A program made the position numbers and the translations under genes. From a virus (lineage: Duplodnaviria > Caudoviricetes), in the IMG/VR virus record IMGVR_UViG_3300012532_000003, positions 1 through 55,648 of that record: a DNA stretch of 55,648 nt. One strand, given 5' to 3'. Below the pieces are notes generated by a model that saw only the letters and a program-made list of their open reading frames with translations, was not told the origin of the DNA and made no database searches. The first letter of the stretch is position 1; each line of letters begins with the position of its first letter. Below, piece by piece: positions 1 through 55,648 of this stretch.

Positions 1-147
1 ACCGATGCTTCCGAGAAGGCCGCTCGCGACGCTGGCGTGGCTGACATCAGCGTCATCGAGGTCGAGGCGATGACATGGGAAGAGTTCGAGCGACGGCTTG
101 AGATGCCGCCAGTACCCGAACTGGGGAGGGCACTAAGAATCCCGTAA
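1..147 (+). CDS. 3' end of a hypothetical protein cut by the window edge
   Basis: Frame 1 is open from base 1 to TAA at 145-147 (TDASEKAARD...EEFERRLEMPPVPELGRALRIP) with GC-rich codon usage. Confidence 0.55.
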   Translation, partial: TDASEKAARDAGVADISVIEVEAMTWEEFERRLEMPPVPELGRALRIP

Positions 148-174
148 AGGGCACCTATTCCAAGGAATGCTATC

Positions 175-321
175 TTGAAACCAACACCATGCCCTGTCTG
201 TGGTTGGCCGGACGGGTTTCACGACACTGAGGATCGGAACGGGCAACACCGTTCGCATGTTGTTCCGCGACATCTTGTGCGCCCAAGCAACAGCGCACTG
301 AGGAAGGACTGTTCAAAATGA
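175..321 (+). CDS. 48-aa Cys/His protein (CPVC...H), possible Zn-binding
   Basis: AAGGA RBS, TTG start, MKPTPCPVCGWPDGFHD...; stop overlaps the next ATG (ATGA). Below the ORF-track cutoff. Confidence 0.5.
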   Translation: MKPTPCPVCGWPDGFHDTEDRNGQHRSHVVPRHLVRPSNSALRKDCSK

Positions 322-545
322 CCAAGTCACCAAAGCTTGACAGCCTCCTGAGTACCAACACCGGTTGGCATAAGAGCAGCCGGAGCGGGCCATACTCTGA
401 TAACTGCGTTGAGGTTGCGTTTCTACCGGAAGGCGTAGTTGCAGTACGCGACTCGAAAAACCCAACAGGACCCGCGTTGATTTACACCCAATCCGAATGG
501 GATGCCTTTATCCTTGGTGCCAAGGATGGAGAGTTCAACATCTGA
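318..545 (+). CDS. DUF397 (BldB-family) protein
   Basis: WHKSSRS...NCVEVA...VAVRDSKNPTGPAL.YT..EW.AFI.G.K.GEF signature; GAGGAAGG RBS. Confidence 0.92.
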   Translation: MTKSPKLDSLLSTNTGWHKSSRSGPYSDNCVEVAFLPEGVVAVRDSKNPTGPALIYTQSEWDAFILGAKDGEFNI

Positions 546-784
546 TGGGTTACTGGCGAAAGTCTTCCTACAGCGGCGGCGCGGGTGACTGCGTTGAGGT
601 CTGGCGAAAGAGTTCTCGTTGTGAGTCGGGACTCTGTGTCGAAGTCACCACCTGCAACTGCGATGATCACACTGTTCTGGTACGTGACAGCAAGGACCCA
701 CACGGGCCGATTCTAAGCTTTGGTCTTTCCCAATGGAAAGCATTCACAGATGGCATCAAGAACGGCGAGTTCGACAGGAGGTAA
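545..784 (+). CDS. DUF397 (BldB-family) protein with duplicated N-terminal motif
   Basis: ATG at 545 (TGATG coupling); WRKSS..CVEV twice, then VRDSKDPHGP.L.F...W.AF..GIKNGEFD. Confidence 0.9.
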   Translation: MGYWRKSSYSGGAGDCVEVWRKSSRCESGLCVEVTTCNCDDHTVLVRDSKDPHGPILSFGLSQWKAFTDGIKNGEFDRR

Positions 785-791
785 GAACGTC

Positions 792-896
792 ATGCGGAAG
801 TTGGCACTTGCAGTGCTCGGGCTCGGCGCCGTTGCCTTGCTTATATACAAAAACAAGGACCGGATCGCTCTGGCAGCCCACAGAAACAAGGAATAG
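792..896 (+). CDS. 34-aa single-pass membrane protein
   Basis: AGGAGGT RBS; MRKLALAVLGLGAVALLIYKNKDRIALAAHRNKE. Confidence 0.6.
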   Translation: MRKLALAVLGLGAVALLIYKNKDRIALAAHRNKE

Positions 897-958
897 GCCA
901 GAAGGCTCTCGTCTAAAACCAAAGAGCAAGCGCCTGTTCCAGCTCTCGTCTAAACTTA

Positions 959-1000
959 GGAGTCAAAGGAAACGGTCTGTAAAACCGTCGCGTAATACTA
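959..1000 (+). pseudogene. tRNA-Tyr(GTA) remnant (part of D arm, anticodon arm, variable arm)
   Basis: GAGTCAAAGGA-A-ACGGT-CTGTAAA-ACCGT-CGCGTAA matches the tRNA-Tyr core; no acceptor stem or T arm. Confidence 0.55.
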
Positions 1001-1003
1001 CAC

Positions 1004-1053
1004 TGTGGATAATCCGTGTCAGAACCTAAGAGCCAGTATAGCGATTATCCACA
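1004..1053 (+). other. 11-bp perfect inverted repeat; each arm contains a perfect DnaA box
   Basis: TGTGGATAATC (1004-1014) / GATTATCCACA (1043-1053). Confidence 0.7.
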
Positions 1054-1055
1054 AC

Positions 1056-1128
1056 GCCCCCATAGTTCAGCGGAAAGAACAGTGGACTTCTAATCCTCAG
1101 GTCACAGGTTCGAATCCTGTTGGGGGTA
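1056..1128 (+). tRNA. tRNA-Arg(TCT)
   Basis: GCCCCCA/TGGGGGT acceptor, GTTC/GAAC D stem, CTTCTAA loop, ACAGG-TTCGAAT-CCTGT; one T-T mismatch in the anticodon stem. Confidence 0.93.
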
Positions 1129-1143
1129 CGCACTCTTATATCT

Positions 1144-1228
1144 GGAGAGGCCACCCGATTGGCGACGGGCGCAGTCTTGAAAACTGTTAGAGCGTGACGC
1201 TTTGGGGGTTCAACTCCCTCCCTCTCCG
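1144..1228 (+). tRNA. tRNA-Ser(TGA)
   Basis: GGAGAGG/CCTCTCC acceptor, GCAGT-CTTGAAA-ACTGT, long variable arm, G73. Confidence 0.92.
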
Positions 1229-1397
1229 CATGAAGAAGTGTCTATTCATAGTGGTAGCTCTGCTCACGCAAACCATTCCGTATTTTGTCCACCACCTGTG
1301 GCACCACCAATCATTCATTTCATAGTACGGTAGCCCACTTGAGGATAATCCCGTTTAAACGTACGAAAGGTGTCCCAATAAGTACTACCAGGCCGTA

Positions 1398-1472
1398 CGG
1401 GTACTAGCTCAGTTTGGTTAGAGCGCTCGCTTTGGGAGCGAGAGGCCGGGCGTTCAAATCGCTCGTACCCGA
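1398..1472 (+). tRNA. tRNA-Pro(TGG)
   Basis: CGGGTAC/GTACCCG, GCTC/GAGC, CTCGC-TTTGGGA-GCGAG, TTCAAAT T loop. Confidence 0.95.
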
Positions 1473-1473
1473 C

Positions 1474-1579
1474 GTAGATTCCGTTCAGATGCAAGGTCTG
1501 ACAATAGCGGCACATTGGAAGAGATGTGCGAAAACTTAGGGAAAGTGGCAGCACGACGCCTGACCCTCGCGGAATCTAC
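1474..1579 (+). ncRNA. Candidate 106-nt multibranch RNA
   Basis: 10-bp closing stem GTAGATTCCG/CGGAATCTAC; inner hairpins TCAGA/TCTGA, GCACAT/ATGTGC, AGGG..GGC/GCC..CCCT; fills the space between two tRNA units. Confidence 0.65.
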
Positions 1580-1582
1580 CTT

Positions 1583-1648
1583 GTCCCTATGACGTTCCTG
1601 GCGGAGCGCCCCGCCTGCAAAGCGGGTATTTATCAGGGGTTAGGGCCT
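1583..1648 (+). pseudogene. tRNA-Cys(GCA) lacking the T loop and 3' T stem
   Basis: GTCCCTA/TAGGGCC acceptor (1 mismatch), CCCGC-CTGCAAA-GCGGG, T73 discriminator; AGGGGT runs straight into the acceptor 3' strand. Confidence 0.75.
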
Positions 1649-1666
1649 CGCGGAGAAAATTAAGCC

Positions 1667-1740
1667 GGTGTTGCGCGAGGGGGCTTGCCTTGGGACACCT
1701 GGCCAGGTAACCATCAGATAGGCTCAGCTCGCGCAACACC
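1667..1740 (+). ncRNA. Candidate 74-nt rod/hairpin RNA
   Basis: 13-bp perfect stem GGTGTTGCGCGAG/CTCGCGCAACACC enclosing GCCT/AGGC and an ACCTGGCCAGGT apex. Confidence 0.6.
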
Positions 1741-1810
1741 TCCCAGATTCATAATAACAAAGGTTGGATAATGTCTCTCTTATTGAATCAAAGCCAAAGG
1801 TCAAGGTAAA

Positions 1811-1885
1811 GCTCCCATAGCCCAACATGGCAGAGGCGCCTGACTTAAGATCAGGATAGTGTAGGTTCGAGTCCTACTGGGAGCA
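1811..1885 (+). tRNA. tRNA-Leu(TAA), short variable loop (bldA-equivalent anticodon)
   Basis: GCTCCCA/TGGGAGC, CCTGA-CTTAAGA-TCAGG, GTAGG-TTCGAGT-CCTAC, A73. Confidence 0.93.
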
Positions 1886-1925
1886 CCCAGTGCCCGTTAA
1901 CCACATCTACTTCACTTAACGGCTT

Positions 1926-1999
1926 TCGGGCGTAGCTCAATTAGGCAGAGCCGATGATTGTTAATCATCTTGTTGTAGGTTCGAATCCTGCCGCTCGAG
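1926..1999 (+). tRNA. tRNA-Asn(GTT)
   Basis: TCGGGCG/CGCTCGA, GATGA-TTGTTAA-TCATC, TTCGAAT, G73. Confidence 0.93.
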
Positions 2000-2051
2000 C
2001 GCGACAAATGTGTATGTTGACTGGGATAAGACGTCTAACGAAAAGGAAATC

Positions 2052-2411
2052 ATGGGATTCAACGTAGCTGAAAACGACCTAACCGCTCTCGCCGACATCG
2101 AGGTCAGGAAAGAACTGTTAAAAAAAGTTCAAGATAGGCTTGTAGCCGAAAAGATGGCCATTGCTGATGCACTCGGTGAGGACACCTTTTCTGAAGGTGA
2201 AGTCATTACCTTCAAGAAGAAATTCCAAAAAGATGGAATATCGTATTCATTCGCAGCCATCAAGGCGGGCGGCAAGTGGTATGCGACCGGTAGCAACAGC
2301 ACCAGCATCAATAGCTGGGAAGAGCTGGTCACGTTCTTAGTCACCGGCAATATCCCTACAACATCCTTTACCAAGATGGTCCACGTCAACGAACAAGAGG
2401 AAGAAGCGTAG
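2052..2411 (+). CDS. Conserved-type actinophage hypothetical protein
   Basis: AAGGA RBS before ATG 2052; YSFAAIKAGGKWYATG...SWEELVTFL motif. Confidence 0.75.
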   Translation: MGFNVAENDLTALADIEVRKELLKKVQDRLVAEKMAIADALGEDTFSEGEVITFKKKFQKDGISYSFAAIKAGGKWYATGSNSTSINSWEELVTFLVTGNIPTTSFTKMVHVNEQEEEA

Positions 2412-2415
2412 GGTT

Positions 2416-2449
2416 AACCCCCGTAGTTCAATGAACAAACAGAACAACA
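2416..2449 (+). repeat. Degenerate duplicate of the 5' third of the adjacent tRNA-Arg
   Basis: AACCCCCGTAGTTCAA...ACAGAACAACA occurs at 2416 and again at 2449. Confidence 0.85.
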
Positions 2450-2521
2450 ACCCCCGTAGTTCAACGGACAGAACAACACCCTCCTAAGGTGTCAGTCCCG
2501 GTTCGATTCCGGGCGGGGGTG
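2450..2521 (+). tRNA. tRNA-Arg(CCT)
   Basis: ACCCCCG/CGGGGGT, ACACC-CTCCTAA-GGTGT, CCCGG-TTCGATT-CCGGG. Confidence 0.94.
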
Positions 2522-2538
2522 CTCGACCACACATAGAA

Positions 2539-2934
2539 ATGGGACGAAACATAATGAGCTGGGTAGACACTGCGTATCACAGAGTTCGTTACCTTCGCGA
2601 GGCGACCGACGCTGCACACGGCACCGAAGAATGCTCCGGAACCGTGGACGGGATCTATTGTGAGAAATGCGCTCACCTCCAGGTCCGCTGGGAGAAGTTC
2701 TACCGAGACCTGCCGAGGTGGGTGCTGCTACTGTTTGTGGCGTTCATCAGTGTCCGACACCCGAGCTTAGCGCTCACACCTGAGGAGTGCAAGATCAAAA
2801 AGAAAATCTCATTCATCAAGCCAATGTTCTACTTAGCAGTGCTTGTTGTGATTGTCTGGATGGCATACCGGTCTGGAATCTGGCCTACGCTGAACAATCT
2901 TATCGGTAAAACCCTCGTTGGTGTGGCTCACTAG
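2539..2934 (+). CDS. Membrane protein with N-terminal Cys/His cluster
   Basis: 131-aa ORF; H...C...CEKC and two hydrophobic segments; start uncertain (2539 or 2554). Confidence 0.65.
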   Translation: MGRNIMSWVDTAYHRVRYLREATDAAHGTEECSGTVDGIYCEKCAHLQVRWEKFYRDLPRWVLLLFVAFISVRHPSLALTPEECKIKKKISFIKPMFYLAVLVVIVWMAYRSGIWPTLNNLIGKTLVGVAH

Positions 2935-2967
2935 GACAAAACGGACATATCTCCGACTGTCGAGCCG

Positions 2968-2996
2968 TTGACACAATCAAGATTAAGTGTTAAGCT
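2968..2996 (+). promoter_or_regulatory. Housekeeping-sigma promoter for the Ro60 gene
   Basis: TTGACA-17 nt-TAAGCT, 48 nt upstream of the GTG start; the same hexamers recur at 14577-14606. Confidence 0.7.
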
Positions 2997-3044
2997 TTGG
3001 TGAACGGACACATTCATTTGAAAAAGTGAGTCGAGAGGATCAAA

Positions 3045-4649
3045 GTGTCAAATCCATACACGAGATTTCTAAGCACACCAGTTCCGCAGAGTGAACAAGA
3101 AGACCCACGCCAGGTAGCAAACAGCGCCGGTGGGTTCTCTTTTGTGATCGATGACAAAGCGAGACTGGAACGGTTCCTGATTCTTGGCACAGACGGCGGA
3201 ACATATTATATTAACGAGCGAGACCTCACGAAGCAGAACGTTGATTTCCTAGTTGACCTCATCAAGCGCAACGGAGAGCTAGTCCTTGAGACAGCTCATG
3301 ACATCTCCGTTGAGGGCCGTGCTTACCGTAACTCCGCAGCCATTTTTGTCATGGCCTTGCTTTTCAGGTATGCTTCTGACGAGGTAAAGTCCAAGGCAAA
3401 GGCTCTTTTTCCCAAGATTGTTCGCACATCTACTCATCTGTTCGAGTTCGCCAAATACATCGAGCTGATGGGTGGCTGGGGACGCGCGAAGCGTTCCGTC
3501 GTGGCGAGCTGGTACCTGAGCAAGACACCGGACAAGCTGGCTTACCAGGCGGTAAAGTACCGTCAGCGCGATGGCTGGACACACCGTGACCTGTTCCGGC
3601 TTTCACACCCAAAGGGTGTCAACCAGGAACTCGGCAACTTCATTCTCGGAAAAGAAGTTGGTCCTGGCGGTTTTCCAGGTATCATTTGTGGTTTTGCTAA
3701 TGCTCAGGCTTCGGAAAACGTTTATGACCTGATCCAAATCCTTAATGATTACCCTAACTTGCCTTGGGAAGCACTGCCAACTCAGTTCCATAAGGAACCA
3801 GATGTATGGCGAAAGCTTTTCTACAATGGCCAGATCACTGGTCAGGCGCTTGTGCGTAATATTACTCGTCTCGCTCGCATTGCTGCTTTTGATGACATGG
3901 TTTTCACTGCTGACTATGCTAGTAAGCTTGTTGACGAGGAAATGATCGCGCGTACACGCTTACACCCAACTAACTACCTAAACGCGCTCGTGGTTCACGA
4001 GGAAGGGCAGATAGCTCGCAATCGCTCCACATGGTGTTCTGGTAGTCGAGAGAGGAGCTGGACGACCGTACCAGCCATCAGAGACGCGCTCAACGAAGGG
4101 TTCCACCTGGCATTCAAGCACGTTGAACCAGCCAACAAGCGCACACTGTTGGCACTTGATGTGTCAGGATCAATGTCTTACCCCGCGATAGGCATTGACC
4201 TGTCGGCTGATCAGGTTGGCGCGGCAATGGCCATGACCGTGGCTCGGACCGAGCCGTACTACACCGTTATGGGGTTCTCGACAGAGTTCAAGGACCTGGG
4301 AATCTCGCCTGGTCAAAGCCTGAGCCAGGTACTCCAAAAAACCACCAATATGAACTTTGGCGGCACGGACTGCTCGTTGCCCATGGTTTGGGCGCATCGT
4401 AAAAGGATAGAAGTCGACACGTTCCTGGTCATTACGGACAATGAAACGTGGGCCGGAAGCATACACCCACACGTGGCACTCCGAAACTATCGACAGGCAA
4501 TGGGCATTGACGCACGGTTGGTTGTCGCTGGGGTGGCATCGAATGGTTTCACAATAGCTGACCCAACCGATGCGGGAATGCTCGATGTTGTGGGCTTTGA
4601 CTCTAACGTACCAAAGGTAATAGCCGATTTTTCGGCCGGAAGATTTTAA
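3045..4649 (+). CDS. rsr: Ro60/TROVE-domain RNA-binding protein (Rsr) with vWA domain
   Basis: QVANSAGGFSF, RFLILGTDGGTYY, GWGRAKR, AYQAVKYRQRDGWTHRDLFRLSHP, LALDVSGSM (MIDAS), GGTDCSLPM, ITDNETW, MLDVVGFD. Confidence 0.97.
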   Translation: MSNPYTRFLSTPVPQSEQEDPRQVANSAGGFSFVIDDKARLERFLILGTDGGTYYINERDLTKQNVDFLVDLIKRNGELVLETAHDISVEGRAYRNSAAIFVMALLFRYASDEVKSKAKALFPKIVRTSTHLFEFAKYIELMGGWGRAKRSVVASWYLSKTPDKLAYQAVKYRQRDGWTHRDLFRLSHPKGVNQELGNFILGKEVGPGGFPGIICGFANAQASENVYDLIQILNDYPNLPWEALPTQFHKEPDVWRKLFYNGQITGQALVRNITRLARIAAFDDMVFTADYASKLVDEEMIARTRLHPTNYLNALVVHEEGQIARNRSTWCSGSRERSWTTVPAIRDALNEGFHLAFKHVEPANKRTLLALDVSGSMSYPAIGIDLSADQVGAAMAMTVARTEPYYTVMGFSTEFKDLGISPGQSLSQVLQKTTNMNFGGTDCSLPMVWAHRKRIEVDTFLVITDNETWAGSIHPHVALRNYRQAMGIDARLVVAGVASNGFTIADPTDAGMLDVVGFDSNVPKVIADFSAGRF

Positions 4650-4658
4650 TGAAAAGCT

Positions 4659-4822
4659 CCAAGATGTCCACAGGAGGTCGCAGAGCAGACGTGCTCAATA
4701 TTCGGACAGTGGCGACATTGTTCGATGAAGACCAATAAAGAGTTGCCAACACGCGGATAATCCATGGGTAGTCCGCTGAGGGCGCTAAAAGCTGAGTACA
4801 AAGCCCTAGGAGTACATCTTGG
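4659..4822 (+). ncRNA. Candidate 164-nt multibranch RNA directly downstream of rsr
   Basis: Closing stem CCAAGATGT/ACATCTTGG; inner stems GAGCA/TGCTC, TGGCGAC/GTTGCCA, GCGGA/TCCGC, AGGGC/GCCCT. Confidence 0.6.
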
Positions 4823-4827
4823 CCCTT

Positions 4828-4889
4828 GCCTCCGTATCCCAACCTGATTCAAGATCAGGAAGTTGTGCGTTCGAATCGCACCGGAGGTA
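4828..4889 (+). tRNA. D-arm-less tRNA-Leu(CAA), 62 nt (may be a pseudogene)
   Basis: GCCTCCG/CGGAGGT, only TATCCCAA where the D arm should be, CCTGA-TTCAAGA-TCAGG, GTGCG-TTCGAAT-CGCAC, A73. Confidence 0.75.
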
Positions 4890-4890
4890 C

Positions 4891-4936
4891 GCTTGAACCA
4901 AAGATCGACTTTTTTCCATCCTACACACGTTCAAGC
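4891..4936 (+). ncRNA. Spacer hairpin with C/A-rich loop
   Basis: GCTTGAAC/GTTCAAGC stem; loop contains CCATCCTACACAC. Confidence 0.5.
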
Positions 4937-4939
4937 TTA

Positions 4940-5013
4940 GCCGGCGTAGCACAACCTGGAAGTGCATCTCACTTGTAATGAGAAGGTTAAGAGTTCGAAT
5001 CTCTTCGTCGGCT
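4940..5013 (+). tRNA. tRNA-Thr(TGT)
   Basis: GCCGGCG/CGTCGGC, GCAC/GTGC, TCTCA-CTTGTAA-TGAGA, TTCGAAT. Confidence 0.94.
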
Positions 5014-5015
5014 CT

Positions 5016-5066
5016 GACACCAACCAAGGACGAGTCCACATCTACATTTCCACGAGCGTTGGTGTC
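5016..5066 (+). ncRNA. Spacer hairpin with C/A-rich loop
   Basis: GACACCAAC/GTTGGTGTC stem; loop contains CCACATCTAC, identical to the loop of the 1894-1922 hairpin. Confidence 0.5.
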
Positions 5067-5073
5067 TCAAAGC

Positions 5074-5196
5074 TATCCTAAGCCAAACGTGTGCGCGACA
5101 AACCGATTAGCTGGCCGCTTAGGATAATTTTTGATAACAGAATATGATCCTAGGCCAAATCTAGCGCGACAAACCGATATGCGACCGCTTAGGATA
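5074..5196 (+). ncRNA. Candidate 123-nt pseudo-symmetric rod RNA built from two ~50-nt repeats
   Basis: Two copies of ATCCTARGC-CAAA-X-GCGCGACAAACCGAT-Y-CC-GCTTAGGATA; X1 pairs with Y2 and Y1 pairs with X2. Confidence 0.65.
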
Positions 5197-5198
5197 AT

Positions 5199-5272
5199 GC
5201 GCTTCGGCGGGCAGGTGGTCCGGGCCTGTCTTATAAACAGGTTTGAGTAGAGTTCGATTCTCTAGGGGCGCA
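5199..5272 (+). tRNA. tRNA-Ile(TAT)
   Basis: GCGCTTC/GGGGCGC, CGGGC/GTCCG D stem, CCTGT-CTTATAA-ACAGG, TAGAG-TTCGATT-CTCTA, A73. Confidence 0.85.
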
Positions 5273-5313
5273 CCTTGCACCACAGTTATGTCAGCGTAAG
5301 AAACGGAGAACAG

Positions 5314-5535
5314 ATGATCGTGCGCCACCTTGTGGATACGGTTCTGGCCCAGCCATGCCCACCAAATCAAATTTGCCAAGAAAAACCAAAACTGCCAGCA
5401 TTCAACTATCCGCTCATAGCAGCATGTGCCATTGTTGCGCTCGTGCTCATCAGCGCTTGGAAGCACTTGCCAAAAGGTGTGCTAGTCTTCGGTGCACTGA
5501 TGCTCGGAGCTATTTTTTATTACCTAGTTAGGTAG
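5314..5535 (+). CDS. Small two-TM membrane protein
   Basis: GGAG RBS, ATG 5314; two hydrophobic helices. Confidence 0.7.
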   Translation: MIVRHLVDTVLAQPCPPNQICQEKPKLPAFNYPLIAACAIVALVLISAWKHLPKGVLVFGALMLGAIFYYLVR

Positions 5536-5550
5536 GAAGGTCCGAAAAAC

Positions 5551-5640
5551 GTGAGTAAGATCGTAGAAAACTTCCTCGGAATTACAATTTTCCTCGGCAT
5601 ATTATTTGTATTACACTTCACATTCCACTGGCCTTGGTAA
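5551..5640 (+). CDS. 29-aa membrane peptide
   Basis: AGGAAGGT RBS, GTG start; MSKIVENFLGITIFLGILFVLHFTFHWPW. Confidence 0.5.
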   Translation: MSKIVENFLGITIFLGILFVLHFTFHWPW

Positions 5641-5653
5641 AAATAGCAAAATT

Positions 5654-5725
5654 TGGCTCGTCGACTAATTGGCAGGTCCTCAGATTTTGGTTCTGATTGT
5701 CGAGGTTCGAGTCCTCGCGAGCCAG
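5654..5725 (+). tRNA. tRNA-Gln(TTG)
   Basis: TGGCTCG/CGAGCCA, TCAGA-TTTTGGT-TCTGA, CGAGG-TTCGAGT-CCTCG. Confidence 0.93.
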
Positions 5726-5730
5726 CGTAT

Positions 5731-5801
5731 GGGCCGTAAGCATTAAGGTGATGCTCCTGACTTTTAATCAGGAGAAGTGGGATCAATACCCTCACGGCCT
5801 A
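5731..5801 (+). tRNA. tRNA-Lys(TTT) with non-canonical T loop
   Basis: GGGCCGT/ACGGCCT, GCAT/ATGC, CCTGA-CTTTTAA-TCAGG; T loop ATCAATA. Confidence 0.8.
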
Positions 5802-5829
5802 CTGCCTTATACAAAAGAGGAGGGTTTCA

Positions 5830-6039
5830 ATGCAGGACACTATGACCATCGTCTCGTTCCAGTACCGGCTTGGCCAAGACCTGTTCGGCACCTCAATCGA
5901 TGTTGAAACCGAGCAGTGGAACGACTACTCACCGGCAGAGAGGTTAGAATACCTGGAAAACGCTGCGCTGGACGAGATCCGAGATGACATTGTTATCGAG
6001 GAAGACTCAATCATCGAAGAACAAGACGAACCGGACTAA
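5830..6039 (+). CDS. Small, very acidic hypothetical protein
   Basis: GAGGAGG RBS; 69 aa, D/E-rich C-terminus. Confidence 0.75.
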   Translation: MQDTMTIVSFQYRLGQDLFGTSIDVETEQWNDYSPAERLEYLENAALDEIRDDIVIEEDSIIEEQDEPD

Positions 6040-6048
6040 GGAACCCCG

Positions 6049-7278
6049 TTGAGCACCAGAAAATCATTCGCGAACAACATAGCCAACAGAGCAAAAAGGA
6101 CCGGATGGCCGGTTGTACGGCTAGCTTCAGGAGAGTACGCGATTACCTGCCCGGGAGGACATCCACTCAACGGCGAAACGTGCCCTGGGACAAAAATCCA
6201 AGTGCACTTAACACCATCCGATGTTAACGCCGAAAAAACAGTCATGCGATCTCTTCGCAAGCATGGTTTCTTCGAGGCCGAAATTACGAGGATGAAATTG
6301 CGAAGCGATGACAGTAGAGAGAAAATCATGACAGACCGTCAGCGCACCGAACGTAGGGTGCAAGAAATCACCGACCATGCCAGGATGGTAAACAAAGCTG
6401 CTGGAGCATACGGAACCTCCACGGCTACGTATGACGAAATCCTGGCCCCCCACCCCTCACCAATTACCTACCCAAGGGTGTTAGTTACACCTGAGCTTGC
6501 TACGAAGCTGCTTGAGCTGAACACGAACAACAGGCCACTTCGTAGGGCAGATGTGGACCACTGGAAGTCAATTCTCCTCAACGGCAACTATCACTACACG
6601 CACCAGGGCATTGCCCTCGATGTCAGGCCGGTTCTTCAGGACGGACAAAACCGGCTCAAGGCCATCGAGGAAAGCGGTATCTCGGTGCTGATGATGGTGA
6701 GCGCCGGCATGCCGGTGGCCAACTTCCCAGTGTTGGACGTCCAGCGGCGACGAAACTACACGGACGTCCTCTTCAGGGCCGGGTACCACAACGCGACAAA
6801 GCTCGGCTCGGCCGCCAGGATGCTGTACTTGTACGATCACCGGCTGGTTCTTCCGTGGAACGAGCGGGTTACCAACGAGCAGGTCGAGCAGGTTGTTGCC
6901 GAGTCCGTGCCTCTGTTGGGCAAGGCGGTCAACGTTGGCCACGAGATGTACAAGACGTTCCGAATCATCACAACACCAGCGGCGGTCGGTACCTACCTGC
7001 TGTGGCGTGAGGTTGGCGAGGAACACCCGTTGGTGCAGGAGTACATCTACGGCCTCCGGACCGGTGCGAACATGGACGAGTTCGACTACAGGTTCGCGCT
7101 TCGTCGGCTCGTGTTGAACACCTCCGGGCGTCGTGACCAGGCCGAGCACTTGGCGCTCTTCCTTAAGACATGGCGCCACTTCGCCACCGGAAAGAAGACA
7201 AGCTCAACGCTTCGGGCACTGGTCAAATGGTCAAAGGCTGAGAAGATGCCTGATGTCTACATTCCAGGAAGCGAATAA
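6049..7278 (+). CDS. HicA-like N-terminal domain fused to a ParB-like/DGQHR domain
   Basis: N-term GW.V.....G.Y.I..P.G...TPSD......MRSLRKHGF; central VTPELA..LL..N.NNRPL...GIA.D....LQDGQNRL.AI.ESG. Confidence 0.7.
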   Translation: MSTRKSFANNIANRAKRTGWPVVRLASGEYAITCPGGHPLNGETCPGTKIQVHLTPSDVNAEKTVMRSLRKHGFFEAEITRMKLRSDDSREKIMTDRQRTERRVQEITDHARMVNKAAGAYGTSTATYDEILAPHPSPITYPRVLVTPELATKLLELNTNNRPLRRADVDHWKSILLNGNYHYTHQGIALDVRPVLQDGQNRLKAIEESGISVLMMVSAGMPVANFPVLDVQRRRNYTDVLFRAGYHNATKLGSAARMLYLYDHRLVLPWNERVTNEQVEQVVAESVPLLGKAVNVGHEMYKTFRIITTPAAVGTYLLWREVGEEHPLVQEYIYGLRTGANMDEFDYRFALRRLVLNTSGRRDQAEHLALFLKTWRHFATGKKTSSTLRALVKWSKAEKMPDVYIPGSE

Positions 7279-7288
7279 TTGAATAGGT

Positions 7289-7360
7289 GGCCCTCGTGGA
7301 CTCAACGGAGTCCCCCCGCTCAGGGTATTGGAAGCGTAGGTTCGAGTCCTACCGGGGGCC
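7289..7360 (+). ncRNA. tRNA-like element without a canonical anticodon arm
   Basis: GGCCCTCG/CGGGGGCC acceptor-like stem, GGACTC-AACG-GAGTCC hairpin, perfect T arm GTAGG-TTCGAGT-CCTAC. Confidence 0.7.
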
Positions 7361-7390
7361 CTGGTAAGGCACAGTGAGGTAAGGGTTGAC

Positions 7391-7609
7391 ATGGACACAA
7401 CGGTAGAGTTGCACGTGAAGGAGGCGGCAGATAGATGGCGTAACCTCGTAGATCAACAGCAGGCCGCTAGACGCGAGTTACGACATGCTATCATTAAAAC
7501 ACTACTCAACAACTACTCAATGACTACAATTTCAGATTTAACCTCAATAAATCGAACAACGTTATACTACATTATTTGGGGAAAGAAGGGTCGAAATATA
7601 GGAGAATAA
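7391..7609 (+). CDS. Small helix-turn-helix DNA-binding protein
   Basis: SMTTISDLTSINRTTLYYII HTH pattern. Confidence 0.7.
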   Translation: MDTTVELHVKEAADRWRNLVDQQQAARRELRHAIIKTLLNNYSMTTISDLTSINRTTLYYIIWGKKGRNIGE

Positions 7610-8070
7610 TGACAGGAAAAGCTCAAGCTCAAATCGAGCAAATATACTCCTATATGGATCAGAACAGCGAGATAATAGAGAATCCCAATGTCGTAGATGA
7701 TTTTATTGGCAAACCAATCCAGGTTTGGAAAGGCTTCACCAGAGACATCTCGACGGCATTGGGATACACTAACCCGGTAACCAGCAAGGCAGTGCGAAAT
7801 CTCACCATAGTTGGTTGCATTAGTCTCATTCGACATGGCGCGGCCGGAACCCCAAGCACATATCAAATGCTACGACAACCAACGTACGATGAGTATGCTA
7901 AGCTCCAAGAACGATCTACTACCATTGATCGGGAAAGAGCACCAACTCCCTGGCAGATAACCCAAGACTCCATAAACAGGCTCCATACCCTGGTACGAGA
8001 CCTAGAGCGAAGGGTGGATAGACTAGAAAATGTCGCGAAAAGTCCTGAAGTACGTGATATTGGCAAATGA
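7609..8070 (+). CDS. Putative winged-helix protein with C-terminal coiled coil
   Basis: GGAG RBS and TAATG coupling; helix-turn-helix-wing-like segment; LVRDLERRVDRLE. Confidence 0.6.
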   Translation: MTGKAQAQIEQIYSYMDQNSEIIENPNVVDDFIGKPIQVWKGFTRDISTALGYTNPVTSKAVRNLTIVGCISLIRHGAAGTPSTYQMLRQPTYDEYAKLQERSTTIDRERAPTPWQITQDSINRLHTLVRDLERRVDRLENVAKSPEVRDIGK

Positions 8071-8302
8071 TGAAGAGTCAACTGTCGCGTTTTCCGGGAA
8101 GATTCTCCATGTTGCTCCGGCGAACCACAACCTGATCGAAATTTACGCCGAGCAGGACGATGAACAACCAGAACAAAATCACACTTTTCGAGTTCTAGGC
8201 ACTGGGCACGACGTCCCGTTTGGAAGCTCTCACGTTCAGTCGGTACGGTCATCTATGGGCGTTATCTTCCACCTCTACGAATTGGACTACTCAGATGGTT
8301 GA
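8030..8302 (+). CDS. Conserved-type phage hypothetical protein
   Basis: RKVLKY...ILHVA...IYAE...FRVLGTGH...VIFHLYE pattern. Confidence 0.75.
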   Translation: MSRKVLKYVILANDEESTVAFSGKILHVAPANHNLIEIYAEQDDEQPEQNHTFRVLGTGHDVPFGSSHVQSVRSSMGVIFHLYELDYSDG

Positions 8303-8582
8303 TTCCTCCTTCGAGGAAGCTCGAAGATGCCCAAAATGTGAGCAGCCAGGAAGGACCGTGACCAACAGGCCAATGCAAGGTGGGTCTAACATGCTCACCA
8401 TCCTCTGCGAAAATAAGAAATGTCGATGGTTCAACACGCCTTGGGTTGTACAAATCATGCCGGACGGCACGGTGGCCAAACCACAAGGACACGACAAGTT
8501 TTTTCGTGAGATACCAGATCGTACCGAAGAGGTGCGAGCAGCCATTGATAGAGACCTAAGACGACAAACCGGACAAGAGTAA
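8295..8582 (+). CDS. Zn-ribbon hypothetical protein
   Basis: CPKC...CENKKC; ATG 8295 overlaps the upstream gene end. Confidence 0.7.
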   Translation: MVDSSFEEARRCPKCEQPGRTVTNRPMQGGSNMLTILCENKKCRWFNTPWVVQIMPDGTVAKPQGHDKFFREIPDRTEEVRAAIDRDLRRQTGQE

Positions 8583-8663
8583 AACTCAACAGCACTGAGT
8601 TCCCGGCCCTTTGGCTACTAAGTTTGGAACACAAAATGTTCCGACAACGTAGCGAAGGGCCGA

Positions 8664-11621
8664 ATGTTTTCTCTGTACCCATTCCAGGAAGAAGCGGTCG
8701 ATTTTCTCTGGGACAAGAAGGCGGTTCTTCTAGGGGACGATATGGGCCTCGGAAAGGCCCAGCCATTATCTGAACCAGTACTAACACCAACAGGATGGAC
8801 AGAAATTGGAAAACTAAGTGTTGGTGACTATGTTATTGGATCGAATGGAAAGCCAACTAAGGTCAACGGAGTTTACCTACAAGGAACTAGACCAATATGT
8901 GAAGTTTGGTTTAGTGATGACACTTTTGTTCGTTGCGACATTGACCATTTATGGTCAGTTATTACACCGAACAACAAGCGAAGAGGTAAGCCATATGAAA
9001 CAATCTCAACTAGAGAAATGATAAGGTTAGGACTAAAGAGTTCGTCGGGAAACAATAGGTACTACGTGCCAAATGTTGAACCAGTACAATTCATACAAAG
9101 TGACATTTCACTTGATCCATATTTGGTTGGTGTGTTCATAGGAAACGGTTGTCTATCACACGGTACATACCTATCAACTGACCATGATATTGTGAGTTCG
9201 TTAATAATACCAAACGGCGTGACATTTAGGTTAGAAAAGGATAACGGATACTCTGGCGACTATCGTTTCAGTGGAATAGTAAGACACTTACGTGAACTTG
9301 GGTTAATGAACAAAAAAGCAGAAGAAAAACACATACCAATCCAATACAAGTGGGGAGACATAGAGACTAGATACGCTTGCTTACAGGGAATTCTAGATAC
9401 AGATGGAAGTATAGTAAAAAGTAGAGGTAAACCAGCCACAACGGTAGAGTATAGCACAGTAAGTAAGCAGCTATCCGAGGATGTTGAACACATTGTTAGG
9501 TCATTAGGAGGAAAAAAAGTCACAAAGATTCCAAAGTATAAAGGAGAAACGAGAACAGGTCAACTGTTTTACCGAATGACATTAAGCTTACCAACACCAT
9601 TTGTACCATTCCGACTTAAACGCAAGTTGGACAACTGGATCCATAGATCGAAATATGAACCAGTTCGAGCCATTAAAGCCATTCAGTACATCGGTTATGA
9701 ACCATGCGTTTGCATTTCAGTTGAAGCTAATGACTGCCTATATGTTACAAGAAGCTTTACGCTAACCCACAACACAGTGACCGCCATTGCCCTTGATCGT
9801 AGAAGACGAGAAAAACAACCGAACCTAGTTGAAAAGCCAAAAACGTTAGTTGTTACCTACCTTGGCATTTTCTCCTCCTGGCTGAGCCACTTCGAAGACT
9901 GGGCGCCGGATCTCCGGGTCATGGCCATCAACAGCAAGGACCGAACGCCGTTCTTGGAGTCCATAAAGAACAACGAAGCGGATGTTTTCGTCTGTCACTG
10001 GCAGTCGTTACGGTTGCTCCCAGAGTTGGTTAACACAACGTGGTTCCATATTATTGCAGACGAATGCGTTATAGCCGGAACAAGAATAAGCACACCCAAA
10101 GGTTTACAAAATATCGAGGATTTGCAAAACGACGATGTTGTTTACGGATATGATCATAAACAGCAAAAAGTTGTTGAAACAACTGTGAAACACACGTTCA
10201 GCAGAACTACAAGATCACAACTTTTCAAGATAAATAGTACTGTTATGACTGGTAACCATCCAGTTTGGACCAACGAATCGAACTACATCAATGCTTCGGC
10301 ACTGAACAGCATGGAGCACACGCTGTTAAGATTGACAAATGGAAACAGTGACGTTGACTTGCGAATTGTGCCTGAACCAATTTCATTACATGATAGACAT
10401 AGCAAACCAGGAATTGAAAATAGCAATAGAAGTAGATGGTTCGGCACACCTTTTGACGAGCAGGAAACAAATAGACCAAGAGAAGGACAAATATTTAATC
10501 TCCAACGGATGGACAGTGTTTCGATTCACGAACCTCGAAGTTATGACAAACCCAAAGTTATGCGCACAGAAGGTATTCGAGTATATAACATCGAGACGGG
10601 AACAGGAAACTATTTCGCCAACGGAATTCTAGTGCACAATTGCCATGCACTACAAAACAGGAAGTCAAAACAAAGTGTAGCACTTAAATTACTCAAGACC
10701 TGTTTCAAAACTGGACTGTCCGGAACGCCGGCCTTCGACAAGCCGGACGACCTCTGGAGCATTCTTAACTGGCTGTACCCGGACTTCTGGTCGTCGTACT
10801 GGCGTTATTACAACCGCCACATTTTGTACGTTGAGAACAGCGGGTACCGAGTAATCGTCGGCGTGAGCCACGCCAAAGAGCTGCAAGAACAAATGAGCGG
10901 CTTCTACGTTCGTCGCCGCAAAGAGGAAGTGCTCAAAGAGCTACCCGACAAGTACTACAGTACAATTGAGGTAGACCTACACCCAAGACAGATGCGCGTT
11001 TACGAACAGATGCGCAAAGACATGATAGCTTGGGTGGGCGAGCATGAAGATGAGCCGGTTGACGCTCCGGTTATTATTGCACAGCTCACCAGGCTGCAAC
11101 AGTTTGCCAGCGCGTACGGCGAGATCGATCAGGAAACGAACCGGATGGTGCTCTCTGAGCCATCGGCAAAACTCACTGCCGTTATGGATCTCATTGAGTC
11201 CACCGATGAGCCAGTCGTTATCTTCAGTCAATTTGCTCAGGTCATTCGCCTTTTGCAAAAGAGGCTTGAAAAAGCCAGTATATCTCATGGCATCTTCATT
11301 GGCGATACCTCACCAGAAAAACGTTCCAGAATCATTGAAGACTTTCAGAATCAAAAAATTCAGGTGTTTGCCGGGACCATCAGCGCTGGCGGCATTGGTA
11401 TTACTCTTACCGCCTCCTCAACCGTGGTGTTCACTGACAGATCCTGGTCGGCTAGCCTTAACCGGCAGGCTGCCGACAGGCTCCACAGGGTGGGGCAGAA
11501 GAACGCGGTGCATGTGATTGACATCATTGCCAGAGACACCATTGATGCTAAACGAATCGAACACATCAACCTGAAGTGGAGCTGGATTCGCGAGCTGCTT
11601 GGCGAGGAAGACTACGACTGA
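8664..11621 (+). CDS. SNF2-family DNA helicase with two inteins
   Basis: LYPFQ, DDMGLGK|T, IIADE|CH, GLSGTP, VIFSQF, GITLTAS, QAADRLHRVGQ. Confidence 0.95.
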   Translation: MFSLYPFQEEAVDFLWDKKAVLLGDDMGLGKAQPLSEPVLTPTGWTEIGKLSVGDYVIGSNGKPTKVNGVYLQGTRPICEVWFSDDTFVRCDIDHLWSVITPNNKRRGKPYETISTREMIRLGLKSSSGNNRYYVPNVEPVQFIQSDISLDPYLVGVFIGNGCLSHGTYLSTDHDIVSSLIIPNGVTFRLEKDNGYSGDYRFSGIVRHLRELGLMNKKAEEKHIPIQYKWGDIETRYACLQGILDTDGSIVKSRGKPATTVEYSTVSKQLSEDVEHIVRSLGGKKVTKIPKYKGETRTGQLFYRMTLSLPTPFVPFRLKRKLDNWIHRSKYEPVRAIKAIQYIGYEPCVCISVEANDCLYVTRSFTLTHNTVTAIALDRRRREKQPNLVEKPKTLVVTYLGIFSSWLSHFEDWAPDLRVMAINSKDRTPFLESIKNNEADVFVCHWQSLRLLPELVNTTWFHIIADECVIAGTRISTPKGLQNIEDLQNDDVVYGYDHKQQKVVETTVKHTFSRTTRSQLFKINSTVMTGNHPVWTNESNYINASALNSMEHTLLRLTNGNSDVDLRIVPEPISLHDRHSKPGIENSNRSRWFGTPFDEQETNRPREGQIFNLQRMDSVSIHEPRSYDKPKVMRTEGIRVYNIETGTGNYFANGILVHNCHALQNRKSKQSVALKLLKTCFKTGLSGTPAFDKPDDLWSILNWLYPDFWSSYWRYYNRHILYVENSGYRVIVGVSHAKELQEQMSGFYVRRRKEEVLKELPDKYYSTIEVDLHPRQMRVYEQMRKDMIAWVGEHEDEPVDAPVIIAQLTRLQQFASAYGEIDQETNRMVLSEPSAKLTAVMDLIESTDEPVVIFSQFAQVIRLLQKRLEKASISHGIFIGDTSPEKRSRIIEDFQNQKIQVFAGTISAGGIGITLTASSTVVFTDRSWSASLNRQAADRLHRVGQKNAVHVIDIIARDTIDAKRIEHINLKWSWIRELLGEEDYD
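8757..9773 (+). mobile_element. Class 3-type intein (339 aa) with LAGLIDADG endonuclease, in Walker A
   Basis: Starts AQPL (Ala1), ends LTHN/T; W in block B (DHLW), C in block F (CVCISV); VGVFIGNG and LQGILDTDG. Confidence 0.92.
10065..10640 (+). mobile_element. Intein (192 aa) in Walker B, no in-frame endonuclease
   Basis: CVIAGTRISTPKG...MTGNHPVW...VYNIETGTGNYFANGILVHN/C. Confidence 0.92.
10339..10632 (+). CDS. DUF559/Vsr-like endonuclease overprinted in the +1 frame of the intein
   Basis: YMIDIAN.ELKIAIEVDGSAH...DQEKDKYLISNGWTVFRFTNLEV. Confidence 0.8.
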   Translation: METVTLTCELCLNQFHYMIDIANQELKIAIEVDGSAHLLTSRKQIDQEKDKYLISNGWTVFRFTNLEVMTNPKLCAQKVFEYITSRREQETISPTEF

Positions 11622-11633
11622 CGGAGGATTGTA

Positions 11634-12197
11634 ATGTATCACGGAGTCCGACGCGCTGGTAACCGTGGCAAACACCGACGTGGCAGTAACCGAATGTTCC
11701 CAAGAATACTCTTTACCGTGGTCATTATCCTAGCATCTTACGGCCTAACCGCCGGAAAACTCACCGAAATAACAATCAACAAACCAGGAGCCATCGAGCT
11801 ACCACCAGACCAGACACCACCATCGATGCCACCAAGGGTTAAAGCTGTCCGCTTTGAAGTGACGGAAACGATAACGGAGACACTACCTGTGTTAAACACT
11901 AAAGAAGAATGCCAAGAATGCGCTGACCTTAAAGAGACCCCAGTTTTTCTCGCAACCATGGCTAAAATTTCAAAAACAAACCCAACGGTGGTAACCGCGC
12001 GCTACCACAAGAACGGCCACACTCCATGGATCTACGAGGCTGGAGCATTGAATAATGGACGAGCAAGAGGTAGAGCTGGAACTGCTCACGCCCGCCCAAG
12101 TGGGGGAGTTGTTCGGAGTCAACGCAAAGACGGTGTCGAGATGGGCGAGCAGCAATCCGCCGAAAATAGACTACGTGCTGACGCCAGGCGGCCATAA
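11634..12197 (+). CDS. Membrane/secreted hypothetical protein; 3' end uncertain
   Basis: GGAGG RBS; GKHRR followed by a hydrophobic helix; last 143 nt overlap the next gene. Confidence 0.55.
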   Translation: MYHGVRRAGNRGKHRRGSNRMFPRILFTVVIILASYGLTAGKLTEITINKPGAIELPPDQTPPSMPPRVKAVRFEVTETITETLPVLNTKEECQECADLKETPVFLATMAKISKTNPTVVTARYHKNGHTPWIYEAGALNNGRARGRAGTAHARPSGGVVRSQRKDGVEMGEQQSAENRLRADARRP

Positions 12198-12303
12198 GAG
12201 ATATGTGAAGTCTTCGGTTGAAGCATTGTTCGACAAGGTCAATCCCATTTCCGACCAGACCGTCGAGGTAGTTGTCTCGGAAAATCCGGAAGTTATCGAA
12301 TGA
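12055..12303 (+). CDS. BldC-family MerR-like winged HTH regulator
   Basis: LLTPAQVGELFGVNAKTVSRWA...TPGGHKRY...VEALF; GGAG RBS. Confidence 0.88.
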   Translation: MDEQEVELELLTPAQVGELFGVNAKTVSRWASSNPPKIDYVLTPGGHKRYVKSSVEALFDKVNPISDQTVEVVVSENPEVIE

Positions 12304-13562
12304 CTCCGGAAGAGTACCTTGAGCTTGGGCTCACTCATTCTATCCACACGTCCGCCCGACGGTCGTTTAGAAGCTGCCGTCGCCGTTGGGACTGGGCGTA
12401 TCGACAAATGTATTATCCAAAGGTGGAAGCAGCTCCTTTGGAGTTCGGTGTCGCTTTCCATAAGGCTATGGAGGCGTTCTATGAGCCGTCGCTATGGGCT
12501 AACCCTGACCACTTCATCATAGGTCAAGGGTTGGCCCTCGTTGCGTTTAGACAGACCTGCGAAGCGCAACTAAAAAAATACAAACGGTTGAATGGCGACC
12601 CTGATGTAACGGTTATTGATGAATACAAAGAGCGGGTCAAGCTCGGTCTGAACATGATCCGCTACTACACCGAACGAATGAGCACACAGTACGACAAGGG
12701 ATTTACCCCGGTACGGGTCGAGGTGCCCTTCGAAGTCTTGATCAAGTCACCACAGGGGGCACCGCTGTGGTGCAAATGCGACTCGTGCTGGCAGAGGTTT
12801 TGCAACGGAAACACCATCAAGAAAATCGTAAAGTCAGATCCATCGCTCACATGGAACAACCTTTTTGTAAACCATCCCGAACTTTACCGAACTTCAGCGT
12901 GGGATGGCCTACCAGTGACCTACGGTGGGCGGCTCGACGCGCTGGTACAGGATGACATTGGTAGATACTGGATTGTGGATTTCAAAACAACTTCTCGAAT
13001 ATTGGATGAAGATGCCGAAGCATCGTTCTTACAACTTGATGATCAGATAGGAAGTTACTGCTGGTCTTTACGGGAAGTTGGGATACCTACTGCTGGCTTT
13101 ATCTATATCGAGATCAAGAAGGCGTATCCTCAACCTCCGGAAGAGCTATCGAGACTTTACAAGGGGCGGAAATACTCGACGAACAAACAGTTCCTAACAA
13201 CATACGACATCTTCCATGACCACGTGATTCTTTACGATCACGATGCCTACGCCACCGGGCTTTATGACGACCATCTTGCCTGGCTTAAGGCTGAAGGTCC
13301 AAAGTTCCATCAGCGCCACCAAATCCACAAAAACGACCACGAGCTTGACGAAATCGGTCATAACATTTGGCTAGAGGCCCAAGACATTCTGCAAAACCCA
13401 AGAGTTTATCCACAACCAGGTCGATTCTCCTGTACGACGTGCTTGTACCGACAGCCATGTCTTGGGGTGAACATGGGTGAAGACTATCAGTGGACACTAG
13501 ACACACTCTTTGAGAGACGTGACAGGCACTACTGGGAGGACGGTCCCCCCTCGACAGAGTAA
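12300..13562 (+). CDS. Cas4/RecB-like PD-(D/E)XK exonuclease
   Basis: SCRRRW, FG.AFH.AME, GRLDALV, IVDFKT, QIGSY, C-terminal CTTCLYRQPC. Confidence 0.9.
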   Translation: MTPEEYLELGLTHSIHTSARRSFRSCRRRWDWAYRQMYYPKVEAAPLEFGVAFHKAMEAFYEPSLWANPDHFIIGQGLALVAFRQTCEAQLKKYKRLNGDPDVTVIDEYKERVKLGLNMIRYYTERMSTQYDKGFTPVRVEVPFEVLIKSPQGAPLWCKCDSCWQRFCNGNTIKKIVKSDPSLTWNNLFVNHPELYRTSAWDGLPVTYGGRLDALVQDDIGRYWIVDFKTTSRILDEDAEASFLQLDDQIGSYCWSLREVGIPTAGFIYIEIKKAYPQPPEELSRLYKGRKYSTNKQFLTTYDIFHDHVILYDHDAYATGLYDDHLAWLKAEGPKFHQRHQIHKNDHELDEIGHNIWLEAQDILQNPRVYPQPGRFSCTTCLYRQPCLGVNMGEDYQWTLDTLFERRDRHYWEDGPPSTE

Positions 13563-13729
13563 GACTGGGAGCAAATTAGGGCGGAATGGTCGTACACCAT
13601 GGACAGACTTACCGTTGGCATAGATACACAATGCATTGTTTTCGGGTTCGGCATCCACTGGTGCACCCTTAAAGGAATAACTCTAAATTTAGGAATATTT
13701 AATCTGAGCTATTATTGGGGAAAGTTCTC

Positions 13730-14167
13730 GTGACTAGTGTAGGGTTCACCGGCTCAAGGGCTGGGGTGAACCAAATACAGACAATATTGATCTCTCGAAT
13801 CTTTGTTCAACTGTACGGCCTAGGGGCAGAGCTTCACCAAGGCGTTTGTATTGGCGCTGATGCCTATGCAGCCCGAAAAGCCAAGTACATTGGATATAAG
13901 GTCGTTGGCCATCCGGCGACCACTACAAGGTTTCTTTCAACCTCAACTCTCATGATATGCGACGAAGTACGCCCGGCGAAGGAACCGATCGACCGCAACC
14001 ACGATATAGTGGATGAGTCGGTAGTTCTGGTCGGCGCGCCTGGTACGATGGAAGAGGTTCTTAGGTCAGGAACGTGGGCCACCATCCGATACGCAAGAAA
14101 AAAGGGGAAGCGGATTTACCTTGTTCTCCCAAACGGTACAATCAAATGCGAGAACTGTGACGAGTAG
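13730..14167 (+). CDS. SLOG-superfamily (DprA/YspA-like) protein
   Basis: VGFTGSR, HQGVCIGAD, RNHDIVD, SGTWATIRYARKKGK. Confidence 0.8.
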   Translation: MTSVGFTGSRAGVNQIQTILISRIFVQLYGLGAELHQGVCIGADAYAARKAKYIGYKVVGHPATTTRFLSTSTLMICDEVRPAKEPIDRNHDIVDESVVLVGAPGTMEEVLRSGTWATIRYARKKGKRIYLVLPNGTIKCENCDE

Positions 14168-14483
14168 GGTTCAAGCCTACTCAATTCTCGTCCATCATGC
14201 GCTCAACGAGCTGTACTACCAGCATACCTGCTGCCTGCGCTGTTGCGCACCCTGTGCTGTATTAAAGTATCTCGATGAGGAAGGCATACTCAACGAGGTT
14301 GTCAAGCTCTGGGAAACATACAGTGATGGCACTCCTGTCCTAAAGGAAAAAGACCCAGCGTGGTGGGTCAACGGCGAGGTCGATCGTGATTGGCTGTATA
14401 GCTCGTGGCGCGACTGCGTATACCACTACTCTTACCGACCAAAACGAAGAGTAATTAGCGTTGAGTTACCGGATCAGTTGTAA
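14157..14483 (+). CDS. Hypothetical protein (CC..CC.PC)
   Basis: GTG start overlapping the upstream gene; fills the operon gap. Confidence 0.6.
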   Translation: MTSRVQAYSILVHHALNELYYQHTCCLRCCAPCAVLKYLDEEGILNEVVKLWETYSDGTPVLKEKDPAWWVNGEVDRDWLYSSWRDCVYHYSYRPKRRVISVELPDQL

Positions 14484-14576
14484 CACAAATCCGACGGGCG
14501 AATTTTACCTTTGTCCATGGCCTTTGTCCAAGACCATTTCCGACTTGGGCGATATTCACCAGCGTCATCCCGCTTC

Positions 14577-14606
14577 TTGACATGCAACAGCTCTCCCTGG
14601 TAAGCT
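14577..14606 (+). promoter_or_regulatory. Housekeeping-sigma promoter for recombination/replication genes
   Basis: TTGACA-18 nt-TAAGCT in an intergenic gap; same hexamers as the rsr promoter. Confidence 0.7.
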
Positions 14607-14644
14607 AGTCCTCTCAATCAATCCACAAAGAGAACAGAGGACTG

Positions 14645-15424
14645 ATGACGCTTGCTCAAATTGCCGGACTACCAATTCAGAGAGTAAAAGAAAAAACTGC
14701 AAAAATAAACATGCTGATCTATGGAGAAAGCGGTGCAGGAAAGACCCGACTATCCGGATCGGCCGACGACGTGCCCGAGATGCGTCGAGTATTATTTATC
14801 GACGTGGAGGGTGGCATTCTTACCTTACGGGACACTTTTCCAGAAGTAGAGTCAATTCGCGTGCGATCGTGGGAGGAAATGCAGAGCGTCTATGACGAGC
14901 TGTACAAGAACCTTCACGACTTCACCACGATCGTCATCGACTCTCTCACTGAAGTTCAAAAAATGTCCATGGACAAGGTAATGCGAAAACTAGTCGAAGA
15001 GTATGGTGATGACGCCAACGAGGTTCCACAGATTCGCGAGTGGAACATCAATATCGAACAGACCAGAAAGTTTGTTCGGGCGTTTCGAGACCTGCCGGTC
15101 AACACCATATTTACCGCCCTTGTTTCCGTTGAAAAGAATCCACACAAAGGCACAATTCGTCGCAAACCCTCTCTGTCTGGTAAGGTAAAGGACGAAGTAT
15201 CGGGTTTCCTCGACGTTGTTTCCTACCTGTACATCAAGGAAGTCGATGGAAACGTTCGACGAATGCTGCAATGTGGTCAAACTGAAGAGACGGTCGCAAA
15301 AGACCGGACAAACAATTTACCACTTGTTGTCGAAGATCCGGACATGTTCTCGATCTGGAATCTGCTAAATGTCAAAAAGGGAGAGCTAGCAGATGGGCCT
15401 CAAGGTCAACTTCAGCAAAGATGA
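14645..15424 (+). CDS. AAA_24 ATPase (Sak4/RecA-like recombinase)
   Basis: LIYGESGAGKT, LFIDVEGG, TIVIDSLT, AKDR. Confidence 0.88.
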   Translation: MTLAQIAGLPIQRVKEKTAKINMLIYGESGAGKTRLSGSADDVPEMRRVLFIDVEGGILTLRDTFPEVESIRVRSWEEMQSVYDELYKNLHDFTTIVIDSLTEVQKMSMDKVMRKLVEEYGDDANEVPQIREWNINIEQTRKFVRAFRDLPVNTIFTALVSVEKNPHKGTIRRKPSLSGKVKDEVSGFLDVVSYLYIKEVDGNVRRMLQCGQTEETVAKDRTNNLPLVVEDPDMFSIWNLLNVKKGELADGPQGQLQQR

Positions 15425-15857
15425 AGCCGAAAGCACAGCCCGAGAAGTTCCACCGTCTGGTGAGTACCACTGCCGAATCGTTGAGGTAGAAGAGCGCCAA
15501 GTCAAGCCCACCAGCGTGAACGTTGGTAAGCCGTACTGGAACATTCGCTTTGTAATTCAAGATGGTCCATACACCGGCAGCCCGTTGTATGGGAACATCA
15601 TGCTCTTTGAGGGCAAAGATGGCACCCTTGGCGCCCTGGCGCAGTTTCTCAAGGCGCTTGGCTATGGGGTAACTGCTGGAGAGTTCGAGCTTCCTGAGCC
15701 ACACGAGCTAATCAGCCGTGAAATTAACGTTCGAGGCTCCAAGCTTCCGCCCGGTACGGTAAAGGGCCGGGACCTCCCCGAACGCTACCAGATTAAGGGC
15801 TACAAGTCGGCGAACGTTGCCATTAAGTCCGGAAGCACTTCACTGCTGCCGTCTTAA
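15393..15857 (+). CDS. DUF669-like single-stranded DNA-binding protein
   Basis: PPSGEYHCRIVEVE...GKPYWNIRFVIQDGPY; follows the AAA_24 gene. Confidence 0.75.
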   Translation: MGLKVNFSKDEAESTAREVPPSGEYHCRIVEVEERQVKPTSVNVGKPYWNIRFVIQDGPYTGSPLYGNIMLFEGKDGTLGALAQFLKALGYGVTAGEFELPEPHELISREINVRGSKLPPGTVKGRDLPERYQIKGYKSANVAIKSGSTSLLPS

Positions 15858-15868
15858 ATTTTAGCGAG

Positions 15869-15900
15869 CAAGCCACCGGAGAGCTTGCTCCGGTGGCTTG
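15869..15900 (+). terminator. 13-bp hairpin, probable intrinsic terminator or processing site
   Basis: CAAGCCACCGGAG-6 nt-CTCCGGTGGCTTG after the SSB stop; weak U tract. Confidence 0.65.
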
Positions 15901-15924
15901 TGCGTTCCTGACGGGAGGTGGTGA

Positions 15925-18135
15925 GTGACGTATTCGACCTTCAGGGACATAGTCGAAGATACGGAGGAACAGCGCCGAACATTCTTTAAGCTCATATTTG
16001 GACCAAAGGTATCAGGCTATATCTGCATAAGCTACCTGACCCATCCAGATCGAAAAATGTACAACCGCTTCTTCAAATACCCAGACGATCTCGATGGAAT
16101 GTTAGAAAACATTCGTGCCCACACGGAGCAGCCAGTTCACATATACTACGCCTCAGCGCTTTATGACACCGACGATGAGGGTAGAGTCAAAGAATACGTC
16201 AAAAGCTGCCCGTTCGTTTGGGCCGACCTCGACACCACCAAGCCCAGCACCCTGCTGACTCCTCCATCGGTGGTCATCGAAACCTCACCGGACCGTTGGC
16301 AGGCCCTGTGGCTCATGCAAGAACCGCTCACCCGGGCCGAAGCGGAAAATATTACTCAGCGGATATACTACTATCATAAAGGCGACGGCACGGATCCTTG
16401 CTGGGACGCGGGTCACCTTCTCCGAGTGCCATATACACCGAACTACAAATACGGCGACCTGCTGAGTGCGCCACTGGTAACGATCCTTGACGCGAAGCGT
16501 TCTCTCCACCGTCCCGGCGACTTTCACAAGTACCCAATGCCGGCGGCGTTCGCTGACAACCAAAAAGTAATTCCAGTCTTGCCGTCCGAACCGGTCGAGT
16601 CGGTCATAGAACGGAACAAGGATCGACTTCCGGCCGACGTTTATGGTCTGTTACAAAATCCCCCAACGGGCGGCGAGCAGGGCTGGAGCGGCGCGCTGTG
16701 GAAGCTGCTTCGTCACTGCGTAGAAGCCGGAATGCGGCGAGAAGAAACGTTCCTCCTTGCCAACTCTGCTGCCTGCAACAAGTATCGCCGAGACGGAAGA
16801 CCAGAAACGGATCTTTGGGAAGACGTTCTCCGTGCTTTTAACAAGAATATTGAACGGACCAGGATGGCGCCGACGATCAGCGCCTCCATTCCAGATTTAC
16901 TCACCGACGAAGAAACTCGAACCGCACAATCTAAAGAAACCTTTGTAGACCGCTATATTGACTGGGCGAAAACGCTCACCGACGCTCCGGTGCAGTACCA
17001 TCATACTGGAGCGTTAGTCATCCTCAGCGGACTGTTGTCCGGTAGCATGGCACTCTACACCACGTTCGGCAAGATACTGCCCAACCTGTGGTTCATGTTG
17101 CTGTCTGACACGACGCTTACTCGCAAGACTACCGCCATGAACATGGCGATGCGCCTCTTGTTAGAGGTAAACAGTGATGCGTTGCTGGGCGACGATGGCT
17201 CTCCAGAGGGTATTTTCACGGCTATGCGAGACAGGCCGCGCAAGCCCTCGATCCTAAAGAGGGACGAGTTCACCGGCCTAATAGAGGCCATCGCGCATAA
17301 GGACTACATGTCCGGGCTTGCTGAACAGTTGACAAAGCTTTACGACGGAGACACCCTGAAGCGTTTGCTTCGAAAAGAAATCATTGAAGTTCGAGACCCA
17401 ATATTCCTCATGTATGTTGCCGGCACGAAGACTCGGACTCAAAATGTGGTCAACGAAGACATGGTAATGAGCGGATTCTTTCCAAGATTCATCATAGTCA
17501 CCGCTGAACCACACTTCGAAGATCTTCATCCGATTGGACCACCACTACCAGTTGACTTGGATAAAAGGGACCTCATCAAAAATGAACTCATTGACATGTA
17601 TAACCACTACTCCAAGGAAACCGATGTTACCCAAGATGGTCGAATTATCGGAAGAATGCCATTGGAGTACAACGTATACTTGACACCGGAAGCCTGGTCC
17701 CGTTATAATGAATACGAAAGAACAATGATGAAAGCTGCTGTTGAGTCTGGTCTTAATCACCTCACCCCAGTGAACGATCGCCTTTGCAAATCAACACTCA
17801 AGGTCGCGATCTTACTGGCAGCAAACCGCCAGCGTGGTGACAGTGTAACTGTTGAACTTGTCGACCTGTTGAATGCTATCTACTACGCTAGGGAATGGCG
17901 ATACTATGCCAGCGAGATAGTTAACGGCATCGGTAAGCCTCAGGACGAGCGACTGATTATGAGAATGCTTTCCTCGCTTCGAGATGCAAGACTAGGCATT
18001 ACCAGAAGCGAGCTGATGTCGATGTTCATGCTAGACGCGCGCCGAGCCGACCTTATCTTTGCAACCATGGAGCAACGGAAGCTAATTTTCAAGGTTGATA
18101 TAGGACAGGAGTTTAGATATCAGGCGACAAACTAA
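15925..18135 (+). CDS. RepB-like primase fused to a DUF3987-type helicase/ATPase domain
   Basis: VWADLD, VIETSPDRWQALW, LLRVPYTPNYKY; RKTTAM, SPEGIF, RDEF, GFFPRF. Confidence 0.85.
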   Translation: MTYSTFRDIVEDTEEQRRTFFKLIFGPKVSGYICISYLTHPDRKMYNRFFKYPDDLDGMLENIRAHTEQPVHIYYASALYDTDDEGRVKEYVKSCPFVWADLDTTKPSTLLTPPSVVIETSPDRWQALWLMQEPLTRAEAENITQRIYYYHKGDGTDPCWDAGHLLRVPYTPNYKYGDLLSAPLVTILDAKRSLHRPGDFHKYPMPAAFADNQKVIPVLPSEPVESVIERNKDRLPADVYGLLQNPPTGGEQGWSGALWKLLRHCVEAGMRREETFLLANSAACNKYRRDGRPETDLWEDVLRAFNKNIERTRMAPTISASIPDLLTDEETRTAQSKETFVDRYIDWAKTLTDAPVQYHHTGALVILSGLLSGSMALYTTFGKILPNLWFMLLSDTTLTRKTTAMNMAMRLLLEVNSDALLGDDGSPEGIFTAMRDRPRKPSILKRDEFTGLIEAIAHKDYMSGLAEQLTKLYDGDTLKRLLRKEIIEVRDPIFLMYVAGTKTRTQNVVNEDMVMSGFFPRFIIVTAEPHFEDLHPIGPPLPVDLDKRDLIKNELIDMYNHYSKETDVTQDGRIIGRMPLEYNVYLTPEAWSRYNEYERTMMKAAVESGLNHLTPVNDRLCKSTLKVAILLAANRQRGDSVTVELVDLLNAIYYAREWRYYASEIVNGIGKPQDERLIMRMLSSLRDARLGITRSELMSMFMLDARRADLIFATMEQRKLIFKVDIGQEFRYQATN

Positions 18136-18161
18136 GGGGTGTTAGGAAACAAACTAAGGGG

Positions 18162-18482
18162 TTGAGAAAAATTTCGTACGTAGGACGAACTATCCGCCGA
18201 AACGATTTTGCAATCAAGATCAGATTGCAAGGCGCGGATGTTACACCGACCCGAGAAAAATATGATAAAATTTGGTATTACGTTTCCAAACTGGCAATCG
18301 ACTCGTTTAACAACTTCCCAGACAAACTAGCAGCGCACCTTTGCCGGAAAATTTCCGAGTTCCTTTCTAACGACGAAGAGGTGCTGTGGGTTGAGGTTGA
18401 AGTCCTTACCAACGATGGTAGGTTCTTTGGCTGCCACGGCCTGGTGTCAACGGAAGAAGCTTTATATGAAAACGCGGCTTGA
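18162..18482 (+). CDS. Hypothetical protein
   Basis: AAGGGG RBS adjacent, TTG start; in operon. Confidence 0.55.
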   Translation: MRKISYVGRTIRRNDFAIKIRLQGADVTPTREKYDKIWYYVSKLAIDSFNNFPDKLAAHLCRKISEFLSNDEEVLWVEVEVLTNDGRFFGCHGLVSTEEALYENAA

Positions 18483-18669
18483 GGAAGCACTCGTTATAGG
18501 CACAGACAACAGTAACAATAGCCACAACTGGGCACAGAAAGTGGGGGCAGTGCCAGCGAACTATGACAAGTCCCGGTTCCAACGAAGATTTCACCGGGGT
18601 GCCCATCGAAAGGATCCAACTCTCATGGATGTGTTTCGGAAAATGATAAGGATGAATCGTGGATCCTGA
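18466..18669 (+). CDS. Hypothetical protein
   Basis: ATG 18466; overlaps neighbours at both ends. Confidence 0.5.
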   Translation: MKTRLEEALVIGTDNSNNSHNWAQKVGAVPANYDKSRFQRRFHRGAHRKDPTLMDVFRKMIRMNRGS

Positions 18670-18877
18670 ACTTGTTTATCATGAGTTCGAGCGGTTGAAG
18701 AGAGAACGTTGGGATTTGACCGAAGGTCTGGCCAACAACGCCGATGATTTCGATGTTATGCTCGCTGACATAGCGAACATGGCACTCTATCTGTACATGT
18801 CCAGGAAAGTTGTGCCGGTGGCAGAGTCAATTTTGGAGGGGTTCGTAAGCAATGCAAAACGCAAACCTTCCGCCTAA
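18659..18877 (+). CDS. Hypothetical protein
   Basis: AAGGA RBS; LADIANMAL helix. Confidence 0.55.
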   Translation: MDPELVYHEFERLKRERWDLTEGLANNADDFDVMLADIANMALYLYMSRKVVPVAESILEGFVSNAKRKPSA

Positions 18878-19025
18878 CCCAATTACGGTGCTCGCCGAAG
18901 GTGCGGCTCAGCTCCACGAGATCTTCTGCTCGTATAAGGCAGCCGGGTTTACCGAGCAACAGGCACTGTATCTTGTCGGGTTGATTATTACCGCAGCGAT
19001 GCGAGAGGCAAACGCTAGCGATTGA
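18852..19025 (+). CDS. 57-aa conserved-type actinophage protein
   Basis: GGAGG RBS; MQNANLPPNPITVLAEGAAQLHEIFCSYKAAGFTEQQALYLVG...; not in the ORF track. Confidence 0.75.
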   Translation: MQNANLPPNPITVLAEGAAQLHEIFCSYKAAGFTEQQALYLVGLIITAAMREANASD

Positions 19026-19474
19026 CCAGGAGAAACGTGACTACCAAGCTTAAGGGCAGCTTTCTACTACTGTTGTTAATAGTAGGAGGATACCTGTTCG
19101 TCACCCACTTCGACCTCATCCCGCAACCCGCGCCGATAAATGGTAAAGCGCCACTTTTCGTTGATGACCCGATTCCAACCCGAGATAGCAACGACATTCT
19201 TCTCCACGTACACTATCAAGCAGAAGTTGAAACCATCTCAATAGTCTATTGGGTCGGATTGACTCAGTTTGGACCATATACTTTTCACACTCAAGGTCGA
19301 GACCACTCATGGAACAAGTACGTACCAGACACAAAGCTAGAAATAGTCCTGATTACTAGACAATGGAAGAACGGTTACGTCACATGCGCCATATGGCGAA
19401 AATTCACTAGAATCGATTTCGACGCCGGTAGTACCAAAGACGGGGTTTCGTGTGGAAAAGACAAGGGTATATGA
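19022..19474 (+). CDS. Membrane-anchored hypothetical protein
   Basis: N-terminal TM helix; start may be GTG 19037 (AGGAG RBS). Confidence 0.65.
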   Translation: MTRRNVTTKLKGSFLLLLLIVGGYLFVTHFDLIPQPAPINGKAPLFVDDPIPTRDSNDILLHVHYQAEVETISIVYWVGLTQFGPYTFHTQGRDHSWNKYVPDTKLEIVLITRQWKNGYVTCAIWRKFTRIDFDAGSTKDGVSCGKDKGI

Positions 19475-19513
19475 ATGTCCGACAGCATCGATTGATTACA
19501 TAGAAGTGGAACA

Positions 19514-19939
19514 ATGACAATAACCAAATCTGACGCCATTGTCGTTGACGTAGACGGTACGCTCGCGCAGATGTGTGACCGTGGCGTGTACGATCATGAG
19601 AAGGCCATTGACGACACATTGTGTTTTCCAGTCGCCACCATCGTTCAGGGACTGCACGAGTACTATGGCTATCACATCCTCTACGTCACTGGTAGGTTCG
19701 AGAAGCATCGAGATACCACCGTAAGATGGTTCAATAAGAACAACCTCCCACATGGACGTTTGTTCATGCGTCGGGATGATGACTACCGGTCGGATGAAAT
19801 TCTCAAAGAAGAGATTTATCGTAAAGATATAGAGCCGCGGTACCGTGTTGAGTTCGTGCTAGACGACCGAGACCGTGTGGTAAGAATGTGGCGAAGCATA
19901 GGTCTTAAGTGTTTACAAGTCGCAGAGGGGAACTTCTGA
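19514..19939 (+). CDS. HAD-family polynucleotide 3'-phosphatase (PNKP C-terminal type)
   Basis: VDVDGTLA, VTGR, LFMR..DD.R.D...K, DDR..VV.MWR.IGL.CLQVA.GNF. Confidence 0.9.
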   Translation: MTITKSDAIVVDVDGTLAQMCDRGVYDHEKAIDDTLCFPVATIVQGLHEYYGYHILYVTGRFEKHRDTTVRWFNKNNLPHGRLFMRRDDDYRSDEILKEEIYRKDIEPRYRVEFVLDDRDRVVRMWRSIGLKCLQVAEGNF

Positions 19940-19940
19940 A

Positions 19941-20207
19941 GTGAAAATTAGAGAAGATCACGAGCGCGGGCAGAAGCTCGACGCGGCAGGCGCGGCAATG
20001 ATTCCGGTCCCCGTTGTCGCCGCGCATGAGCTGGCACTGCTACGCAAGGAGGTGGCCGACGTTCGCCACTACGCACGCGGCGCCTTCGTCCTGTCGGCGG
20101 GCGCGTTCTTGTTCGGTCTACTGGCGGCATTGTTCTCCGGGTTTACCGCATACGTGACCTATACCGTGATCCGGGCGCTGCAAGACGTCGCAAACCAGCT
20201 CAACTAG
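19941..20207 (+). CDS. Membrane protein
   Basis: GAGGGG RBS; long hydrophobic C-terminal helix. Confidence 0.65.
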   Translation: MKIREDHERGQKLDAAGAAMIPVPVVAAHELALLRKEVADVRHYARGAFVLSAGAFLFGLLAALFSGFTAYVTYTVIRALQDVANQLN

Positions 20208-20235
20208 GCTGGCACCACCATCGATAGTCGGATTA

Positions 20236-22569
20236 GTGCAGGAGTTGTTGGTGGAACGTAAGCACCCATACGCGAACTGCGAGTCGTGCCCATTTGGCAC
20301 GAAGGGTGGCTACGTTCCTACCTTGAACTTAAAGCCAAAAAGCAAAATAGCCGTGATTGGTGAGGCGCCCGGAGCTTATGAGGCGGCCTACGGAATACCA
20401 TTCACTGGCCCATCCGGTGACCTTCTGAATACGGTACTTGAGCACCATGGTCTCAGGCGCGACGAGATTATGATTTCCAACATGGTTAGTTGTAGGCCAG
20501 ATGGTAACGAAGACCCGCCAAAATCCGCACTCGAAGCCTGTGCTCCTCGCCTCCACAGGGAGATCGAAGAGTCCGGGGTTGAAAAAATCATAGCAGTGGG
20601 GAAGACCGCATCTCACGCACTTGTTGACAGCAAGGCTTCAATGCGGAAGCTACGGGTCGGTCCACCTAAGCCGTACAAGGTGGATTCTACAATATCCGTA
20701 ATTCCAACGTGGCACCCGGCCTACTCACTGCGGTCTCCAGACTCGTTTCCGGACTTGGTGTATGACTTTGGCAAGGTAAAGCAGGTATTCGACAATGTTT
20801 GGGTTGAACCGCAATACAGAGTCATTGACGATATTGTTCTTGCCGAAAGAGCAATGCAAAAACTTTCAGATGGATGCGACCGCCTCGTATTGGACATTGA
20901 ATGCGGTGTTGAAAAAGATACCGCATTTGTCCATCCAAGCGAATTTCCTCTGCTCTGTGTGGGCTTCGCATATGCACCAAAACGCGCTGTGGTATTTGGG
21001 GAGAACGCCGTTAACCACCCCAGATTTCCAGGTCTACTCCGGCAACTTTTATCAAGAGTTAAGCTTATTGCTCACAATGGCAAATTTGACCTTGCCGGAC
21101 TTCGTAATGTGGCGGGTAAGCAACTACTCTGGTTTGACACAATGCTCTCCTCCTACTGCCTTAATGAGCGTTCTGGCGGCCATGGCCTCAAGCAACTTTC
21201 CATTGAAAAGCTCGGAGCCCCCGACTACGAACAAGCCATTCGTGAGTACATACCAAGATCCGGAAACTATGCCGACGTTCCCCGAGCAGTCCTCTATCGA
21301 TACAACGCCTATGACGTAGTTTGTACCTGGGAGCTGTACGAACTTTTCAGCACCAAGATGAACGACGATGACTGGCACAAGCATGACCTGTTGATACGAG
21401 CCGCGAACGTGCTCATCGAGCTGGAGCTAGCCGGCATATCGTTCGACCTAATCCTCAACAAAGAGCTGAACAAGGTCTTCGCCGATGAGCTGGCCGACAT
21501 CGAGGACAAGATGACTGCGCTCGTGGGCCGAGAAATTAACCCACGTTCTGTGCCTCAGGTCCAACGGTACTATGCCGAGCACAAGCTGATCCTGCCAACC
21601 ACCGAAGCGGACTTCCTAGCGGCGTTGGCAGAGAAGATTGACGGCGAGCCGTTAGAGTTTACCAAGCTTCTGCTGCTTCACCGTAAGCGGGCGAAGCTCT
21701 ATGGGACGTACGTCAAGGGCTTGGCTAAGCGGGTGTCGTTGGGTAAGGTTTACACCACATATTTGCTCCATGGCACAACGTCAGGCCGCCTAGCCAGCCG
21801 AAACCCAAACCTGCAAAACGTTGTCCGTCCACCCGCCAAAGGCTCTAACGAAATCAACATTCGGAACCAGTTCACCGTTTCAACTGAAGATCATGTACTC
21901 ATACAGCTTGACTACAAACAAGCGGAAGGGCGGGTCATTGCTACACTCGCACAAGATGAGTATCTTCGCGGAATCTTCCAAAACGAAAATCGCGATATTT
22001 TCACTGAGATCTGTAACGATGTTTTCGGCCTTGGTAAGCACGGCAAGGAAGAGCGCGTCAAGATCAAGTCTGTATTTTACGGTTTGGCATACGGGCGGGA
22101 AGCCGCTTCGATTGCCCAAGAACTTGAAATCACCCTGGATGAGTCCCAAAAACTTCTTAGAGACTTCCGGGCTCTCATCCCTGGCGTCATGGCCTGGCAA
22201 GCTACAATCAAACACCAGGTACTTTCGGGCCATGACCTTGTTACGCCGTACGGACGGCGCCGGTCGTTCTGGCTAATTACCGATAAGAACAAAGCGGACG
22301 TACTCAACGAGGCATTAAGTTTTCTACCGCAGTCCATCGCATCAGACATTTGCCTTGAGGCACTCATTGATGTCCAACCGCTGCTTTCGGGGATCGCTAC
22401 AACCAGACTAACGATCCACGACGCAATCGTATTTGAATGTCATAAAGGCAGGATCGAAGAAACAATCGGTGTGGTTAAGACCGCTATGATTGAGTCTGCA
22501 TGCCGTTTTACGGAATACGTACCGTTTGCTGTAGATGTTTCAATAGGTCAAAGATGGGGAGAGCTGTGA
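20236..22569 (+). CDS. polA: Family A DNA polymerase with N-terminal uracil-DNA-glycosylase-like domain and 3'-5' exonuclease
   Basis: CESCP, IGEAPG, FTGPSG, TWHPAY; LDIE, HNGKFD, YNAYD; SGRLASRNPNLQN, DYKQAE, K...YGLAYG, IHDA. Confidence 0.95.
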   Translation: MQELLVERKHPYANCESCPFGTKGGYVPTLNLKPKSKIAVIGEAPGAYEAAYGIPFTGPSGDLLNTVLEHHGLRRDEIMISNMVSCRPDGNEDPPKSALEACAPRLHREIEESGVEKIIAVGKTASHALVDSKASMRKLRVGPPKPYKVDSTISVIPTWHPAYSLRSPDSFPDLVYDFGKVKQVFDNVWVEPQYRVIDDIVLAERAMQKLSDGCDRLVLDIECGVEKDTAFVHPSEFPLLCVGFAYAPKRAVVFGENAVNHPRFPGLLRQLLSRVKLIAHNGKFDLAGLRNVAGKQLLWFDTMLSSYCLNERSGGHGLKQLSIEKLGAPDYEQAIREYIPRSGNYADVPRAVLYRYNAYDVVCTWELYELFSTKMNDDDWHKHDLLIRAANVLIELELAGISFDLILNKELNKVFADELADIEDKMTALVGREINPRSVPQVQRYYAEHKLILPTTEADFLAALAEKIDGEPLEFTKLLLLHRKRAKLYGTYVKGLAKRVSLGKVYTTYLLHGTTSGRLASRNPNLQNVVRPPAKGSNEINIRNQFTVSTEDHVLIQLDYKQAEGRVIATLAQDEYLRGIFQNENRDIFTEICNDVFGLGKHGKEERVKIKSVFYGLAYGREAASIAQELEITLDESQKLLRDFRALIPGVMAWQATIKHQVLSGHDLVTPYGRRRSFWLITDKNKADVLNEALSFLPQSIASDICLEALIDVQPLLSGIATTRLTIHDAIVFECHKGRIEETIGVVKTAMIESACRFTEYVPFAVDVSIGQRWGEL

Positions 22570-22976
22570 GATCACAGCCGATTAGGATAACAAAGTTAGG
22601 AAAATTAGTCGGGTTTGCTTTTTTCCTAGTATTAGTATTTTTCGTAACCCTTACCTGTGGCACAATCAACAGGGAAACAAATAATCCAACGAACACTAAC
22701 ATCGTGATTACAGCAACTACATCCCACGTTGAAGCAATCTCAACGGCAGAACCAACAACACCGGCACCAGTGCCAACAACACAGGCACCAGTAGTACCAC
22801 CTACAACGTACAATCCACCCCCTCCCAAACCAAAGACCACTCCGACGCTGACTGGTATAAAAGCCGGACAGTTTTGTAAGAGGATATACCAAGGAAAATA
22901 CGCTTACGATTCAAATGGTAATTTACTTTTCTGTGGGCCAGTAGGTGTGACACATCCCCGTTGGTGGCATGCATGA
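22566..22976 (+). CDS. Membrane-anchored Pro/Thr-rich protein with small Cys domain
   Basis: GTGA coupling; TM helix, PT linker, AGQFC...LFC...PRW. Confidence 0.7.
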   Translation: MRSQPIRITKLGKLVGFAFFLVLVFFVTLTCGTINRETNNPTNTNIVITATTSHVEAISTAEPTTPAPVPTTQAPVVPPTTYNPPPPKPKTTPTLTGIKAGQFCKRIYQGKYAYDSNGNLLFCGPVGVTHPRWWHA

Positions 22977-23272
22977 CGCGGCAGGTGGAAATGATATGTG
23001 ACCAATTCGTGCTATCCGAGCTGACGCTCAACGCCGTTAAAGCCGAGGCGACGCGGGCGCACCTGAAGCATGGCTCGAAGTCGCTCGGCAACCCCGCGAT
23101 GCCTACCGTGGAAAAACTGGCTGCTCTCGTGGAGGAGGTCGGCGAGGTCGGCCGATGTCTGACCTATGACCAGGACCACGCGGGGGCGCTGGTAAAGGAG
23201 CTGCTTCAGGTCGCAAGCGTTGCTCTGTCCTGGGTGGAGTCAATTGAAGGCGAGCCACATTCGGTTACATAA
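22973..23272 (+). CDS. MazG-like nucleotide pyrophosphohydrolase
   Basis: LAALVEEVGEV...KELLQVASVALSW. Confidence 0.8.
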   Translation: MTRQVEMICDQFVLSELTLNAVKAEATRAHLKHGSKSLGNPAMPTVEKLAALVEEVGEVGRCLTYDQDHAGALVKELLQVASVALSWVESIEGEPHSVT

Positions 23273-23337
23273 CAGGAGCCGTGTTGCCTGTGTAGATCTA
23301 TTTTCCTATTTACCGATAGTAGAATTGGAGTATTTTC

Positions 23338-24087
23338 GTGAGCGTAGTGTCTACAGCACCAAGGCCCAAAATATTCTACTTACCGTTCGATGGACACAAA
23401 ATTCGTGCATGCTTGCAAAACGACGTAATGTGGGTCTGTGGCCTAGATGCAACAAAAGCATTTAAATATGGTGATCCTAGTAGTCCACTCAGAGACATTG
23501 ACAAAGCGGACCAGCAAGAACTGCTGGTCCAGAATGATCGGAACCAACTTCGTCCTATGAAATTCATCCATGAGGCAGCATTTTACGAACTCGCTTTTCG
23601 TTCAAGATTACCAGCAGCCAGACAATTCACACGTAAGGTCTTTGGGGAAATACTTCCTCAAATTCGAAGAACTGGAATTTATATAAGTTCAACTGTTAGT
23701 GCTATTGTTCAAAACGAGGCCAGACCTTGGGAGCTTATGTATGACAAAGATTTCCGTGACCTTATAAAAAGAGCTGGAATGTCACAACCCGAATTCTATA
23801 AATTTATGTACGAGAAGTTACACCCGGCTGGAACTTATGATACATTAAAATCACAAGTGGAATCAAGATGGTTTCCGACCAGCTATAGATTCTTTAATGT
23901 AGACAAGGCAACAGGAAAACGTGTAATGCTTCACCAGTTCTACAAGGACATGGGAATTGAGTACAACAAGTACAAGCAAGGCCAACTATCGATGATAATC
24001 CAGTATATGTTGATGGAGAATGGCAACAGAATAAATTTCCTGGAAATTTGCGACAGTGTATTTGGACAAAAGGCAATAGTAGCATAA
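23338..24087 (+). CDS. BRO-N domain protein (antirepressor-like)
   Basis: FDGHKIR...W....D....FIHEAAFYELAFRSRLPAARQF..KVF.EILPQIRRTG.Y. Confidence 0.88.
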   Translation: MSVVSTAPRPKIFYLPFDGHKIRACLQNDVMWVCGLDATKAFKYGDPSSPLRDIDKADQQELLVQNDRNQLRPMKFIHEAAFYELAFRSRLPAARQFTRKVFGEILPQIRRTGIYISSTVSAIVQNEARPWELMYDKDFRDLIKRAGMSQPEFYKFMYEKLHPAGTYDTLKSQVESRWFPTSYRFFNVDKATGKRVMLHQFYKDMGIEYNKYKQGQLSMIIQYMLMENGNRINFLEICDSVFGQKAIVA

Positions 24088-24096
24088 ACGAGTATT

Positions 24097-24402
24097 ATGA
24101 GAATACAAAGAACCGAACACGGAAAGATTTACTCACGAACCACCATTACCCCATACATGGCAACGTACACCCAACCACTTCATAACGCCGCTCTGGCCTG
24201 GTTGTACCATCATGTTTGGGAACATTGTTCTTGGAGAATCTACCGTTTAATAGAAAAACTCATCAATCAGAACGCGAGAGCATTTAGAGAAGACCTTTAC
24301 ATTCCGCTTACTAATCGACAAGACATTCGATGCTATCACCTCAGCCACAAAAACAGAGTAGAAGTCAACAGGGTCATAGGTGAGTCGTATCCAGTCCGTT
24401 GA
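24097..24402 (+). CDS. Hypothetical protein
   Basis: 101-aa ORF in operon. Confidence 0.6.
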   Translation: MRIQRTEHGKIYSRTTITPYMATYTQPLHNAALAWLYHHVWEHCSWRIYRLIEKLINQNARAFREDLYIPLTNRQDIRCYHLSHKNRVEVNRVIGESYPVR

Positions 24403-24799
24403 GTGTCACTGTGTGAGGAGCCCCTCGGTGCCAACCTGGACGTACCCGACGAGTCGGGTTATATCGGTCACGGACGGCGACAATTTCTTGGACATGGTTG
24501 ACCAGGGCCTAGAAACCTTCCGGCGCTTAAATTGCCGCCTAAACGGCTGTAATGCTCGCGAGCATGATGAGGAAGGAGGTCCAGAGGCTACCTACAACCT
24601 CACTCAAACGTTTCTCGCCTATCCGGAAGTGACCATCCAGGTCATTAAGTATGACAAGTACGGTCCAAGGCACCAAGTCAAGGTGTTTCTTCCCGATGGA
24701 ACAAGCTTAATTGAAAAGCTTATCGCCGAGCAGTGGCTGGCAAGATGGGACGGTAGAGGGGAAAAACCGGTACCACCATGGCCTAGAACAGTTGCGTGA
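24380..24799 (+). CDS. Thermonuclease (SNase) family protein
   Basis: VISVTDGD, DQG, RLNGCNARE, DKYG.R, L...L. Confidence 0.8.
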   Translation: MSRIQSVECHCVRSPSVPTWTYPTSRVISVTDGDNFLDMVDQGLETFRRLNCRLNGCNAREHDEEGGPEATYNLTQTFLAYPEVTIQVIKYDKYGPRHQVKVFLPDGTSLIEKLIAEQWLARWDGRGEKPVPPWPRTVA

Positions 24800-27700
24800 A
24801 TCTTGACGGCCCGTTCTCTAGGAAGTTGGTGAGCATGACCAGCGTATTCACCCCCGGCATCCACATGTACGCCGCAGAGCGCGCCTCCACAGGTGGTGGT
24901 CGTGATCGAGATGACGAGTTCTACTATCTCTCATTTCGACTTCGTGACGAGTTCATAGAGCAATACAAAACACGAACTCCAAAATTTGGCTTTCCTATCG
25001 GGGGAGGCAACACGCTGGGTGAATACAACTGGATCACCAAGTACTCTCGACGCAAGCTGGATGGCTCGAAAGAACGCTTCTGGGAAGGTTGCCGGCGCGT
25101 CATTGAAGGCATGTACTCAGGTCAGAAGGATCACGCAATACGCTACCGGCTTCCTTGGAATGAACAAACGGCTCACGAGTCGGCACAAGAGGCGTATGCC
25201 CGGCTGTTCGACGGCAAATGGAGCCCACCTGGACGCGGCTTATGGATGATGGGCACATTTTTTGTCAACGGAGCACAGAACTCGGCAGCACTACAGAACT
25301 GTGCCTTTTTGTCAACTTTACAGATAGATTCAGGCGATCCAACGTTTCCGTTCCACCGCATGATGGAAATGTCCATGCTTGGTGTCGGTGTGGGATTTGA
25401 CACCAGGGGAGCTGGCAAGGTTGCCATTCACCAGCCAACGGAACAATCACAAAATATCGTTGTCATCGATGATTCTCGTGAGGGTTGGTACGAGTCCCTA
25501 GCGCTGCTCCTCGAATCATACTTTAAACCACATAAGCGCGTTGTTCGTTTCGACTATTCTAAGATTAGACCTGCTGGTGCGCCCATCATGGGATTTGGTG
25601 GGGTTGCTGCCGGGTTCGAACCATTGATTCAGCTCCACAGGCGACTCCGGGATTTGTTGAACTACCGTGAAGGCGAATGCGTCACAGCCAAAGATATTGT
25701 CGAGATCATGAACATGATCGGCAAGTGCGTGGTAGCGGCTAATGTTCGCAGTTCCGCCCAGATTGCCCTTGACGATACAGGCGATACTTCGTTCCTTGAA
25801 TTAAAAAACCCAATGCTATACCCTGAGCGGATGGGCTTCGTGAAGGACGAACATGGAGGGCCTAAGGCCGATGATAACGGAATTTGGCTAAATAGCGAAG
25901 AGGGCGGCTGGGGTTACACGTCCAACAACTCCATTATCACCGAAGTAGGGGCAAATCTGGATCATCTCGTCAATGGCATGATGCTCAACGGCGAGCCTGG
26001 CGTGTACTGGCTGGACATGTGCCAACAGTATGGACGACTGGTAGATCCACCTAATGGTAAAGATCACAGAGTGGCTGGCGTAAACCCATGTTTAACTGGT
26101 GACTCGTTGATACTTACAAAAAATGGTTTAGTTACAATCGAAGAATTATCGGGATACGAGTTCGATATTTTTAACGGCGATGGTAAATTTGTCCAGAGCA
26201 CTGCTTGGTACAGTGGAATAAAGCCAGTATACAAAGTTACACTTGTGAATGGTCTAGAGCTTAAAGCCACGAAAGATCACAAAATTGAAATATTAACCAG
26301 AATGGATAGCAAACACAAATACGATATTCCTTTAGAAATCGAAGTTGGAGACTTAGAACCTGGTATGGTTGTTCGATCCTTCATCGGATCGGGAGACTGG
26401 GAAGGACTCGAACCCGTTACATATAGTCGAGCCGTAGCGTACGGCCTTCTATTCGGTGATGGCTATCGCCAAGTCAACCGTGGAAAGTCCGTCTACCTAA
26501 AAACAAACGAATCCGAAGTAATTCTATTTTTGCAGGAGGAATTCGGAGACAGATTTGAAAACGTTTCTGGGTCAACATACGCCATTAGAGACTGCATTGA
26601 CGAGCTTGGGAACTTCGGCATAGAACTATCCCCACTGCCTGACCGTCGACTTCCTAAACAAATTTTAAGATGGAGCCCTAATCTTCTAAGAGCCTTCATT
26701 AAAGGATTGTTTTCTGCTAATGGGGGGGCAATGCCAAATTACGCCCGTCTAGATTTGAAAACATCAAATAAAACCTTTGCCAAGGACGTACAGCGCATTC
26801 TCTTAGCCCTTGGTTATTCATGTTATATCACTACGAACAAGGCTACTGAGATAGAATGGGATAACGGAGTTTACACATCAAAAGAGTCATATGATGTAAA
26901 CGTCAGTGGTGTGTGGCAATATTGCAAATTCCAAGAGGAAATAGGATTTCTACGTGAACACAAATCTGTACGGATACCAAATGGCGCGTATATCAATAAG
27001 GTAACTAAGGTAAAATCTATAGAGTATATTGGCGAGGAACCAGTATATGATTTCAATGAACCAATAACCAATTTCGGTTGGGTTAATGGAATAAAAACAC
27101 ATAACTGTGGCGAACAGCCCCTTGAACATAATGAATTATGTACATTAGTAGAGACGTATCCAACGAACTGTGCCGACCTGCAAGATTACCTCCGCACCCT
27201 GAAGTTTGCGTACCTCTATGGGAAAACAGTTACGTTGTTGCCAACACATTGGAAAGAAACCAATGAGGTGATGATAAGGAACAGAAGAATCGGCACGTCG
27301 ATGACGGGGCTTGCTGAGTTTGTCGAGAAGCATGGATGGGCCGAGCTGAAGCTCTGGCAGGACAAGGGGTATCACGAGATCCGCCGCTGGGATGTCATCT
27401 ACTCCGAGTGGCTTGGTATTCGTGAGTCAATCAAAGTAACTACGGTTAAGCCATCCGGTTCCGTCAGCTTGCTCTTTGGTGTCACGCCTGGCTGTCACTG
27501 GCCAAAGGAACGCGGCAAGTATCTTCGCACTGTGCGGGAAACGGTCAACAGTGCCATGGCCGAGGCCATGCAAAAAGCTGGTTATCAGGTTGAGCCCAAT
27601 GTCCAAAACCCACAGTTTGGTCTCGTTATCACTTGTCCCACTGTGGGCCCAGACATTCGCGGCGAGCGCGATGTTTCTATTTGGGAAAAGGCCGCGTTGG

Positions 27701-28011
27701 CGGCTCAATGTCAGCGGTGGTGGAGTGATAACTCCGTCTCGGTCACGGTGACGTTTGACCCGGAGACCGAGTCTAAGGAAATACCTGCCATCCTTCGGGC
27801 ATTTGATGGTCAACTGAAAGCATTGACATTCTTGCCTTCCGTCGAAGGTGTGTATCTTCAAGCACCATACCAACGAGTTAAGGAGGAGCAGTGGGAGGAG
27901 ATGTTTAGCTCGGTCCAACCTCTTGACTGGGACGCTCTGTATGCCGGAGAAGCAGCAGACCCCCAGGGAGAACGGTACTGCTCAAACGACGTTTGCGAGG
28001 TTCCGCAGTGA
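24796..28011 (+). CDS. nrdJ: Class II (B12-dependent) ribonucleotide reductase with intein
   Basis: PPGRGLW, ALQNC, NVRSSA, NGEPG, NP|CGEQ.L...ELC.L, TTVKPSGSVS, C-terminal CSNDVC; start 24796 or ATG 24835. Confidence 0.95.
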   Translation: MNLDGPFSRKLVSMTSVFTPGIHMYAAERASTGGGRDRDDEFYYLSFRLRDEFIEQYKTRTPKFGFPIGGGNTLGEYNWITKYSRRKLDGSKERFWEGCRRVIEGMYSGQKDHAIRYRLPWNEQTAHESAQEAYARLFDGKWSPPGRGLWMMGTFFVNGAQNSAALQNCAFLSTLQIDSGDPTFPFHRMMEMSMLGVGVGFDTRGAGKVAIHQPTEQSQNIVVIDDSREGWYESLALLLESYFKPHKRVVRFDYSKIRPAGAPIMGFGGVAAGFEPLIQLHRRLRDLLNYREGECVTAKDIVEIMNMIGKCVVAANVRSSAQIALDDTGDTSFLELKNPMLYPERMGFVKDEHGGPKADDNGIWLNSEEGGWGYTSNNSIITEVGANLDHLVNGMMLNGEPGVYWLDMCQQYGRLVDPPNGKDHRVAGVNPCLTGDSLILTKNGLVTIEELSGYEFDIFNGDGKFVQSTAWYSGIKPVYKVTLVNGLELKATKDHKIEILTRMDSKHKYDIPLEIEVGDLEPGMVVRSFIGSGDWEGLEPVTYSRAVAYGLLFGDGYRQVNRGKSVYLKTNESEVILFLQEEFGDRFENVSGSTYAIRDCIDELGNFGIELSPLPDRRLPKQILRWSPNLLRAFIKGLFSANGGAMPNYARLDLKTSNKTFAKDVQRILLALGYSCYITTNKATEIEWDNGVYTSKESYDVNVSGVWQYCKFQEEIGFLREHKSVRIPNGAYINKVTKVKSIEYIGEEPVYDFNEPITNFGWVNGIKTHNCGEQPLEHNELCTLVETYPTNCADLQDYLRTLKFAYLYGKTVTLLPTHWKETNEVMIRNRRIGTSMTGLAEFVEKHGWAELKLWQDKGYHEIRRWDVIYSEWLGIRESIKVTTVKPSGSVSLLFGVTPGCHWPKERGKYLRTVRETVNSAMAEAMQKAGYQVEPNVQNPQFGLVITCPTVGPDIRGERDVSIWEKAALAAQCQRWWSDNSVSVTVTFDPETESKEIPAILRAFDGQLKALTFLPSVEGVYLQAPYQRVKEEQWEEMFSSVQPLDWDALYAGEAADPQGERYCSNDVCEVPQ
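26089..27105 (+). mobile_element. Intein (339 aa) with LAGLIDADG endonuclease at the RNR catalytic Cys
   Basis: CLTGDSLILT...ATKDHK...YGLLFGDG...KGLFSANG...VYDF...KTHN/C. Confidence 0.93.
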
Positions 28012-28125
28012 AGGACAAGATTGTTAACAAGCTGTTAGATGTACCTCTTTGGGCCATAGACAAGGCCCTGCGCCTCATCGAAGGATGGAAACACCGTAAG
28101 TAAGATTGGCAGAAGGGAGAGTTTA

Positions 28126-29139
28126 GTGAAAAGAGTCTTGGTCGTAGCGGCGGTGTTGCTTGTCTTCCTGGTACTCACAACAAACTCGGCTCCCGCTACG
28201 TTGTCCACAGGCCCTTGCCCAAGGACCCATGGAACACTTAAACACTGCAACCCATCGCCAAGCCCTAGCCTTACATCCTCTTCCACACCAACACCAACTC
28301 CAATATCAGGTTGGCCCGACCAAAGCAACACTGGTGTTCCGGCAGGAACTGCCTTGACTGACTATACGGGCCCGTGTGTCATCACAGTCCCAGACACGGT
28401 TATCGACGCGAAGATTATCCACTGTGAGACGGATTCACTCGCAATTCGCACTACCGGAGTGAAAGTTACTCGCAGCATTGTGTATGGTCAGGTAGGTACT
28501 CCCGAGGGAAGTAGCTATAGCTACAGCCTGACCGACTCGGAGGTTGCCGCGCCAATGGTACAAGAGTCAGCGGTGGGATCAGCGAACGTTACCTTGCTCA
28601 GAGCTAACATCCATGGTGGAGCGCTCAGCGTATACTGCTGGGCACATTGCGACATTCGCGACTCATGGCTTCATGGACAGGCATTACCCACAGGCGCTGG
28701 CTGGCATCTTGGTGCGTTACGAGCCGATGACAACGACGATCCGGTTCTCGGTGCCGACCCGTCTTACGATCGTGGTGTGACCGATCTCGTGGCCGTGCAC
28801 AACACCATAGCCTGTGACACGTCAGCCAACAGCTCAGACGGTGGTTGCTCCGGTGACGTCACCATGTATGGAGACTTTGGTACCATCAACCACGTCACCT
28901 TGGATCAGAACCTGTTCGTCGCCTCCGCCGACTTGGCTTACTGTCTCTATGGGGGCTCGGTTTCGAGCAAGCCGTTCCCATACGCCCATGATATCGTTGT
29001 AACGAACAACGTGTTTCAACGCGGCACGACAGGCAAGTGCGGAGCATATGGGCCAGTGTCCAGCTATGATCCAACCGCGACCGGAAACATATGGCTCAAC
29101 AACAACTGGGAGGAAGATGGGCCGGTGGCTATATCTTAG
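28126..29139 (+). CDS. Secreted right-handed beta-helix-like protein
   Basis: Signal peptide, PSPS/TPTP linker, WPDQSNTGVPAGT, repeated beta motifs, NN.FQRG...KCG.YGP. Confidence 0.7.
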   Translation: MKRVLVVAAVLLVFLVLTTNSAPATLSTGPCPRTHGTLKHCNPSPSPSLTSSSTPTPTPISGWPDQSNTGVPAGTALTDYTGPCVITVPDTVIDAKIIHCETDSLAIRTTGVKVTRSIVYGQVGTPEGSSYSYSLTDSEVAAPMVQESAVGSANVTLLRANIHGGALSVYCWAHCDIRDSWLHGQALPTGAGWHLGALRADDNDDPVLGADPSYDRGVTDLVAVHNTIACDTSANSSDGGCSGDVTMYGDFGTINHVTLDQNLFVASADLAYCLYGGSVSSKPFPYAHDIVVTNNVFQRGTTGKCGAYGPVSSYDPTATGNIWLNNNWEEDGPVAIS

Positions 29140-29809
29140 CGCCAACGCGGATTGGAAGGCATCCTTCGCCTTCTTCCTGCATTAAACGAGTGACGTCGGA
29201 CCGAGAAATTCTGGCTCTACCTGTCATACCCCAACGCATACCCCAACGCTTACCCCAAGAGTTCCATAACCAGTAATACCCACCCTTAAGGCTAAACGAG
29301 TGGGCCAAAATTGCGTGACCCCCGGCGATGTTGCCGGTTGGGTGAATGAAGCCATCCTGGTCTGGGCGGAACATACCTTCATACCAGTTTATGCCTAAGA
29401 CCACGGGGCCACGATAGCCAATTGCTAAGGCAATGTCGCTCTCGCGGAATGCCCACCTGTATTGGCTGTAGTACCCTTTATTCTTAAGGACCTGTGCTCC
29501 AGAGAGCACGCTCGTACCCTCGTATACCGGATCTGCGCCTGGATATGCTCCTCCCGGCCAAGGGTCATTGCGCTGGATTTCAAAGTATAGTTCTCTGGCA
29601 TCTTGGTTCGTCTGCCTGATAATGAAGGGCCGAGCCACCAGCTCATGCGCATAGGCAAACCCTACGCATGCACCTTCGCCATCCTGGTCTAGCCAAGTGT
29701 TGACGCTCCAGGTGTAGGACCTTAAAGGTTTGTCGGCTACAAGAGTCCGGATGGGAAAGTTTCTACTAGCCTCGTCAAATTGCGGTATTCTTCCAAGACC
29801 ATATTCCAA
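29129..29809 (-). CDS. Papain-like (C1) cysteine peptidase
   Basis: LDQDGEGACVG, GGHAIL, WNSWG; AGGAG RBS before TTG 29809. Confidence 0.88.
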   Translation of the reverse strand: MEYGLGRIPQFDEASRNFPIRTLVADKPLRSYTWSVNTWLDQDGEGACVGFAYAHELVARPFIIRQTNQDARELYFEIQRNDPWPGGAYPGADPVYEGTSVLSGAQVLKNKGYYSQYRWAFRESDIALAIGYRGPVVLGINWYEGMFRPDQDGFIHPTGNIAGGHAILAHSFSLKGGYYWLWNSWGKRWGMRWGMTGRARISRSDVTRLMQEEGEGCLPIRVGAKI

Positions 29810-29822
29810 GGTGGACTCCTCG

Positions 29823-30263
29823 ATGGAAATAGTTGCCTTTGACCCGGGCATAACCACAGGTTGGGCAGGCTTCGACTCCAGCACATACTGTAGTGGTGTG
29901 GTCGATTCGAGCTTGTGCAAAATCGAGCAGCTACTTGATAACTTGGAGCCGAAGGTTGTTGGCTACGAGGACTTTAAGCACCGCCCAAACATGATGCGAG
30001 CTGAGCTGTACAGCATTCAGGTCATAGGAGTCGTTAGGCTGTGGTGTGAGAAACGAGGCATTGAGCCTTTTCGCTATCTGCCGGCAACCGCCAAGGCGTT
30101 CTGGGATGACAAAAAGTTGAGGCTAATCGGGCTGTATCGTCTTACACAACACGAGCGAGATGCCACCAGAGTCCTGCTGAAGTATCTCAGCGACTCGGAT
30201 AAGGACTGGCACGACAGCACCATTAACTCGTTACGCCCTTCGACAGACTTGCGTTCCCCTTAG
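29823..30263 (+). CDS. RuvC-like Holliday junction resolvase
   Basis: IVAFDPGITTGWA, VGYEDF, QVIGVV, HERDATR. Confidence 0.85.
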   Translation: MEIVAFDPGITTGWAGFDSSTYCSGVVDSSLCKIEQLLDNLEPKVVGYEDFKHRPNMMRAELYSIQVIGVVRLWCEKRGIEPFRYLPATAKAFWDDKKLRLIGLYRLTQHERDATRVLLKYLSDSDKDWHDSTINSLRPSTDLRSP

Positions 30264-30552
30264 CTACTCGGTAGGCTATGGTGCCGTTGTCTATTTTTAC
30301 ATCATAGACCCCGGAACTCCAGGTGTAGCCGGCCGTGGTTCCCTTGGGAATAGTCACGGTAACGAGGCTGTTCGAGCCATCGATGGCAACCGTGCCGGTG
30401 CCAAGGACTGTAGCAGAAGCTGGCGTTGGGCGTATCTGCATGGAGCCCGTATATCCAGAAAGCGGCAAAAGGGCACCGTCTTTACGCACCTCGATGACAA
30501 GCTCGAAGGTGGCACCTTGCTCAACGACGATGTCCTTTAGGACGGCAGGCAT
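30223..30552 (-). CDS. Virion-associated beta-sandwich protein
   Basis: IVVEQGATF...LSGYTGSMQIR...GVYDV...RVAKG pattern; AGGGAAGG RBS. Confidence 0.75.
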   Translation of the reverse strand: MPAVLKDIVVEQGATFELVIEVRKDGALLPLSGYTGSMQIRPTPASATVLGTGTVAIDGSNSLVTVTIPKGTTAGYTWSSGVYDVKIDNGTIAYRVAKGNASLSKGVTS

Positions 30553-30588
30553 ACCTTCCCTACTTCTTCAATAACGGAACCAGCGACT

Positions 30589-30822
30589 CTACTTCTTTGT
30601 TATCAATGGGACCAGTGGGACTCCATCGTTGGTCTGAGGGTTTGACAGTGGTGTGACTTGGTCGTGGGTGTATTTTGTCCAACCAGCCGTTATCGCGGCA
30701 ACAAGCAGCATGAAAACAGCCGCCCATTTTTCCGGCATAATGTCCAAGCCGGTAATACCAGCAGCGACAATGTTCAGTATGGTCAAAACTGCACCCATGA
30801 TTACGACGGGACTACTTTTCAT
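30589..30822 (-). CDS. Holin
   Basis: Two TM helices, VTP...P motif, directly after the endolysin; GGGGAG RBS. Confidence 0.75.
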   Translation of the reverse strand: MKSSPVVIMGAVLTILNIVAAGITGLDIMPEKWAAVFMLLVAAITAGWTKYTHDQVTPLSNPQTNDGVPLVPLITKK

Positions 30823-30863
30823 TGTTATCACTCTCCCCAGTGTGGTGCCGGTCTTCCTTCGCA

Positions 30864-31793
30864 CTAGCTGATAACGCCCTCAGCTAGTGCTTCTTTCACT
30901 GCCGCTTTTATTGCCGGTTTATCAGCATCCCCAAGCGGGTTGTCCGGTGCGACCACGACTTTCTCGGCTATAAGATCTGCCCATGCTTGGATCTGCTCGT
31001 CCGTTATTGCCAGAGATGGCGGAGTCTCGACACTGGCCTTGATCGCCGCCACGTTATTTCTAACTTCCTTTAGAAGCTTAGTGAGTGGAACGTCGGAGTT
31101 TTTGGTGTCTAGAGCCGCAAACCCACCGTTGCCGGAGAACTTATCTTGCAGGTAGGAAATGGCCTCAATGCGCTGCCATGCATAGAGATCGTTGGTGTCA
31201 ACCACAGTTACTCCTTCGTAGAAGTTCTGCACATACGATAAGAATACGTCCCAAGGGAACTCCGTGCCAGGGTCCGTATGCGTTCCGTTATCCTCTGGGA
31301 ACGCCAAGGTAATGTCAATGTGCCCACAAAAGCCCCTGATCGGTTTGTTGCCAAAATATGGGTGGCAGGCTCGAACCTCTGATACCGTAAGCCTACGTAT
31401 CTCTAACCCGTACTTCTTGGCATCTTGTGCGGCTTGTCGGGCAGCTCCTATCATTGTAGCATTCGATACCGCGTCAAGCCATTGTTCTCGCGTTTGTTTG
31501 GTTCCACATAACTCGTACTGAATGCCGATGTCGTTTCCGTAGCGCCGCGCAGTGTGCGCCTCATCCCAAGTGTAAACACACTGAATAATCGAGTCCGAGT
31601 CCACAAAGTAATGGGTGCTAGTACCATCGGTTCTTACCTGGTCGTAGGCGGCACCATTCTCCGCCGAGTTCGGCCCCTCCGTGCCGGCTGTATAATGCAC
31701 TACGATGACCTTGGGGCAACCCGCAATGCGACCAGAAGTCCACGACTTTGGTTCAATGAACGGTATATCCGGATACTCAATGCTCTGGGACAT
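30864..31793 (-). CDS. Endolysin, N-acetylmuramoyl-L-alanine amidase (Amidase_2)
   Basis: IVVHYTA, STHYFVD, IQYELCG, GHIDI, HTDPG.FPWD; start MSQSIEY with GAGGT RBS. Confidence 0.92.
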   Translation of the reverse strand: MSQSIEYPDIPFIEPKSWTSGRIAGCPKVIVVHYTAGTEGPNSAENGAAYDQVRTDGTSTHYFVDSDSIIQCVYTWDEAHTARRYGNDIGIQYELCGTKQTREQWLDAVSNATMIGAARQAAQDAKKYGLEIRRLTVSEVRACHPYFGNKPIRGFCGHIDITLAFPEDNGTHTDPGTEFPWDVFLSYVQNFYEGVTVVDTNDLYAWQRIEAISYLQDKFSGNGGFAALDTKNSDVPLTKLLKEVRNNVAAIKASVETPPSLAITDEQIQAWADLIAEKVVVAPDNPLGDADKPAIKAAVKEALAEGVIS

Positions 31794-31983
31794 TGGGACC
31801 TCTTGGTGGTACAGGACGGACAACAGGAATCCTTGGTCGACTTTCCGTAGATCTCCCAACAACCTCACCAAGGCGAACCAGTAGTTGAGCACCACAACCA
31901 ACACAGTCGAAGTAATGGTTCTGGGATACTCTAAGACCAGTAAGGTCGTTGTCGGCATTACATAGCTCACATGTTATGATCAT
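31777..31983 (-). CDS. Small Zn-ribbon protein
   Basis: CELC...CVGC; ATGA coupling. Confidence 0.55.
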   Translation of the reverse strand: MIITCELCNADNDLTGLRVSQNHYFDCVGCGAQLLVRLGEVVGRSTESRPRIPVVRPVPPRGPNVPEH

Positions 31984-32723
31984 AATGACTGAATCCCATA
32001 AGTAGCAAGGTGGAGAGCCTGAACTGTGCCCGTACCGCTCGTTCGCCTGAACTGAATTCTAAGGTCCCGGTAAGATAGGTGGCCACCATCAAGTGCCACA
32101 TCAAAAAGACGGAAGCTATTATCATTCGCTGGTATTGTTTGAGTTGCACCCAATACGGTGTTGCTGCTGGCGTTGAACATCCTTATCTCGCCGGTAGTTC
32201 CGACACTGCTATAGGTGATTACGGAGACGTCGATGAGTGGATGCTGTTTGTATGGTTGTGGCTCGAAGAAGTTTGCAAAGGTAGCGGAGGTAGTTGAGTC
32301 GGGTGGGCTAATGATATCGGCGGTCCGGTATCCTGTAATAGGAATCCAGGGTGTTGCTAACCCTTGGCGAGACACGCCGTCAGTTGAACAAACAATATTA
32401 CCGCTCATGTCATATATGCCAACGAACTGTGTTCCGTCAGGGTTATCGCCAAACTGCACGAATGAGAACGTACCGGTTTGCGGGTACCTGAAAGCAAAAC
32501 CTGGCTGTAAGTTTTCTCCAATGTCTGGACCAATCTGGAACAATATCTCCGACGTCTTAGTCTGATGTACTCGAAAGATGCCGCCCTTGACAATAAGGGC
32601 ACCGGTGTCAATCGATGTTAGTTGCCCACGTGAGCCTACTTCTAGCGCCGATAACCGCTTTTCAAGCACAGCTATATACGATAATAGATCATCTCTTGAT
32701 GCTCCGTCTTCATACTTAGCCAT
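31980..32723 (-). CDS. Minor tail protein
   Basis: LEKRLSALE coiled start; position in tail module. Confidence 0.75.
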   Translation of the reverse strand: MAKYEDGASRDDLLSYIAVLEKRLSALEVGSRGQLTSIDTGALIVKGGIFRVHQTKTSEILFQIGPDIGENLQPGFAFRYPQTGTFSFVQFGDNPDGTQFVGIYDMSGNIVCSTDGVSRQGLATPWIPITGYRTADIISPPDSTTSATFANFFEPQPYKQHPLIDVSVITYSSVGTTGEIRMFNASSNTVLGATQTIPANDNSFRLFDVALDGGHLSYRDLRIQFRRTSGTGTVQALHLATYGIQSL

Positions 32724-32739
32724 TGCTCAGCCTTCCTTA

Positions 32740-33834
32740 TTAGCCATTGTTCAACTCGTCACCCTCAAAGATGAGTTCTACCTCCTCCACCCCTTGCGAA
32801 GTAGGTGGAGAGTATGAAATTGCAACTATTCGAGCTTGAGCTTGTAACCCAGTTGGATGTGCTGGATCCTTAATAACTACCGTGCATGAGTCGCCAACAC
32901 CGTAAGAACCAAACACTGGATCTCTGTCGGCCATTGTGAAAATTTTCGTGATCCTCATTGGTGGTCTCCGCTGTGGTCCGATTTTGTTCGCGAGTGTTTG
33001 GAGAAGGCTTGGATTGGTTATTTGCTTATTTGGTACGTCGATGTCGTATCGAAGCCATGTTCCACTGTCAATTAGATCTTGATGCGTAAATGTCCTGACC
33101 GGCATTGCGGAGCCCTCGCCCTGACCTATAACAGAAACGTGGGTCCCAGCCTCGCCTCCGGATGCCGTCTCGTAGTAGTTGGTAATGGATCCTGGATACT
33201 CAAACTGTAGTCCGGTTGGGTCTAACGTCCCAAGTTGCGGATAGCCTATTCTCAGGATCCTGTTGTACGCCCCGCCACCAGTCTTCACAACGTCGATTTT
33301 CCAGTCGAAACCATCATCCCCATCTGCGATACTGGAAAACACCTCGGCGTAGTTCTTTCGTTCAGACGCCAAGACTGTTATGGTCTTTGTAACTACCGTA
33401 GGAAAGCTTGCTGGAACGGTGAGACCAAGGTTGGTTTCCGGTACAGATTGTAGTTGGTTTACCAGGTCCCGAAAAATATTACGTTGTTCTCCGGTCAAAT
33501 TGGTATCAGTTAGTAGTAGCTTCCGCTCAAAGTAAGCCTCGAACGTTTTTGCGGAAATTTGGATAGATTTCGACTGGCTCTGGTATACTGAACTCCAAAC
33601 AATACCACCCCAAACCGGAGTACCCTCTCGTTCTACAATTAAATAACATTGCAAAGGCACTACAGCATTCACCAGGTCGGCGTTCGATCGGTTACTTTGG
33701 TCCAACTGGAGCGTCCCGTTGAACGAACCCCAGTCGTTCATTTTAAGCGTCATCGGAGATAATCCGTACAGGGAAATCTCATCGATAACCTCACCTGTTC
33801 TGAGATTACCGAACACATACCGAACTTCAGCCAT
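32740..33834 (-). CDS. Minor tail / baseplate hub protein
   Basis: LRTGEVIDEI, PVWGGIVW, GFDW, YP.LG, FEYPG.I. Confidence 0.8.
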   Translation of the reverse strand: MAEVRYVFGNLRTGEVIDEISLYGLSPMTLKMNDWGSFNGTLQLDQSNRSNADLVNAVVPLQCYLIVEREGTPVWGGIVWSSVYQSQSKSIQISAKTFEAYFERKLLLTDTNLTGEQRNIFRDLVNQLQSVPETNLGLTVPASFPTVVTKTITVLASERKNYAEVFSSIADGDDGFDWKIDVVKTGGGAYNRILRIGYPQLGTLDPTGLQFEYPGSITNYYETASGGEAGTHVSVIGQGEGSAMPVRTFTHQDLIDSGTWLRYDIDVPNKQITNPSLLQTLANKIGPQRRPPMRITKIFTMADRDPVFGSYGVGDSCTVVIKDPAHPTGLQAQARIVAISYSPPTSQGVEEVELIFEGDELNNG

Positions 33835-34883
33835 TAAAAATGCTCCACTATAATTGTTCTGTTGGCAAATGTGGCGGTTCCGGACGACGATCTGTACTTA
33901 GCCGTAAAGGTTGTGGTACCTGCGCCAAGGCCAGTATAGACGAGTGTAGTACCTATGTTCCAGGTTGCAGTGGTAAAACCGGGCACCTCTAACGCAAGGC
34001 CATCACTGGGTGCAACAGTGGTTGCGCCACTTAGAGCTACACCCATATAGCTAGCACTACCAGTACTGTTCTGAAGTCCCGCCGACAGAGTAACCTTCGC
34101 CCTGCCACCGCTGTTAGTGACCACTGACGCAGTAGGTCCGACCGTAGCCAGGTCGGTATACGCGGCTGATGCCGAAGTCTGACTTGTTGCGACCGTACCG
34201 AAGCTACCGGTCTCTTTGAAAATTAACCAGCCAGAACCATCCCAACGGCGAACAGTCCCGGTATCAGTTTCGAACGCAAACTGACCTATCCCTGCTGTTG
34301 CTGTAGGCCATGTAGGCAAGGTGGTTGAGGTACAAACTACAATTCCGCCGAGACTCGTGGCGTAGTATCTTTTGTCGGTAATGTTGGCATTTACAATTGA
34401 GGTGGCGTTCGCCGCTACCGCCACATGGGCAATTGTCATAGAGTTGGCCGGTGCAGCAGGTGGTGATGGGCTTCCAGCAGGCGTTCCGGTAACAACCGCG
34501 ATAGACCAGCTATTGGTGACACCACTGTAGAAGGCGTCCTGAACCTTCAGTACAACGATATCGATACGAGGGTTCGTTGGGTCCGAAGTTGCGATTGTCT
34601 TGTTAACAGTAGCATCGTTAACAGCTACGTAGGTGCCCTGCTTCGATCCTTCAGAAGCTGGGATGTAAGCAATTCCATTGAATACGTCAACGGACATGTT
34701 CGGAGAACCTGCCTGCTGTACCTTAAATAGGTTTCCCAAGCTAGGATGTATTCCACCAATGTTCTTTAACGACGTAGCTGCTGTTGGTCCAACAAGCGCA
34801 GACGCGACCGAGTTACGTGTTATCTCGGCTGTGTGCACATTCCCGGCATTCTGAAGGAATCCAGGAGGGTTAACCTCAGCCAT
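33834..34883 (-). CDS. Minor tail protein
   Basis: SPNMSVDV, NPRIDIVV, VTGTPAGSP..P; Thr/Ala/Gly-rich. Confidence 0.8.
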   Translation of the reverse strand: MAEVNPPGFLQNAGNVHTAEITRNSVASALVGPTAATSLKNIGGIHPSLGNLFKVQQAGSPNMSVDVFNGIAYIPASEGSKQGTYVAVNDATVNKTIATSDPTNPRIDIVVLKVQDAFYSGVTNSWSIAVVTGTPAGSPSPPAAPANSMTIAHVAVAANATSIVNANITDKRYYATSLGGIVVCTSTTLPTWPTATAGIGQFAFETDTGTVRRWDGSGWLIFKETGSFGTVATSQTSASAAYTDLATVGPTASVVTNSGGRAKVTLSAGLQNSTGSASYMGVALSGATTVAPSDGLALEVPGFTTATWNIGTTLVYTGLGAGTTTFTAKYRSSSGTATFANRTIIVEHF

Positions 34884-34884
34884 G

Positions 34885-35745
34885 TCACCTCCAAGCAGAC
34901 CGGAAACTAACGGTTAACACACTTGACCCAGCAGACTCGGCACGATACCGAATAAAGTTTTCTCCTGGAAAGATGTTGAACCAGTTTGGCAGTTGCAACG
35001 ATCCTCGCCTGTTTGCGGTGCCATTGAGTTTCACTGTTCTATAGTAGGTATCAACCGTTAAGGTATCGGACCCAGCAAGATCGATGATAAACTTCAAACT
35101 TGTACCGGCGGTATCACTGAGAATCTCCGGGTTGGTCACCGGCCCGGTCATGCTAAAGGTAGGAGGACTAGGTCTGTTGCCACTGTTCGTCACGGTTGTT
35201 CCATCACTAGTGCTCGTTGTGCCGCCGAACCCAAAGTCGAACCCAAAGTCGAACCCGAAACCTGGAAAGGTTTGAGCACCCTGAGTAATCGTGGCCTGGA
35301 TAAGAGTTGAGTCGTATATTCGAGGATCTTCGGCGTAGACACTAAATTGTATTTGGGTCGTTCCCAGCCGTCGAGCAGTTTCCCAATCGTAACGGCAGCC
35401 TAGCGGCTTGACGAATAGTACTCGTTCATTGACACCTGGAACCTTGAAGTAAAATGGTTGCAACGAGGTGCTGGGAGCGTAGTTGGCCTTCAGGGAGTCT
35501 AGGTATGACTCGATCGTGCCGGTGGAACCGTAGACTGTTCCCTCTAGCAGCACTGTTCTTCCTTTTTCGAACTCCGCGTCAATAAACCCACCATCGGTAC
35601 CTTCGTGGTCTCGCTCAGTTATCCGATATGGTGCGCTATCTAACCCCGTTACTCGGTCAATGTCGACAAACGACAAAACCGAGTCGGTGTTTAAAATTAC
35701 TCCTGAGTTACCAAGCTTAAAGGTAAGATCTTCGGTCAGCGCCAT
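34885..35745 (-). CDS. Distal tail protein (Dit)
   Basis: Follows tape measure; A.DPRIY, FGFDFGFDFG, N.GN...P, GPVTNP, RSAW. Confidence 0.85.
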   Translation of the reverse strand: MALTEDLTFKLGNSGVILNTDSVLSFVDIDRVTGLDSAPYRITERDHEGTDGGFIDAEFEKGRTVLLEGTVYGSTGTIESYLDSLKANYAPSTSLQPFYFKVPGVNERVLFVKPLGCRYDWETARRLGTTQIQFSVYAEDPRIYDSTLIQATITQGAQTFPGFGFDFGFDFGFGGTTSTSDGTTVTNSGNRPSPPTFSMTGPVTNPEILSDTAGTSLKFIIDLAGSDTLTVDTYYRTVKLNGTANRRGSLQLPNWFNIFPGENFIRYRAESAGSSVLTVSFRSAWR

Positions 35746-35746
35746 G

Positions 35747-38700
35747 TCATATCCTTGCCTGAAGCTCCCAGCCCAACTTAGCTCCCAAGGTCTTCGGATC
35801 AGGGTCGTTCGTTGTAATATGGAATGTGTTGTTTACGGTCTTACCTGACTGGGCGCCGTACCATGGACCAGCTCCATACCCTCCCATTGTCGGAGGAGCC
35901 GGCGGTGTTGTCATCTGAGCCAACCGTGATGAGGAAGCAGCAACCTCATGAAGTTTGCTCATCATGCCGCCGGCAAGCATGGAAGCTATCCTGGCACCAG
36001 ACTTGTGTGGATCCCCAGAACCAGACAGTGGGCCAATCTTGGCTGGGGAGAGCGGCAAGTGGTCCTTAATTTTCTGTGTGGTGTTCTTTATCGCGTCCGT
36101 AACCTTGTTAATCATTGAGGTTATGCCATTAATAAGCCCCTGGATGATATTTTTACCTGCATCGTATAGCCAGCTTCCAGAGCCGCTGAAGAACCCTTTG
36201 ATTTTATCCCAGACGCCGGTGACAACGCCCCAGACCTTGCTCACCTGGGTTGAGACGATACTGTAGAACCTGTTCCAAGAGTCCGAGATGATTGCCACAA
36301 TGGCGCCCCATATTACGGCTGTGGAAGTCTTAATTGAGTTAAAACGGTTAACGATAGTGCCCCAGATTTGCGCAGCTATTGAGCTGATGACTCCCCAGAC
36401 GGTTTTCAAGAAGTTCATTATATTTTCCCAATTCGCCTTGACTTCACGGACAATGGCACCCCAAACCTGACCCCAAAGATGTTGTAGCCCAAGCAGACCC
36501 CACTCAATGACAAAGAGCAAAAGGCTCATACCGAAATCAGCTATTGCCTTGATAAGATTCCAAATGGCCTTGAATAGTCCACCGAACATGGCCCAGAAAG
36601 ATTGCCAAACGCCGTTGATCCAGTTTAGACCAGCGCTAATGGCGCCCTTAATGCCTTCCCATACTGCAACAAAGAAGTTGACAATGGCTCCCCACACCGT
36701 GATAAAGAAGTCCTTGATGGCTCCCCACACCGTGTCCCAGGTCCGCTTCAGCCAATCGAGCCCTACCCCAAACACTTTCTTTACCATGATGAACATGGCG
36801 ATCATGGATACCAAGGAAGCTATGAACAGACCTATCGCAGCAATGACCGTGCCAACAAGTGCGCTGGCAAAGACAGCAACAAAAACAGCTCCAATAATGA
36901 GTGCCCACTTGACAATTTGACCAAATATGGTCAGAACCGGCTTCAGCTCTTCGCCGTTCTTTGCCCACCAATCCGCCATGTGGCTGATAGCGGGCACCAC
37001 CACGGTTTCTATGATCTCACCAATTCGCCTGAATGCCTTATCACCGAGGTCGGCTATGATTCGAGCAGCTTCTTGAATCTTTGGTATAATCTCAGTTGTC
37101 ACTTGGACTGAGAACTTGTTGAATGCCGGAATAACCTTAGACTCGATAACGTTCCATAGCTCATTAAGTGGTGGTCCTATGTACTTGTTCCACGACGCCC
37201 GGATGGATGATCCTAGCCCAAGTGCAATATCTTTCAGAATCTTCATCCGTTCGCCAACTTGGGCGATTGTCTCCCGGAATGCTTCGCTATGCTTATAAGC
37301 GAGTACTAGAGAAGCAATCAAACCGCCAATGATTGCCACTCCGCCAAACAGTATGCCGAACGTAACGAGAATGGCTGTTCCGGCAAAAGTGAAGGCAGCA
37401 ACGAAAGCGCCGATAACGCCAACAACACCCAAAAATACACCGGTCAATGTGGTCAAGGCCACGGTAACCAGCACCACATTTGCTATAAGAGTCTTCGTTG
37501 GTCCTGGCAGCTTGCTAAACCAGTCAAGAAGTCTACTGAGCGGGTTAAGTAGTTTCAGTAACGTTGGGATGAGCGCCTCGCCGAGCGCTTGTTGTAGTGC
37601 CTTCCACCTATTGCTGAGAAGTTGAGTTTTGGCCGCGGTGGTATTGGCCATCATGTCGTATGATTGCTCAAAGCTTCCGGCAGAATGTTCCATTTGACCA
37701 AGAATATCGTCAAACAGCTCCAGGTTCCCCTGAACAAGCAAAATAGCCTGGAGGAACCGTCGAGCCTGAATCGTGCCACCAGCTCCCTTGAAAATATCGA
37801 CAAGCTTAGCGATCCGTTCCTGTTCTGGAAGCCCCATAAGTCTGGCTCGAAGCTCCCGAAGGACGTCGTTCATTGGTCTGAACTTGCCGACCGCGTCGAA
37901 AACACTAATGCCGATCTTTTTCAGCTCAATAGCGGTCTTCGGATGGCTCATGGCGTCGAACGCTCGGGCCACAGCGGCGCCCGCGTTTGCAGTTGGGAGA
38001 CCCATCCGCGTGGCGGTAGACAATGCAGCGGCCATCATTTCGATGCTTTGGCCGGCGCGGACCGCAGAAGGTGTCACCAGACCAATGCGGTTTGTCCACT
38101 CCTCGTACGTACCAATACCGGTCCGAACCAACTGGAACTGGATGTCCAGCAAATGGTTCACGTCGCTAATTGGGCGTTGGAAGGCGTTGAGAATACCAAT
38201 TGTGCCTCGGGAGACCGACTGTATGTCCACCTGACCGGCAACAGCAGCCTTAGAAAATGACACTAAAAGCTGTTCGGCTTCCTTAGTGCCAACTTCCAAC
38301 GAGGAGAAGATGTCATACAGTGCTGTTTGAACCTCTTCAAATGGCACGGCAATGGTTCGGGCAACTCTCAGACCCATGTCCGAGAGATCTTTAACATCTG
38401 CGGTGAAGTTTCGAACCTGGGTTGCGGTTAATCTGGTTTGACGCTCGTACTCAATGGTTACGTCGAGTGCCCTTTTAATTCCAACGATGCCGGCAATACC
38501 AAACACAGACAGGGCAAAACCAGCCGCGAATGCTGTTTGCGACATGGCTTGCATACGCATGGACAACTGCTGCAAGCGTTGACTGTGCATGGCCATCGCT
38601 GCGTCGGCTGCTTTGAGCTTTTCTGCTTCGAAGTCGTAGGCCCTAGCCGTGGCCTGGAGAGCTTGGACACGCTGGCCGAGAGCCATCTTCTCTTGGGCCA

Positions 38701-39103
38701 TGTTTGCTCTTTGAGCAGAAGACGTCTTGCTCAGTACGTTAGCTCTGTTGTTAAGCTCGGTGATTTCTCGGCGAAGTGCACCCGACTGCTGGTCAGTGAG
38801 CGCATTGTCCCGGGCCAGAACGTCATGGTGTTCTCGGACGTAGGCAGCCTGAACTCGCAACGCGCGAGCTTCTTGATCAAGACCGGCTATATGGCGCTGG
38901 ATCCCTTGGATGTTCTGTGCCTGAGCACTGTTCGTTCGTAGCAGCTCTGCATTTCTTCGTAATGTCGCCGCGCCAGCCTCAAGCTGTGCAATCCGCACTG
39001 AGTTTCCAGCGTTGCGAACAGCTCGGGAAAATGAGTTTAGCGCATGGGTAGCCTGGTCTTTAGCCTTGAGAACAACCCAGAGATCTCTGGAGTTAAGAGC
39101 CAT
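35747..39103 (-). CDS. Tape measure protein
   Basis: 1118 aa; coiled coil, TM region, W/F 11-residue repeats, LP.SPAK.GPLSG. Confidence 0.95.
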   Translation of the reverse strand: MALNSRDLWVVLKAKDQATHALNSFSRAVRNAGNSVRIAQLEAGAATLRRNAELLRTNSAQAQNIQGIQRHIAGLDQEARALRVQAAYVREHHDVLARDNALTDQQSGALRREITELNNRANVLSKTSSAQRANMAQEKMALGQRVQALQATARAYDFEAEKLKAADAAMAMHSQRLQQLSMRMQAMSQTAFAAGFALSVFGIAGIVGIKRALDVTIEYERQTRLTATQVRNFTADVKDLSDMGLRVARTIAVPFEEVQTALYDIFSSLEVGTKEAEQLLVSFSKAAVAGQVDIQSVSRGTIGILNAFQRPISDVNHLLDIQFQLVRTGIGTYEEWTNRIGLVTPSAVRAGQSIEMMAAALSTATRMGLPTANAGAAVARAFDAMSHPKTAIELKKIGISVFDAVGKFRPMNDVLRELRARLMGLPEQERIAKLVDIFKGAGGTIQARRFLQAILLVQGNLELFDDILGQMEHSAGSFEQSYDMMANTTAAKTQLLSNRWKALQQALGEALIPTLLKLLNPLSRLLDWFSKLPGPTKTLIANVVLVTVALTTLTGVFLGVVGVIGAFVAAFTFAGTAILVTFGILFGGVAIIGGLIASLVLAYKHSEAFRETIAQVGERMKILKDIALGLGSSIRASWNKYIGPPLNELWNVIESKVIPAFNKFSVQVTTEIIPKIQEAARIIADLGDKAFRRIGEIIETVVVPAISHMADWWAKNGEELKPVLTIFGQIVKWALIIGAVFVAVFASALVGTVIAAIGLFIASLVSMIAMFIMVKKVFGVGLDWLKRTWDTVWGAIKDFFITVWGAIVNFFVAVWEGIKGAISAGLNWINGVWQSFWAMFGGLFKAIWNLIKAIADFGMSLLLFVIEWGLLGLQHLWGQVWGAIVREVKANWENIMNFLKTVWGVISSIAAQIWGTIVNRFNSIKTSTAVIWGAIVAIISDSWNRFYSIVSTQVSKVWGVVTGVWDKIKGFFSGSGSWLYDAGKNIIQGLINGITSMINKVTDAIKNTTQKIKDHLPLSPAKIGPLSGSGDPHKSGARIASMLAGGMMSKLHEVAASSSRLAQMTTPPAPPTMGGYGAGPWYGAQSGKTVNNTFHITTNDPDPKTLGAKLGWELQARI

Positions 39104-39121
39104 CCAGCACCTCCGGACCTC

Positions 39122-39364
39122 TCACTTAGCTTGGCGAGCGTCCAACTCCGCCCTGGCTCTCTGACACGAAATGGCATGCCGCATCAAGAAAACGAAATAA
39201 CTGTCTTGATCCAAGAGACCCCCACTTCGTGGCAAAACTCCGAATTCTTGACATGACACCAACGTCTCGACAAATGTTACTGCCTGAGTTACCATCCATG
39301 CATTATTGTTGTCATACTTAATCTTGCGATTCGGAATCATAATGATCTTCCGAATCTCTTCCAT
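39122..39364 (-). CDS. Tail assembly chaperone, -1 frameshift (GT) extension
   Basis: GVLPRSGGLLDQD motif; in the -1 frame of the upstream gene at A AAA AAC. Confidence 0.8.
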   Translation of the reverse strand: MEEIRKIIMIPNRKIKYDNNNAWMVTQAVTFVETLVSCQEFGVLPRSGGLLDQDSYFVFLMRHAISCQRARAELDARQAK

Positions 39365-39726
39365 TAGTTTTTTGTTTCTGGAAGATCCTCAAATGAGTTC
39401 AGCTTCTCGATAAGGCTGCTTATCTCCTCACCGACTCTTGGGTCAAGAGTTGTGATGTCCCGTTGGTTTCCGAAGTTCAGCTTGCGTTCATTCTCGTCGG
39501 TAATATTGTGGTCAATAATGAGGTTTCCAAAGTCCTTGAATGTCATTTTCTTCATTAACATCTTCAGCTCAAACTGATTGCTTTCGCCGGTCGTCCGCAT
39601 GTTCAGCATGTCATCCTGGCGATCCAACTTTTCTCCGAAATTCATTCTTCTAATAACAACGTAGGCTCCAGGCAACGTTGTAAGGTCAAACTGCTCGGTG
39701 TTTCTGGTAACGGTACCTACAGGCAT
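39364..39726 (-). CDS. Tail assembly chaperone (G)
   Basis: Between tail tube and tape measure genes; AAGAGG RBS, ATG 39726. Confidence 0.8.
   Translation of the reverse strand: MPVGTVTRNTEQFDLTTLPGAYVVIRRMNFGEKLDRQDDMLNMRTTGESNQFELKMLMKKMTFKDFGNLIIDHNITDENERKLNFGNQRDITTLDPRVGEEISSLIEKLNSFEDLPETKN
39367..39373 (-). other. Programmed -1 frameshift heptamer A AAA AAC
   Basis: ACA AAA AAC TAA; a -1 slip reads AAA CTA ATG GAA into the next ORF. Confidence 0.8.
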
Positions 39727-39763
39727 TATAATCCTCTTCCACAACCTAATAAAAAATTAACCG

Positions 39764-41029
39764 TCACGTGGTGTCTTCTTGGCTCTTGATGGTTAGCGTG
39801 TATGACTCGCCGGTCGTGTTGATAACATTCTGATAAGTAATGGAAGCCCGAACCAACTCACCCTGCCCAGCGTTGGAAACCTCGTATGTGTCCTTAACGG
39901 CTACTGGGGAAACAATGTTAAGCTGGTTGTTCACACCCTTTGAGCAAGACATGGTGACACTCTGGGCTGTAAGCGCCTTGAATGCGTCAAAATCGGTCCT
40001 AGACTCAAAGTCTCGCTCCAGCTTCATCGTTGCGTTACGCTCACCGTACTTGATGAACTGAGCGCCACGGCTGGTACTCTTCAACCGGAACTGTGCCTCA
40101 GCGTTATTTTCTACGGTAAACTCGAAGCTGTCAGTGTCGAGGACCGGAGTTCCTGTTGGAATTTCAATGCTGTATTGACCAGCTCCGAATGGCACGGTCG
40201 TCGGCCAGGTCGGAGTTGGAGCAGTTTGCACTGCTTCGTCGCGACCAAGAATATTCATGTTCAACATGAGAATGCCGTCTTCTGGAGTGAATGTGAACGA
40301 GGAGACGACACATCCGGTAAAACCGAACACGATGTTGTTACGAACAACGGTGATTGAGAGCGTCTTCGCTGGGATAGCGTTTGGGGTAGGCGTAAAAGTG
40401 TAGGTAAAGTTAGGAGCAGTACCAGTTTTAACCAGGGAATGTCGGCCCGCAGACATGAAGTAAATGCAAACGTCCTCCATACCCTCAATGGAAAGGTCAC
40501 CCTCGACATTGAAGTTACCAGGAACCGCACCAATGACATCAGCGGACTGACGAATCGGACGCCGGAAGATGGTGGACTGAACGGATGTGAGCGACTCGGA
40601 CATAAACGGAACAAATTTCGATGGTGCTACGTATACCCCAGAGTTGCTCGCCGTGTTCAAGCTCGGATACGCGCCAGAAGGCGAGCCGGGAGTTGTGTCA
40701 ACGTCCGTGGTAACCGCACCAACGGTCTTATAAAGTAGCTCGGTGCCGGTGGCACCGCCCGCCGCTGTCTTGTAGAGCTTGTAACCAGTGGCGCCGGTCA
40801 CCGCAACCCAAGTGACGGTAACCGTAGAGGTAGAACCGGTTGTTACGATTGTCTGCTCATTGCTCGCGGTCGTCTCGCCATTTGCGTTGATTGCTGTTAC
40901 CACATACTTATATGTACCAGCGGTGATGGTACCGCCGGTTGTTGCAGTGGCAAGTGCGGACTGGACTGGAGGTGATAAAACCTCAAAGGCAATCCCCATG
41001 ATTCCAGCAGCGCCAATACCAGGTGCGAT
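39764..41029 (-). CDS. Major tail (tube) protein with inserted FN3-like domain; probable ATC start
   Basis: GIAFE...GVYVAP.KFVP...ESL; SD AAGGGGGTGA 6 nt before ATC 41029; first ATG is 40999. Confidence 0.88.
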   Translation of the reverse strand: MAPGIGAAGIMGIAFEVLSPPVQSALATATTGGTITAGTYKYVVTAINANGETTASNEQTIVTTGSTSTVTVTWVAVTGATGYKLYKTAAGGATGTELLYKTVGAVTTDVDTTPGSPSGAYPSLNTASNSGVYVAPSKFVPFMSESLTSVQSTIFRRPIRQSADVIGAVPGNFNVEGDLSIEGMEDVCIYFMSAGRHSLVKTGTAPNFTYTFTPTPNAIPAKTLSITVVRNNIVFGFTGCVVSSFTFTPEDGILMLNMNILGRDEAVQTAPTPTWPTTVPFGAGQYSIEIPTGTPVLDTDSFEFTVENNAEAQFRLKSTSRGAQFIKYGERNATMKLERDFESRTDFDAFKALTAQSVTMSCSKGVNNQLNIVSPVAVKDTYEVSNAGQGELVRASITYQNVINTTGESYTLTIKSQEDTT

Positions 41030-41043
41030 TTTAACTCACCCCC

Positions 41044-41304
41044 TTACGATCCGAACTCCGCTACTACATCCGCCAAACCAACCTTGCTTTCCTCAACCTC
41101 CTCGGTAGCTTCCACAGCTTCCTCGGGAACTTCTTCCTCCTCGGACAAAGTTACCTTTATGAAGGAGGGAAGGTTGGCCGAACCCACGTCCACGTTATGA
41201 TACGTCCGAAAACGGTCTTGGTCAACCTCGACCTGGACACCCGGAGTGAGCAAGCCAACGCCATCTATGGTGACTTCGCGATCAGACTCAAGGTACGTTG
41301 CCAT
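41044..41304 (-). CDS. Small acidic virion-region protein
   Basis: AGGAG RBS, ATG 41304. Confidence 0.7.
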   Translation of the reverse strand: MATYLESDREVTIDGVGLLTPGVQVEVDQDRFRTYHNVDVGSANLPSFIKVTLSEEEEVPEEAVEATEEVEESKVGLADVVAEFGS

Positions 41305-41311
41305 ATTGCTC

Positions 41312-41767
41312 CTAAGACGACGATAGGTACGTCTTGGTTTTACCAATGAACGTCATTCGGACGGTTCGGAACGCGGACCCCTGAATGAACGTTTCTCCCG
41401 GGTCCCACTCGTTAACAAACCCATGGATAAGAATGCCACCGAGCGTTACATCTGAATGAATCTTGACTTCGACCGCTTCGGCAAGCTGGTCTACCGCCAG
41501 CCGTTCGGCGAACTCATCACCAACCTTTGAGCTATGAACATCTATAAATACCGACATCTCGTTCATAACCCGGCCGCCTGGTGCGGATACTCCGGCTAAG
41601 TCCCGACGTTTTGTTCCAGGATTCACCACAACAGCCGGAGACGACGGTATCATATTCTGGTTACCAAACAGAACAATGTTGATCCCGAGAGAACCTTTGT
41701 TTGCGTTGATGAGATTGTAAAGGGCCACGGCTACCACTGTTACGTTGTCAGTGTGAGGCACTATCAA
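41312..41767 (-). CDS. Putative tail terminator
   Basis: Position; D.TLGG motif. Confidence 0.65.
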   Translation of the reverse strand: MIVPHTDNVTVVAVALYNLINANKGSLGINIVLFGNQNMIPSSPAVVVNPGTKRRDLAGVSAPGGRVMNEMSVFIDVHSSKVGDEFAERLAVDQLAEAVEVKIHSDVTLGGILIHGFVNEWDPGETFIQGSAFRTVRMTFIGKTKTYLSSS

Positions 41768-42255
41768 GCACCTCCCTGCTGTTGTAACTTCCGGTCTATC
41801 CAGTCACTGAACACGTCAACAATAGACTCGACGTCCTCCCGCTGATACAAAATGTATGGCCGGGCCGGCATGTGTCGAGTGCCGCCTTGATGGAACGCAG
41901 CGTAGGAGGCGAATGGGCCAATTGGTGAGTACATGATGTCACGACTCACACGCCAAATGTTAATTTGTGTTGCCTTACGGAAGAGATAACCAGTTCGCCG
42001 AAGAATTGGGTGTGCTGACCTACGGATCTGCACCGTTATCTCAGCTAGCTGTTCCCACGGTGGGCGACCCTCTGCCTCGAAGTTGCGGCGAATAGATGGA
42101 ATTATTACCTTCCGGAGCGACTCGTTAAAAGGTTCTCGAAAGTCAGAAAAGATTCTCTTCACTCGCTCCAGATCGTCAACCTCAGCCAACACCTGTGGCC
42201 AAAACCCATCGCCGATTGAGATTGCTGGAAACTGGTAAATAACTTGCTTAGCCAC
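41764..42255 (-). CDS. Virion morphogenesis / tail completion protein (Mu gpG-like)
   Basis: RNFEAEGRP.W..LA, IL.RTG.L, YAAFHQ.GT..MPARPY. Confidence 0.85.
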   Translation of the reverse strand: MAKQVIYQFPAISIGDGFWPQVLAEVDDLERVKRIFSDFREPFNESLRKVIIPSIRRNFEAEGRPPWEQLAEITVQIRRSAHPILRRTGYLFRKATQINIWRVSRDIMYSPIGPFASYAAFHQGGTRHMPARPYILYQREDVESIVDVFSDWIDRKLQQQGGA

Positions 42256-42704
42256 TAGAAAACTCTACCGATGCTAAATTTCGCAGGGCCCAACGACGTA
42301 TCGTCGGAAGTTGGATTCAATGCACTTGATGCGTCATTAGGGTAAAAGCTGGCTTCTTGAGGACTTGATGCTACTACTCCTGGTATCTCGATAGTACCAT
42401 CAAGCAAGCCCATGATAAGCTGCTCTGCATTGGTCTTAATTTGTTGAGCATACTGGTTTGACTCGCTTTGATTCTCACTATACAGTTTGTCGTAAAGCCA
42501 ACCAGCATACATCTTCGCGATGATAACTTGAATCAGTCGCGGTGTAGCAGAGCTATCTAGCCAGGCTGAGGTATCGTAAACCGTACCAACCCTGGCTAAT
42601 ACTTCGGTTTCAATTTGGTCAAGGTGTTCTAAGTCCAAGGCTTGGACATTGAGTTTTGAACTCTCAACCCAAGCCCGAACGTCTTCCGTAACTATCCTTG
42701 GCAT
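42255..42704 (-). CDS. Head-tail adaptor (Mu gp36-like)
   Basis: Position; TPRLI..I....A...Y pattern, C-terminal F.IGRVF. Confidence 0.7.
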   Translation of the reverse strand: MPRIVTEDVRAWVESSKLNVQALDLEHLDQIETEVLARVGTVYDTSAWLDSSATPRLIQVIIAKMYAGWLYDKLYSENQSESNQYAQQIKTNAEQLIMGLLDGTIEIPGVVASSPQEASFYPNDASSALNPTSDDTSLGPAKFSIGRVF

Positions 42705-42709
42705 TATCC

Positions 42710-43042
42710 CTACTTAGCACCGGCTGCCTTTGCCGGTGCAACCTTAGCCGGGACTGCCTTTTCCGAAGGCATCTTTTCCGGAGATGTAACAGTGGTGTCC
42801 GGGCCGGGCGTAGGCTCTGAGACGGGTGGTTTCGGAGTGCTTACCTCTTCCTCCCATGGTGCCGGTTCCTCGGGTTTCACCATCTCCTCTACCGTGCTAG
42901 AGTCCCGAATCTCAATGGCACCATTGTCATAAAGCTGGCGAAGCTCCTCTTTCGAGAAGTCGTCAGCCTTCAGCTCCGAGCCGGCGTCATACCACTTGCC
43001 GCTGTGGTTTATGTTGGTAACTGCATAGATCTGCTTAGCCAT
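42710..43042 (-). CDS. Head-associated hypothetical protein
   Basis: AAGGAG RBS; I.H.GK.Y.AG...L...GAI, Pro/Ala/Lys tail. Confidence 0.75.
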   Translation of the reverse strand: MAKQIYAVTNINHSGKWYDAGSELKADDFSKEELRQLYDNGAIEIRDSSTVEEMVKPEEPAPWEEEVSTPKPPVSEPTPGPDTTVTSPEKMPSEKAVPAKVAPAKAAGAK

Positions 43043-43285
43043 TAATGCTCCTTGATAATCACGTCGTATGTCTTAGTAACGTCAAATGGAGCACCAACAG
43101 GTGACGAAACTATAACGCTTATTGAAACGTCATCATGTGGTGAAGATGTTCCTCCTACGTTAAGCGCTGCACTCCAACCATTACTGCCAAAGCGCTGCAC
43201 TCCAACCATTACTGCCAAAGTGCTGTACTGACATACTAGAAACCAACATGTTAGATTTATCGTATACCACGTCTCCGCTTGCCAT
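43042..43285 (-). pseudogene. 71-aa gene frameshifted by a 28-bp tandem duplication
   Basis: TAATG coupling at both ends; 244-28=216 nt restores MASGDVVYDK...FDVTKTYDVIIKEH. Confidence 0.8.
43162..43217. repeat. Perfect 28-bp tandem repeat x2
   Basis: AAGCGCTGCACTCCAACCATTACTGCCA twice, followed by the imperfect AAGTGCTGTACT. Confidence 0.95.
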
Positions 43286-44244
43286 TACAAGACGGCCGCC
43301 TTAATCAGGTATCCAGCGATCGACTTGCTAGTAGAACCAAGCGCGGTAAGCTTCAAGTCGTAGTACCGGCAAACTCGAACAACGTCGGACTTACGCTTCT
43401 CTTCCCGCCAACGGTCTACAGTCTGCTGGCCCCAAGTGAACTCGTATCCATAGGCTGGAATCTTCAGGCCAGGAGCGCCAGGAACGTAAGCCATGACAAC
43501 ATCCTTACCCCACAGGTAACCAAGCGATGGGGTTTGACCAAGGTTCGCGGTGTTAACGCCAACACCAGGGACAATCACACGCTGGAAGCCAAGGATCGCA
43601 GCAAGCAGCTCAGGGGAGAAAATTGCCCGCTCAGAGTACTTAATGCGCTCCAGGAAGTCCGGGTGGTCTTCCAGCTTTGCCATGACCTGGTAAGGAATAA
43701 CCAGAACGTTTGGCTCAAGGAACAAGCCGGAGTGAATCTTAGACTTTCCAGTCCGGAGGTCGGAAATCGGGTCCGAGTTGGCGTAGTCACTCCACTGTGC
43801 AGTACCAGAAAGAGTCGTAGAGTAGCCGGACTCATAGTTCACAGTAGCAGTTGCTAGGGTCTGCATGGCACGTTCTCGGCCAAGCATGATCTTCGAAGTA
43901 ACGAGGTTCGTGCCATCACGGTCTGGGTTCAGAGGAGAGTCCGCGTTTTCGCGCTCCTCATCGGTGACCGCAATCTGCAACGAGTGCTCTTGTGCATAGT
44001 ATGTGTCCGTGGACACAGTAAGACCAGTGACCTCGTTCGCCTCAGTACCAGGCGCCCGGAAGTCGTCTTCAGGCAGCCAGCCCTCGCGACCGAACACATA
44101 GTATCTATCGGACTGCTTCCGAACCGTCACAGACGGGAAAAGCGCAGCACCGGCAAGACCAAGTGTTGGCCAACCTACACTAATCTGGGTGAGAACCTGG
44201 TCAACGTGGACATTGCTGCTACCAGACGATGCGTAAACAGGCAT
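43285..44244 (-). CDS. Major capsid protein (phage cap E-like)
   Basis: HVDQVLTQISVG, LFP.V.V.K, RAPG, WSD...SDPI.D, PAYGYEF. Confidence 0.92.
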   Translation of the reverse strand: MPVYASSGSSNVHVDQVLTQISVGWPTLGLAGAALFPSVTVRKQSDRYYVFGREGWLPEDDFRAPGTEANEVTGLTVSTDTYYAQEHSLQIAVTDEERENADSPLNPDRDGTNLVTSKIMLGRERAMQTLATATVNYESGYSTTLSGTAQWSDYANSDPISDLRTGKSKIHSGLFLEPNVLVIPYQVMAKLEDHPDFLERIKYSERAIFSPELLAAILGFQRVIVPGVGVNTANLGQTPSLGYLWGKDVVMAYVPGAPGLKIPAYGYEFTWGQQTVDRWREEKRKSDVVRVCRYYDLKLTALGSTSKSIAGYLIKAAVL

Positions 44245-44660
44245 TATGCCACCATACCAGGAGTCAGAAGGATGTCGACAATGTCGCCGTCGGCCAATGT
44301 TCCACCAAAACCGACGACAATACCAACAACAAAGTTAGTAGAAGTGGCCAGCAGAACGCCGCCACCAGTACCAGCCATCACCTTGGAACCTATGACTAAG
44401 CTTGCCGCTGTAGTAACAAAGACCTTGGTAATGCCCAGCATCCGTACGTCAGCAACAACCTTGCCTGTGGCAACCTTTGCTGCATCTACGGCCTCTTGAA
44501 CCACACCGAGCGAGAGTGTGGCTGCGGTTGCATTCAGGTCAATGGTCTGACCGGTCGCAGTCTTCACACAACGGTAAGGTGTGACACCTGCCGCAGCGGA
44601 GCTGTTGTAGGTCGAAAGGACCTTATACCCTTTATCAAGTACATAACTAGCGCCTGCCAT
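44244..44660 (-). CDS. Capsid cement/decoration protein (DUF2190-like)
   Basis: Between protease and capsid genes; GVVQEA, DGDIVDILL. Confidence 0.8.
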   Translation of the reverse strand: MAGASYVLDKGYKVLSTYNSSAAAGVTPYRCVKTATGQTIDLNATAATLSLGVVQEAVDAAKVATGKVVADVRMLGITKVFVTTAASLVIGSKVMAGTGGGVLLATSTNFVVGIVVGFGGTLADGDIVDILLTPGMVA

Positions 44661-44679
44661 ATCTCAGTCACACCTCCCT

Positions 44680-45849
44680 TTAGTCCCGGAATGAGAACGC
44701 TTCTTGCCGGTAGCCATTGTAAAGCTCCGGGTTCTGGCTTGCCGCAATGGACATGGCTTCGGTCAACGCAATCTTCTTCTCATCGGCAATGCGCTGAGAC
44801 TCACTCATGAACAACTGCTTGCTGTCCTTTGACCGTCCATAGCGAACGTTGGCTCCCGCCCGCTCCCCGATCTCTACCATGAAGCTGGTGCTGTTCCGCA
44901 TGAGGTTCAACAGCTCCCAGAACTGTTCCGAAAGCTCCACAGGGATGTCGAGCAGAAGGTCGTGAACCAGGTCCTTTGCCCGAGGCGTGAGTATGATCTT
45001 CGAAGTGTCAAACTCAGCCAGCTTACGGCTCACATCTGCCTCGCGCAGTGAGACCTGGAAATCGTTGAGGGCCTTTTCCTGTGCGTCAACAGTCTCAATG
45101 AGCGTCTTTACCATCGGGTTTTCCTCAGCGAGCTTCTTCAGCTCTGTGCTGAGATCCACTTTTGGAACGGTAGGGGGAGCTTTTGGCGGTGCTGGCGGGG
45201 CTGGCGGAGCCTTCAACGTTTCCGCCAACTTTGCAAAAGCTGCCTCTTCAGTGGTACCCTCCGGAAGACCAAGAAGCTCAGTAAGCTTCTTCAAATCCAC
45301 ATCTTCCTCCTTATGGGTCTGCTTCGCTCGGTTGATCGCATCAACCAGTTCAAACGCCTGATGTATGGAGTTTTCGGAGAGGTTAATTGGCAGCAAATTC
45401 TTCATGTAAGGCCGATTTGTCAGCGCTCCACCAAACAGCACGTCGCTGAACGACTTGCCCGCCGGGTCCGCCCACTTCTCTCGGAACTCCGCGGAAATGT
45501 ACCGCCACTTCTTTTCCTTGATGTCCTGAGCCGCGCTCTTTACCCACTCAACGAGTGCCCACAGGCCGTCGTGGCGAGCCTCGGCATCCTTAATCCAACC
45601 GGCGGCTTCTCCGTCACCACTGACCTTGTCACCGTGCATGAGGTTAATGCTTGGGTCGATGCCCCGCACCCGCTTTTTGACATTTTCCGCGAAATTTTTA
45701 ATTCGCTCGGAAGTCATGGAGAGCTTGCCATAAACCGGGTGCGTGTACTCACCTATCGGGAGCAGATGAATCCACGACTTTGGGACGTCCTCGCTTTCGT
45801 TGAGCTGAACGTTAGCCAGCTCGATGAGGTACAGGATGTCTTTCTCCAA
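44680..45849 (-). CDS. Mu gpI-like prohead protease/scaffold
   Basis: WIHLLP.G...HP.YG, AAGWI, VEW...A...I....RYISAEF, ALTNRPY. Confidence 0.92.
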   Translation of the reverse strand: MEKDILYLIELANVQLNESEDVPKSWIHLLPIGEYTHPVYGKLSMTSERIKNFAENVKKRVRGIDPSINLMHGDKVSGDGEAAGWIKDAEARHDGLWALVEWVKSAAQDIKEKKWRYISAEFREKWADPAGKSFSDVLFGGALTNRPYMKNLLPINLSENSIHQAFELVDAINRAKQTHKEEDVDLKKLTELLGLPEGTTEEAAFAKLAETLKAPPAPPAPPKAPPTVPKVDLSTELKKLAEENPMVKTLIETVDAQEKALNDFQVSLREADVSRKLAEFDTSKIILTPRAKDLVHDLLLDIPVELSEQFWELLNLMRNSTSFMVEIGERAGANVRYGRSKDSKQLFMSESQRIADEKKIALTEAMSIAASQNPELYNGYRQEAFSFRD

Positions 45850-45852
45850 TTT

Positions 45853-46188
45853 TCACTTCCCTCCCTTCGCTGGCTTCTTTTTCTTCCCAATGTTGGGATA
45901 CCGTCGAGCCACTGCGGCCCGAACTCTTCTCTTCTCCTCTGGAGTGCCATGTTGGGCAACTCTGGCCAAAGCATTCCTAGCATGGGCCTCGTCGTGAATC
46001 GGATAAGCTCTGTCTCCTGGAATGGCAAACTGTGTTTTTGCCAACCGTTTGCGAGCCCGGTACGACAATTCGGACATCATGGCAGGATCTACTTTTACCC
46101 GATCATAACCGACCTTTTGATCCTTGGCAACTGCACGGCGTTGTCTTACACTTGATGTTGACAAGCTCTGGCGTCGACTCATCGTCAC
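45853..46188 (-). CDS. Small basic head-region protein
   Basis: FAIPGDRAYPIHDEAHARNALARV motif. Confidence 0.8.
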   Translation of the reverse strand: MTMSRRQSLSTSSVRQRRAVAKDQKVGYDRVKVDPAMMSELSYRARKRLAKTQFAIPGDRAYPIHDEAHARNALARVAQHGTPEEKRRVRAAVARRYPNIGKKKKPAKGGK

Positions 46189-46433
46189 CGTTGAACACCT
46201 CCTATTTCCGTCGGAAAGTTTGGGTAATATACGGAGGTAAAGCTTGGATAAGCAGCCGCCGTGCTAGTTGTTGCCGGGCTGCCGTATACTGGCGCAACAA
46301 ATGGTGGTTTGATCAGTGACCGAAGAGCCTGAGACAACGACATCTTGTTAAACTTTGCCATCTGTTCCAGTACCTGACGCTCGTCTTTGGTAAGCCGAAC
46401 CGACACAATGCTGTCTCTGCTCACCTTACTCAT
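46185..46433 (-). CDS. Ribbon-helix-helix protein
   Basis: IVSVRLTKDERQVLEQMAK...SLSQALRSLI. Confidence 0.7.
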   Translation of the reverse strand: MSKVSRDSIVSVRLTKDERQVLEQMAKFNKMSLSQALRSLIKPPFVAPVYGSPATTSTAAAYPSFTSVYYPNFPTEIGGVQR

Positions 46434-48961
46434 TACTTTCCTCCAGAGGTGTCGAGTCCAGCGTTTGACTGTGGAAGCTTCACGTTCAGCTTCGGGGCCT
46501 GTTTTGGTAGACCAACTTTTGGTGGCATTGGGGTACCAGGCGTATTGGTTTGACCTTGTTGTTGGGTTGCCGGCATTCGTACCGAGGTTTTGTCCACAGG
46601 AGGGAGGTCCAGCTCACTTCGCAGGAAGTCTTCGAGTTCGTCGTCCGGCCGAATGGCGCCTGCACCAACAAAGTTCCGGAACGCGAACGACATGGTGCGA
46701 ATGTCCTCTTGCTCACCAATCCGACGAACGCGAAGTTTTGGATAGCCGCCCCGCGAAAAGTTAAAGTCAACAAGCTTCGGAATCACAAAATGATTGAACG
46801 TGTCACACACTGTGGTGGCAATGTAGCGCGTTGACTTGTAGTACACGTCCAACGAGTCCGGGTTTACGTTTGCTTCGTCCATGAAGGGAGCCAAAATATT
46901 CGACTTGATTTTCATGTCATGATGTTCAATCGACGGAATGCAGTTGACCGGTTGACCCTCAAGCTTGGCAAATAAAATTTCCCAAGTAGACGGAGCCACG
47001 ATGTGAGCGCGTTCGTTTGTTCTTAAGTTTCTTCCAAGATCCTCAGCGGTGTTCTTGTCCTTCGTTGAGTATCCAGGAGGCAGCTTAATCATCGGCACGC
47101 CAATGCCATGTCGCTCTTTCTGGATTGAATTACCAGTGTAATAAACAGATTCTTTTCGTCTAGCTAGCCAGTTGCCATTACTTGTTGATACACACCAAAC
47201 GGTTCCTTGATACTGTTCTTTAGTTATAGTCATTCCATTGGCATAACCCAACCGCTTCGACTGGTTTTCTGCATATTTAGGACTATATGTATGTTTGCGT
47301 AGAAGCTGGAGGCGCCAATGTGGGCCACCAGTAGAAATGCTACCGTAGTCATAATATCTAATACTTGTTGGAATACCTAGAAGTGCACATGCTAACTCAA
47401 TAGAGAAAAGTCTTTCTTTAATCTCTTGTGCAATATAAGGTTCATGTCCAGCAGTTGGTCGATAGCCATCACCAGAGATACATGTTTGCACAAACAAATT
47501 GAGCTGGGCCTTGGTGAGGCGAAGTATAAAATCTGGGTCTACTACCTTATAACCAATAAATGCTTCGGCAAATTCAAGACTTAGCAACCTACTGAGTCGA
47601 AACTGAGTAATATCAGGGCGGGAGTCATTAATGTTTTCTGTCCACCATTTTGTTCCGAATCGATCTTTCCTTGTGAGTTTCGAAACTGGAGAAATGGAAG
47701 ACAAAGAATTTCTAACTTGCTGAACCTTTTTTTCATTTACTAAATTCGATTGCTCGATATAAATCATTCCATTATGATTTGTACCATCTGCCCACATCCA
47801 AGCGACAAGCTCAACAAAGGTATCGGTGTACTTTTGTTCAGTTGGGAAACTGGAAACCTCTGCTGATTTAGGTACTTGGTCAAGATATGACAGCGTTTCC
47901 GTAGTTTTCCATACCCAATCGCCAGATCTTTTGTTTTTTACAAACCAACGGTGATCAGGCGTAGTCATAGCTGAAAATACACGACTTTCCATCTTTATCA
48001 TGTTGTGTGTGCCATTGGCCTTGTGAATAGCTTCAATTTCATTCCATTCACTTAGACCTGTAGATGTGTTAATTGTTAGCGTTTCATCTCCAATCTCTAT
48101 TTTGTCGTAGTGTTTCCAGCCCTTTTTGGTAAAGATTTCAGTTTCTTCATCTACACAGTCGATCTTGTAAAGCGTGTCCTTGTAGTAATGGTGCTTGTAG
48201 CAAGACCGAAGAATGGAAGTGCCTCGTAGGTCTCCACCTTCCTGCTCAAGCACAAAGATGACCAACTTCTCGATCGGAATGCTCACTGACCCATCAAAGG
48301 CCACCCCTTGGAACACCGAAGTACCATAAGAAGTGGAGTATTGCCCATACGGCTGCTCCATGACGATGCCACGAGGACCGCCGTGTTCGTCCCACTGCCA
48401 CTCCTTAACATCCATCGGGTGCCGAGGAGCTAGCTTCTGGAGCTTAAGCTTGTCACCATCAATCTTAAAGACAAGCTCAAAAGGAAAGTATCCGAAGTCG
48501 CACATGAGCAGGGCGTCCTCGACAATCCTGCTCCATGGCAGGTTAAGCTCGTGGAAAAGGTTCCTCTCCACGAACTCGGCAATATTTTTGTCGATTACGG
48601 AGTCCGACGCCGGTTCCACGAACCATCGAGCGGCCAGAATGGGAGTCTTCAACAGCCGAAGAGCGCCACGAATCGTTCCATCGGATCGCTTCATGTCGTA
48701 ATAGGTCCGAAGGCCAGCTTTGTCTCTAAGCTCCGGTACCCGTTCGTCGCGAATCCAGGAGGTCCAGGGCGAGGGTGAAGAGTAACCAAGCTCGGCAATG
48801 GCGATATCGCCTGACATGCCAGGGTCGCGCTCTGACATAATCATGAACGAGCCGTGCGCCGGGTCGTAGTTTGCCCCCACAACCTGATAGCGTTGCAGCG
48901 CTTCGGCAAAAGAGATCTGCCGAGCCTCGGCATACTCCTCAAGCTCTTCAATGGCTCCCAC
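46433..48961 (-). CDS. Portal protein (Mu gp29/DUF935-like) with intein
   Basis: Y..M..SDG.I...L..LK.PI, FG...FE.V, G.SILR.CY, ERHGIGVP. Confidence 0.92.
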   Translation of the reverse strand: MGAIEELEEYAEARQISFAEALQRYQVVGANYDPAHGSFMIMSERDPGMSGDIAIAELGYSSPSPWTSWIRDERVPELRDKAGLRTYYDMKRSDGTIRGALRLLKTPILAARWFVEPASDSVIDKNIAEFVERNLFHELNLPWSRIVEDALLMCDFGYFPFELVFKIDGDKLKLQKLAPRHPMDVKEWQWDEHGGPRGIVMEQPYGQYSTSYGTSVFQGVAFDGSVSIPIEKLVIFVLEQEGGDLRGTSILRSCYKHHYYKDTLYKIDCVDEETEIFTKKGWKHYDKIEIGDETLTINTSTGLSEWNEIEAIHKANGTHNMIKMESRVFSAMTTPDHRWFVKNKRSGDWVWKTTETLSYLDQVPKSAEVSSFPTEQKYTDTFVELVAWMWADGTNHNGMIYIEQSNLVNEKKVQQVRNSLSSISPVSKLTRKDRFGTKWWTENINDSRPDITQFRLSRLLSLEFAEAFIGYKVVDPDFILRLTKAQLNLFVQTCISGDGYRPTAGHEPYIAQEIKERLFSIELACALLGIPTSIRYYDYGSISTGGPHWRLQLLRKHTYSPKYAENQSKRLGYANGMTITKEQYQGTVWCVSTSNGNWLARRKESVYYTGNSIQKERHGIGVPMIKLPPGYSTKDKNTAEDLGRNLRTNERAHIVAPSTWEILFAKLEGQPVNCIPSIEHHDMKIKSNILAPFMDEANVNPDSLDVYYKSTRYIATTVCDTFNHFVIPKLVDFNFSRGGYPKLRVRRIGEQEDIRTMSFAFRNFVGAGAIRPDDELEDFLRSELDLPPVDKTSVRMPATQQQGQTNTPGTPMPPKVGLPKQAPKLNVKLPQSNAGLDTSGGK
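47129..48157 (-). mobile_element. Intein (343 aa) with LAGLIDADG-like domain in portal
   Basis: YKID|CVDEETEIFT...TPDHRW...VWCV.T.NGNWLARR...YTGN|S. Confidence 0.92.
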
Positions 48962-48969
48962 AAAAGCCC

Positions 48970-49251
48970 CTAGTCAATCCAGATGATCTCGGTTTTGCCG
49001 TCATGCCCATGAACCTTTATCGCATCTTCGATGCTTTGCCATACCACGGTCGAAGGGTACTCAGACTTCCATCGAATGGCAATTGTTCCATCGGAAAACT
49101 TGACTCCCTCGGCAACAATGCCAGTTCCTGAGATGCCAGTGACGTCATCTAGCCTTTGTAGCTTGAACCTTCTCATTCCACTCCCTTGGTTTCCTAGGCT
49201 CATTAGCTCAGTTTTCAGTATCTCGTAAAGAACATCGTCGTCAAACTTCAT
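48970..49251 (-). CDS. Conserved-type actinophage protein
   Basis: F.L.R..DVTGISGTG.VAEGV.FSDG...HGHDGKT; true start may be internal (MRRF). Confidence 0.8.
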   Translation of the reverse strand: MKFDDDVLYEILKTELMSLGNQGSGMRRFKLQRLDDVTGISGTGIVAEGVKFSDGTIAIRWKSEYPSTVVWQSIEDAIKVHGHDGKTEIIWID

Positions 49252-49541
49252 GGTACCTTCTCATAGGACAACTCAAATATGTCTGGTTTACAGGGGTAAT
49301 ATTCGCCACTAACGCCTCTTATGATCCAGTCACCGTGTCGAGCAATGTGGTCACCCTCTAACGTTGGAATGGTAAGCTCAATATACGGGCCAGATTCGGC
49401 ACAAGTATCCGAGTATGTTTCAACCGTGCGTCCTTGGTTCAACTCCGAGACAATGTCACCTAGAAACTCACACACCTCGCTCCAGGTGGCCCAACATAGC
49501 TGAACAGCTTCAATCTCTACGGGCTTCTTCCGAAACTTCAT
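49248..49541 (-). CDS. Widespread conserved phage protein
   Basis: KFRKKPVEIEAVQ...TLEG......GDWIIRGV.GE.YPCKPDIF..SYE. Confidence 0.85.
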   Translation of the reverse strand: MKFRKKPVEIEAVQLCWATWSEVCEFLGDIVSELNQGRTVETYSDTCAESGPYIELTIPTLEGDHIARHGDWIIRGVSGEYYPCKPDIFELSYEKVP

Positions 49542-49642
49542 GTGTTGTTCCATGCTTTCCAGGCCAAATAGTAAGCCCAAATGGTAACACCAACAAACAC
49601 CAAGCAACCGCCGCAGCCGGCCGCTAACAAGTATTTTGTCAT
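49538..49642 (-). CDS. 34-aa membrane peptide
   Basis: ATGA coupling at both ends; MTKYLLAAGCGGCLVFVGVTIWAYYLAWKAWNNT. Confidence 0.6.
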   Translation of the reverse strand: MTKYLLAAGCGGCLVFVGVTIWAYYLAWKAWNNT

Positions 49643-52174
49643 GAAAACCGCTTGCCTGTGGTAAAGTACCCACTGCTTGGAATATCACTGAATGACCGTG
49701 AGTCGATGATGTCGGACAAACTTTGAGTTGCGCCGAGCTTAAACACGTGCATCATTCCATACCGCAGCGCGTCAAGTGCGTGGTCATCGAACTTCTGAGC
49801 ATCTTCCCGTGGGTTTCGCTCTCTGCCTCGTGGCGGTTCGGCACTTCGGTAGTTGTTGAACTCGCGAATGATGTTGGTACAGCCATGATCAACAATTAGC
49901 CACGGCTCCTCTATTGGGGTTCCGTACTCGTCCTGATCTACTTCCTGGGACTTCAAGAACCCTTTAACAAGCTCAACGCCTTCGCGCCAGTTCGACTTTG
50001 CCATCGGATCTGCGTAACATGGGGAAAAATCCTCAGAAACCGACATTACAGCTTCCGGGTCGGCAGCATCTCCAAAGCAAAGGTCAATCTTGTAACCAGG
50101 TGGCTGCTCGCGAGACGCCATCTCGCCCAGGAAGTCTTTGAGCCTCATCCTTGTTTTGTAATGTTCCCGCCAAACCCGAACGCGCTGCATGGTGTCCACC
50201 TGGAACTCCACAGCGGCCATCGGTGCGACGAAGCCCCAGTCAAAGCTGATGTAGTTTGGAAGTAAAGGGTTGTACTCGATTTTTTGTACGTGTTCCTGTT
50301 CGTTCCATTCACTGTAAATTTTCCCGGAAAAACTAGTAAAGTCGGCACCAATCTCCTGCATGAACCAGTCGCTTGGCATGGTCCGTTCGAGAAGCAGTAT
50401 CTCTGGGTCGTTTCGTCCGTGTCTATACAAGTGAGGGTTTTCCCAGCTTGGAAACTGCCAGCTCGCATAATCGGGGTAGCTTGGGTCACGTCCGTACTGC
50501 CACAGGGCGTGCAGCCAGTTCATTCCCTCCGGGGTCGAGGTCATAATGGCATTACCGAGCACATCTGTCAGCGCCGGGCGAATAAACCGTTCCCAAGTTT
50601 CCTTGGTGTGCTTGGCAGATTCGCTCATAATCACGTAGTCGAGACGCTCGCCGACAAGGTTCTCCGGACGATCCGCGCTTCGTACCTCAAGCCTGGTCCG
50701 CCACGGAAACTCAATGCTTAGGTCACCTTGCTTTTTTGCATAGCTACGCCGGACCTCACGCTCACGTCCGAGACCAAGCTTTATAATCATGTCGTTCCAA
50801 ATAACCCGGAACTCTTTCTCACCAAGTTCAATCGTAGGTATTGCCTGTGTAGTGGACAGAACCACCACGCCGTGCAAGCCAGTTCCCATTGCGAGTCGTG
50901 ACACACCAGACAGTACCTACATATTGCTCACCCCCGATCTTCATCCCGTTTGGTCCAGCTACGTGAGTGGCTCGCACAGGATTAACAAAATCTTTGGTGA
51001 GAAGTCCTAGAACCCAGCCATTTTTGCCATCTTTAGTTCGAAGTCTTGTGCTTGTTGGGATACCAAGCAATTGGCACGCTAGTTGAACCGCAAAAAGTTG
51101 CTCTTCGTTTTCTTGATAAATTATCTTTTGGTTAGACTCATATCCATCCTTTAATTGATATCCAACAGTTCTATCGCCCAAAACAGACACGTCAACAAAC
51201 AGTCGAAGCTGAGACATTGTCAACGAACGAATAAAGTTAGGATCAATAAGCTTGTGATGTTCGATCTTGGCCATGTGAAATACTTCTTCAAACTTTTTAC
51301 TTAAAATTTTACCGATGTAAAAAACAGTCTTATCTGGATCTGACTCGGAAATGCGTTCTGACCAAAAAGCTGTTCCAGGCTGAATCGAACTGTGGCTTAA
51401 AATAGGATCTGGACATAGCTCCAATAATGCGCGCCTTATCCTGGCAACGTTTGTTTCGTTAACTACGTGTGATTGGTGAATCGTCAACGCACCCTTGGTT
51501 CCCGATTTTGATCCATCGGTCCATAACCAAGCAACGAGTTCCACAAAAGCATCCGAGTATTTTGGTTCTGTTGGAAACGTAGAGCATGGTGCAGCACGTG
51601 GAATTCTGTCATCTGCCGTTAATGTACTTGTAGTGCGCCAAGTCCAACCATTACTAGTTTTTGGAAGCAAATGCTCAATCGGCTTAAGAGCTTTTGGTAG
51701 CTTGGATCCTTGCTGTCTATAACCAATCCCAACACGTCGCTTTGTCAACCATCTGTGGTCTGGCGTCGATATCGAAGAAAACGAAGGTCCTTCCATCCGA
51801 ACAACATCATGAATACCTGGACTACAAAGGACCTTTTCTACAACATCCCATTCTGTTAATCCTGTAATTGGGTTAATGGAAAGTGTTTCGTCACCCACCA
51901 AAACCTCGTTATACCTCAACCAACCACGTTGAGTCAAAATCTCAGTTTCTTCATCTACACACGGGCCGACGATCCAGACCCGCTTGTTGGGCATCATGAG
52001 GATCGGCTCAACTTCCCGAGCACCCATGAGGGTCTTACCGGCACGGCGCCCCGCTACCGCAACCTTGAACCGCGCGGTGCTTTGATGGAACTCCCGCTGC
52101 TTTCGATATGGTTTGTACTCAATGAGGTCAAAGTACTTCCACTTATCTACCTTGTAGACTTTATCGAGCCTCAT
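49639..52174 (-). CDS. terL: Terminase large subunit with intein, split by a frameshift at ~50830
   Basis: N part: Q..FH, AGRRAGKT, WIVGP|TYD then stop; C part in another frame: LGEKEFR, L.GE.LD, STPEG.NW, DWGF, DDHALDALRY. Confidence 0.9.
50840..51961 (-). mobile_element. Intein (374 aa) in terminase, paralogous to the portal intein
   Basis: IVGP|CVDEETEILT...TPDHRW...VWCVTTRNGNWLARR...YTGN|T. Confidence 0.92.
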
Positions 52175-52706
52175 GGGCCTTCCCTAGCCTTTGGAGAAAC
52201 TCGAACACTTCTCTGTTCCACTGCGCGTCGGCTAGGGCGTGGTGTTCCACTGAGTCTTGTTTCGGAAGTGTAGGGCTGCCAAGCCGGTCGCATTCTTGTT
52301 TCAGGTCGTTGGTGTACATGGGAAGCCCTTTAGGCAGGTCGTTCATAGGTCCAAACAACCAGGCGTACGCGACATGGTCAAAGGATCCGTACCAGGCCCA
52401 AAGCTCTGGGTTTTGGTCGTAAAGTAGAAAGTCTCGAACTTCGTTGGCGATTACAAAGTGCGGTTTCACCACGGGATCTTCCGCATTAACCTGCCATAGT
52501 GGCAACTCGACCACATCGACATACTGTTTACTTGGTAACCATGGAGCTACGTTCTGCATTAACCAGGTGTTACTTTTTATCCGTTCCCATGGAGCGCTTG
52601 AGTTTACGGCATAGTACTCCCTGTCGTCCTCGGCAACGATCCCAATTGAAATAAGCTCAATGGTTTTGCCATCTTCAAGAAACTCGGTGTCGTAGAAGTA
52701 TCTCAC
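52161..52706 (-). CDS. DEDDh 3'-5' exoribonuclease (Rv2179c-like)
   Basis: YFYDTEFLEDG.TIELISIG, ELWAWY..FDHV, HHALADA.W. Confidence 0.9.
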   Translation of the reverse strand: MRYFYDTEFLEDGKTIELISIGIVAEDDREYYAVNSSAPWERIKSNTWLMQNVAPWLPSKQYVDVVELPLWQVNAEDPVVKPHFVIANEVRDFLLYDQNPELWAWYGSFDHVAYAWLFGPMNDLPKGLPMYTNDLKQECDRLGSPTLPKQDSVEHHALADAQWNREVFEFLQRLGKAHEAR

Positions 52707-52859
52707 CCAAAGCCATCCTATTTTTGACGATCTTCCTTGCTTTGCTCATGAGTACTATCCACCAGATCGAGGGTGACCGAAGGGACGGCCCAACCGTGAA
52801 AACGCCTGAACGCCTTTTGCACTGTAGTTCCGTTAAGCGTTCTCTTCGATGTTGGCCAT

Positions 52860-53102
52860 TTAAGCGTTTTCTTCGATCCAGTTGCTCATGGTAACGTCTT
52901 GGCCATCTCTGGTTCCGCTTAAGTAGACTGCATACGGCTTCGTTGGCTCGTTTGGCACTAAAATTGCCCATACCTCGTCGTGAGCATCCTGCACGTCGTT
53001 GACACACTCGTCAGGAATTACAACACCGCTCAAAACCTCGGAGTAACGGACGTCCTTATCCTGGGTCTCGCTAACCCGAAACGCACACTGCCACACCAAC
53101 AT
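52860..53102 (-). CDS. Hypothetical protein
   Basis: 80-aa ORF in operon. Confidence 0.6.
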   Translation of the reverse strand: MLVWQCAFRVSETQDKDVRYSEVLSGVVIPDECVNDVQDAHDEVWAILVPNEPTKPYAVYLSGTRDGQDVTMSNWIEENA

Positions 53103-53105
53103 GGC

Positions 53106-53450
53106 TTATCCGGCAAGACGATCGAGATAAATTGCAATGGAAGATGTCTGGGCAGTGACCGCTGCTCCAACAACTGTAATCACATCATCCGAGTTTACCG
53201 GTATTGGCGTTGTCGGTATGTATACACCAACGCTTGGGGTCCCAGACGTGGTAATGCTGTTCAACAGAACGTTGTAACCAGATCCAAGCCCTGAGGTAAG
53301 GGTTACAGTGGCCGACCCAGCAGTACCACCCGAGTAGGTCACCGTCACCATGCGCAACCTTCCGGCTTTGCCCGAAGTGGTCGCTAGTGTATTTGTTGCG
53401 TTGGTACCGGAGGTCTGGTTGAACCTGGCACAGCCGTAGTAGTCACTCAC
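53106..53450 (-). CDS. Thr/Ser/Gly-rich putative virion protein
   Basis: GGAGG RBS, GTG start; beta-rich composition. Confidence 0.7.
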   Translation of the reverse strand: MSDYYGCARFNQTSGTNATNTLATTSGKAGRLRMVTVTYSGGTAGSATVTLTSGLGSGYNVLLNSITTSGTPSVGVYIPTTPIPVNSDDVITVVGAAVTAQTSSIAIYLDRLAG

Positions 53451-53599
53451 TAGTACCCTCCGGAAGCCTTCTTCGTGGCTTTCTTGGCTGTCTTCTTTAC
53501 AACTTTCTTCGTCTTACCCTGCGGAAACCCAACGCTCACCTTTTTTGACATCTTGTCAGGATGAACGTTTCCGCTTCCGGATGGACTATATACAGCCAC
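53450..53599 (-). CDS. 49-aa protein: capsid N-terminus look-alike plus histone-like basic tail
   Basis: MAVYSPSGSGNVHPDKMSKKVSVGFPQGKTKKVVKKTAKKATKKASGGY; SD-like AAGGTGA/GGTGG, TAGTG coupling. Confidence 0.75.
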   Translation of the reverse strand: MAVYSPSGSGNVHPDKMSKKVSVGFPQGKTKKVVKKTAKKATKKASGGY

Positions 53600-53689
53600 T
53601 ATCCCACCATCACCTTACGTTGATCTCTTCAGCAACCCTTAAGTACTTGATTTTCATTTAACGACTTGCTGCCATACTGTTAATTTCTA

Positions 53690-53857
53690 TTAATGACTTG
53701 CTGCCATACTGTTGATCAATGCCAGCAGTGGCACTGCGACCCACAGGGCGAGGCCAAGAGCGACCATGTTAATTCGAGGGCTCAGCGTGCCGCCGAACGC
53801 CGCAGCCAGGAAGCACAAAAACGCGGCTATAAGCAGAATGAGCGTGAGAATCTGCAT
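53690..53857 (-). CDS. 55-aa two-TM membrane protein
   Basis: AAAGG RBS; MQILTLILLIAAFLCFLAAAFG...RINMVALGLALWV. Confidence 0.75.
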   Translation of the reverse strand: MQILTLILLIAAFLCFLAAAFGGTLSPRINMVALGLALWVAVPLLALINSMAASH

Positions 53858-53896
53858 GCCGTACGCCTTTCTCTAAGCCCTTCTTACGACTTTTTC

Positions 53897-54046
53897 TTAC
53901 TTAGCCCTTTTTAGTTTCTTCTTACGACTTTTTCCTGCTGTTTGCATTGAAATGGCAACTGCCTGCTTTTGTGGGTACCCTTCCTTAACCAACTTTGAGA
54001 TGTTCTCGCCGACCGTCTTCTTCGAAGATCCCCTTTTCAACGGCAT
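53897..54046 (-). CDS. 49-aa basic conserved-type phage protein
   Basis: GAGGT RBS; [40 protein letters not shown]. Confidence 0.8.
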
Positions 54047-54077
54047 GTCACTACCTCTCAGCAACCCTTAACGTTTA

Positions 54078-54590
54078 CTACCTGTGTTGGTACACACCGG
54101 TCTGCTTCATGGTTGTAGCTTTTAAGACTGGGTTGAGCACGTGTGGGCTTTGGTGTGGGAGCCGAATAGCAATACGACCATCGGCAGTAGGCAAAGCACC
54201 AGCCGGCGTCACCGAGCCTGTGTCAAGAAACGTCGTTGTCGGCATGTTCACCGTTCCCATCAACAGCTCGGAACCGCCGGTACGTCCATATACCTTATGA
54301 GCAGTAGCAGCAGGGACCGCAGTGGCAGTCCAGTCAACGGTCACCGTCGAGGTGGCTCCGGTTGTTACTTGGGTTTTTGCGGTAGAGGCGGTTGTCTCAA
54401 TACCATCCACCACAGCGGAGACACGGTAGGAGTACGTTGCCGCAGCCAAGGTTCCGCCGGTTGTAGCAGTCGAGGACGCTGGCTGTGCGGGAGCGCCAAG
54501 CTGCACGCCAACTACGAGAGCTGTGACCGACTCGCCACTAGCGTTACGATACCGAACTGTATCGTTCTTGTTTGCTACCCTAAGTGGCAT
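54078..54590 (-). CDS. Putative virion protein with FN3-like insert
   Basis: GGAGGT RBS; TATTGGTLAAATYSYRVSAV...ETTAS...VTV.W, homologous to the tail tube insert. Confidence 0.8.
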   Translation of the reverse strand: MPLRVANKNDTVRYRNASGESVTALVVGVQLGAPAQPASSTATTGGTLAAATYSYRVSAVVDGIETTASTAKTQVTTGATSTVTVDWTATAVPAATAHKVYGRTGGSELLMGTVNMPTTTFLDTGSVTPAGALPTADGRIAIRLPHQSPHVLNPVLKATTMKQTGVYQHR

Positions 54591-54703
54591 TATACCTCCC
54601 GGTTCAGCTCAGAATTTATCCAAAATGCTATTGGGACCGAAATAACCATCCCAATGATACTGAAAACAACTCCAACCCAACCGAACATAAGATAAACAAG
54701 CAT
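54590..54703 (-). CDS. 37-aa membrane peptide
   Basis: MLVYLMFGWVGVVFSIIGMVISVPIAFW...; TAATG coupling. Confidence 0.55.
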   Translation of the reverse strand: MLVYLMFGWVGVVFSIIGMVISVPIAFWINSELNREV

Positions 54704-54705
54704 TT

Positions 54706-55020
54706 TTACTCATTCACAATCTTCTCGGCCTCGACCAGCACGTCGTCGTAAATCCGCTCCCAGGCTGGTTTGTTGTCAGGAAGCATCAGGTTTGCCCTAG
54801 GGTCGCCGAGCGTGCGGTCCATAATGTACTTGGAGGCTTGATACCGAATGGCCTCGGTTGGGGAGTGAACTGCCAGGTGTGTCATGGAAAGCACAGAAAG
54901 TGGCAGGTTCTCCTTCAAAAGATCAACGGCCATTTTGACCGGGTCCTCTACCTCACGCAGCGCGCGCCGGACCGTCAGATCCTGGATCGCTTCGTCCGGG
55001 CACCATTCCTTATAGTCCAT
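54706..55020 (-). CDS. Putative terminase small subunit
   Basis: First gene of the late arm; GAGGAG RBS; E.IR..ASKYIMDR.LG helix motif. Confidence 0.55.
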   Translation of the reverse strand: MDYKEWCPDEAIQDLTVRRALREVEDPVKMAVDLLKENLPLSVLSMTHLAVHSPTEAIRYQASKYIMDRTLGDPRANLMLPDNKPAWERIYDDVLVEAEKIVNE

Positions 55021-55142
55021 TGTCGCTCCTCAAGATCATTTATTCCATAATAGCATGAGATGTCCGACATGGAAAGTACCCGAATTTTGTCCGAATTGCT
55101 CCTGACGAGTGTTCGTCATGATCATCTAACTACCGGAGGGTA

Positions 55143-55502
55143 GTGGAAACTGTGAACCTTTTAACAGCAGAGCAGGCAATTGAGTATTTCGTCCTAGCTT
55201 CGCTAGACAGTATGGACTGGGCAAGAACCCAACACCAACACGCAGCCATACCTCAGCATCTTCAACGTACAACTTTAACCGCAATCCTTGAGGCTGATAT
55301 CAAGTCTATGCTTGTTGAATGGCCAATAGGTATCATTATCCCTGTTGTCGAAAAGTTGTTCTATGAGCATATGAGGAAAGATGTAAACGAAATGGAAGAT
55401 GAAATGCTCTGGATGCTCTACCATAAGATAAGTAATGTGTTCTCCTTTAAAACCAAGACACTTGCCCAGCTTCACTCGATGCTTTGGGCCAGATGTCGAT
55501 AG
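55143..55502 (+). CDS. Hypothetical protein
   Basis: GGAGG RBS before GTG. Confidence 0.6.
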   Translation: METVNLLTAEQAIEYFVLASLDSMDWARTQHQHAAIPQHLQRTTLTAILEADIKSMLVEWPIGIIIPVVEKLFYEHMRKDVNEMEDEMLWMLYHKISNVFSFKTKTLAQLHSMLWARCR

Positions 55503-55525
55503 CCAATTTACCAATCCCGTCCCTG

Positions 55526-55648
55526 TTAAGCCAATTTACCAATTTATCAAGATCAACTTCTTTCTCATACCTATTAAGCCAATTTACCAATTTATCAAGA
55601 TCAACTTCTTTCTCATACCTATTAAGCCAATTTACCAATTTATCAAGA
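55526..55648. repeat. 48-bp AT-rich tandem repeat, at least 2.5 copies, running off the window
   Basis: TTAAGCCAATTTACCAATTTATCAAGATCAACTTCTTTCTCATACCTA at 55526, 55574, 55622; partial copy at 55501. Confidence 0.95.

Follow-up and report, generated by a model that had tools for sequence, protein, structure and literature searches.

What is the role, if any, of two related hairpins that lie in tandem between two tRNA genes of a tailed phage, a short distance downstream of a gene for Ro60? The window analysed is a full record, a single contig of 55,648 bases. The primase, family A DNA polymerase, helicase and ribonucleotide reductase are encoded on the + strand of its left half, and all long open reading frames (ORFs) from 1 to ~30 kb are read from that strand; the tape-measure protein, minor tail proteins, portal, terminase and endolysin are encoded on the − strand of the right half. 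The G+C content is ~50%, and the DNA is present in nine runs of soil metagenomes belonging to six studies. A DUF397 protein, the G+C content and the nearest relatives of the Ro60 protein suggest an actinobacterial host, perhaps Streptomyces.

The tRNA cluster comprises ten genes recognized by ARAGORN, spanning 1056-5802 and all on the + strand. The spacer under study is bordered upstream by tRNA-Thr (UGU, 4940-5014, +; Rfam tRNA 66.5 bits) and downstream by tRNA-Ile (UAU, 5199-5274, +). The latter was called by ARAGORN only, and no Rfam tRNA match was obtained for it even at E ≤10 in a 661-nt search. Read by eye, position 8 is a G, the D stem contains a G.G mismatch and the acceptor stem includes two G.U pairs; 5199-5274 may be an atypical tRNA or a tRNA-like RNA. 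The Ro60 orthologue, a protein of 534 aa with TROVE and Ro60-type vWA domains, is encoded at 3045-4649 (+) and was identified by Pfam (vWA_Ro60 PF25045, 1.5e-66; TROVE PF05731, 2e-33) and by phrog_850 (7.3e-95). By tblastn its relatives were found in 357 phage records, mostly of Mycobacterium and Streptomyces phages, and the best match in these records was the 'Ro-like RNA binding protein' of Streptomyces phage Emma1919 (57% identity). The closest relative is carried by a soil viral contig, L045 (61% identity). In related phages, too, Ro60 is usually found within tRNA clusters. Here the twin element starts 425 nt 3′ of the Ro60 stop codon, on the same strand and inside the cluster. No function could be assigned to the neighbouring ORFs from NCBIfam, Pfam or ESM Atlas.

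Two units with shared sequence had been described in the earlier note, and the description holds: units 5074-5127 and 5147-5198 (52-54 nt) align with 45 of 59 columns identical. The blocks perfectly common to both are ATCCTA.GCCAAA, the 15-mer GCGCGACAAACCGAT and CCGCTTAGGATAAT, and the arms form inverted pairs of 9-10 bp, ATCCTAAGC with GCTTAGGAT and ATCCTAGGC with GCTTAGGAT. Fold, inverted repeat and alignment agree on unit 1 (+) as a hairpin whose 10-bp stem (5074-5083 with 5117-5126) closes a loop of 33 nt and which folds alone at −15.6 kcal/mol (z −2.18). Unit 2 (+) is, by fold and alignment, a hairpin with a 9-bp stem (5147-5155 with 5187-5195, one G.U) and a 31-nt loop (−12.1 kcal/mol, z −1.66). 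The 15-mer is repeated exactly at 5093-5107 and 5164-5178 (+); it occupies the middle of each loop when the units fold as twin hairpins and forms the sides of an 8x8 loop when they fold together as a rod. When unit 1 was used as a blastn-short query against the window, unit 2 was recovered over 36 nt at 89% identity (E 5e-4) and nothing comparable was found. A third large-loop hairpin, with a stem of ~10 bp and a loop of ~31 nt, is located at 5016-5066 (+) and starts 2 nt after tRNA-Thr; together with the twin element it fills the inter-tRNA gap 5015-5198. The element had been said to end 2 nt 5′ of tRNA-Ile, which is correct: its end falls at 5196-5198 and the tRNA begins at 5199 by ARAGORN. 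A claimed third copy of a shared 10-mer fared less well, as GCGCGACAAA does recur at 1999-2008 but the recurrence is not significant. With up to one mismatch, five matches were counted in the window against 4.1 expected, and 39 of 100 shuffles reach the observed five.

Nine columns differ between the two copies inside the units, and eight of them are confined to two windows, 5 and 7 columns wide, a clustering with p = 0.0024 in 20000 simulations, the window sizes having been picked post hoc. The ninth difference is an A to G change in the 5′ arm of unit 2, where pairing is kept as G.U on the + strand. The AU-rich spacer of 19 nt between the units (5128-5146, +) becomes the apical cap in the rod. 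Neither flank carries a second copy of it, and the spacer and both flanks are unrelated in sequence, so that the copies comprise the hairpin only. This is not what a simple recent tandem duplication leaves. The signal of constraint rests on two copies, and each variable block could be the product of a single mutational event.

Several other features of the cluster and of the window were recorded. A hairpin with perfect 11-bp arms lies at 1004-1053 and ends 2 nt 5′ of tRNA-Arg; each arm contains an exact TTATCCACA, inverted and 28 nt apart, and a third exact copy is found at 13406 (three copies against ~0.4 expected by our own count). We take TTATCCACA to be an E. coli-type DnaA box. A large-loop hairpin at 1326-1397 ends at tRNA-Pro. 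Between tRNA-Pro and tRNA-Leu, at 1667-1740 (+), the arms GGTGTTGCGCGAG and CTCGCGCAACACC form a perfect 13-bp inverted repeat around 48 nt; it lies in the ORF-poor stretch 1474-1810 and is likely a structured RNA, with no Rfam match. At 2416-2470 (+) the first 22 nt of tRNA-Arg (CCU) are duplicated 33 nt upstream with 91% identity, a partial tRNA duplication. A weak tRNA-model match with a good T arm (26.8 bits, gathering 29) was observed at 7290-7360 (+), at the end of a 409-aa ORF, with no ARAGORN call. The motif GGATAAT occurs 12 times in the window against 4.4 expected, a number reached by 0 of 100 shuffles. Six of these occurrences are in non-coding parts of the tRNA cluster on the + strand (1007, 1343, 1766, 4755, 5122 and 5192), those at 5122 and 5192 being in the 3′ arms of the two units, and no shared −35-like element was found upstream of the six. 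At 55522-55648 a 48-nt tandem repeat (2.6 copies, 98% identity) runs into the contig end and may be terminal or assembly-breaking.

The predicted fold of the twin element on the + strand is a single long rod, as had been proposed. For 5070-5200 (+) the rod is the minimum free energy (MFE) structure at −39.2 kcal/mol (z −3.94), and 0 of 200 shuffles are as good. From the outside in, it consists of a 10-bp outer stem, CGUGUG:UAUGCG plus CG:CG, an 8x8 internal loop with CGACAAAC on both strands, CG:CG plus UUAG:CUAG, UGGCC:GGCCA, UAGGAU:AUCCUA and the AU-rich cap. The individual helices are ~4-11 bp each, ~40 bp in total, broken by the 8x8 loop. The inner stem had been given as 9 bp; it does form in the MFE structure, but as 5+6 bp and not as 9 continuous ones. 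The rod persists when 5015-5198 is folded whole (−54.0 kcal/mol, z −4.44), an energy matched by 0 of 200 shuffles. Mean pair probabilities from the partition function are 0.997 for the outer stem and 0.709 for the inner arms. The twin-hairpin alternative finds no place in the predicted ensemble, where pairing of the arms within a unit has a probability of 0.000 whether the temperature is set to 30 or 37 °C. On a growing transcript the predicted minima are, in order, the unit 1 hairpin, a central hairpin in which the 3′ arm of unit 1 pairs to the 5′ arm of unit 2, and the rod, which means that a strand-exchange route to the rod exists. On the − strand the fold is no more stable than those of shuffles (z −1.27, with 19 of 200 at least as stable), and as single-stranded DNA the element gives z −3.04. 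The + strand folds far better than the − strand because of its G.U pairs. This predicted strand bias fits an RNA read from the + strand, the strand of all neighbouring genes.

Does the pairing between the units exceed chance? The earlier note had spoken of cross-compensating halves, and the answer depends on what is measured. The variable blocks (5088-5092, 5108-5114, 5160-5163 and 5179-5184) were randomized either by shuffling or with random letters, 1500 trials per mode. A whole-sequence MFE as low as or lower than the observed one was obtained in 71% of the shuffled and 32% of the random trials; with the rod arms enforced (observed −37.8) the figures were 88% and 51%, and the advantage of the rod over the twin fold (observed −37.8 vs −29.0) was matched in 20% and 12%. 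Whole-fold energies are therefore no better than those of randomized blocks, whereas a targeted duplex test on the loop halves, designed after the pairing had been seen, favours the cross-unit partners: −11.5 kcal/mol across units vs −5.3 kcal/mol within them. In 5000 trials a cross-unit duplex as low or lower arose in 3.7% and 3.9%, and a cross minus intra difference as low or lower in 1.6% and 1.9%. These duplex models give a weak hint of cross-unit covariation between the halves. The twin fold of the real sequence is weaker than 99% of block shuffles and 83% of random draws, suggesting that the loops are rather unstructured. Since randomized blocks still give equally stable rods, the rod follows largely from tandem hairpins with identical arms, and the symmetry of the element is mostly a by-product of tandem hairpin duplication.

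Relatives of the element were sought at the level of nucleotide sequence, covariance model and gene neighbourhood. A blastn search of 4700-5700 against 50,697 phage records matched tRNA-Thr only. The exact 15-mer is found in 44 IMG/VR loci, as a single copy in each; a covariance model built from both units (R1) gave 34 matches in these loci, all anchored on that 15-mer. Two loci, L031 and L036, are hairpin-like but belong to unrelated operator-like repeat arrays, and they were rejected as relatives. No relative was detected by R1 in seven phage or viral Ro60 loci, three helicase relatives and 80 bacterial Ro60 loci, the last yielding one weak match (12.8 bits, E 3.9). A scan of viral and metagenome contigs with the Ro60 protein returned one contig, found twice (L045 = L049). 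No relatives were found of the neighbouring 409-aa ORF, the helicase relatives L053-L055 contain neither tRNAs nor the element, and an arm-only gapped pattern retrieved three IMG/VR loci, all unrelated. In 401 sampled Actinomycetes genomes only chance-level short matches were seen (best 34.6 bits, E 0.019 per genome). A dispersed REP/MITE-like repeat finds no support, with only two copies in the window and none beyond chance in the 401 genomes sampled. Metagenome contigs of four runs are identical wherever they cover 4600-5700 and so offer no variants, and there is no RNA run among the nine soil-metagenome runs (six studies) with the locus. The element is a genuine orphan, and the folding models indicate that it probably acts at the RNA level.

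Ro60 had been named in the earlier note as a possible partner, with no mention of the Ro60 gene itself. The gene 425 nt upstream on the same strand now speaks for such a partnership; against it stands the lack of a Y RNA motif and of a YrlA match. Chen et al. (2014, PMC4201824) report YrlA-like RNAs from 254 bacterial species and 22 phages, encoded on the strand of Ro60 and at most 4 kb from it; Y RNAs of bacteria and phages are placed by them within 2-4 kb of the gene, again on its strand. GNCGAAN0-1G is located close to the 5′ end. They also describe at least two Y RNAs in each of the three characterised species (3/3), a single M. smegmatis precursor that is processed into both Y RNAs, and one Y RNA class that is a long hairpin (YrlB/Yrn2-type). 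The element resembles bacterial and phage Y RNAs in lying within ~2-4 kb of Ro60 on the same strand and in having its 5′ and 3′ ends paired around internal loops or a large bulge, a trait that is predicted only, with a 10-bp terminal stem in both the rod and the unit folds; the existence of several Y RNAs per locus and of a long-hairpin class is also in keeping with it. Unlike YrlA, in which a tRNA-like T arm, an acceptor-like hairpin and a D arm are set inside the Ro60-binding stem, the element has no tRNA-like T/D module and no GNCGAAN0-1G near the 5′ end. A regular-expression scan of 1-9000 found neither this motif nor CGAA on the + strand within 5015-5198, where the nearest strings are GCCAAA, CGAC and CGAU. 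The YrlA model (RF02553) gave no match at E ≤10 over 4640-5300 or at E ≤1 over 1-8000, and in the whole window at gathering threshold the element has no match to any Rfam family. Judged by sequence, the element departs from Y RNAs in both motif and conservation, and it is not filed as YrlA.

A published parallel is offered by Thermus phage phiLo. According to a 2025 report (PMC12135203), the phiLo Ro60 binds two RNAs encoded adjacent to it, Yrl1 and Yrl2; Yrl1 has two hairpins with the conserved motif in a large bulge, Ro60-RNA complexes of 1:1, 2:2 and higher stoichiometry are formed, and a dimeric assembly with Yrl2 was observed by cryo-EM. Like Yrl1 as described there, the element adjoins a phage Ro60 gene and is composed of two hairpins, each with a stem round a large loop, a likeness in described layout. 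In contrast to Yrl1, which lies upstream of Ro60 and contains CGAA, the element lies downstream, between tRNAs, and offers CGAC and CGAU only.

The element also differs from the Y-like RNAs of the nearest Ro60 loci, to which it shows no sequence or model similarity. In eight related loci that were scanned, the Rfam YrlA model scores 27-38 bits in four (L045, L046, L050 and L051, which include phages Emma1919, Sparky and ET08; gathering score 69) and finds nothing in L047, L048, L052 and L056. In other actinophage Ro60 loci the Y-like RNAs are tandem copies with common end sequences, a pattern that speaks for the Y-RNA reading of the twin element. The repeats are spaced 84 nt (D1) and 148 nt (D3) apart in Mycobacterium phage Sparky, 146 nt (D1) in Streptomyces phage Emma1919 and 131 nt (D3) in L045. 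In Emma1919 (L046) five non-coding + strand stretches upstream of Ro60, at 1012, 1165, 1310, 2120 and 2209, start with GGGUCGGAU, which resembles the vertebrate Ro60 site GGUCCGA, and end near AUAUCCG; two of the five are touched by the Rfam YrlA model, below threshold. The Y RNA set of this phage group may be larger than annotated. In L045 a YrlA-like RNA is found at 96-208 (37.6 bits), and the region 780-2200 (+), upstream of Ro60, contains several T-arm-like motifs and two tandem RNAs starting with GCGAGCCGG, which are not called as tRNAs by ARAGORN. Downstream of Ro60, L045 has a different closed structured RNA (z −4.97) followed by ORFs, and no such pair of units. Two resemblances to L045, an 11/14 agreement of ACCGAUUAGCUG in unit 1 with the 5′ end of its YrlA-like RNA and a CGCGA-N2-AAC string shared with its downstream RNA, were rejected as being within chance by a rough count. 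Also rejected as a Y RNA motif was a GGUCCGA at 5539, which belongs to the ribosome-binding region ahead of a 29-codon ORF and shows no structure (z +0.38). This ORF (5550-5639, +) has a GTG start preceded by AGGAAGG, encodes a hydrophobic peptide and lies between an 86-aa ORF and tRNA-Gln.

Another candidate RNA in the vicinity of the gene has to be considered as a partner of this Ro60. At 4808-4914 (+) we observed a D-arm-less tRNA-like element with its core at 4828-4890, 160 nt after the Ro60 stop. It combines an acceptor-like stem of 6 bp, a stem of 5 bp that closes a 7-nt loop, and a T arm (GUGCG UUCGAAU CGCAC), and its core is set in a bulged outer stem followed by U6. There is no ARAGORN call for it, and its Rfam match is antisense only. 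The layout recalls that of Deinococcus Yrn1 as described by Chen et al. (PMC4201824). It is a better-looking candidate Y RNA for this Ro60 than the twin element, which means that Ro60 need not use the latter. The stretch directly after the Ro60 stop (4659-4822, +) is strongly structured as well, with a 9-bp closing stem (CCAAGAUGU with ACAUCUUGG), and a z of −3.27 was obtained for the fold of 4650-4925; L045 has a closed structured RNA at a comparable position, directly downstream of Ro60, with an unrelated sequence.

Taken together, we tentatively propose, as a reading that is possible rather than probable, that the element is a non-coding RNA which is set free by tRNA processing and bound by the phage Ro60 in the manner of a Y RNA. 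The sequence itself gives the repeat, its predicted folds and their strand bias, as well as the Ro60 gene and the tRNA boundaries; transcription, processing, Ro60 binding and stoichiometry we infer as follows. The element, made of two diverged copies of one hairpin module, would be a structured RNA read from the + strand within a long rightward transcript that carries the tRNA cluster and Ro60. Because stems abut both tRNA processing sites, normal tRNA end-processing would release an RNA with a stem at each end: tRNA-Thr would be matured at its 3′ end (5014) and RNase P would cut at 5198/5199, freeing a spacer RNA of ~184 nt (5015-5198) whose ends are stem-protected. Strand exchange between the modules would then give a single rod of ~123 nt in which the internal loop is a symmetric 8x8. 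The spacer RNA would act as a Y-RNA-like ligand for the Ro60 whose gene ends 425 nt upstream; its modules are two and equivalent, and it could accommodate either a pair of Ro60 rings or one dimer. T4 species 1 and 2 are stable small RNAs co-processed from a phage tRNA cluster, with no function known for them. The element is similar to them as a structured non-tRNA RNA that lies between phage tRNA genes and would be freed by the enzymes of tRNA processing, and dissimilar in that they are not known to be linked to Ro60. A more elaborate version seems doubtful to us, namely that the element represents an undescribed type of Ro60 partner RNA: a pseudo-two-fold rod made of one module in two copies, displaying the 8-nt strand CGACAAAC twice across the bubble, holding two Ro60 rings head to head, and cut from a tRNA precursor, which would link Ro60 either to the supply of phage tRNAs or to protection from tRNA nucleases of the host.

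Of the competing explanations, the one that survives best is that the element is an inter-tRNA spacer structure concerned with precursor handling only, its duplicated hairpins serving as leader or trailer and insulating the folding of the tRNAs, blocking exonucleases or positioning RNase P/E, with no link to Ro60. It draws on the other large-loop hairpins that abut tRNA 5′ ends in the cluster, at 1004-1053 (tRNA-Arg) and 1326-1397 (tRNA-Pro), on the hairpin 5016-5066 that fills the remainder of the spacer, and on the absence of a Ro60-type motif. It leaves unexplained why a 15-nt loop sequence is invariant beside scrambled loop positions, and the other cluster hairpins are without the core of the twin element. 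We regard this spacer function as unlikely, though a serious contender.

A local duplication of one hairpin, neutral or nearly so and functionless in itself, would account for there being only two copies and no homologue in any search, and for a rod no more stable than with random variable blocks. The copies, however, span the hairpin without spacer or flanks, unlike those of a simple tandem duplication, and the differences between them are clustered; we think that neutrality is a rather poor bet.

Still less probable is an RNase III-type site, where the rod would be cut to part the Ro60/tRNA-Thr transcript from the downstream part. Hairpins processed by RNase III have about two turns of double-stranded RNA, often with an internal loop. 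The rod may resemble the RNase III sites of T7 early RNA, it dominates the predicted ensemble, and several short helices and an 8x8 internal loop are predicted in it. Yet the tRNA ends already give processing sites 2 nt away on both sides, and neither the direct-repeat design nor the conserved loop sequence is required for such a site.

We give as little credence to a site acting at the DNA level, in which four 9-bp sites alternating in orientation and two direct 15-bp repeats would constitute an operator, an origin-like or a partition-like array. The arm starts are 42, 30 and 40 bp apart, ATCCTAAGC is repeated in an intergenic operator-like array of an unrelated viral contig (L151), and single-stranded DNA of the element also folds (z −3.04). 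The strand asymmetry (z −3.94 on + vs −1.27 on −) stands against this, operator half-sites ~33 bp apart are unusual, and neither a sigma-70-like promoter (−35/−10 hexamers 16-18 nt apart) nor an intrinsic terminator (a short GC-rich hairpin with a U run) was found within 5015-5198 in a scan of 1-9000, which also counts against a DNA site. Unit 1 is followed by U5, but its loop of 33 nt compares with the 3-8 nt that define a terminator. The arms were tried as DnaA boxes and rejected, as they agree at 7/9 positions only, a level common in the window (175 matches vs 150 expected).

The 6S-like open-promoter mimic sequestering RNA polymerase, suggested in the earlier note from the rod and its central symmetric bubble, is scarcely credible: no Rfam 6S match was obtained at E ≤10 (4640-5300), at E ≤1 (1-8000) or at gathering threshold (whole window), and 6S RNA is a ~180-nt rod with a large bubble, larger in both respects than the ~123 nt and 8x8 bubble of the element, for which no relatives were found.

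The preferred reading, a Y-RNA-like ligand of the phage Ro60, would have consequences beyond this locus. Ro60 genes are common in actinophages, and RNA partners are known for very few phages. If the element does not bind Ro60, it merely joins the other structured spacers of phage tRNA clusters and is of little wider interest. If it does, Ro60 recognition would need neither the GNCGAA motif nor a tRNA-like domain, phage Y RNAs could be products of tRNA processing, and Thermus phages would not be alone in having two-module RNAs that dimerise Ro60.

Follow-up and report, generated by a model that had tools for sequence, protein, structure and literature searches.

The DNA analysed here, called the window throughout, is a single IMG/VR virus record of 55,648 bases with an estimated completeness of 73%, and the sequencing runs that contain it consist of soil metagenome DNA only. 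A small basic protein gene with homologues in related phages occupies positions 53450 to 53599 on the minus strand. It encodes 49 amino acids, starts with a GTG that is the sole start codon downstream of the preceding in-frame stop, and ends with a stop codon at 53450 to 53452. The product can be divided into an N-terminal module resembling the N-arm of the major capsid protein (codons 1 to 26, positions 53522 to 53599, minus strand) and a K/A-rich polycationic tail (codons 27 to 49, positions 53453 to 53521, minus strand). With 12 lysines, one aspartate, and neither arginine nor glutamate, the protein has a net charge of +11 and a pI of 10.4. The gene for a protein of 114 residues follows at 53106 to 53450 (minus strand). 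Its GTG overlaps the stop codon of the small gene by one base (TAGTG), which suggests translational coupling, and the last codons of the small gene, specifying G-G-Y, double as its Shine-Dalgarno sequence; because of this double use, G-G-Y was rejected as a C-terminal protein motif. A scan for promoters and terminators around the small gene gave none above shuffled sequences. The same or a near-identical protein is present in a large protein collection and in the ESM Atlas, and some gene caller must thus have called this ORF already. The homologue search of that collection with the 49-residue protein recovered only the protein itself among five candidates, while the ESM Atlas search gave a top score of 0.86 and clusters without names. 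Judged by its sequence, the ORF is a real gene. Just upstream of it lies an exact 19-base direct repeat (53663 to 53681 and 53695 to 53713, minus strand, 32 bases apart), which overlaps the 3' end of an ORF for a membrane protein of 55 residues (53690 to 53857); there is no further copy in the window, and 0.02 such repeats are expected by chance.

The neighbouring and head genes considered here are likewise located on the minus strand. Upstream of the small gene are the genes for a basic protein of 55 residues without capsid-like motif (phrog_2423; 53897 to 54064) and for a protein of 170 residues (54078 to 54590), the latter taken as synteny anchor, upstream of the small gene, in relatives. 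The portal protein (Portal_Mu) is encoded at 46433 to 48961 and a prohead protease with a C-terminal scaffold-like half (Mu gpI-like, PF10123) at 44680 to 45849. The slot between these two holds the gene for a basic protein of 111 residues (45853 to 46188) that matches phrog_16160 and, below the cut-off, DUF6582. Between protease/scaffold and capsid lies a gene for 138 residues (44244 to 44660) that is conserved in relatives and has no family match. The major capsid protein of 319 residues is encoded at 43285 to 44244. Its identity follows from matches to phrog_1005 (E = 6.7e-77) and to PDB entry 3BJQ, a Bordetella prophage capsid protein (E = 5.7e-24), and from an AF2 model with a mean pLDDT of 76, for which Foldseek retrieved 3BJQ, the capsid proteins of lambda, HK97, and P23-45, other capsids of the HK97 fold, and encapsulins.

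An earlier note on this DNA, made from the letters alone, had described a gapless match between the starts of the small protein and of the capsid protein, with 14 of 26 residues identical, and the alignment bears this out. Residues 1 to 26 of the two proteins share 14 identities and 20 positives without a gap (BLASTP, single comparison, E = 6e-8). When the window was scanned in six frames with residues 2 to 26, the capsid start scored 71 and the runner-up place 25. The matching capsid codons 1 to 26 are located at 44167 to 44244 (minus strand). In the AF2 model of the capsid protein, residues 1 to 10 have pLDDT values below 50, residues 11 to 30 reach about 56 to 65 with a short helix at residues 16 to 21, and the E-loop strands (46 to 93) and the spine helix (107 to 132) come afterwards. 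Since residues 1 to 26 precede both the E-loop and the spine helix, the copied part is the capsid N-arm, as the note had proposed. An alignment of 57 related capsids revealed M1, G8, D15, L18, and S22 to be invariant and Y4, P6, H13, T19, I21, and P26 to be nearly so, and the core of the N-arm is also found in the distant capsid of Roseobacter phage RDJL Phi 1, with an overall identity of about 31%.

At the DNA level, the shared 78 bases agree at 43 positions, with 15, 21, and 7 matches out of 26 at the first, second, and third codon positions, respectively. As third positions are at chance level, neither a recent DNA duplication nor ongoing gene conversion accounts for the likeness, and the N-terminus of the small protein is, on this evidence, best described as an old copy selected at the peptide level. 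A stretch of 11 bases immediately upstream is alike for the two starts, which we take as a similar ribosome-binding region. Despite this upstream likeness, a role of the shared segment in translation initiation was discarded, because third codon positions are not conserved.

To place the small gene among related phages, several searches were combined. The cultured phages gave no match, either by blastn with the region or by tblastn with a family member of 149 residues, and capsid relatives among isolates are only about 30% identical. IMG/VR contained closer relatives, namely 80 capsid loci at 58 to 81% identity and 80 loci that were found with an alignment of the 170-residue neighbour gene; the corresponding search with the single protein of 170 residues found nothing. 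The search with the small protein itself returned 14 loci, all of which were capsid starts and none small genes. A motif HMM was built from an alignment of capsids and small proteins, of which residues 1 to 17 were used, and run over all stop-to-stop frames of 174 loci and the window. Of its 1431 hits, 162 reached at least 15 bits and none fell into the range from 10 to 15 bits; every hit at or above 15 bits was either a capsid start or a second copy. Collapsing loci that share a capsid 5' end left 96 distinct capsid starts; 30 distinct phages had full coverage, i.e., anchor gene, terL, portal, protease, and capsid within the locus. A second, non-capsid copy of the motif was present in 14 of the 30 fully covered phages and in 17 of the 96 at any coverage; among the 14 carrier rows, two (L127 and L129/L059) have the same small protein, and neither a degenerate copy in L057 nor L149, whose capsid lies in another locus, was counted. 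Together with 32 database proteins described below, these copies confirm that the similarity is conserved in relatives; the note had named its vanishing there as a refutation. The remaining 16 of the 30, including L022 with a capsid 75% identical, have no second copy in the syntenic slot, and the gene is thus dispensable. For RDJL Phi 1, the one cultured relative scanned, the 37.7 kb covered, a part of its genome, contained no second copy (best score 27, capsid 127).

Two observations concern the same slot in other loci. In L057, positions 3930 to 4190 encode a cationic protein of 86 residues that retains the C-terminal features of the family but the N-terminal motif only in degenerate form; it may be a decaying or diverged family member. 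A gene for about 105 residues that follows the small-protein slot in four loci (L026, 3400 to 3717; L027, 3930 to 4262; L031, 2336 to 2653; L028, 3828 to 4148) starts with M-A/P-V/G-Y; this resembles the first four capsid residues, a likeness too short to call.

Across 16 aligned small proteins, the motif stands at the very N-terminus of sequences of 35 to 179 residues that begin with ATG, GTG, or TTG. Y4, G8, and G10 are nearly invariant and position 13 is mostly histidine; most members continue via D15 to '...ISGG', which aligns to the capsid '...ISVG' after a short deletion, while the window copy retains the full 26 residues. Past the motif, length and sequence diverge strongly and composition is kept: all 16 proteins are cationic, with net charges of +8 to +31 and pI values of 10.2 to 12.0. 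The protein-collection search with the member of 179 residues yielded 56 proteins of 98 to 230 residues, of which 32 show the motif somewhere in residues 1 to 60 and are just as cationic. Taken together, the 48 motif-bearing proteins (16 aligned and 32 from the database) have 18 to 26% K+R, net charges of +8 to +36, and pI values of 10.2 to 12.0. Among the remaining database proteins, several correspond to the same proteins with the start placed further downstream, and others have different N-termini and just an internal, helical-looking module in common. A conserved module of about 45 residues, running from 'GMGF...' to '...ANPNLKKV', was noted in P0043, P0048 to P0059, and the small proteins of L073, L141, L168, and L169. 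It is present in the longer motif-bearing proteins, occurs also in unrelated small proteins with other N-termini, and belongs to no Pfam or PHROG family.

The tail had been called H1/HupB-like in the note, a label that stands for the K/A-rich composition and falls for family membership. Specifically, Pfam and PHROGs contain no significant family for the window protein or nine relatives, and no DNA-binding domain was recognised by either in the family members searched. No HU (PF00216) or H1 domain matched in the window protein or the relatives examined, and the best HC2 (PF07382) match among relatives reached E = 0.32 and 11.5 bits, as compared to a cut-off of 40. One database member bears the automatic JGI name 'DNA-binding protein HU-beta'.

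Most members overlap the next structural gene by stop and start codon, the recurrent C-terminal G-G-Y corresponding to the Shine-Dalgarno sequence of that gene, and the usual position of the gene is between the 170-residue anchor gene and terL. In four loci (L151, L163, L168, and L169), a motif-bearing basic gene lies directly between portal and protease/scaffold, i.e., in the slot that holds the 111-residue protein in the window. The late-gene setting proposed in the note is thereby corroborated, with the gene sitting in late structural operons. These data also bear on the idea that the ORF has no function and either remained from a partial duplication of the start of the capsid gene or arose by chance. 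Shortness, the GTG start, and the lack of a family match would agree with such an origin; the protein-level conservation despite diverged third codon positions, and the recurrence, with composition and position kept, across many distinct contigs and in 32 database proteins, make it improbable in the extreme.

The motif is not confined to capsids and small basic proteins. The protease/scaffold of the window itself lacks it, and in four relatives (L103, L109, L111, and L126) the Mu-like prohead protease/scaffold begins with a capsid-like motif, which is followed by a Cys/His-containing stretch of about 45 residues and then by the ordinary protease start. A search with the first 80 residues of a tagged protease retrieved 16 clusters with an N-terminal motif (P0061 to P0076, 443 to 468 residues, all PF10123), one cluster without motif (P0077), and one unrelated match. 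Some of the tagged clusters have the long capsid-like form of the motif, and in others it is shortened to '...ISGG' as in the small proteins. A protease domain is present in motif-bearing proteins of 433 to 468 residues from relatives and absent from the 49-residue protein. Within the available coverage, a tagged protease and a tagged small protein never occur together in one locus. Because the motif opens capsid, small proteins, and protease/scaffold alike, the capsid N-arm motif is, as far as these sequences tell, a portable N-terminal module that has moved among capsid, polycation, and protease/scaffold; its occurrence on the protease/scaffold is what a head-targeting peptide would predict. 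In the tagged proteases (L103, 3943 to 5277; L109, 482 to 1849; L111, motif at about 3876; L126, 1179 to 2546; P0061 to P0076), the N-terminal extension comprises about 73 residues. Its Cys/His-containing stretch matches phrog_3684 weakly (E = 2e-4) and is followed by '...EGGKMGE', which may contain an internal ribosome-binding site and ATG, a start site that would allow nested long and short forms of the protease.

The distribution of carriers was mapped onto a quick maximum-likelihood tree of the 57 capsids (midpoint root), in which 35 rows have an unknown state through coverage. All carriers of small proteins and of fusions fall within one group of 33 rows (SH-aLRT 94), and the two fusion lineages are sisters (SH-aLRT 99). 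Carriers are interleaved with fully covered non-carriers, and well-supported branches force at least four gains or losses; on this quick tree, the carrier label is not significantly clustered, an equally low value being obtained in 114 of 500 shuffles. The note had suggested co-variation with the cognate capsid as a check, and this was examined for 17 pairs of N-termini of 18 residues (small or fused) and their own capsids. The summed score was 998, as compared to 951 ± 17.6 after shuffling, and was reached by 0.6% of shuffles; the 12 pairs without indels gave 833 versus 798 ± 11.5 (0.2% of shuffles). The sums thus exceed those of the shuffled pairings, an excess that is confounded by relatedness: the co-variation is weak, since both sequences are common to related phages. 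In most individual phages, a capsid other than the cognate one matches best, and the small protein of the window ranks only 16th of 17 against its own capsid, as here the capsid drifted from the consensus and the small protein did not. Both motif copies seem to be held to one consensus and not to track each other, and one shared consensus fits a shared, conserved partner.

Such a partner is central to the reading we favour, in which the capsid N-arm module is a head-targeting tag and, by way of the partner that the N-arm has, would deliver a polycationic tail or the protease into the procapsid; we consider it a serious possibility, just short of probable. It builds on the homology, conservation, modularity, gene context, and N-arm location of the motif, all demonstrated above. 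According to this proposal, other head proteins would have acquired a copy of the first 15 to 26 or so capsid residues, serving as a portable N-terminal tag, which in this phage and about a dozen relatives opens a small, presumably disordered, strongly cationic K/A-rich protein, and in another branch opens the prohead protease/scaffold, a protein that must be inside the procapsid. The tag would bind whatever the capsid N-arm binds in the procapsid and in this way incorporate its protein into the interior of the particle. Once the scaffold has left, the basic tail would remain associated with the packaged DNA, with the protein acting as a charge-neutralising internal head protein. Structural work on other phages provides candidate partners. 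The C-terminus of the 80alpha scaffold binds the N-arm helix of the capsid protein, where SaPI1 CpmB competes for the site (PMC5644958), and in SPP1 the scaffold gp11 binds the N-terminal helix of the capsid protein in the procapsid, the N-arm extending upon maturation and pairing antiparallel with that of a neighbouring capsomer (PMC6813328). In JBD30, the N-arms form interacting hooks (PMC11445458). A complex prediction with capsid, protease/scaffold, and small protein (score 0.00, run without controls) weighs neither for nor against binding. Counting against the proposal are the absence of the gene from 16 of the 30 fully covered relatives, the unclustered distribution on the quick tree, the weak co-variation, and the fact that the searches recovered neither a cultured carrier nor a recognised DNA-binding domain. 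In addition, the protease/scaffold already has a scaffold half that should suffice for targeting, so that a second tag is not obviously needed.

The main rival to such a docking tag, although the two readings are not mutually exclusive, is that the shared N-terminus is mainly a processing signal, which the Mu-like prohead protease would recognise and remove from the capsid, from itself, and from the small protein; the likeness would then stem from substrate recognition and not from docking. There is precedent for one protease with this range: T4 gp21 trims gp23, gp24, internal proteins, and itself. The carriers of the motif found here, namely capsid, protease/scaffold, and a small basic protein, belong to the types of protein that prohead proteases classically act on, and the likeness of the small proteins to the capsid ends at a fixed point ('ISGG') just ahead of the basic tail. 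The T4 targeting peptide, moreover, is described on internal proteins (PMC3012670). Against this explanation, conservation of the capsid N-terminus runs on without a break into the protein body in the 57 capsids, the distant RDJL Phi 1 capsid retains its core, and the window capsid aligns from residue 8 onwards to the crystallised 3BJQ protein. In JBD30, whose capsid is not detectably similar in sequence, N-arm residues 6 to 25 persist in the mature capsid (PMC11445458), and no cleavage site is derivable from the present sequences. On balance, processing as the main function of the segment appears unlikely.

A third reading takes up the competition for the N-arm seen in 80alpha. A free copy of the N-arm could occupy the site of the capsid arm on the scaffold or on a neighbouring subunit and thereby slow, time, or resize assembly, the basic tail being secondary. 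It draws on the same mimicry evidence (BLASTP match, family alignment, and motif HMM) and on the precedent of SaPI1 CpmB versus the 80alpha scaffold (PMC5644958), and the dispensable, patchily distributed gene is as expected of an accessory modulator. Competition would leave unexplained both the uniformly strong cationic cargo and the fusion of the motif to a protease/scaffold that has to enter the procapsid, and the gene is the phage's own and not that of a satellite; we regard it as distinctly unlikely. The mimicry could also be directed at the host. Defence systems that sense capsid proteins exist, and a protein displaying the capsid N-terminus might titrate or block such a sensor. Neither the location in late structural operons with translational coupling nor the protease/scaffold fusion and the uniformly cationic tails fit such a decoy, and no link to a defence system came to light, which renders it highly improbable.

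Seen from the head-targeting proposal, the closest known counterparts are found in T4 and P1. The internal proteins of T4 are basic and travel with the DNA, and IPI to IPIII resemble the small protein described here in being small cargo. Neither they nor P1 DarB show a sequence relation to it, as judged by the absence of PHROG or Pfam matches for the window protein and nine relatives, and T4 internal-protein cargo is a folded anti-restriction protein, whereas the cargo here is a low-complexity polycation. The CTS of IPI to IPIII is a short N-terminal peptide common to diverse head-internal proteins that directs them into the scaffolding core, and both T4 and P1 use N-terminal capsid-targeting peptides to carry cargo into heads (PMC3012670, PMC9024508). 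In the phages studied here, too, a short N-terminal peptide is found on several head proteins of one lineage; unlike the T4 CTS, it is a copy of the capsid protein's own N-arm. For P1 DarB, the N-terminal 30 residues suffice to send a reporter into the capsid, the cargo is an enzyme of 250 kDa, and the portion of the report available mentions no resemblance between signal and capsid (PMC9024508). The 80alpha scaffold, SaPI1 CpmB, and SPP1 gp11 share with the present case that the N-arm is a docking surface of the procapsid for which competing ligands are possible (PMC5644958, PMC6813328). These proteins bind the N-arm, however, whereas the small protein imitates it and would take the place of the capsid on the partner.

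With regard to the tail, H1-like, HC2, and HU-tail polycations are likewise K/A-rich, strongly cationic, and probably disordered; the likeness, predicted from sequence, is one of composition and not of family membership. The adenovirus core proteins VII and mu are comparable polycations. Encapsulins, which appear among the Foldseek matches of the window capsid, load cargo by a short terminal peptide that docks inside an HK97-fold shell; they are cellular compartments with different peptide motifs, and their peptides are not copies of the terminus of the shell protein. A literature search, mostly at the title and abstract level, found no description of a small protein that copies a capsid N-arm. 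New here is the tag copied from the N-arm of the shell protein itself, its modularity across three protein classes, and the unannotated family.

In a more far-reaching form of the proposal, which we consider doubtful at present, the N-arm would be a self-derived address label: any protein starting with it would enter the procapsid by replacing an arm on the scaffold or in the antiparallel arm-to-arm contact. The clade would thereby load a protamine-like polycation (tens to hundreds of copies, each with a charge of +8 to +36) that neutralises packaged DNA, as well as its maturation protease. N-terminal capsid-targeting peptides are known from few model phages such as T4 and P1, and their recognition is poorly understood. 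Because the tag is recognisable as a copy of the shell N-arm, it points to its likely binding partner and opens the mechanism to direct testing. The family of about 50 proteins has no Pfam or PHROGs annotation. The presence of one module on capsid, polycation, and maturation protease suggests a general route by which phages recruit additional proteins to the head interior. Should the basic tails indeed lie on the DNA, they would represent a protamine-like packaging aid in a tailed phage; if the address-label form holds, the shell protein would have given rise to a compact and transferable tag for capsid loading. The 26-residue tag could also serve as a loading signal for engineered capsids.

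Three further features of the window were recorded. Its large terminase gene (49639 to 52174, minus strand) is split across two overlapping ORFs in different frames. In ORF 50828 to 52174, only residues 13 to 71 match phrog_2, followed by about 375 unmatched residues, and ORF 49639 to 50904 holds the remainder of phrog_2. In relatives, terL comprises 471 to 508 residues, or 813 to 819 residues in one ORF (L016 and L031), which suggests an intein or homing-endonuclease-type insertion, in the window possibly combined with a frame change. Between terL and the small-gene cluster, inside the late operon, positions 52161 to 52706 (minus strand) encode a 3'-5' exoribonuclease Rv2179c-like/RNase H-like protein (PF16473, E = 4e-9; phrog_2259, E = 1e-54). 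Finally, a 48-base tandem repeat at 55522 to 55648 (2.6 copies, 98% match) runs off the end of the record.
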